A stretch of DNA of 63,997 nt, the filler included, from Reclinomonas americana ATCC 50394 (Eukaryota), in NCBI GenBank assembly GCA_048213135.1. It is 7 parts of 5 records of this genome, joined end to end, with 100 filler letters (N's around TTAATTAATTAA, not from the genome) between each part and the next. Parts side by side here need not be neighbours in the genome. Positions count along the whole stretch, not along the records: positions 12,942 to 18,208 come from PS015060.1; 6 more parts are not named here. The stretch is one strand, 5' to 3'. Shown in pieces: positions 1 through 63,997 of the stretch. The position numbers and the translations under genes were made by a program. The notes below the pieces were generated by a model that did no database searches, was not told the DNA's origin, and worked only from the letters and a program-made list of their open reading frames with translations. The stretch's first letter is position 1; the number at the start of each line of letters is the position of its first letter.

Positions 1-13662: not shown

Positions 13663-16600
13663 TTACTCATACAAAGTGCTAGTAAAGTCAGGCAAGATCG
13701 AACCACAGATACGCTCAAGCACCTCTACATCCTGCTGTTTGCGACGCACGTAAATCGACTTGCCGAATATTCGAATGGAGAGATTGGCTGTGACGACGGC
13801 ATCACGGGACATGCCGACAAGGTCGGCTTCTGTGCCAAGTCGCACTTCTTCCCCACGCGCAAGCGACCACACTCGCACTGTCCTGTCACGACTCCAGGTT
13901 ATAATGTGCAGCCCATCGGGAGCGACGGCGACAGACCTCACTCGTCCGAAGTGTCCCACCAGCCGTCGCAATTCTTCTCCGCTGGCCAGCGACCACACGC
14001 GCACTGACTCATCTGCACCCCCACTTACGATGTGCTGACCGTCGGGTGTAATGGCTACGGAGAAAACCTCTCCAGCGTGTCCCACCAGCCGGCGCAACTC
14101 CTCTCCGCTCGCCAGTGACCACACGCGGACGGTCTTATCGTCACTACCACTAACTATATGCTGGCCATCCCGAGTGATGACAACTGCCTTCACTGCTCCT
14201 GCATGTCCATCCATTCGTCGCTCTTGCTCTCCACTCAACAGCGACCACACTCGAACAGTTTCGTCAGCACTTCCACTCACAACGTACTGACCATCGGGAG
14301 TGACGGCAACACACCACACAGCATTACTATGCCCGTCCAACCGTAGCATTTCTTCTCCACTCACCAAATCCCATATTCGCACTGTCGTTTCCCAGCTCCC
14401 ACTCACAATTTGTTGATTATCCGGAGTGATGGCAACGCAGAGCACAGCGCGCGAGTGTCCTCCCAGTCGTCGTACGCCTTCCTTGTCCACCAGTGACCAC
14501 ACCCGCACCGTCTCGTCTCTGCCCCCGCTCACAACGTGTTGACTGTCAACACTGACGGCGATACACCGCACCCTTCTGGCGTGGCCTTCCAACCGTCGCG
14601 CCTCTTTACCGCTCGACAGGGACCACACACGCACTGAACCACTCGAATCTCCACTTACAATGTAGCGACCATCTGGAGTGAGCGCGACAGCGAGCACCGC
14701 ACCATCAAGCCCGTTCAACCGTCTCACTTCTTCTCCGCTCGCCTCAGACCACACACGCACTGTCCGATCAGCACCTCCACTTACAAAGTGCTGACCGTCG
14801 TACGTGACGGCAACAGAGTCAACCCCTTCCGTGTGTCCCTCAAATCGTCGCACTTCATCTCCAGTCATAAGCGACCACATACGCATGGACTTGTCAGCAC
14901 TCCCACTAACAATGTGACGACCATCGGGAGTGACGGCAACAGACCACACAACTTCGGTGTGCCCCTCCAACCGTCGCACCTCCTCGCCACACGCCAGTGA
15001 CCAAACACGCACCGTGCAGTCGTGGCTGCCACTCACCACATACTGACCATCGGAAGTGACAGCGACCGACCACACAGCCTTGGTGTGCCCAGTCAACTGC
15101 CGCACTTCCTCTCCACTCGCCAGTGACCACACACGCACAGTCATGTCGGAACTTCCACTAACAACGTGCTGACCATCAGGAGTGATGGCGACAGATTTCA
15201 CCTCCCCAACGTGTCCCTCCAACCGACGCACTTCTTCTCTATTCGCCAGTGTCCATACTCGTATCGTGCGATCATGGCTTCCACTCACAATGTGCTGGCC
15301 ATCGGGAGTGACGGCGACAGACCTCACATCATCAGTATGGCCAACCATCGGCTTCCTCGGCCACTTCACACCAGTCACATCCGCCCCTCTAAAATCCGCC
15401 TCCCTCGCATACGCCATGCACACATTCACCTCTCGCAGATCCGCTCCCCTCCACACCGTCCGGTGCATCACCGCATCCCTCAAATCCGCACCCCTCACTC
15501 GCACACCCGACAGATCTCGTCCACTGAACGACACTTGTGCCACACACAACACCGTCGCTGCATTCGCTGCGGCCGTCACCACTCTCTCTTCATCCACCTC
15601 CTTCGACAACTCAATCACCTCCCACAGTCTCGCTTGCAATCGAGGAGATCGTCGCACCACCTCGGCCATCTGATCCACCAACGATGGTCGATCATTCAGC
15701 AGGCGCACTGCCAGTACATGCTGCTGCACATCCTGCACCGTCAACGTCCTCTCCTCATCCCACGTCTCCCATGCGAACACATGCCGTGCCACACAGTGCT
15801 CCAGCAACGACAGATGCACGAATCCCCACTGCGTCGTCCCATACCGTCGTACAATCGGGCAGCACGCACGCACATGCTGGTTCCTGGAGCCGAGGAACCT
15901 ATCAAACGGTCCCTCTTCCATCCGTCGTCGATGGTCGAGTGGCGCACCGCCAAACTCAGAGATGTCTTCATCGAACGCTCGCTCCTCTGACATCGCTCGC
16001 ACGACATTCCTCTCATGCATCAACCGTGCCAGTCCCTCACAGAACGAGAGACACACCTCCGCACTCGGCAGACGTGTCGCACCGAGACGCGTCTGCCTCC
16101 CTTGCTCCCTCACAATCCACTGTCGAATGAATCGGTCAAACACATCACGCCGCGTCGGCCGCTCCATCACACCACTTGCCACCAACTGCGGCAACACACG
16201 AGCCACCACTGCCAACAGGAATGGATTCGACACCAGCACATCCAGTCCATGCACACTCTTCAGTGCACGAATGTACTCCTCCGCAGTCGGCCATCGCACT
16301 TCTTCGTCGTCGTCATTCTCACCATAATCCACGTGCACTTCAACCAGTCGCGCAAAGTACTCCTCAATTTGCTCCTTGTTGAATGGCGCAATGTGTCGCT
16401 CCATCGGCTGTTGCGTGCACAACTGTCCACATGCATCTACTGGTGCAAAGTAATGTCGATACTGCGTTACACCACCCAGCGCCGTCAGTGCGTAATCGCT
16501 GCGACAGGTGATTATCACCTTCAAGTCGCGACACACGTCCAACTGGTTCTTGACAAACAGGTTCACACCACGGTACAACTCGTCGTACCCGTCAAGCAAC

Positions 16601-18163
16601 AACACCAGTGGTTCCTCCTTCAACCGTCGCACATCCGCCTCACTGAATCCCAGTTCGAGTGACAGTCGCACCAGTGCCTCCTCCAGCAGTCGCTCATCGG
16701 CATTGCGCAGAGCACCGAGAGGCACACGCACAGGCACTCGCCGACTCTCTCTCGCGTGCCACTGTCGCCATGCTCGCTCAGCCAGCACCGACATGGTGGT
16801 AGTCTTGCCAGCTCCACTGTTGCCAAACAGCACCAACACGCGATGCGAGGTGTTGGTGTCGGAGAGGAAAGCATCCACCTCCGTCAGCAGATTCATCATC
16901 CTGTCTCTCGACGAGACGTCACGCTCACGGGAGCACAGAAGTGGCACATACATCTGCATATCCTTGCGCACACCCTCGTCATGCTGATAGAAGAAAAGCT
17001 CACGCACGGCCAGACGATGCAGTCGTTCTTCAAAGGTGCTCATACTGAAGTCGAGGTGACGCGCCTCACGAATGCGTGCCGCGAAACCGTCAAATGTATC
17101 ACCAGGTAGGTGCAGTCCGGAGAGGACGGAGAAGTAGGCACCAGCATCATCAAGATACTCGTGCACACTTGCCTCGGTCCACGCCTGCGACGCGTGCGCC
17201 AACTCATTGCGCACCACTCGCAGCTGATCCAGCGCCTTGCGTTCATCAACATCGTCAATCAGCAGCTGCTGCTGGCCAGATTCTTCAACAAAGACACCAT
17301 ACAGCAGGATGGAGGCGAGCGCCGTCGTGTCGAAACCGTCACACGGAGGGTCGGATGAGGGGTCGGTGTCAAATGCAGCGCGCCAGGCCAATACGTGTGG
17401 ATGCAGTTTTTCATACAATATGACGCGCCTCTTCGGTACCGGCATATGCCGATCACGCCACGCCTTCACTGCCGCCGCATCCATTCCAGCAGGTGCGAAA
17501 CTTGGCACCCATGCCCGCAAATCAAAGTCGGGATGATCACGACTGAACTGCGCCAGTGCGCGTTGACATCGCATACGCAGCGCATCGACTACCACCTCGA
17601 AGGCCACAGTAATGCGGTTCGAGTTAATCATGCTGCACAATGCAAACATAATCAGCACAGACTCACTCCAGGAGAAGAATGAACAAGAGAGGGATGAGGA
17701 TGACTAAGGCAAGCAAAACAAACCGAGTCACTCGCTCCGAGTTGCTGGGCGAGGACATGAGAGTGAGTTGCATGTTACAGAGATGAATCACACACACATA
17801 CCTTCCACTCTCACTTCCACTCGACTGCAGCGCCACGCCAAGTGTCAGACGGACGACGATATGAGTGGATGAGATGACGCCGAGTGCAGCAAGTGGCACG
17901 CCGGCAGCAAGATTGATGTCGTATGGCGCAGGTTTCTCCACCCCCACTATCTCCATCTCCCCATCGCCACTCTTCTCACGCAACAAGCGTGCGGCCTCAC
18001 GCAGCAAGTCCGCGAGACTGGACATGGCCGACATGCCCTCCACCACCACCGACAGCGATGAATCATGCGCCGCACTTACATGCACAGAGAACTACTTGTG
18101 TGCAATGGTCAGCACAGGAGGAGCCCACACAAGCACACGCGAATTCACACGCACCGTTGACAT
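13663..18163 (-). CDS. NLR-like STAND protein: ubiquitin-like + HEPN + NACHT + pentapeptide repeats + 12 WD40 repeats
   Basis: Exons are 18163-18155 (MST), 18091-17802 (UBL-like), 17744-17724 and a ~3.97-kb exon 17632-13663. Motifs: FDTTALASIL..LRVVRNELAH (Rx4H), Walker A GNSGAGKTT, Walker B LLLDGYDEL, VIITCR, NPFLL, FVHLSLLEH, AAANAATVL followed by GADL pentapeptides, then twelve 42-aa GH..VRVWSL repeats. Confidence 0.9.
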
Positions 18164-18352
18164 TGTGTGTGCTCTCCCGAAGCAAGCCACAGATTGATGT
18201 CCCCCTGANNNNNNNNNNNNNNNNNNNNNNNNNNNNNNNNNNNNNNNNNNNNTTAATTAATTAANNNNNNNNNNNNNNNNNNNNNNNNNNNNNNNNNNNN
18301 NNNNNNNNCCCCCCTGCCTGTCCCCATCCCGTCTTCCTACGTATTCTGCGCC

Positions 18353-19456
18353 ATGATCCCCTCCCGCCTCCTCCACCAACACACCGACTGGGTCACCTCG
18401 GTGGCCCTCACCGGCGACGGTCGACACCTCGTCAGCGGAAGCGACGACTCGACAGTGCGAGTGTGGTCCCTCGCCAGCGGCCAGCCAGTGCACCAACTGT
18501 GCGGAGGACACACGCATCCTCGTCGTCGTCGTCGTGTGTTTGCGGTGGTGGTGACCGTCGATGGAGAGCACATTGTGTCGTGTGGCAGCAGCAATGAGGT
18601 GATTGTGTGGTCACTGGCGACTGGCGAAGAAGTGCGACGACTGCAGGGCGGGTGTGCGGATGGCCACTTGTCGCTGGCGTTGACTCCCGACGGGCGGCAG
18701 CTGGTGGCGGGAGGCGTCGACGGCAGGGTGCGTGTGTGGTCACTCGCCAGTGCAGGAGGGGAGCTAGTGGTGGACATGGAGGGGCAGAAGAATACGCTGG
18801 TGCGGTGCTTGGCGGTCACGCCCGACAGCCGGCGCGTGGTGACGAGCTGGGAGAATGAAGTGGTCGCGGTGCTGTCGCTCACGAGCGGCGAGCAAGTGCA
18901 GATGCTGCGCCCGAGTGCGGGTGTCGTGCAGAGTGCGGTGGTGACGGTGGACGGAGAGCACGTGGTGACGGGTAGTCGCGACAGTGTGGTGCGCGTGTGG
19001 TCTCTCGCAACGGGTCGGGCAGTGAAGCGATACTTGGGGCACTGCGCGTCGGTGAGTGCGGTGGCGGTGACTCGCGATGGTCTCCTGGTGGTGTCGGGCG
19101 ACGATTTCGGCGATGTGCATGTGTGGTCGGTGGAGAGTGGAGACATTGTGCAGTGCCTGGAGGGTCACCGGCAGACGGTGACTGCGGTGGCGGTGTCGCC
19201 GTGCGGACAGCATGTGGTGGCGGGCGGGTACGACCGCACGGTGCGAGTGTGGTCGACGGTGCGCGGGCTGGCGGGGTGGGAGGTGGAGGTGGCGGAGGAG
19301 GTGGTGGAGATGGTGCGTGAGATGGAGGTGGAGGAGGAGGAGGAAGGGGAGGGTGATAGGAGGTGCTTGGTGGAGGTGGTGATGCGGTGTTTTGTGGTGG
19401 AGGAGGCGAGGGTGATTGCGTGGAGGTGGTGGGTGGGGGAGGGGGAGGGGAAGTGA
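18353..19456 (+). CDS. Intronless WD40 beta-propeller protein (about 7 repeats) related to the NLR sensor domain; possibly 5'-partial
   Basis: Repeats such as HTDWVTSVALTGDGRHLVSGSDDSTVRVWSLASG share the VRVWSLASG/EEVRRL signature. It has a Glu/Val-rich tail and starts 44 nt from a scaffold edge. Confidence 0.85.
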   Translation: MIPSRLLHQHTDWVTSVALTGDGRHLVSGSDDSTVRVWSLASGQPVHQLCGGHTHPRRRRRVFAVVVTVDGEHIVSCGSSNEVIVWSLATGEEVRRLQGGCADGHLSLALTPDGRQLVAGGVDGRVRVWSLASAGGELVVDMEGQKNTLVRCLAVTPDSRRVVTSWENEVVAVLSLTSGEQVQMLRPSAGVVQSAVVTVDGEHVVTGSRDSVVRVWSLATGRAVKRYLGHCASVSAVAVTRDGLLVVSGDDFGDVHVWSVESGDIVQCLEGHRQTVTAVAVSPCGQHVVAGGYDRTVRVWSTVRGLAGWEVEVAEEVVEMVREMEVEEEEEGEGDRRCLVEVVMRCFVVEEARVIAWRWWVGEGEGK

Positions 19457-19730
19457 GGTGCAGCACAAGAGCGTCATTTGCAAGAGGAGTCAGTGATCAG
19501 TGGCGTACAGTGCGCGTGCGCTCAAGAATGACAATGAAATCTCAGCGTTGGAGTACTATCTCATCTCTGGTTCGCACACCATGCGCATGTGCGTTGTACC
19601 GGTGTCTGCGAATGTGCTCGTGAACGGCAACTGGAGGGCGATCTGGAGATCTCACTGAAGGAGCTGGATATACTCTTCTGCTTCTCACATGATTGCAAAG
19701 CATTCAATTAAACGACACCCTCCACTCCCC

Positions 19731-22700
19731 TCACAACGGACGATACCCAGCATTCTCGCCACCACTTACTCTAAACGCGGTGGCCGACGTCGGCGTCGTT
19801 CCCGGCGTTATCGTATCGGTGGACTTGTACGAGCGGCCACCCGGCGACACAATCGGCATGGCCGCCGAGTCGCGCATGCGACGCGTGCTCATCGAAATCG
19901 GCAGGGCGGCCGCGGCCTCCGGATCCAGCTCCGCGGTGCGGCCCACGCCGTCGGTGCCCGGCAGGCCCGGCAGCACGTAAATCGGCGCCGACTCCATCAT
20001 GGCCACGGCGTCTTGTTCGAAGAGGTTGCCCGAGGCGTAGGGTTGCCATGGGTAGGCGTACTGGAAAAGGGAGAGTATGAGGAGAAGGAGGGAGGGAGGA
20101 GAAGGAGGTAGGGAGGAGAAGGCGGAGGGAGAAGACGCAGAGTAGGAGGGGCGACTTGTCCAACATCTGAAACCAATGACTGAACCCACGAAGTGGGTTG
20201 ATTTCTTCTTGCTCCCTCTTTTCCTCAGTCCATCTGTCTCTTCGTCTGCCGGTCTCTGCACACGTAGTCTATCTGTCTATCCCGTTCTATCATTCGCGTT
20301 CTCTCTTTTTATGAGCAACGGCTGCCAGACTGTCTGCATACCTGCTCGCTTGAAATCGTGTCCCTCAATCTTACTTCTCACAGTCCACGTGCCTCTCCTT
20401 GTGTTTCTCTCTCGGAAGCGCACACCTTCCTGCTTGAGTGTACACATTTTCTCTCTGTCTTTCTTCACTTCACACACAGAGCCACTTAATTTAAAACGCG
20501 AAGACAATCAAATCACTTCCAGCGCAGTTGGCTCTCTCTTGCTGTCTGCATGTCTGCTTAATCGGCTGTCTGCATGCTCTCATTTTCCGTTCTATCATTC
20601 TCTCCTTCTCCCTTCCTCCCCCCACTCCCTTCTCCTTTCCCCTTTCCCCCTCCCCCACGCACCAAATGCAACACCGCCACCAGCGCCATCTCAATCACAA
20701 TAATAATATTGTTGATGCTCTCGGCCTCGTCCGACTGCGCCCAATTATCCGGGTACGGCGGCGCGGCGCCCACATACACCAGTAATCTGACCAGCAGCTT
20801 TTGCCTGGGTCACCCGTCAGCACCCCACATCTCCTCTTTTGAGGAGGGGCAAGCGAACGCAACATGAATGTCACCCCAATCAGGAACTGAATGCTAAGCA
20901 GCTTGGTCGCCGGCTGGAACTGGGCCTTTTTCAAATCTATTCCGCAGATTAGAAAGGACGACAAATCTGAGGACTCGCCAGCTCAGCACTCACCAGGATT
21001 GAGAAACCGCACGAGCCCAAAGAGATACAAAACGCACACAGTGGTGCTGACGCCAATGATAATAAAGATCCACATGAAGGGCGACTCGGGCTTGAAGATG
21101 CCGTACAGGTAAAAGTGCAACGCAAAGGCGATGCACGCAAAAACACGGCACAATGGTTTGATGATGGCTGCCACGTCGGTGAGAAGCAAGGGCAATGCAC
21201 AAGTAGCTGGCAAGTCGCCACGCACCGAATTGCCAAGTGGCGAAGCGGGCCTTTTCATAGAACTTGACGTCTACCCTGCTCCGACAGCAAACTGCGGCCA
21301 ACGGAGTCAGTGAGGAGCGAGAGGAGAAGAAAGAGAGTCTCAATCAACGCAACAAATGGTAAAGACACTGCGTGGTGGTCGATCTCGGATCTTTTCGTGC
21401 ACCAGATGCCAGCCGCCGATGCGATCGATGATAAGCCAGAAGAAGCAGAACACGACCCAGGCTGCGTGGTCGAGTGAGGCAAGGTAGGATTGGGAGAAGC
21501 AGAAAGGAGTCGAGTACCTTGATACGTGTCGCGAACCAACTCAATGTATACCAGTTGGTTTTGGAAGGCCGTGGCGAGCCAGGCGGTCACGGCGTATACA
21601 CTAGCAGGGGGAAGGGGAAGGGGGGGGGGTAAGGCGGAGGGGGAAGGAGATGAGCGAGAAGAAAGAGGATGAGCAGAAACTACAAAGGGTGAGCAGCGAG
21701 AGGGAGAGAGAATACGAGACGAGGACGTGCGGGCACTGGCCTCATTCTGTGTATTTCACGACGGACGCTGTCTGCTCACTGTGCTCCCCTCTTTCCATAC
21801 CGACACTCTCTGCAGAGAGAGAGGGAGGAGAGGAGGAGAGGACGAGGAGAGGAGGAGGGAGAGGACGAGTAGTAGGTACGGAAGGAGGACGGGTTACGAA
21901 GAGGAGAAGGNNNNNNNNNNNNNNNNNNNNNNNNNNNNNNNNNNNNNNNNNNNNNNNNNNNNNNNNNNNNNNNNNNNNNNNNNNNNNNNNNNNNNNNNNN
22001 NNNNNNNNNNNNTACGCGTCGTCGACGTCGTCGTACGTCGTCGTACGGCGTACGGTACGAGGAGGAGGAGGAGGAGGAGGAGGAGGAGGAGGAGGAGGAG
22101 GGGAAGGGCAGAGAGAGGAGAGAGTGACTAATGAGGCAGATCTTGCAAAAGGTGAGCAGCAAGAGTGAGAGAATACGAGACAAGGACGCGTACGCACAGG
22201 CCTTCCTCAACATCACACGCGCAGCTCTCCGTCTGTGTCATTCATCGCTGTCTGCTCACTGTGCTCCCCTCTTTCTGGTACGGGCACTTTCTGCAGAGAC
22301 AGAGAGGGGAAGGGGGAGAAAGAGAATAGTAACACGACAGCCGTGAAATGCAACTATAGTTCAATGATTCAAGGAGGACAGACAAGCAAGCAGCAGCGTA
22401 GGAGAGCGAGACATCATTTGCTGAGCAGAAGAGAGTCACGGGAGGCGCAAGGGAGGCAGCAACAAGTCATGACGAACGACTCGGCGAAGGAAATGAACTG
22501 ACAGAGAGGAAACGTGAGCCAGACGGATGTCAAGAGAGAGAGGGCGAGATGGAGAGTGAGGGAATTGACAGAGAGGAAAGAGAGAGGGGAGGAGGAGAGA
22601 GACGACAGAGAGGTAGAGAGAGACAGAGAAACGCGTTTTTGACAAGTGAGAAATGCATTGACTCCTGTCAGAGAGAGAGAGGGTGAGAGAGCATACAAAG

Positions 22701-22969
22701 AGACAAGATCAGAGGGCAAGAGAGAGGAGGCGAGAGCAGCGAGAGCAAAGAAGGACTCGGGCACACTTGCGAATGCTTCAGGGGTCTCTGTGGTTACTCT
22801 CTGAAGAATGATACAGCAAGGACAGAGAGAGAGAGAGAGAGAGAGAGAGATAAGAGAAGGCAGACAGAAAGGAGACAAGAGCAGAGACAAGAGAGACAGA
22901 GGAAGTGAACAGGAGACGGAGAAACGCGCATTGCCCATTTGACAAGTGAGAAATGCATCAACTGCTGTC

Positions 22970-23001
<32 letters not shown>

Positions 23002-23287
23002 GGTGAGAGAGAGAGGCCTCACTCTGTGTCTGAGTGTGTGTGTGTGTGTTTCACGCAACGGAGCAAACAATATAATAACTAATGTTGGTCTTTGCAGCAG
23101 TGGAGTGCTCCAGTTCATCAAGTGTCGCACCACAGAGTACATTGTGATGGCCAGAGTCACTGTATATGTGTGTGTGAGTGAGTGAGTGAAACAAGAGAGA
23201 GTGAGTGGAGACACAAAGAGAAAGAGATTCGAAACGTAATGCAAATGAGCCCGTGACCCACAGCACATCCTTGCGCATGGTCACCAT
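19731..23287 (-). CDS. TMEM184/organic solute transporter alpha (Solute_trans_a) family membrane protein
   Basis: The spliced product reads MVTMRKDVLWVTGSFALLTLAITMYSVVRHLMNWSTPLLQRPTLVIILFAPVYAVTAW..IELVRDTYQAWVVFCFFWLI..WQFAIIKPL..KLLSIQFLIGVTFMQ..NNIIIVIEMALVAVLHLYAYPWQPY, which matches the family motifs. Confidence 0.88.
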
Positions 23288-24388
23288 GGTGAACAAGAGA
23301 CACACTCACACACACACACGCTCTCTCTCTCTCTCTCTCTCTGTTGATTGCGAGGTCGTTTCTGAACGGGACATGCAATGCATTGGTCGTGCCTCCGATG
23401 GGCTTTTTCTCCACACAGGAGCAAGCTGGAGCGCCCAGGCTACGTAGTACTAAAGGCGACGAAGGCGCGCGCACACTGCATCCACGGGAAAGGAGTACGA
23501 GTGGCGAAATGCTGCGCAATCGTAAGCGTCCGCTATCGACGTTTCCTCTTCCCCACATGCACTGCTCCCAAGTCAACGTTACTGCGATATCAAGAGAGGA
23601 AGCAAGTCACACGCTCCAAGCGCAGCAGCGTCGTCAAAGAGAAGACGCGTTCCGAACCGATAGCAAGGCTTCCTCACGACAAAGAGCAAGCTGCAACGAC
23701 GCACAATGTGGAAAGGAGGAGAGCGGCGAACACAAAGTCGAGCAAGATGACTGTTGTGTCCTGGCTCGGACAGGAAGCCACCTGGGCGGTACGTGGTGGT
23801 GATCACGCCTGATTCGATATCCCCTTGCACGTTTTTTTCGATATCTTCTTGAGGATCGCGAGATGAGGCAGTGCAGCATCTCACCCAGTGAAATTGTGTG
23901 TACGTGATCGACGGTGTCCAAGTGATAACTGCCTGCAGAATACGGAGAGCTGCGTTCGCCACAGTTGCAGAACGCTGCTCGACACTTACTCATTTCGACA
24001 GACTCATTTCGACAGACTCAAGGCGTCGAGTTCACCAAGCACTGAAGCTGAACTGCACGAATACAAGGAGCTCACTCTGCTGCATTCCCATTCCACGCCA
24101 CTCATCTGACTCTCCTCTGCAATCCCTCCCTTCGCCCCTCCTCCCCTTCTCCTGTTCTCTACTTTTCTTCCCCTCCCCTGTTCCCTTGTCTTCTCCCCTT
24201 CCCCTGCTCCTTCCCCTTCTCCCTATCCTCCCTTTCTCTCGCCCCCTCCTTTCCTCTCGTCTCCCCCTATTCCCCCTTCTCCTTCACCCTCCCCTCTTGC
24301 AAAACAATACAGTCTATTATTTCATTCTCCTCCTGCATTCACAAATGTACACCCCCCACCATTAAACAGGTTACCCCATTCTCCCCCC

Positions 24389-25531
24389 TCAATGCGACAA
24401 GCTCCACAACGTCGTCGGCGAGTGATACGAGCGGAACGGCGACGGCGTAATCAACGACGTCGCACTCGCAATGCACGCCCAGCTCGGCGTCGTCGGCGTG
24501 CGCGGATCAAACGCAGACGCATCCGCCACCGCCAACGTCGGCGTCAGCAGCTTATTGCAGCCCCACGTCGACCGTCCCGCCGGCAATGGCGGGTGCATGG
24601 CCGTCACTGTCGGTGCAGTCGCTGTGGTCGCAGCTGTCGTGCTCGTTGTCGTTGATGCAGGTGGCGTCACCGACACGGTAACCTTGCCCTGCTCCTCATC
24701 AAAGTACGCCGACACCGCCTCGTCCTCCGTCTCCGAATCATCCGCGCTCTCGCCACTCTCCTCCGCCTCCTCCTCCAACGCCGTCACCGTCAACGTCGCC
24801 GTTGGTGTTGGTCTGCTCTCCGACGTCGAAGTCGTGGTCGTAGAAGTCGCCACGGCAGCCGCTGCAGCTGCCGTCTGCGCCCATCCCAGCATAGCCGCGG
24901 CCGCGAGCGACGGATTCGCGCCCTGCAGCACCTGCTGATGCATCGCCGCCATTTGCGCCATGTGCGCGAAGTTGAGCGCGCTAAACGCCGCCGGCGGGGC
25001 AGCCGCCGTCGCCGCGCTCGCGGCCGTTGCCGGCTGCGCAGTGACGCGTCCGAGAATGCGTTGCCGGCACGTGCGGTAGTCCTGCGAGGCCTCGTCGGCG
25101 TAGGACTCGGGAATGGTGCCGCGTCCGCGCGCGGCCGGCTTGTCGAGATCGAGGAGCTTGACGTCGGGAGAGGTGAACTCGGCGAGCAGCTTGAACATGT
25201 CCGTGGAGGAGTACTTGTACAGCTTGCCGTTGGAGCTCTTCACAAAGAGCAGCACGTCGGCGTCGCACATCTCAGTGATCTCAATCTGCACGCAAGAGAG
25301 AGGAAGGCAGTCAGCACAAGCAAAGAGGAGTGCGCACATTGTTGAGGAGACGACTCAACTGCCTTCTTGTGCAGGCCCATCTTGCGCTTCTTGAATCTGC
25401 GTGGCACAAAGAAGAGTGAGCGCCATGGCCCATTTTCCTCTCACACACACAAAGAGACACACACACCGTTGGCGCAAACGCTCTCGCTCGGCCTTCTCAT
25501 CGACCGACATGGCAACACGTTGACGCGGCAT
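24389..25531 (-). CDS. Divergent MEF2-like MADS-box transcription factor (3 exons)
   Basis: The spliced N-terminus is MPRQRVAMSVDEKAERERLRQRFKKRKMGLHKKAIEITEMCDADVLLFVKSSNGKLYKYSSTDMFKLLAEF, followed by an Ala/Thr/Pro-rich tail. Confidence 0.85.
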
Positions 25532-25623
25532 CTTGTTCACACACGAGAAGAAAAAGTGAAGAGAAGTGTCTTTGCTCAACAAATGAGAGTCGATTGTGTG
25601 GATTGAATGTCCGCTATCCCGCG

Positions 25624-25633
25624 CTATTTATAG
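25624..25633. promoter_or_regulatory. CTATTTATAG: MEF2-type site and/or TATA box upstream of the MADS gene
   Basis: It is a perfect CTA(A/T)4TAG about 93 nt upstream of ATG 25531 and reads CTATAAATAG on the coding strand. Confidence 0.45.
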
Positions 25634-26049
25634 TGCATCGGTTTCAGACAAGCGACCCGCGCTTTTTTGTGTGTGATTTGGGCCCGGTCACCGCTCCTTG
25701 ATTCAATTGGCGGTCCCAAGTGGCCCGCTGCGTGCCACGAACAGCGGTGCTCAAACACAACGATACAGGGCCGGTTGGTGGTTGGTGTATTGGGTGGCGA
25801 AGGGGTTGTGCGTGATTTTGAGGCCGTACGGGGGGAAGTTGAGGTGCTGGCGACGCTTATGGAAATGCCGGTGCAAGTTGATATGTGTGGGGAAGTTGAA
25901 GGTCGAGTCGCCGTGTGGGATAGGGTGGTGGATGTGCTTGGTGGGCGTCTCACACTCTCTCGCACACTCGCTCTCTCTCTCTCTCTCTCTCTACACGATG
26001 CATTGATCATGATGAAGGTCGAACTTTGTGCCTTCAGTGTCGAGTCTTG

Positions 26050-26083
26050 AGTTGTCTGCATGCAAGCAACCCTTCATTGTGAG

Positions 26084-26166
<83 letters not shown>

Positions 26167-27029
26167 CTACTACTACTACTCGTCTCGTACGTACGTACGT
26201 ACGTACGTACGTCGTCTCGCTACGCGTCGTACGTACGTCGACNNNNNNNNNNNNNNNNNNNNNNNNNNNNNNNNNNNNNNNNNNNNNNNNNNNNNNNNNN
26301 NNNNNNNNNNNNNNNNNNNNNNNNNNNNNNNNNNNNNNNNNNNNNNNNNNNNNNNNNNNNNNNNNNNNNNNNNNNNNNNNNNNNNNNNNNNNNNNNNNNN
26401 NNNNNNNNNNNNNNNNNNNNNNNNNNNNNNNNNNNNNNNNNNNNNNNNNNNNNNNNNNNNNNNNNNNNNNNNNNNNNNNNNNNNNNNNNNNNNNNNNNNN
26501 NNNNNNNNNNNNNNNNNNNNNNNNNNNNNNNNNNNNNNNNNNNNNNNNNNNNNNNNNNNNNNNNNNNNNNNNNNNNNNNNNNNNNNNNNNNNNNNNNNNN
26601 NNNNNNNNNNNNNNNNNNNNNNNNNNNNNNNNNNNNNNNNNNNNNNNNNNNNNNNNNNNNNNNNNNNNNNNNNNNNNNNNNNNNNNNNNNNNNNNNNNNN
26701 NNNNNNNNNNNNNNNNNNNNNNNNNNNNNNNNNNNNNNNNNNNNNNNNNNNNNNNNNNNNNNNNNNNNNNNNNNNNNNNNNNNNNNNNNNNNNNNNNNNN
26801 NNNNNNNNNNNNNNNNNNNNNNNNNNNNNNNNNNNNNNNNNNNNNNNNNNNNNNNNNNNNNNNNNNNNNNNNNNNNNNNNNNNNNNNNNNNNNNNNNNNN
26901 TCGTCGTCTTCGTAGCGTACTCCTCTCGTCCCACCCTTCGGTTCGATCTGCTGTACCGTACCGATCGCCTTCGGTCCGGTACCAGCAGTGTCGTCACTGC
27001 AACGACGAACCTTACCTACTTGTGTAGCG

Positions 27030-27109
<80 letters not shown>

Positions 27110-27370
27110 CAGAACACCATGCACTGAGGGACGTTCGAACATTGCAAACAAGTACTTTCCAGTGTCGCTCCTTGTCTCGCCCGCATGCAAGCAGCCATTC
27201 ATTGTGAGCGCGCTCTAGCGCTCTCTCTCCCCTCAGTCTGTTGCGTGTGCATGAAGCACAAAAAGCGTTCAGAACAGGTCAAACTTTGAAAACAGGTGCA
27301 AGCAGTGTCGCTCCTTGTCTGCCTGCATGCAAGCGGCCCTTCACTGTGAGCACGCTCACACACACACACA

Positions 27371-27403
<33 letters not shown>

Positions 27404-27590
27404 ACCATGCATTGAGTGACGTTCGAACATTGCGAACAAGTGCCTGCGGCGTCGAGCCTTGTCTGACCTGCATGCAAGCAGCCACTCATTGTAAGCGCAC
27501 TCTCGCACCCTCTCTCCTCCCTTCGTTGCGTGTGCATGAAGATAAAAAAAGCGTTCAGAACAGGTCAAACTTTGAAAACAAGTGCCCTTG
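26050..27590. repeat. Intergenic ~290-nt tandem repeat with embedded CT/CA microsatellites (interrupted by a gap)
   Basis: gcatgcaagc..ttca(t/c)tgtgagc occurs near 26058, 27183, 27325 and 27470. gcgttcagaacaggtcaaactttgaaaaca occurs near 27265 and 27551, and aacaccatgca near 27113 and 27401. Confidence 0.7.
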
Positions 27591-27843
27591 TCTCTTGCTG
27601 ATCTCGTTCACTCACACTCTCCCACTCTCTCCCACACACACACGCACTCTCTCACGCACTCACTCTCTCACACTTCCCATGATCGATTGCAAAACTTCTA
27701 ACTTCACAATCACAAGTGCACAAGTGTTGCCTTGCCCCTCCTTGTCTCCCTCTCTCTCGTATTGTCACTCTCACTTCTTCTCTCTCTCTCCCTCTCTCCT
27801 ACGCATTGCAATTGGTCCTGTCAGCCTGTGTCTCTTTTTTACA

Positions 27844-30800
27844 ATGAGTGATGGTGAGAAGATTTCGCTTCTTGCGACGAGTAGCGTGAACAATGGTGTT
27901 TCTGGGGAGGAGGTGGTGACTGTGAGGAAAGTGAAGGGGTGAGTGGAGGGGATGAGGGAGAAGAGGGGAGTTGTCTCAGAAGGGAGGGAGAGAGGGGTGA
28001 GTGAGAGAGAGCGAGAGAGAGAGAGAGAGAGAGAGAAGGAGGGGAGGGAGAGGGAGAGAGAGAGAGAAGGAACGGGGAAGAAGAGAACAGATGCGTCTCG
28101 GAGTTGTTTGCATTCATGCAGAGAGACCTTCCTTGCAGATAGTCTCTCTCACCCTCTTACAGAGAGAACACTCATGGCTTGCTCGTTGCAGACACGACTG
28201 CACTCGTGCACAGACAGCCTCTCCTCGACCGGAGCTTCCTCATTGGAGTCTCACTCTCCCTCTCTGTCTCTCTTTCTCGGAGAGGGAACTCATGGCTTGT
28301 ACGTGGCAGTCTGTCTGAGAGAAAGTCACCTTCTTCCGCTCTCAGAGATCTGCATTGATGCCGAGACTGTCTCCTCTCCCTCTTTCTCTCACAAAGATCA
28401 CTCAAGATTCGTCGTTGCTGTCGCGTATTCGTGCACGAGGCAGTCACAGTTCTTCACTCTCGCGCAGAGGAGGTCATTCTGGGCTTGTTCCTTGTCACAC
28501 GGAGCGGTCACTCAGGCTTGTTCGTTGCATTCCGTCTGCACTGGTGCACCGAGCAGTCTGAATCCTTCATTCTCTCTTCCTATGCCCCCAATCCCTATCC
28601 ATTGCAGATCCTGTAGATGCTCAACACACTCCGTCTCCTTCGCTTTCTCTTTCCCCTCACAGAAATCCTTGCTTATTGCTCGTGTCTGTAGCTACTCCTG
28701 TCCTCCCACCTTGGTCATCTACTCACCCTTCCCTTCCCTCCTCTCCAGCCGCATCGCCATCCTCGTCGTCCTCAGCGTGCTATCGCTGGCCGAGTGGTTC
28801 TGTTGCGTCTTCTCCCAACATCACCTCCACCCTCCTCCCCCACCTAACTCTTTAACGACACACAGCCTACCTGCTCGCCAGTCCCTTCCTCCCGTCGTAC
28901 TCGCTCAACCTCCACTGCTCCTACTTGCAAGTTTCGTCGACAGTCTCTCCCCGCCCTTCTCCATTTACTCACCCACCACAGGTGGGCATCATCAACGCGA
29001 CCACGGCCTTTGTGTCATTACTCGTGACGCCACTGGTGGGATGGATGCTGAGCAAGCCGGATAAGGAGCGCATGCTGCTGTGCGTGGGGGCGGCGCTGGA
29101 GGTGAGTGGAAAGACGCAAGGCGCGCACTCGTGTGACAACTCCCGCTCATTGCGCCCTCGGCAGGTGGTCGCCTATGGCGCGTACTCGTTCCTCGGCTTT
29201 GTGCATTACCCGACCGCCTTCTTCTGCCTCTGCGTAATGCTGCAGGCAGTTGCGTGAGCGGGGAAGGGGAGGAGGAGGGGTGGCGAGGGAACGTGGGGAT
29301 TGTCGATCTCTATTTTGTACGCGTCAATCTCTCACGCGTCGCTTGTCGATTTCTCTCGCTGTGCTCGTCCATCTCTCGTTGTGCTTGACGATCTCTCTCT
29401 TTGTGTTTGTCAATCCCTCTTGCGTTGCTTGTCGATCTCTCTCATTGTGCTTGTCAATCTCTCTAGTTGTGTTCGATCTCTCGCTGTGCTCGTCAATCTC
29501 TCTCGCTGTGCTTGTCGATCTCTCTCTCATTGTGCTTGTTGATCTCTTTCGCTGTTCTGTCAATCTCTCTCGCTGTTCTCTCAATCTCTCTCGCTGTTCT
29601 CTCAATCTCTCTCGCTGTTCTCTCAATCTCTCGCTGTTCTCTCAATTTCTCTCGCTGTGCTTGACGATCTCTCTCGCGTTGGCTGTCGATCTCTATCGCT
29701 GTCTCTGTCAGTCTCTCTCGCCGTGCTTTTCAACATCTCTCTCACGTTGCTTGTCGAACTCTCTCACTCTCTCTCTCTCATTGTGCTGTCGATCTCTCTC
29801 GCTGTGCTTGTCATTCTCTCTCTCCTTGTGGTTGCCAATCTCTCTCGCTGTACTTTCCATTTTCTCCTGTTGCGCTTGTCGATTTCACTCGCTCGTCGTC
29901 TCTCCCGCCGTGCTCGTCTGTCTCTTGCTCTCTTGCTGTCTTGTTAGTTCTCTCTCACTTTCCCTCTCTCCCTCTCTCTCACTCTCCCTCTCTCCCTCTC
30001 TCTCCCTTTGCCTGACTCCCCAGATCATCGGCGTCGGCCTGAGCACCACCGGCACCACCGCCCTCGTCATGGTCACGCAATACTGGCCCGACCGCCCGGG
30101 ATTCGCGCGCGGTGTGGTCGAAATGTGGATTGGCGTGGGCGTCACGTTTGGGCCGGTGCGTTTGCTTCAAATCTCCATCTTCTCTCATCCTCCTCCTCAC
30201 TTTTCACCCACGCAGACGCTCGGCGGAGCACTCTTCGCCGCAGGTCAGTCTCCTGCTCATCTTACCCCCTGTCATGCGCACGCTCACGCCATTCTCTCGC
30301 AGGCGGATTCTCACTGCCCTTCATCGTCCAAGCCTCGATGATGGCCGGCATCCTTATCATCCTCTGGCTGGTGCTCTCTCGCACACCGCGACCACCACCT
30401 CTCGGTGCGGCGCCAGTCGCCAGGGAAATGTCGGTCAACAGTTCCGAACCTGGCGACACCACGACGCCAGGCGACCAGCCAGCTGTAGAGGACGAGCCGA
30501 CGGTGTGGCGCATGATTTGGAGCTGGCGGTGGGTCATTCCGGCCAACCTGTCGGTGTTTATCGCGACGAGCATGTGGTGCGTGCGTCTCCTTGCCACAGT
30601 CGATGCTCGTGTCTCGTCTCACACACTCGCCAACAGGGGCGTCATGGGAGCCACTCTCGGTTTGCGTTGGTCGACGGTTGCTTGAGTGTCGCAGTTGCTT
30701 ACTAGTCTCACAGAGCCTGAGCTCACCGGCCCGTACCATTTCACGAATCTGCAAGTCGGCCTCCTGTACGGCTTGTCGGCGCTAGCGTTGCGTAATAATG

Positions 30801-31963
30801 ATGCTGCTTGAATGCGCTTCCGTACCTCTCATCCTTCGGTCGTCATTCAATCTCCTTGATGTACTCTCTCTGTGCGGACTGTCTCTCGCCATCTCCTGTA
30901 ACACGTTGTACTCGCCCTTTCCATCTTATTGTTCCTCTCTCTCTCATGCACCTTCTTTTCTCTCCCCGTTTGCTCACCCCGTCTCTGACTTTCTCATCCC
31001 TGTTGCCTCTATCTCACTCGCCGCTTCCATCTTATTGTTCCTCTCACTCTCCCGCACATTCTTTTCTCTCCCTCATCGTTTCTCTCACCCTCTCGCACTC
31101 CGTCTCTGGCTTTCTCATCCCTGTCGCTCCTCTATCTCACTCTTCCTCTCTCGCTCATATTCACTGCCTTCTTTTCTCTCCCCATTAGCCTCCCGTCTCC
31201 TTCCCCTCCTTCCCCTCCTTCCCCTTACCTTACCTTCCCCTTACCTTCCCGTCTCCTTACCCTCCTTCTCCCTTCTCCTTTCCCTCCCTCTCCCTTCCCC
31301 TTGCCCTCCCTTCTCCTTTACCTCCCTTCTCCTTCTTGCAGTTACCTCATCGTCTCCCCCTTCGCCGGCTGGATAAGCGACTTCAAAACCCTCTGGCCTC
31401 GCCGCCTGTGCATGCTCCTCGGCGTCACCATCTGCGCCTTTAGCCTGCAGTTCATCGGCCCGTCCACACTCTTCGAGTCATTCGTGCCGCACTCGGCGAC
31501 CGTGATCATTGTCGGTGCCGTCATTGAGGGCATTGGTGGAGCGGTACGCTGTTCTCCCTCTCTTCATGCTTCCCGCCTTGTCGCCCACTGTCTTTGGAAA
31601 AATAGCTGGCCTTCAACCCACCCTACAACGAGATGCTGGACAGCCCGGACATTGGCGAGGAGCGCGCACACATTGCCGGCTCGATGATGCAAGTGTCGAT
31701 GCAGCTGGGTGAGCTGGCGGGTGCGCTGACCAGCTCAGAACTGGTGTCGTCGCTCGGCTTCCCCAAGGCCATGAGGTTCGCGTATCGCCTCTGCACTGGT
31801 GTTGAAGAAGGAGCTCACTCGTGCTGTCCTCAGCGTGTTTGGCGTCGCGCTGGTCTCCATCGCCGTCATCGCCCTCGTCTACTTGCTTCTGCATCCTTTT
31901 GTCGCGTCACGGAAAGGAAGGAGGAGACAGCAGCAGCCGCAGGAGAAATACACCAAGTTGTGA
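27844..31963 (+). CDS. Major facilitator superfamily transporter, SLC18B1-like (about 13 exons)
   Basis: The spliced product has ..LLASPFLPSY..VGIINA..TPLVGW..IIGVG..YWPDRPGFARGVVEMWIGVGVTFGPTLGGALFAAGGFSLPF..QVGLLY..SPFAGWISD..QFIGPS..GELAGAL..LGFP, with about 12 hydrophobic segments. TGA at 31961-31963. Confidence 0.85.
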
Positions 31964-32473
31964 TTAGACACGCCGCAACTTTTGGAGACTTGTTTCGCGT
32001 ATCACCTCGGTCGCAGGCGGTGGTAAGCAAACAACAGCAGACGGAGTGTGGTGTTGGTCTGTGAAATTGTCAGGGTGCACCCAGCGTGCGGCGCCGGCAT
32101 GCGCACGAAGCCAAGGGAGCTCTGTGTCTTCATTGACCCTGCGTTCACAACCCATCTCAGCCGGACACACAAGAAATCCTGCCGCTGTTAACATTCTCAA
32201 AACTGGTGTTTGAGTGTTTATGTTTGGATCTGGATATGGTTGGACCTGGTCACCAAAGCAGATGTTGCTTGCTTGTTGGTGAACGGATTGTTGTGCTGTA
32301 GTTTATTGACAACCACCCTGCCTCCCTTGCCTTTTGCCTCAAATCCGAACCGCTGCGACTTCGTGTTCGTCCTGCGGATAAGAAAACTCCCACTCCAAAA
32401 GCGTCGAGTTTGTCGTTTGCACACTGAGACAAAGAGAGATAGAGAGAGGCGCACACACAGCAGGTAGCCGCAA

Positions 32474-34190
32474 ATGGGCTGTCGCGGCTCTCGCCCAATC
32501 TCCGCCTCCTCTCAGGCTGCTCAACAACCTCAGGCACCTCCTCCTCCTGCAGCCTCCACAGACTACATGGTCTCTGCGCGCACAGTCACCAGCACACGCT
32601 CTTCTCAACCTCAACCTCCTCAACAACAACAACAACACCACCTTACCTCTGCGCAAGGACTCGCACTGAGCGCAAGTGGTGTCCCCCTCCACCACCCACA
32701 CTATCTCTCACAACAACAACAACATCATCTTCATCAGCAGCAGCTGGGCCCGCCTGCATCAGTGGGCACTAGTGCAGGCCCAGGCACACCCTTACACACA
32801 GGCCTTACACAGGTTCAGAGACTGTGACTGAGAGTGTGAGAGAGATTCTCATTGGGAATTGATTGTTTGATTGATTGTTTCTGTTGTTGTTGAGAATAGA
32901 GGACGACTGCTGTTGGAGGAGGTTATCGCAACGTGCTGAGTGCGATTGGATCGTCTCCGGGGGTGCCTGGCACGGAAAGTGTGTCGTATTCGTTGGGAGG
33001 AGGCGCAGGTGGCAGTGGATTGTTCATTGGACAGGTCTGTGTGGTATCGTATTCTTCTTCTTGTCCTCCTCCTCCTCCTCCTTTGCCTTCTTCGTCTGCT
33101 GCTGTTGGTTTGCCTGCACCCTCTCCCCTGTCCTCCTCCTCCTTCTCCATCGTCTTCTTGTTGTTGTTCTTCTCCTTCTCCTCCTTGTCCTCCATCATCT
33201 TCTTGTTGTTGGTTTTGTTGTTGTTGTTCTTCTCCTCCTCCTCCTTTGCCTTCTTCCTCTGCTGGTGCTGCTGCTGTTGTTTTGCCTTCACCTTCCTCTC
33301 CTCCCTGTCCTCCTCCTCCTTCTTCTCCTTGTTGTTTTTGTTCTATTCCTCCCTCTTCCTCTACCTCTTTGTTCTCTCTTCTCCTCCTCGTTTGCCTTCT
33401 TCTTCTGCTGTTGCTTCTGATGCTACTGCTCCTCCACCTCCTCCCTGTCCTCCTCCTCCTTCTCCATCTTCATCTTGTTGTTGGTGTTCTTCTTCTCCTC
33501 CTCCTCCTATGACTTCTTCTTCTGCTGGTGCTGCTGTTGCTTCTCCTTCACCTTCGCCGCCTCCTCCTCCTTCGTCTTCTCCGTCTGGTGCTGCTGCTGC
33601 TGCTGCTTTTCTTCACATTCTCTTCCTCTCCATCCTCCTCCTTCTCCTCCGCCGTCAACTCCTGCTTGTTGTTGTTCTTCTTCTTCTTCGTTTCTTCTTC
33701 TCATCCTCCCCGTCTTCCTCCTCATCATCACTTTGTATTCTTCTTGTCAACCTCCCCCTCTCTCTTCCTCCTCCTCCTCCTCCTCCTTCTCCTCCTCCTC
33801 CTTCTCCTTCCTCCTCCTTCTCCTTCTTCCCCTCCTTCTCCTCCTGCCCCCTCCCTCACTCGATGCAATCAGGAACCGAGTGTGAACCACTTGCTACCGG
33901 AGAACAGCGTGCTGCCGAAACCCAACATTGATCATCTGGCTGCGCGTGGCATGCCACTGTCGTTTGTCGGGCAGCAGCAGCAGCAGCAACAGCAACAGCC
34001 TCAACAGCAGCCGACAGATGCTCATATGGGAACGCCGCCTGGAACGGCATCAATGGCGAGTGGGAGCGGCGGTTTGTATGGGAGCTTGCAGCAGGGCGTG
34101 TCGTTTCGGAGTGGGCTGCCGGGAACGGTGCCATCGACACCCATGAATCAGCAACAGCAGCAGCAGCTGTTGCAGCAGCAGCAACAACAG

Positions 34191-34221
<31 letters not shown>

Positions 34222-35455
34222 TTCAGCATGCGGCGTCGATGGCTTCGACGACGCGGGGTTTGGATCCGTTTGCGAGCCACTTTGGAGGGCATCAGCAGAT
34301 GATGCAGCAGCAGCAGCAACAGCAGCAGATGATGATGCAGGTGGGTGGTGGGTGAGGGTGAGGGCGAATCGTCGACGTTCGGCCGTCTTGAATAGCTCCT
34401 CGATGTTCGTCATTGTCGCGACCGCTGTTCGCAGAAGGGGGGTGTTGGTGGGATCGATTTTTGAGCCGACAGTATGTTCTCTTTTCTCGTGTCTGTCACT
34501 CTTGAGATGCTGCGTCCTCCGTCAGAAGTGTGCCTCTGTATTCTTCTCCTGTGTTTGGCAAACTATGACCTCCTGTCTTTCGTATTGTACGCCCAGAGGC
34601 AGCCCTCTACCCTTGACGGGACGAGGAGGAGAAGAAGAAGTAGGAAAATGAGGAGGTGGAGAAGAGGGAGACGAAGAAAAGAGAAATCGTAAAGAAAGAG
34701 CAGGAGGGGATGTCAAAAAGCAGAATAAGAAGAACAAGAAGAAGAGGAAAGAAGACAAAGACTGAGAAGAAGAGGAAGACGTAGGAAGCAATAAGGAGAA
34801 ACCAGCTATACTTCAAGCCCAAATAAGAAGGAAGAACAAGAAATCGAGAAGTATGAGAGTACAAGGGAGAGGAGAAGAACTTGCTTGCTCTTGCAGCTTC
34901 TCCTCAATTCTTGCATTCATGGATCACATCCGCCTTCCTCATCTTTGATCACCACGTTTCCCCATTGCCCTTTCTCCTTGTCCCCCTCACTCGTCTAATT
35001 CGTCCTCCAATCCGTCTTCAACCCTCTTCTCCTTCCCTCGCTTTGCACCTCTTTGGCCTCTCTTCCCCCTCCCTTCTCCTTCCCTCTTCATCCCTCTTCT
35101 CCCTTCTCCCTCCCTTCTCCCCCTACTCCTCCCTTCTCACTCCCTTCTCCTTTCCCAATCCTCCCTTCTCCCTCCCCTCCTCTCTCTCTCCTTCTCCTTT
35201 TCCCCTTCTCCCTCCCTTCCCCTTTATTCCCCTTTTCTCACCCTTCCCCTTGATTCCCCTTTTCCCTATGCGCAGCAACAACGCCAACAACTCCACTTCC
35301 AATCGCAAATTGCCGGTCCACCCGTGTACGCCGACGGCAGCAGCCACCACCCATCCACCGTGCACCACCCGTCCAACCTCACCTCGGAGAGCTTTGGTCC
35401 GATGAGCCCGGCGGCGTATCAATACTATCAGTATCAACAGCAGCAACAACAACAA

Positions 35456-35490
<35 letters not shown>

Positions 35491-37039
35491 CATGGGCTCG
35501 CCGGGCTATGGTGGCGTATCGCTGCAGGGCTCGCCGATGCCGCCCATGATGCAGCGCGTGCCCAATCGCAATCAGATCCTCCGCCAGCAGCACATGCAGA
35601 AACGCATGCAGCATCCGTCGGCGGGTGCCGGACCCATGCGCACCCACGGCTCCGGCAGTGTGACGGGTCACAGTGTGGCGTCGAGCGACTTTACCGGGTC
35701 GCTGAATTTGCGCACGGCCGCCTCGGCCATGCGACAGCTGAGCCGGGCGTCGGCCAGCGGTCAGCCGCCGCTGACGAGTCTCGGTCAGAAGCAGAGCCCG
35801 CAGCAGCAACTACAACATCAACAGCAGCAACCGTCCACGCTCGCCGCGCAGCTGTCGTCCCTTGTACAGTATGGTGGTTTCACGCGGCCGACCGAGGCGC
35901 TGCTGAACTCGCGCAATCAGTCGTACTCGCGCACCTCCCAGCTCATTCCGCGTGTGCGTGCCTGGTTGTCGAACCTGTGGATACCGCGCCGCATTCGCAG
36001 GCGCTTTGGGATTAGCAAGAAGAAGCCGCCCCCGGTGCCTACGGAGCCCGACGAGGACGGTGAAGAGTGGGATCGTTCGACAGAGGAGGCAGCGGTGGCG
36101 GAGGTCGAGGGCGAGAGCACCGAGAGTCCCGCGCCACCCTCACTCAGCAACTACGACGAGCCGTTCCCGCCCGCCGAGGAGATTGAGGGATCGCCGATCA
36201 AGCCCGAGGAGGACGACGGCGTCAGCGATCACATTGGCCCGGCACACGACCGCACACTGGTGGGCGATCGGTGGTACCACAGCTTCATCAGCGACTCACG
36301 CCACGCGATGGCTGGCGGCGGTAGCGGCGGCGGCACGTACGAGGACCCGTCGGTGGTGCGTGCCGCGCGAGTGGCGCACGCCTCCATGGTGTCGCGCCAC
36401 TCGACCATCGACGCCTTCCAGCACGACATTGGCGGCAGCTCCACCTCGGCCGCCTCCGGCGCCGACTCGCCGATGGCCGTCATTTCGCCGACCACCGGAC
36501 CCGGAGGCTACACGTCGGCAATGCCACGTGTCGTCGCCGCCCCTGTCGCCATGCAGTCGACACTGACCGTATCGCCCCTCCTACAACGGCAACGTCAGTC
36601 CTCCAACGCCCTCGCCGCCGCCAGCTCTGTCGAGGACGTGCAGTCGTCCTCGGCCGCTGCTTTTAGCGGCGGCAGTGGTGGTGGTCGAGCCGGCGGAGTG
36701 GGTGCAGGTATCGTCAGTCTGCCCGGGCACGCAGCCGCCGGCGCGATGCACGAGCGCGCCATTCGCTGGCAAGAGTCCGCCGCCCCCGTCGACACCGACT
36801 CGCCCGTGCAAATCACCGACATGGAGATGAGCGGACCGCCGTCACTCGCCGCCGGCTCGCACTCGTCGCGGCAGCGCGTCGATCCGTACCAGCTGCACGT
36901 GTCGATGATCTCGACCGCCGCCGGCATGCTCGACAGCGCCTCCTCCACCAATTTGTCCGACTCGCCCATGCACGCTGCGGATCGTCAGCATCCGCCGCGT
37001 CGCCTACCGCCATTACAGTCGGTGTTGGCGTCGTCATGA
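32474..37039 (+). CDS. Gln/Ser/Pro-rich low-complexity protein of unknown function with an MGC N-terminus (3 exons)
   Basis: Exons 32474-32811, 33873-34340 and 35276-37039 join in phase 0. The 3' exon is long and GC3-rich and there are poly-Q tracts. No folded domain was recognised. Confidence 0.65.
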
Positions 37040-37741
37040 AAAATAGGGAAGAGCGTGAAGGGGGAAGGGCGTGTAGTAGTGAAGAAAATACCGAAACAGT
37101 GGTTAGATGGTGAAAGGGGGAGGGTAGGGAGAGAGAGGGAACGGGAAGGGTTTGAGAAAAGGAGTCCAGTGCCACTGCACGCTGCCTGTGATCGACACGT
37201 TGTCTGCGATTCGAGGCTCATGCAGAAAACTGTACGTCGCGATCGCCATTTTCTTCATTTTCGCACTTTCAGGAGAGAAAGGAGAGGGATCCAACGTCCG
37301 TGAATGCTATACAGTGCCAGTACTCGCCACACGACATGCAGCTCGCGGCCGCGGCTCACGCAAGCGCAAGTGAATACTTCGCTGATATTGAATGATTTGT
37401 TCGGAATTCCTGTATTGTGAATGGCAGATGGAGAGAGCATTCTCGCAAAACGAGGCGCTTTGCACTCTCTGTATTCACCACGTTTCCTGTAACTCGAGGC
37501 TCATGCGGTCGTCTTGCAAGAGAAGTCGGTATCGATATCATGATCATCATGGTTTTCATCTTTTCGCTCGCTTTGAGGAGAAGGAGAGAGCGATATGGTG
37601 CCAGCGAACACTACGTAGTTCGATACCCACCACATCACACGCAACTCGCAGCTCATACAACCATCACGCAACTGAATACAGAGGGTCGACATCGACGTGT
37701 GTTCAGTTTCACATTTTACACACATTCACAGAGAGCGCGCA

Positions 37742-45406
<7,665 letters not shown>

Positions 45407-45602
45407 CAATTGTAATTAGTTGGGTAAGTACCGGCGACAGAGACAGGGGGGGATGTAGTAGTTGTTGTTGAAAGTCTCGTGCGGGGGGTATGGCTGACTA
45501 CGAAAGGGGTGTTGCACGTCGGAGAGGAGAATGGAGTGTGTCGAGCGAGGTGGTGCGGCGACAGCGCTGAAAGGCACATCATAGGCAAAGCAGAGAGAGA
45601 GA

Positions 45603-46414
45603 TCACATCTCGTCCTCGGGGAGAGGATAGTCTGCTGCTGCTGCCATTGAGGCCTCCGGCGCCGCTGTAACACCACCACTGCTCACAACAAACGCCTCGC
45701 CGACGGCAACAGCCGCGTGATCACCCTTGCCAATGCGCTGGTACTGCGCCGCCGTGATTGCTCGCAGCGGAGCCATCTCGACGTGGTCGCCCTCGTCCGT
45801 CGTCACCGACGACGAAGAGCACACGCTGTGTCGATCGTCCTCTGCCGCCGTAGCCGATGCCGCTGCCGCCAGGCGCATCAGCAGGCTGCTGGCGTCCTCG
45901 TCCCCGCTCGCCCCGCTGCTGCTGTCGTCGACAACGTCGCGGCGGAACACCCGCACATCCGCTGGCGACGTGACGTTCACCAGGCGGATGAGCTTCGTCG
46001 GATCCTCGGCGCCAAACACGAAGCGCTGCAGTCTGTGCTCAGGGCAAAGTCAGTCTTTTGTGTCCTTCTTGTCAACCCTCGCAAGTTGTCTTGTCACTCA
46101 CCCATCCTTCTCATCCATCACTGCCAGGAACAGCTGGCAACCCGTGAGGCTTGACAGCTCCGACAGCTTCTTAATGCACCTGGGTGGGCAGGAGGGTGTG
46201 TGAGCAACATCTTCTTCTTTTGTCAACACACAGAGTCCAAAAATAGCTGACTCACCCCTCCCGCCGCTTGCGGAACGTCGTACTGTGACAGAGAAAGAGA
46301 GGGCGCGATGGTGAGAAGATTGGAGAGAGTGCCTCTCTCACTGCTTGTGAGTGTGACTCACCGACGCCGCTTGCGGTCGGGGATGTATGCAATCTCAATC
46401 GCCTTGCGACCCAT
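45603..46414 (-). CDS. Divergent MADS-box transcription factor (4 exons)
   Basis: The spliced N-terminus is MGRKAIEIAYIPDRKRRRTTFRKRREGCIKKLSELSSLTGCQLFLAVMDEKDGLQRFVFG. It has three G|GTGAGT introns. Confidence 0.85.
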
Positions 46415-47013
46415 GGTTCTTGTGTGTGGTTCGATAGCCCTTCCCGATGAAAACCCTTCCTTCGCTTATACGCACACTATTGTTGAGTGTGTGTGGTTGT
46501 TGGTGGTGGTGGTGTTGGTGGTGGTGTTGTGAGAGGAGTGTTGCTGCTCTCGCGAAAGCGTCAAAAAATCGATTGTGCGATGGATTGGATCACGGAAAGC
46601 TGAAAATAGCGCGCGCGCATGAGTGATGCAGCCGAAAAAAGAAACGGTGTATGCCACTGTGCAGGTCATGTGATCAAGCAGGCACTGTGCAGTGCAGGCG
46701 CGATTGTGACTGCAAGAAGCGTTCGAATTCGAATTCGAGTTGCAAATGGAAAGTGCGACATGCGCATGCATGCGCGTCTATTTTCGACTGGTGGGAAGGC
46801 TGAGGTGTGGGGTGCTGTAGCTGCAGGGCTCGTGCACAATCAGATCGATCTCGAGCGAAGGAGAGATCGAGGAAGCCAAATTAGAATTCAGTTGCAAGCC
46901 AATAAACAACAATTCATTCACCAACAAACAATTAATTATGTACAGTGGTGGCGGTGGAGGGTAAGAACGTGCAAGACATGCTGGTCGCGTGAAAGCAGAG
47001 CCAGTGTCAGCAG

Positions 47014-47305
47014 TTACTGCCGTGCAGAGATGACGCGAACACAGGCAGCCACGTGTGCCGCCCAAATGACATGATCATGTCGGGCGACAGACGCACAGCA
47101 CCTGCGCAGCAGGCGCTCCGTCTCATCCTCACTGCGTCGCTGGCTGACAGAATGCTTGTGCACCAAATCGGCCAGACCATTGGCCGTCAGTTTCGACACA
47201 ATGCCACCAGTGCCAAAGACCAACGGTACGAACACGACTCGCTTGCCAGTACGCTCCTGAACGGCTTGAGCAAGGCGTAGGTACTTTCCAGCCTTCTCAT
47301 CGTGA
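47014..47305 (-). mobile_element. 3' fragment of a non-LTR retrotransposon ORF with restriction-like endonuclease tail (R2/R4/NeSL-type)
   Basis: An open frame from the scaffold edge reads HDEKAGKYLRLAQAVQERTGKRVVFVPLVFGTGGIVSKLTANGLADL..*. This matches the K-x-x-K-Y..V.P.V.G..G signature at the end of RLE elements. An AT-rich tract follows. Confidence 0.65.
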
Positions 47306-47435
47306 NNNNNNNNNNNNNNNNNNNNNNNNNNNNNNNNNNNNNNNNNNNNTTAATTAATTAANNNNNNNNNNNNNNNNNNNNNNNNNNNNNNNNNNNNNNN
47401 NNNNNGTGTCTGCTTCTCTATTGTCCTCCTTGCAG

Positions 47436-50400
47436 CATCTGCGGTCTCGTTTGGCCCAGTCGCACTGTTGGCGCAGACTGGCAGTCCAGTGGTGACCATC
47501 AGTGGCGTTGGGTTGCAACCGGCAACCAGCGTGCGTGCTGTGCGGCTCGAGCCATCTGCTGTTTGCAGTAGCGCCACTGCAGACGCTGTGGCCGGGACCG
47601 TGCTCTCTGTCAACTCGACGACCGCGTCGGCAGACTTCACCCAGCTGTTTGTGCCGGTCAACGCCACTGCGTTGCTTCCGAACACCTACAGCGTGTGCAT
47701 TGACTTCTCGGCAAATGCCGCCAGTGGCGCCTATGTCAGAGTGTCCGCCGGATCGCTTCTTGTCGGTGAGTCGCCGCTGTCGTTGCGGACACTGGCAAAA
47801 CATTGTGCTTACGAGCGTACACTTTCCCAAAGTGAGCGCCACTGCGTTCTCGCCCGCCTCGTTGCTGGCACAATCGGCCAATGCGACGGTGACTGTTGCT
47901 GGTTCTGGGCTTGATTTCCCGCAGAGCGTGCGAGCCATTCGCTTTGAACCTGGTGTGGCTTCGTGCACGAGGACGACCGCATCCGCTGCCGCCGGGACTG
48001 TGACCGTCACAGATGCATACGTCTCCAATGCAGACAACACGCAANNNNNNNNNNNNNNNNNNNNNNNNNNNNNNNNNNNNNNNNNNNNNNNNNNNNNNNN
48101 NNNNNNNNNNNNNNNNNNNNNNNNNNNNNNNNNNNNNNNNNNNNNNNNNNNNNNNNNNNNNNNNNNNNNNNNNNNNNNNNNNNNNNNNNNNNNNNNNNNN
48201 NNNNNNNNNNNNNNNNNNNNNNNNNNNNNNNNNNNNNNNNNNNNNNNNNNNNNNNNNNNNNNNNNNNNNNNNNNNNNNNNNNNNNNNNNNNNNNNNNNNN
48301 NNNNNNNNNNNNNNNNNNNNNNNNNNNNNNNNNNNNNNNNNNNNNNNNNNNNNNNNNNNNNNNNNNNNNNNNNNNNNNNNNNNNNNNNNNNNNNNNNNNN
48401 NNNNNNNNNNNNNNNNNNNNNNNNNNNNNNNNNNNNNNNNNNNNNNNNNNNNNNNNNNNNNNNNNNNNNNNNNNNNNNNNNCTGGTGGTCACCGTGGGTG
48501 GTTCCGGTTTGCCTCCCAACTTGTACCTGGTATGTCTGGACCTGGCCGCCGGCTCAGCGACCGGTGATTTTGTGCAAGTCGGCACCAATCCCATTCTTGT
48601 CGGTCAGTGCACGCTTTGTGTGGAAAAAGAAAGTCTCGCCGTCACTTTTGCCGCGCGCTAATCTGAAGACTACAGCTTCTCTTGGTGACTTTGCGCCAAA
48701 CACCGTGCTCGCTTCGCGTCCCACCGCGGCTCTCAACATTACTGGTGTTGCGCTGGAGTGGGCCGTCAGCGTGCGCGCCATTCGGTTCGAACCTGGTTCT
48801 GTGTGCACCTCGGCAACCGCTGGGGCCTCTCCTGGGACAGTAGATGCCAGCGGCACAGTATCTGCGGTTCCACCGGCTGCGCTGCGGACTACAATCCAGG
48901 CGACTGTCGGCGGTACTGGACTCCCCGCTGGTCTGTACAGCGTTTGTGTTGATTTCACGGCGAACCCTCCAAGTGGTGGCTTCCAGCGTGTCGGCTCGTC
49001 ACTGCTCTTTGTCGGTACGTGTTTTCAGAGATTCGTCTGCATCTCTTGTGTAACGTGCTGAACAGGCAATCTTTTTTGCGCTCTTGTTCTGGCCACAGGT
49101 GCTGTGACAGGCTTCTCTCCCGCCTCCCTTGTGCGTGCAGTGCCCACAGAGGTGATTACCATTAGTGGCTTGGCGTTGGATGCAGTGACAAGTGTTCGTG
49201 CCGTCCGCTTCGAGCCCGGGTCATCGTGTTCTCTGTCGACATCATCAGCGACAATGGGCACGGTGGCAGCTGATGGAGTTGCTGCGGCTGTGGCTGGCAC
49301 AAACTACACGGTTCTTACTGCGGTCATTGGTGGCACCGGCCTTCCTGCCGGTCTCTACGCCGTGTGTGTCGATTTCTCGGCTGGTGCCTCAACTGGCAAC
49401 TTTGTGCAAGCCGGCTCAACACAACTTCTCGTTGGTACGGCTGCAATGTCAATCTCTCTCTTTGCATGTGCACCTGTTGCATTTAGTTCCAACTCGTTCC
49501 CCCCCCCCCCTGTTTGTGTGTACTCGCCACAGCTTCTGTGTCTTCGTTTGCTCCAACAACCTTGCTAGCGAACGACGCCAACCAATTGCTGACCATAAGC
49601 GGTGTGGCACTCAGCGCTATCAGCATCCGCACAGTGCGTCTGCAGACGACGGCCTCGTGTACGAGTTTGGCAAGCGACGTACCTGCTGGAACTGTTGTGG
49701 CCACCGGGGCTCCAGTTTCGACCATGGATCTTAGCCAGTTTAGCCTCGCCGTTAATGGCACCGGCATATTGCCAGGCGTCTACGTAGTGTGCGTGGACTT
49801 TACGGCGAATTCCGCTGCTGGAGACTTTGTCCGTGTCGGTGTGCTCAACCTGTTTGTTGGTACGTCATGAGACCCTGTCTGTTGTGTCCTGCATCCTGTT
49901 TCACCGCCACTCACGTGGGATGATGATTGTGTGTGCAGCGGCGCTGAGCGACTTTGCTCCTCGCACTCTTGCTGCCCTGCGTCCAACAGAAGTTCTCACC
50001 GTGTCGGGCATTGGTCTGACGCCGGGCACGAGTATCAGAAGCGTGCGCTTTGAGCCGCGTGCCACATGCACTCCGGCTGTTGCCGATGCAGTGGCTGGCA
50101 CTGTCACTGCTGGCGGACCGCTGCAGGCCTCTGCCGACTTCCAGTCTCTGAGCGTGGCGATTAATGGCACGGGATTGGCAGCCGCTGAGTATTCCGTGTG
50201 TGTCGATTTGACGGCGAATGCGCCAAGCGGGAACTTCCGTCGTGTCGGCAGTGCTGCCTTGCTCGTAGGTTTGGACTGCGAAAATCTCTCGCCTACGTCG
50301 TAGTCTGACGTCCTCTCATGAAATACTACTATTCGCGCGTTGCAGCCGATTCCACTCAGTTCGCCCCGCTTACTCTGGGACGAAACGATGCCAACCAGAC

Positions 50401-51817
50401 TGTGACCATCTCAGGAATCGCCCTGTATCCAACTCAGAGTGTGCGAGCACTTCGACTGGAACCAGGAGCGAACTGCACCTCGACGACAAGTGGGGCCGCT
50501 GCCGGCACTGTGAATGTGGCAGGTGGGCTGGTTGGTGCCGATGACGGCACACGACTGGCTGGCCGCATCGGCGGTACTGGGCTTCCACCCCAAGTTTACT
50601 CGGTGTGCGTTGATTACATTTCGAGTCCGGTGCAAGGGCGCTTTGTTCAGGTCCCCGCTGCGTCAAGTCTCCTTGTCGGTACGGCGTTCACGCACACGCA
50701 CACATATTGACCGAATAATTGTTCCTCAACCCATGTGCGCAGCTTCCGTCGCTTCCTTTTCGCCTGCGACTGTCGTTACGCAACAGAGTCAGGAGATCAT
50801 TCAGATCACCGGCGTTGGGCTGGACAGCAACATCAGCTTGCGCAGCGTGCGATTTGAGCCGGGGTCCGTCTGCTCGCCGCTGCTTGACAGCGCTACGGTT
50901 GGCACCGTTGTTGCCACTGGCGGCAGCGTCAACGTCGGTACCAATCACACTGTTGTCCAAGTCACCGTCGGTGGCAGCGGACTGCAACCAGGCCAGTATA
51001 GTGTCTGCGTCGATCTTTCCTCCAACGCTGTGACGGGAAACTTTGAGAAAGTGGGCATGACCAATCTCCTCGTTGGTAGGTGCCGTTTGTGTTGTGGTGG
51101 TCATTGCTGTTTTTCTCATTTCGTGTGTGCAGTTCGAGTGAGTGCGTTTTCGCCCCTCTACGCCCTCCGTGACGATGCCAGTGCATCTTTTGTTGTGACT
51201 GGCTCGGCTTTGGACTTTGGTACGAGTGTGAGCGCTGTTCGCTTTGAACCTGGTGCAAGCTGCACATCAACTGCAGCGAACGCAACTGCCGGAACTGTCA
51301 CCGCCACCGGCCCGTTTGTCGCGATGCTGAACAACACGCGGCTAAACGTAACTGTCGGCGGCAGCGGACTCTCGCCTGGCCAATATAGTGTGTGCGTGGG
51401 TAACACGGCCACTGGAATGTTCGAGGCCGCCGGAGCTTCGCTGTTGTCTGTAGGTATGTATCCACCGTACTCGGTTGCCTTCTGGCACATGATCCCTTCT
51501 GCATTTGCTGATTTGCCTGTCATTCAAAAGGCGGAGTCACCTCGTTCTCCCCGACTAGCGTACTGGCAGGCGATGCGAATGCTCAGCTGACCGTCACTGG
51601 TGCTGGACTCGAACCGGCCACATCAGTGGCTCAAGTGCACTTGGTTGCCTTGGGCGCGTCGTGTACTCCTTCCGGAAATAACGTGGTCCAAATCACGACG
51701 GATCTGCTCGCAAGCGGCGGTGCCACCCGCTTATCAACTCGTGTTGGCGGTTCTGGCATACCAGCAGGAGTGTACACACTCTGCGTTGGTTTCACCTCGT
51801 CGCCTGTGCGCTACACC
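47436..51817 (+). CDS. Internal part of a large extracellular protein of tandem ~110-aa IPT/TIG-like Ig domains, one per exon
   Basis: Exons are 47436-47765, 47833-gap, gap-48602, 48676-49014, 49099-49434, 49533-49859, 49939-50268, 50346-50678, 50743-51075, 51133-51453 and 51531-gap. Each reads F[SA]P..TISG.GL..SVRAVRFEPG..C..GTV..GG[ST]GL.PG.YSVCVD..G.F..VG..L.V. Confidence 0.85.
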
Positions 51818-52185
51818 NNNNNNNNNNNNNNNNNNNNNNNNNNNNNNNNNNNNNNNNNNNNNNNNNNNNNNNNNNNNNNNNNNNNNNNNNNNNNNNNNNN
51901 NNNNNNNNNNNNNNNNNNNNNNNNNNNNNNNNNNNNNNNNNNNNNNNNNNNNNNNNNNNNNNNNNNNNNNNNNNNNNNNNNNNNNNNNNNNNNNNNNNNN
52001 NNNNNNNNNNNNNNNNNNNNNNNNNNNNNNNNNNNNNNNNNNNNNNNNNNNNNNNNNNNNNNNNNNNNNNNNNNNNNNNNNNNNNNNNNNNNNNNNNNNN
52101 NNNNNNNNNNNNNNNNNNNNNNNNNNNNNNNNNNNNNNNNNNNNNNNNNNNNNNNNNNNNNNNNNNNNNNNNNNNNNNNNNNNNN

Positions 52186-53038
52186 GCTGATCACACCGAA
52201 TGTGCTGACTGAGCCGCTCTGCAACGAACCCACCGTCGTCACACTACCGCCGCTGATCACACCGAATGTGCTGACCGAGCTGCCCTGCAACGAACCTACC
52301 GTCGTCACACTGCCGCCACTGATCACACCGAATGTGCTGACCGAGCCGCTCTGCAATGTGCCCACTGTGGTCACACTGCCGCCGCTGATGACGCCGAATG
52401 TGCTGACTGAGCCGCTCTGTAATGAGCCCACCGTCGTCACACTGCCGCCGCTGATCACACCGAAAGTGCTGACTGAGCCACTCTCAAGTGTACCCACCGT
52501 CGTCACACTGCCGCCGCTAACCACACCGAATGTGCTAACTGAGCCGCTCTGCAGTGTGCCCACAGTCGTCACACTGCCACCGCTGATCACACCGAATGTG
52601 CTGACTGAGCTGCCCTGCAACGAACCCACCGTCGTCACACTGCCGCCGCTAACCACACCGAATGTGCTGACTGAGCCACTCTGCAACGAACCCACCGTCG
52701 TCACACTGCCGCCGCTAACCACACCAAATGTGCTAACTGAGCTGCTCTGCAGTGTGCCCACTGTCGTCACACTGCCGCCGCTAACCACACCAAATGTGCT
52801 AACTGAGCTGCTCTGCAGTGTGCCCACTGTCGTCACACTGCCGCCGCTGATCACACCGAATGTGCTGACCGAGCCACTCTGCAGTGTGCCCACCGTCGTC
52901 ACACTGCCACCGCTGATCACACCGAATGTGCTGACTGAGCTGCCCTGCAACGAACCCACCGTCGTCACACTGCCGCCGCTAACCACACCGAATGTGCTGA
53001 CTGAGCTGCTCTGCAGCGTGCCCACCGTCGTCACACTA
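52186..53038 (-). repeat. Coding 66-nt (22-aa) tandem array SVTTVG[TS]LQS[GS]SVSTFGV[IV]SGG, about 13 units visible
   Basis: The cacaccgaatgtgct motif recurs every 66 nt. Much of the variation falls at minus-frame third positions. Gaps bound the array on both sides. Confidence 0.9.
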
Positions 53039-56000
53039 NNNNNNNNNNNNNNNNNNNNNNNNNNNNNNNNNNNNNNNNNNNNNNNNNNNNNNNNNNNNNN
53101 NNNNNNNNNNNNTAGCGTAGTTGTCGACGTGTGTCCAAGCACAACGGTGCCCGACGACAAACTCAATACCGAGACGCCAGCGACAGAAGCGCTGACACTG
53201 GTCGTGCCGACGATTTGCACTTGCGGACCAGACAGCTGCAGGCTTGTTCCCGATCCCGTGCCGCCAAGCAGCACAGCAACATCGCCCAGTGTGGCATCGC
53301 GCCGCCGGAGAGCGATTTGCTGTCCAACAGTATCCACAAAGAGCTGGCTGAACTGCGTCGCCGAAGTCTTAGCGGTGACTGAAACAGTGGAAGTCGATTG
53401 GATACTGGCATCCACGGCTAACAGCGTCAACAGCGTCACACCGGCGGTGCCATCAGCAGATACGGATAAGCTGTTGGTCGCCAGCAACTGCACGTCGCGA
53501 ACAGAAGACTGCAGTGACCATTGTCCAGCGCTGAGGGCCACCGCAAATGCCGCAGAATTGTCAGGTTTAAGCACAGAGAACGACTGTACGTGATACACAA
53601 AACAGGTGGAAGTGTGAGGCACACTTCACGCAAAACATATACACATTGGCAAACGTACCGAGCCGGCGGTGGAGACCGCATTCGTCGACGACCCAAGGAC
53701 GACACTCGGGGCCGTCAGGGTAACCGACGTGCTGCCGGTGACCGCAACTGCACCGGCCAACAAGCCAACCTATAGCACGACAGCCAATTCACGATTGAGA
53801 AAGATTGTGAAAAGATATAGATTCCACGATTGCCACGCACCTGCGGAGTGGCGTTGCCCACTGCACCGATGAAAACATTGCCATTCACACCAATACCATT
53901 TCCGCGACCACCTTGAATCCGAATAGACCCGCCGTTAGTGTCGACGGTCGCTCGGTTGCTTCGACTGAGCACAAATTCGTCGTTGGCGTCAGGTCCCAGA
54001 ATGAGTGTGCTCCCACTCGACAACAGCACGCGTGATGCGGATGTCAAGACCAGATTGCCCGAGATCTGTACGCGTGCATATGCAAGGTTAGCACGTCGCC
54101 AGAACAACAAGTCAGTAGACGCTCACGAGGCACGCAGGACCTGCGTGGTTGCCGACGAAATTGTGGTCGTTGAAGTGGAGGTGCCGATGTTGACGGCAAG
54201 TGCGTTTGTGACGCCAACTTGCACCGCTCCGGCAGTGCCAGCTCCTTTACCGGCGTCGAGATACCTAAGATGCAGAGGCATCTGAGTGCATGAATAAATT
54301 CGGAACACGGGAAGGAATTCGATCACGCAACAGCGAGCCGGCTTGGAAGCTTGCATCCGCATCTTGACCTGTAATGTACATGGCGCCGGCCGTGGCCATT
54401 GTGCGACGCGGCCGCGTGATAGTATAATCACCAGTGTCACTTGCCGTGCCAAACAGGAGCAGGCCTGTTGACGGTATCAACACGAGGTCAGCCGCCGTGG
54501 TACGGATGATGCTTGGCACGATCAGATCACTTGTCAGCGTCAGGGATGAATTGATCGTGAGCTGCAGAAGGCGAGGAAAGTCAGGAGCTATACACACATG
54601 CATACACACACAACACAAATGCGCACCGCTCCATAAATCGTTACTGGAGTTGAGGCACTTCCAATGTCCACACGGCCGGTCGAGACATTGGTGCCGACTT
54701 TGACGGCGGTGGAAGCGTCGAGCAAAACATTGACAGCTTGAGTAGACACCGCAGCCGTGGCTGCCGAGCCAAGCACAACATTTCCCGAGACCGCATTCGT
54801 TCCCGTGCCTGCGGAGGCCGCAAGCCGAATGCTGCCACCCAGAGCATTGGCACCGGAAGAGGCAGGTCGTGTGATCACATACTCGAGACCGTCCGCAGGT
54901 CCAACAAAGATGCTGGAAGCAAATGGGAGCAGTGCTGCTGTGGCAGTGGAGAACTGAAGAGAGCTTGACACCTGCGGCGGCGGCAGACATGTCATCAAAC
55001 TCGACGACGAAGAAAAACTGGCTTGCGCACAAGAGGCATTTTGTGACGACGTACCGCAGCAGAACCCACGGTCAGCGGACTCACAACATTGACTCCACTC
55101 GTTGAAGCTGAGCCCAGTACAACGGCACCGTGCGCGGTGGTTCCCGAGCCACCACTCAGCACTCTGCACAAGTCCACCAAGCGTCAATGACAGCGATAGA
55201 TAACCATTGATGCTTTAGCAAACGCAACAGGTCTCCGCCAGTTCCGGCGGCGATCGACTGGCCAGCAATTGTTGTGGTCGTAGCGACCATTCCCGCGCCG
55301 CTATAGGTTGGGCGGCCAAGCGTGAAGGCTGCGGTGCCGTTGCCGAGATCGACTCTGGAGGTGACCGAATCCAGCTGCAAGTTGCCGGGGGAGCCCATCA
55401 GCCCTCCGATTTGCAACACGCCGGTGACCGACACCTGCGTGAGTTGATAAGGCAGCAAGAACACACAAGCAGCGCAAGCAGCCCGCTTACCGTGCCGAGT
55501 AGCGTCAAGGTGCCTCCCATGCGACCGAGAGTGGTCGACGTGGCCGTGGCACCCATCGTGAGGGTACCAGAAGAGTCCACAGAAGTCGACGTCTGCGACC
55601 GCAGAATCAACTGCGACCAGAGGATGGGTGAGTTAGTGTCACAAGAAACTCCCGCGGCGAAGGCGAAGCACAGTACCTGCGCCGTATCCGTGGAACTGCC
55701 GATGAAAATCCGTCCATTGGTGGCGGTTCCCTTGCCCGCCAGGATCACCGTGTCGGCACCAACTACGCCAGCCGCCACCGCATTGGGGCGGCGAATGGTA
55801 AACGTCGTCTGCGAGAGATCACCAAGCACCAGTTCGGAAGTCGCCGATATGATGCCGTTGTCAAAGTTGCAAGACACGGCACAGGAGATGGCCGCGCCGG
55901 CAACCGTCGCCGTACCCTGAATAAGGAGATTGCCCTTGACAGTGAGATTGCTGCCGGTGCGGCCGATAGAGGTTTCGCCGTGAATCTCTGTGGTGCCAGC

Positions 56001-56530
56001 GTCGTTGCCCACAATCGTCTGCAGCACGGGGTCAATAATTATCAGAAGCGTTCCACAGAAGAAGCACGACAGCCTGCCGAACCTTGGATGCATTCGCCGC
56101 ACCGAGACTCGCCACACCAGCAATACTCATTCCGGCACCAGCGTCAATGATACTAACAAAGAGCCGCCGCAACAGTGAAAAATGAGTAATCGTCGACACA
56201 AGGCCTGCTGCGGCGATTGGGAACGCAACATGTTGCCGCCAGTGGAATCCAGACTGCGCTGGCCAAGGATGGAGATGTCGACGGCAGCTGAGCCATCTGC
56301 GCGGTCACCCTTGGTGACGGTGAACGGCGCGGTGCGGGAGCCCAGGTAGAGAGTCGATGAAGCTGAATCAAGCGACAGGGTACTGCTGCTGCTAATCACA
56401 CTTCCGCCCACGGACAGCTGGCCAGAAACCTGGAGAGGCGAGTAAATACACCAGTGTCCCCGTGATAAACGAGGACCCACGCACCGTGACGGCTTGCCCA
56501 CCGCCTGGAGCAATGACGATTGGTTCGGCG
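52186..56530 (-). CDS. Internal part of a large Gly/Ser/Thr/Val-rich fibre-like beta-repeat protein (multi-exon)
   Basis: Spliced modules such as F/Y.I.RP....TI.GQ...GG[DNS][LI].L.AG.G...G.V.[LI]G repeat about six times and lead into a 22-aa tandem array. Introns are GT-AG and the frame is continuous. Confidence 0.75.
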
Positions 56531-56715
56531 NNNNNNNNNNNNNNNNNNNNNNNNNNNNNNNNNNNNNNNNNNNNTTAATTAATTAANNNNNNNNNNNNNN
56601 NNNNNNNNNNNNNNNNNNNNNNNNNNNNNNACGTACGTACGTACGTACGTACGTACGTACGTACGTACGTACGTACGTACGTACGTACGTACTACTACGT
56701 ACTACTACTACTCTA

Positions 56716-56845
<130 letters not shown>

Positions 56846-56906
56846 CTTCCCTCCCTCCGCTCTCTCCCTCCCTCCCTTCTCTCTCCCCCACACATCATCG
56901 ACTTAC

Positions 56907-57294
56907 CCACTGGCACATACACAAAGCCCAGCGCAGCACCTCCCATTGTCTGAGAGAGAGAAAAAAAGATCAACAGTGACTCTCACTCAAACACACACAG
57001 AGACAAAGACACACACACACCAGTGAAGTTGGGAGAGGTTGATTGACAATGCCCACAAGCTCAATAGTGTCGCCTGTCACACAGTGAGTGAGTGAGTGAC
57101 AGTGACTGAGATTCTCTCTTTGTCTCTCTCTCTCTCACTGACCAGTGTGCGCCAGACGAGCGGCCTTCTCCGCAGCCGCATAGCTGTGAGTGAGAGTGAG
57201 AGTGAGAGTCAAGTGACTGACGCTGACTGACTTGAGGAGAGAGTGCACTTTACCTGAATGAGCTTCCGTCGATACCAACAAGCCACTTGGTCAT
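56907..57294 (-). CDS. Universal stress protein (UspA domain), 5' part (4 exons)
   Basis: The spliced product is MTKWLVGIDGSSFSYAAAEKAARLAHTGDTIELVGIVNQPLPTSLTMGG.., with the typical USP beta1-DGS-alpha1-beta2 start. Confidence 0.8.
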
Positions 57295-57568
57295 TTCACA
57301 CAAGATCTCAACAAACACAAAATGAATGCAGGACACAAAGATTCGATTGTGGACCTCCCTCTCTCTCTGTGCGTGAAGTTAACGCTGAGTGTGCAGAGTG
57401 CACGGGGATGGCGACAACAAGTAATCGGGATCCGGACACTGCTGACAGTGTATTTCATGATTGATATTGGATCGCGGACGTCGACGGCTTTGATCTCTGC
57501 CGTTCTGCTTGCCTTTGTCATCCATCTCCTCCACCCAGCCTATCGGTTTACTCGTCTCTTCTACCAAC

Positions 57569-59457
57569 TCACTTGTTGCTGCTGGTACCTGACGGAGTCG
57601 GCGAGCTGCCAATGTTATTCTGTCCGGCGAGAATGGCGGCCATGAAGGCCTCCATCTTGCTGGCCTCTTTCGCCTGGTACTCGGTGAGCTGTTGCGTGAA
57701 AGAAAAGGAGAGAAAGAGAGAGAGGAGGGGGGGTGGTGGGGATCACACAGAATCGGGCGTGCGATCGCCAACAGACGGGTGACCCGTGGGTGAGTGATGT
57801 GGCGGGGAGCAGGGCGTGAGCAGGGGGAAAAGGAGCACTGACCTTGGTGTGTGCCTTTTCGGCCTTTTTCGCGCGGGCACACTGAATTTGGAACACACTA
57901 CGGAGCGGGTGGGTGGGTGGCGAAGCGTGGGAGAGGCGAGAAGCAAGGGACTTACCGACGACCCACATACGTCTCCATGTCGTGTGCGGCGGCAATCTCT
58001 GCACGCTGCTGCTTGGTTTTCTCGCGCGAGGAGACGGAGGGTGAGCCGGAGCTGCGCCAGGAGGGAAGAGAAGCAAAGCGAGGGTGTGAGAGAGAAGGAC
58101 AGGAGGGGAAGGACGGCAGCTGACATGAAGATGAGCACAGCGAGGGAGACAACATCGAAAGAAAGCGAGGTATGAGCTCACACGAAGAGCTATCTAAACA
58201 AGGGGAGGCAGCAGTGTGCCAACTGAGGTGAGGCGAGTGGCGTGAAACGGAGAATGAGTCTCCTGGGTCGCGAACGTGACAACAGAGTCAGACGAGATAT
58301 GTGGGCATTGCAGCTCCAGAGTGACTTCATGCGAGAAGCAGCAAGGAAGAGCAGTAAGCGCGACACAGAAGACACAAGAGTGAGCAATGCAGCTTCAGAG
58401 CGAGAGACGCAAAGAAGGACCGCAGCATGTGATACAGCGTGCCGAGAGCGACACAGAACAAGATGAGACGAGAAACGAGGGCACTGCAGACCAAGAAAGC
58501 GACTTGTGAGAGAAGCAACGAAGAGCAGCAATACAACTGTGATACAGTGCGCTGACTGCAGCACAGACGAGTCACGAGAGTGGACACTGCAAGAACAGCA
58601 AGGAAGGCCTGCAGCATGTGACACAGCTTGCAGAGGGCGACACAGAACAAGCTGCCCCAGCTCCGACGAGAGTAGAAGAACTGCGGGCCACGCAAATCTG
58701 CTTGCGAGAGAAGCAAGGAAGAACAGGAGAATGCAGTGCACATGTTAGTGTGCAGCACAGACGAGACAAGCACTGCGAGAACAGCACGGAAGGCCAGCAG
58801 AACGCATGCTGACAAGGACAAGACGTGCTACGAGCCACGAGATTGAGCGACTGTAGAATGTGACGCAGACGAGACAGGATTGTAAACACTGCAGTTCCTG
58901 AGTGGAGCGATGCAGCCTGTTGACTGCAAATCCAAAGTGGCTTCCCTGGAGAGATCCCAACAAGAGACACAAGTCGCACAAACTCAACTCATCAGCCATC
59001 GACGGACCAAAGCCTGCACCACCAACCAAATCAGTCACACCTCCCAGCCAATCACTCACTCACAAGCACACGCAACTCTCCTCTCTCGCTCCTCCACTCC
59101 CCCCCTCCGCAGCCTCCTTCTTCCTCCGCAACCGCTTCTCTCGCTTCTTCCGCTCCTTCTCTTTCTTCTCCTTCTTCTCCTTCCTGCGACGCCGACGCCG
59201 ACGTTCCTCGTCCTCCCTTCGCTTCTCCTTTTCGCGCCGGCGACGTCGCCGGTCGGCGTCCTCTGAGGCAGAGGAAGAAGAGGAGGACGATGAAGGCGAG
59301 CGGTGGCGACGACGATGTCGACCTTTGTGTGTCAAAGAGTGAGAGTGAGTGATTGTGCGTTGTTGAGTTGTGTTGCGTAACTGGACTCGTCGTCGGAGGC
59401 CGAGGAGGATGACGAGGAGGAGGAGGAGGGCGAGGCAGAGCGACTCCTCTTGCCCAT
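57569..59457 (-). CDS. Ser/Arg/Lys/Glu-rich, probably nuclear protein of unknown function (about 6 exons)
   Basis: MGKRSRSASPSSS..RHRRRHRSPSS..KEKKEKKEKERKK..REKTKQQRAEIAAAH..VFQIQCARAKKAEKAHTKLTEYQAKEASKMEAFMAAILAG..NK*. The frame is consistent, but one donor is ambiguous. Confidence 0.6.
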
Positions 59458-60184
59458 TGTCTTTGATTTGTGAGTGTGGGACTTGCGCGTGTCCTTTTCG
59501 CTTTATGAGGCGCGACGTTGTTGTTGCAGGCTCAGGTAACGGGCTGTCTGGATAACCGCACGTACTTCGCCACACTGGCACTGGTGTGTGAAGACAGCGG
59601 GTGCATTGTTGCTCTCGGAACGTCGCAGCGAGAGGTCCAAATCTTTGAAGTCATAAATTGGACATGAATTGCAAGCTCAAGGCCTCCGAGGGCCTTTTAA
59701 CTGTGTCTTTGTATGCTGTTGTTGTACCAAGGTCATTGTCGGCAATGTGGTTTGTTCTGCTCGTAACGGCACGTCTAGCATCATTCGTGCTGCAAGGGGA
59801 GACACCGATAATCACGCTTGTGACGTTGCTCCGGAGGTAGCAAGCGATGATAAGGGAGGAGAGAGACACCGATCAGTCGGCCACACACCCGCTGCGTCGA
59901 GTCAGCAGCAAGCGAAACGCAAAAAGCACGCACACAACGCAACAGTTCGTGACAGAAACTCCACGACTAATATCCAGGACACACAAGACTCTCTTCCTCT
60001 CACCCTTCCCCTTCTCCTTCCCCTCCCCTCTCCCCTTCCCTTCATACCCACAGCACTCATTCATTGACAGAGAGGCTACACCGAATGTACAAGCGAGTGA
60101 GAACAGCGGGGTGGGATGGAAAAAAAGAGGAGCCGGCGGCGACAACCCAACAGGCGCTCGGCGTGGATCTCTTTGTGTTTGTTT

Positions 60185-60711
60185 TTAGTCGCACTCCTCG
60201 GTGATCTTGAACTTCGGGTGCTTCGGAATTGCCCCTGTGTGACAAAAAGTGAGCAAAAAACCCCTCTCCCTTTCCCTCCCTCCAAGTCACGCAACAGTGG
60301 CAAAACTCGTCAAACAGAATGACGCCACCACCGTCGGCGTCGATCTTGCGGAAGGTGCGCTCAGGGTCCTTGACCTCGAGGCCCCACTCCTGCAGCAGCG
60401 GCACGGCGGCGATGAACTCGCGCAGGCCAATGCGGCGATCGTTGCTGGTGTCGATCTTGAGGAAGAGCTGGTACAGCTCAAAGTACCGCTTCAGGTAGAT
60501 GAGCAGGTGGCGGAACTCGGCGCGCTGCACGTAGTCGTCGCCAGCCGCCGACTTGCCGTGGTACTTGGCCTTGGCGGCGTTAAAGGCGCGCATAATGACC
60601 GGCTTGCAGTCAAAGATCTCGTGCAGCTGCAGCACCTCCAGCAGGCCGCGGTCGACCTCGGCCAGGGAGAGCAGGCCGTTGCCGTTCGGGTCGAACGAGT
60701 CGAACATGATG
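60185..60711 (-). CDS. Flagellar calcium-binding protein (calflagin/FCaBP-like EF-hand), 3' part
   Basis: MFDSFDPNGNGLLSLAEVDRGL..KPVIMRAFNAAK..DDYVQRAEFRHLLIYLKRYFELYQLFLKIDTSNDRRI..FRKIDADGGGVILFDEFCH|WAI. The T|GTTGCG intron restores the conserved F..WA. Confidence 0.9.
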
Positions 60712-60900
60712 CTGCGGGGAGGGGAAGTAGGAGAAGGAGGGGAGAAGGGGTGAGGGGATGAGGGGAAGGGGAAGGAAGGGGATGGAGGGGAAGGGGAAGG
60801 NNNNNNNNNNNNNNNNNNNNNNNNNNNNNNNNNNNNNNNNNNNNTTAATTAATTAANNNNNNNNNNNNNNNNNNNNNNNNNNNNNNNNNNNNNNNNNNNN

Positions 60901-62641
60901 CCGGGAACGAATCGGGTGTCCAGTTCGCCCCTGTGTGGAGCTTGTGCGGTAAGTGTTTTTTTTTTATATATTTCCCCGATGTGTTTCAAATGCACAATCT
61001 GCGTCTCGTTCTCTCTCTCTTGCAATCGCAGCCTGGCTACTCGCACTGGCAAGGCGAGTGCGTGAATTGCCCGTATACTGTGGCGCGTGCCCGTCTCTCC
61101 ACCGTGTTGAAGATGTGGCTGGTGGTGCTTGTCACACTTGTGCTGTGTCAACGTGAATCCAGCGGTGGTTGCGTCTGATCGTGCCCCGCACGTTGCAACT
61201 GCATCATTGCCGCTTACCGTATGTTGTTGTTGCGTGATGCAGCGGGCGTGGAAATCATTATTTTCACGGCACAGACAGCGGCGCTCTTGTTCTACCCTGA
61301 TCTGACGCTGCTGACCCTCAGCCGACTCCTCTCGTTTATCACCCCACAATTCCTCAACGTCGATCCCGCGTGCCCGTTGATGTTGAATGCTCTTGGTGAC
61401 ACGTTGGTGCAAGTGATCTCTCCACTTGTGTGTCTCGGCTTGCTGTGGGGCACGTTTGGCTTGCATCTGGTGCTGGCGAAACTCGTCGGTCGCCGCGAAC
61501 CCAGCGAGGAGGCTGTTGGTGGTCAACAACAACGATGCTGTCTCAAGCTCCGCCAGCGCTGGTTAGCCATCGCACGATGGCTGCACAGGACGGCCGTCTC
61601 TAGTCGTTACGTGCGAGCGACCATGGTTATTCTGGTCGGTGCCTATGCCGGATTGGCGCAATTGTCGGTGTCATTTTTCACGTGCACGAAAGTTGGACAA
61701 GCGCACGTGGTACTATTTTCTCCAAGCATCGTGTGCTTTGAGGGAGAGTTGCGCGGCGTGAACAGAGCGTGAGTTTCTGTCTTCCGCAAATACAGCTGAA
61801 CGTGTGACGATTGTGACAGGTGGCGGACGCTAGCGCCTGCCTTTGGTGTGCTGTCGGCGCTCATTGTCCTGGCGCCAATTATGTTGGTCTTGTGGACGTT
61901 GCGGATGCGACGCAGAGACAAGCTTCAAAGCGTCAAGGTGAAGCTGCTCCATCTCCGTGCTCGTGAGTTGCAAGCGCTGATTCGCGATGCAGATGAGGAT
62001 GCGCTTTGGTGTGCTCTATCACCATTTCAGGCCTCAGTTCGTGTGGTATCAGGGTGAGTAGCGTGCTCGCGACAACGCAGCGTGTACGCGAACTCACAAA
62101 AAAGTGTCCAATTGCGCAGGGTACCAACTCACTCGGCGTCTCATACTGGTGGCCGTGATGTTCCCACTGGCGGCCCTCGGCAAGCTCACTGCTTTGCCGC
62201 TCGCACTGTGGCTAGTGTGTGCCTGCTTCCTGGTGGTCCACGTGAGTGTCCGGGCGTACAATCTGGATGCAGATAACAAGCTGGAGGTATGCAGGGAGAA
62301 GGTTGCAGTGTCGACAAGTATCGTTGTCTCACTACTCACTGCGTGCCTACAGACCATCAGCCTGTGCGGCCTCGTGAGCATTTCCACCATCTTTGCCTCG
62401 CAAGTCGCCGCACCGTACAAGATCACTTTTGGTCTCACGCTGCTGGGCATTCTCGGCATCCTCCTCTTGATCCCGTTCGTGACGCGGGCACTGCAAGGCG
62501 TCGTGGGCACGATTCGCGAACGATCGCGAGCCCGCAAGAAGCGGATGCTGTATCAAGTCAGTGTGAAGGCAGCAGAGTTCACCGCCGACCACGAAAGCAC
62601 AGGTGCAGTGGTATTGCCGTGGGAGGATGCTGCATTGCAGC
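60901..62641 (+). CDS. C-terminal part of a Cys-rich-ectodomain, multi-pass (about 7 TM) membrane protein
   Basis: The spliced product reads PLCGACAPGYSHWQGECVNC..FFTCTKV..SPSIVCFEGEW..RFGVLYHHFRPQFVWYQGYQLTRRLILV..VRAY..DNKLE, a pattern common in protist receptor-like 7TM proteins. Confidence 0.7.
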
Positions 62642-62804
62642 NNNNNNNNNNNNNNNNNNNNNNNNNNNNNNNNNNNNNNNNNNNNTTAATTAATTAANNN
62701 NNNNNNNNNNNNNNNNNNNNNNNNNNNNNNNNNNNNNNNNNTGATGATGCCACGTGCGATGAAATGCCACACGGGCCACTCTCACTCTCACTAACTGTCG
62801 ATTG

Positions 62805-63997
62805 TTACAAGACAATCTTGCTGGCTCCCTGCGCACGGGCGGCCGAGCGCTTCAGCGTCTCCAGTGGCGGCGTCTTCGGCTCCGTCAGTGGTGCCTCCGA
62901 CGGCTTGGGGACGAACGGCTTGCTGTTCGGCACCGGCTGCGCCTTGAAGACCGACGCGGCCTTGCGAGCTTCCGCGGCCTCGTCAGCAGCCCGCTTCTGG
63001 ACGGCGCACAGGTCGCCAGCAGTGAGTTCATCCATGTTACCCAAGCAAGAAAAAGAAAAAGACTGGTCACATGCTGCGCTGTTCGAACCTCTTCCTCTTG
63101 CCGCCTCAGCTCGGCTGCCACCTCGGCTTCGCGTTGCTTGGTGTGCATGTGCTCGTCAAAGGCGTGGCGGGCGACGGCGCGCACGTCCGAGTTGAGGTTG
63201 AATGGCTGCACCTCGGTCGGTGGCACGTTGCTCGGGCGCGGAGTGAACGGCACCATGTCCTTCTTGAAGGGGCGAGCGTGGAAGTGGCGTTGCTTCTCCT
63301 CGTCCTGCTGCTTGCGCTGGTTCTCGGCCTCGAAGCGGTGCACGACCTCCGAGTGGCGCTCCACCGACTTTAGGTGGAACTCGCACGGCTGCGTCACTGG
63401 AATGACGGGCTTGGGCGGCAGCTGCGCGAACACACACAGTTGTTGCTCAGCAAAAGAATATAGACGGGAAAGGTGCTGCGCGACTCACCGCCGACACGCC
63501 CTCCGGCATCGGGCGGGCATGGAAGTGCTGCTGCTCCTCCTGCTGCTTCTTCTCGGCCTCCAGCTTCTCGCGCAAGCGCTCCTCCTTCTTCTTGCCGCGC
63601 TGCAAATCAAAATCAAAAGTGAGTGACGATGCACGCTACACACACACACACACGTCTCGCTTCTGCGCGCACGCACCTCGTCGGTGGCCAAGTGTGGCTC
63701 ATGGAAGGCGACGGGCTTGTGCTCGGTCTTCTTGGGCTTGAACGGCGATCCGACCGGCATGGCACGAGCATGGAACTGCACCGGCTTCTCCTCCTCGACG
63801 TGCACCTGCGGGCGGTGGGCGGCGCGCTCCTTGGTGCACAGTGCCGGGCTCTCTGGCTTGGTCGGTGGCGGCGGAGCCACTGAGTGAGCGGACGGCTTGT
63901 TCTCGTAGAAGGTCGACTGGTTCCACGGCTGTGCCTTGAACGGCGCTGCGTTGTCGGCAACAAAGTCCTTGGCCTCACGAGCGCGAATGTTCTCCGC
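62805..63997 (-). CDS. TPX2: TPX2-like microtubule-associated protein, 3' part
   Basis: Repeated F[HK]A[RQ]P motifs and T.P..[PF].L..RA units end in QPFNLNSDVRAVARHAFDE..FKAQPVP..KPSEAPLTEPKTPPL, the TPX2 C-terminal domain pattern. Confidence 0.78.

Follow-up and report, generated by a model that had tools for sequence, protein, structure and literature searches.

Our analysis points to a single eukaryotic gene encoding an NLR-like STAND receptor of approximately 1320 to 1420 residues, headed by a probable HEPN RNase domain and, with less assurance, preceded by a ubiquitin-like (UBL) leader, a reading in which we place moderate confidence. The gene lies on a contig of 5267 bp (12942–18208) within the window, as we call the whole stretch of DNA that was analyzed (63,997 nucleotides, filler included), and its body is a stop-free frame of 1346 codons on the minus strand (13663–17703). 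The tripartite order of effector position, NTPase, and repeat sensor is present, and about 260 residues precede the NACHT domain, where NLRs carry their effector. The features, listed from the 5' end of the gene, are as follows:

18155..18163, minus strand: candidate exon 1, ATG TCA ACG, followed by a GTGCGT donor (9 nt; speculative, sequence reading)
18092..18154, minus strand: proposed intron 1, GTGCGT...TAG (63 nt; sequence reading)
17802..18091, minus strand: upstream exon, candidate ubiquitin-like domain (96 codons + 2 nt; codon usage)
17633..17801, minus strand: proposed intron 2, GTATGT donor at 17801, two alternative AG acceptors
13663..17632, minus strand: long exon, 1322 codons from ATG 17631, plus stop
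17107..17625, minus strand: HEPN-like all-helical N-terminal domain, approximately residues 3–175 of the long exon
17194..17211, minus strand: RNELAH (Rx4H), candidate RNase active-site motif (motif scan)
16843..17106, minus strand: helical linker from the HEPN-like domain to NACHT (low-confidence model)
16351..16842, minus strand: NACHT NTPase domain (Pfam, motifs)
15544..16350, minus strand: post-NACHT region, no recognized family (Pfam)
15343..15543, minus strand: pentapeptide-repeat stretch (Pfam, NCBIfam, PDB)
13831..15342, minus strand: 12 WD40 repeats with an exact 42-residue period (Pfam, period analysis)
13666..13830, minus strand: C-terminal tail, 55 residues, no family

RESULTS

NACHT, pentapeptide, and WD40 regions

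As judged from its sequence, the identity of the gene product as an NLR/STAND protein is solid. The NACHT domain matched PF05729 at 35.0 bits (cut-off, 26.7; E 1.6e-8; profile positions 1–161 of 167), with an intact Walker A motif (GNSGAGKT, 16801–16824, residue 270), an intact NACHT-type Walker B motif (VLLLDGYDE, 16579–16605, residue 343), and the TCR motif VIITCR (16501–16518, residue 372). The pentapeptide stretch scored 29.2 bits against a Pfam cut-off of 20.2, matched MfpA/HetL/Qnr-type models in NCBIfam, and resembled pentapeptide proteins in the PDB with E values down to 2.5e-9. WD40 was detected by Pfam in 12 stretches (E 2.4e-127), corresponding to 12 units of exactly 42 residues each; at the DNA level, the array had a period of 126 nt and 11.8 copies, and the variable unit positions were chiefly 3–5, 7, 23, and 25. 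The initial annotation, made from the same DNA, had placed NACHT, pentapeptides, and 12 WD40 repeats in this order, and each of them exceeded its Pfam cut-off within the one 1346-codon frame. The region behind NACHT (15544–16350) had no Pfam family at a significant E value, and the helical linker (16843–17106) had no Pfam family match.

HEPN-like domain and the RNELAH motif

The first approximately 175 residues of the long exon probably form a divergent HEPN domain in which RNELAH would act as a metal-independent RNase site. The motif was located at exactly the position claimed for it (17194–17211), and it agrees with the description of HEPN active sites as Rx4-6H with a polar residue (N, D, or H) after the arginine (PMC3710099). 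In the six-frame translation of the window (127,990 codons), Rx4H occurred 507 times, RNxxxH 14 times, and the RN..AH form once, as RNELAH itself, so that a bare Rx4H is uninformative alone, whereas RN..AH in full is a rare pattern.

When segments of 91–215 residues were compared with Pfam, the top two matches were HEPN_Swt1 and then DUF4145, and HEPN_RiboL-PSP was also present among the five matches listed; all three weak matches spanned the motif helix. HEPN_Swt1 on the short segments reached E values of 0.036–0.13 and 13.0–14.8 bits over profile positions 74–108 of 115. The curated Pfam cut-offs were missed by HEPN_Swt1 (14.8 versus 27.5 bits), DUF4145 (13.9 versus 23.1 bits), and HEPN_RiboL-PSP (11.5 versus 28.4 bits), PF18738 (DZIP3 HEPN) gave no Pfam match at E<=10, and the full N-terminus (262–300 residues) had no HEPN match in Pfam, NCBIfam, PADLOC, or PHROGs. 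Among the matches listed for control segments centered on other Rx4H sites of the window, a HEPN family at E<=0.5 appeared in 0 of 91 (the run comprised 92 of 114 eligible segments, including the real one). These weak Pfam matches owe much, largely so, to the motif that prompted the hypothesis.

A feature search of a protein atlas ranked a HEPN_Swt1 cluster first (0.82) and a DZIP3-like HEPN cluster second (0.79), and the ten best named matches all belonged to one family or clan; scores below 0.9 in this search are leads only, as one-third of shuffled proteins reach 0.8. Single-sequence AF2 modeling of the 262-residue N-terminus gave an all-helical model with a pLDDT of 38.7, too poor for a fold test; the fold expected of HEPN is an up-down bundle of four helices in which the motif ends helix 3. 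In this model, RNELAH ends a predicted helix (130–147), followed by a loop and another helix (153–173), and HEPN domains carry their motif at such a helix end, with a loop and a further helix behind it (PMC3710099). Foldseek returned 0 matches at E<=0.001 for the model against the PDB, so the structural matches listed for the N-terminus are meaningless, and phmmer against PDB sequences returned 0 matches at E<=10. The Ex3[KR] pattern in helix 2, which supplies the second conserved acidic residue in many but not all HEPN families, occurred 0 times in residues 1–135, upstream of Rx4H. A complex prediction for two copies of residues 40–200 scored 0.00 (mark, 0.32), the fold of the segment itself being uncertain, and it counts neither way. 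No paralogue of the N-terminus was present within the window, a plasmid tblastn search with the HEPN segment produced one irrelevant match (E=1), and other effector families (HeLo, Goodbye, SesA, Death, TIR, etc.) were absent from Pfam matches at E<=10.

The HEPN reading is thus supported by the canonical R-N-x-x-A-H motif, by sub-threshold HEPN matches absent from the controls, and by the Swt1 and DZIP3 matches in the atlas. The HEPN claim of the initial annotation was upheld to this extent, but every curated cut-off was missed. Its forecast for a Pfam search of the N-terminus came true for a weak Swt1-type HEPN match on short segments and failed for the DZIP3 HEPN and ubiquitin-like matches.

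Upstream exon and 5' end of the gene

One or two short upstream exons probably add a leader of approximately 100 residues, although this part of the gene model is weaker. The upstream exon had a codon-usage log-odds of +0.28 per codon in its own frame and negative values in the other five, and its GC1/2/3 (0.667/0.469/0.635) was close to that of the main exon (0.666/0.451/0.596); 3 of 315 open frames of at least 90 aa outscored it in codon usage. The open frame reads through the GTATGT donor to a total of 142 codons (17663–18091, minus strand), over which the mean codon score fell from 0.28 to 0.15, and the 46 codons past the donor look non-coding. Joining the donor at 17801 to the AG ending at 17633 removes 169 nt and joining it to the AG ending at 17666, directly 3' of a polypyrimidine tract, removes 136 nt; the frame is kept in both cases. 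Since 64 of 195 GT/AG pairs were in frame, a frame-compatible splice is weak evidence. The splice sites implied by the proposal that the upstream exon joins the long exon are present and in frame, and the junction is a candidate one.

On its 5' side, the upstream exon frame is closed by an in-frame TAG (18092–18094), and if the 19 codons ahead of ATG 18034 are coding, as their codon usage suggests, an acceptor is needed at that position. The intron 1 proposed there agrees in size with the introns of 55–80 nt in the Spb1 gene of the same window, and the 9-nt candidate exon 1 matches the next exon in phase (phase 0). Upstream of the proposed first ATG, 45 nt remain before the contig ends, which leaves the true 5' end uncertain, and the exon 1 frame is open to the contig end (18208), so that the coding region may extend beyond it.

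The ubiquitin-like nature of the upstream exon is an atlas lead only, in which ubiquitin and Rad60-SLD (0.86–0.88) were the only named families. Versions of 77, 96, and 142 residues matched 0 Pfam families at E<=10, phmmer against PDB sequences gave 0 matches at E<=10, and NCBIfam, PADLOC, and PHROGs contained nothing meaningful for the N-terminal pieces. AF2 modeling of the 96-residue exon produced the order strand-strand-helix...strand at an unusable pLDDT of 48.7, and Foldseek returned 0 matches to this model at E<=0.001. What survives of the UBL exon that had been proposed is an open frame with coding-like codon usage, but neither a Pfam nor a PDB match accompanied it. At its end the exon encodes a Ser/Gly-rich linker and no C-terminal Gly-Gly, so that the domain, if it is a UBL, would be built in rather than a modifier.

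Genome context

The Spb1 gene of the window contains four clear, short GT-AG introns, which rule out reading the whole window as intronless in the trypanosomatid style. A related WD40 array (42–48% identity) opens the neighboring contig, indicating a gene family, and this 29-kb contig also carries split eukaryotic genes. Another contig encodes an FCaBP-type EF-hand protein (73.7 bits). Rfam gave 0 matches over the whole window. A scan of 185,579 prokaryotic species genomes, which finds close relatives only, detected no relatives of the N-terminus or the NACHT domain.

DISCUSSION

In the mechanism that we propose, binding of a ligand to the WD40 and pentapeptide module would release the NACHT domain for nucleotide exchange and oligomerization, upon which the N-terminal HEPN domains could meet and form active RNase sites. 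Cleavage of cellular or invader RNA would then lead to translation arrest, cell death, or virus restriction. As for the leader, it may constitute a ubiquitin-like domain unable to be conjugated, with a role in regulating or docking the effector. The terms "protist," "immunity or cell suicide," and "adaptor or integrated decoy," which the initial annotation attached to the host, the function, and the UBL, are inferences. A more ambitious version, namely a receptor family in a possibly non-animal eukaryote, perhaps a euglenozoan, with a hitherto unclassified HEPN RNase effector held behind a built-in UBL in the role of a safety catch or a docking module, appears unlikely to us.

Other explanations bear on different parts of the gene. 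The upstream frame could be separate from the NLR, as a small gene, a UTR, or a decayed exon, with the NLR starting at ATG 17649 or 17631, perhaps behind a trans-splice acceptor; this is a sizable, though lesser, possibility. ATG 17631 sits 1 nt past the AG at 17633 and is right where the HEPN-like domain begins, the long polypyrimidine tract before AG 17666 is like that of a leader-addition site, the in-frame splice is statistically unremarkable, and the upstream frame lacks a family match. The FCaBP-type EF-hand protein on another contig also hints at a euglenozoan host, and euglenozoans trans-splice their mRNAs. Against these points, the codon usage of the gene itself was found in exactly one of the six upstream frames and was lost past the GTATGT donor, the upstream stop is only 32 nt from the ATG of the NLR, and GT-AG cis-introns exist in the genome. 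Somewhat less probable is that the N-terminal helical region is an unrelated signaling or membrane-attacking domain in which RNELAH arose by chance, with the NLR-like NACHT-WD40 part retained. The shortfall of every HEPN model from its curated cut-off, a fold that the model leaves unconfirmed, the absence of Ex3[KR] upstream of the motif, and the chance frequency of Rx4H (507 in 127,990 codons) would all fit such a domain, but no alternative effector family emerged at E<=10, RN..AH was unique in the window, and HEPN was the only family signal, obtained by two different methods and by none of the controls.

Contamination, with the 5.3-kb contig coming from a bacterium (e.g., a cyanobacterium or an actinobacterium) and carrying a prokaryotic NACHT-pentapeptide-WD40 defense gene, is highly improbable. 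Multicellular bacteria often combine NACHT with pentapeptides and highly regular WD40 repeats, and this frequency, together with the shortness of the contig and the intronless 1346-codon frame, is what speaks for contamination. The lack of a close relative of the N-terminus or NACHT among the prokaryotic genomes speaks against it, as do two features of the contig that resemble those of other contigs, its GC content of 0.563 and its terminal CT microsatellite, and the related WD40 array on the 29-kb contig with split eukaryotic genes.

With the probable HEPN-headed receptor as the favored reading, its nearest counterparts can be compared. In fungal HET-E/NWD-type proteins, too, NACHT precedes WD40 repeats that have a highly regular 42-residue unit and vary at few positions; their effector is a HET or another domain rather than HEPN. 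RNase L and Ire1, which assemble via ankyrin/pseudokinase or kinase modules instead of a STAND NTPase and have a circularly permuted HEPN, would be functional analogues and not members of the same family, in that an HEPN-type RNase is activated when a ligand module gathers at least two copies. In their KEN domains, the R, the H, and the polar residue after the R are catalytic (PMC3710099).

[quoted passage not shown] The animal DZIP3/hRUL138-like HEPN proteins of NLR type, which form expanded families in pearl oyster, cnidarians, and amphioxus (PMC9646362, PMC3710099), share with the present protein, in which the HEPN domain is a probable one, an N-terminal HEPN Rx4H with N after R and a central NACHT; their C-terminal repeats can be WD40, TPR, or LRR, and here they are WD40. 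The candidate differs from them in the pentapeptide stretch between NACHT and WD40, in its possible UBL leader, and in its possibly non-animal host, and because PF18738 gave no match, it is at most a distant relative. The Swt1 clade provided both the best weak Pfam match and the best atlas match, although the score was about half the curated cut-off and no Zn-ribbon insert or dsRBD was seen here; CXorf38 is listed beside Swt1, and fusions of CXorf38-type domains with NACHT are reported from cephalochordates and cnidarians (PMC3710099). Bacterial HEPN-STAND-repeat and NACHT/Avs-type receptors are built along similar lines, with a nuclease at the N-terminus, a STAND NTPase, and repeats as the sensor (PMC3710099), whereas the present gene has a eukaryotic context, probable introns, and no close prokaryotic relative. 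Sacsin is a precedent for ubiquitin-like and HEPN domains in one protein (PMC3710099, Table 1), but its HEPN belongs to a different family and is C-terminal, and it has neither NACHT nor WD40. The possible novelty over the known HEPN-NACHT-repeat design would thus consist of the added pentapeptide stretch, the possible UBL, and the possibly non-animal host. In literature searches, NACHT combined with Diplonema or Euglena yielded no paper about NLRs, as judged by title; those for HEPN, NLR, and "unicellular eukaryotes" found nothing, and those for HEPN, "ubiquitin-like domain," and NACHT did not find the present architecture in titles or the beginnings of abstracts.

If only the NACHT-WD40 part holds, the gene is an unremarkable representative of a very numerous class of receptors. 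If both the HEPN call and the non-animal host hold, the design of sensor repeats, STAND switch, and RNase would reach a third, unicellular setting, joining bacteria and marine invertebrates. The gene would then offer a compact, intron-poor system for direct tests of oligomerization-activated RNA cleavage by an NLR, and the possible UBL ahead of the RNase would be a candidate means of controlling such an effector. Should the more ambitious version, with its non-animal host, be true, RNase-armed NLR immunity would have arisen or been assembled independently outside animals and bacteria.

RESULTS

A stop-free frame of 1346 codons ran along the minus strand from 17703 to 13663. The assignment of NACHT, pentapeptide, and 12 WD40 repeat domains in the initial annotation was borne out by Pfam matches to NACHT (35.0 bits; cut-off, 26.7), Pentapeptide (29.2 bits; cut-off, 20.2), and WD40 (E = 2.4e-127, 12 stretches), and by 12 WD40 units of exactly 42 residues each (DNA period, 126 nt), with the variable residues clustered at few positions. 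The NACHT motifs were intact, comprising Walker A (GNSGAGKT), a NACHT-type Walker B (VLLLDGYDE), and a TCR motif thereafter, and the pentapeptide stretch matched solved pentapeptide-repeat proteins in a PDB sequence search (E down to 2.5e-9). Plus-strand frames across the gene were shadows of the repeat, and the two scanned (13555-14004 and 17865-18194) matched no family.

The N-terminal domain of this frame had been read as an HEPN domain carrying an RNELAH motif, which indeed lies at 17194-17211. Six-frame translation of the window (127,990 codons) contained 507 instances of Rx4H, 14 of RNxxxH, and a single RN..AH. A second R-x5-H string, RIREARH (17056-17076, minus strand), stands in a linker helix 45 residues past RNELAH; it is probably a chance occurrence, because its R is not followed by a polar residue. 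With N-terminal queries of 262-300 residues, no HEPN match was obtained in Pfam, NCBIfam, PADLOC, PHROGs, or PDB, and every curated test for HEPN therefore fails; the Swt1- or DZIP3-like Pfam match expected by the initial annotation was absent at this length, and shorter segments gave a Swt1 match below its cut-off. In segments of 91-215 residues, HEPN_Swt1 (E = 0.036-0.13; 13.0-14.8 bits; profile positions 74-108 of 115) and DUF4145, itself an HEPN family according to PMC3710099, were always the top two Pfam matches. HEPN_RiboL-PSP was among the matches listed for the 91-residue segment, and the matches to all three families spanned the motif helix. Controls were 91-residue segments, free of stops and centered on any Rx4H, from the six-frame translation of the window (92 of 114 sent, including the real segment), and none of the 91 others had an HEPN family at E ≤ 0.5 among the matches listed; for five in-frame WD40 segments, the matches listed were the best 25 of 39-52 families. 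A protein-atlas feature search, which provides leads rather than proof, independently put HEPN clusters at its two top ranks, HEPN_Swt1 (0.82) and then DZIP3-like HEPN (0.79). The AF2 model of the N-terminus was all-helical, with the motif at a helix end, ahead of a loop and one more helix, the same place as the end of helix 3 described in PMC3710099, an agreement without weight at a pLDDT of 38.7; Foldseek matches of this model were uninformative. The upstream Ex3[KR] motif, common to many HEPN families, was absent from the domain. On balance, we regard the N-terminal domain as probably HEPN.

Upstream, codon-usage log-odds, with the gene's own NACHT and WD40 part as training set, came to +0.28 per codon for the frame 18091-17802 and were negative for the five other frames; the GC content of this frame by codon position resembled that of the main exon. 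Three of 315 long open frames scored higher; the score was raised by the 19 codons before an internal ATG at 18034 and lowered by the 46 codons beyond the GTATGT donor at 17801. From this donor, two in-frame acceptors are possible: one AG ends at 17666, immediately following a long pyrimidine tract, and the other ends at 17633. An in-frame splice is not special in itself, because 64 of 195 GT/AG pairs were in frame. Because the TAG at 18092-18094 lies in frame, the exon must start at an acceptor there. The initial annotation placed before it a 9-nt first exon (ATG 18163, GTGCGT donor, 63-nt intron), which is speculative, though its phase is compatible; the frame of this first exon continues without a stop over the 45 nt that remain up to the contig end. 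On balance, we lean toward the upstream exon belonging to the same gene.

As to the proposed ubiquitin-like (UBL) nature of this exon, it had no Pfam or PDB match; the only named families in the atlas search were ubiquitin and Rad60-SLD (0.86-0.88), behind three unnamed best clusters (0.89-0.91). Its low-confidence AF2 model showed a strand-strand-helix...strand order, and a Gly-Gly end was absent from the exon. We consider the chances of a beta-grasp fold to be about even.

The window strings together seven distinct contigs with N44-TTAATTAATTAA-N44 linkers between them, and genes on either side of a linker are therefore not genomic neighbors.

Features of the window outside the receptor gene
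12842-12941, 18209-18308, 47306-47405, 56531-56630, 60801-60900, 62642-62741: linkers
3819-8142, plus: Spb1-type rRNA methyltransferase gene, split into FtsJ, DUF3381, and Spb1_C pieces; first contig
18311-19456, plus: second WD40 array, same 42-residue repeat type, very start of the next contig
20986-21270, 22936-23208 (minus); 40907-41218, 43832-44362 (plus); 62888-63484 (minus): other split-gene fragments, as a group

The source genome is eukaryotic, with short spliceosomal introns. Four clear GT-AG introns of ~55-80 nt were seen in the DNA of the Spb1-type gene, with donors mostly GTGAG and 3′ ends formed by a pyrimidine-rich tract and YAG, making it a handy local reference for splice sites. 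The other fragments (Solute_trans_a transporter, protein kinase, SPRY domain, TPX2 domain) are all consistent with an intron-bearing eukaryote. An EF-hand protein (60060-60800, minus strand) scored 73.7 bits against the EF-hand model of FCaBP (flagellar calcium-binding protein), a family typical of kinetoplastids and their relatives, which is a hint of a euglenozoan host lineage. Rfam gave no matches anywhere in the window. Contig ends and intergenic stretches carried long dinucleotide microsatellites of CT/GA and TG/CA (1-60, 12942-12990, 37875-38486, and elsewhere), which probably account for the fragmented assembly.

The receptor contig (12942-18208; 5267 bp) could in principle be a contaminant, but several observations argue against this. 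Its GC content (0.563) matches that of the other contigs, with which it shares CT microsatellites; neither the N-terminal nor the NACHT part had a close relative in 185,579 prokaryotic species (one genome each); and a paralogous WD40 array lies on a contig with split eukaryotic genes. This second array, 42-48% identical to that of the receptor gene, probably represents the C-terminal portion of a paralogous receptor, with the N-terminus beyond the contig, and its shared repeat type places the receptor in a family; for the N-terminal and NACHT parts, the window contained no paralogue.

DISCUSSION

The combination of an N-terminal HEPN domain, NACHT, and repeats is already known. PMC3710099 catalogued it in 2013: animals have fusions of the DZIP3 and CXorf38 types, Nematostella, oyster, and Capsaspora show expansions, and bacteria have HEPN-STAND-TPR proteins. 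In the pearl oyster, PMC9646362 describes more than 50 such genes, some ending in WD40, with Rx4H the commonest form and N usually following R. This receptor departs from the known proteins in its HEPN-like domain, which falls into no current Pfam family, in an added pentapeptide stretch, in what may be a UBL, and in a host that may be non-animal. Our literature search found no paper on this combination.

The receptor architecture is read directly from the frame, and we infer the steps by which it would act. The WD40 and pentapeptide module would bind a ligand, upon which the NACHT domain would exchange nucleotide and oligomerize, bringing the N-terminal HEPN domains together so that their Rx4H sites could cut RNA without metal ions. 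Such a mechanism would run parallel to those of RNase L, Ire1, and bacterial STAND receptors armed with a nuclease. Should the leader be a UBL, it would be an integral module for regulation or docking, for which Sacsin, with a UBL and an HEPN domain in one protein, offers a precedent.
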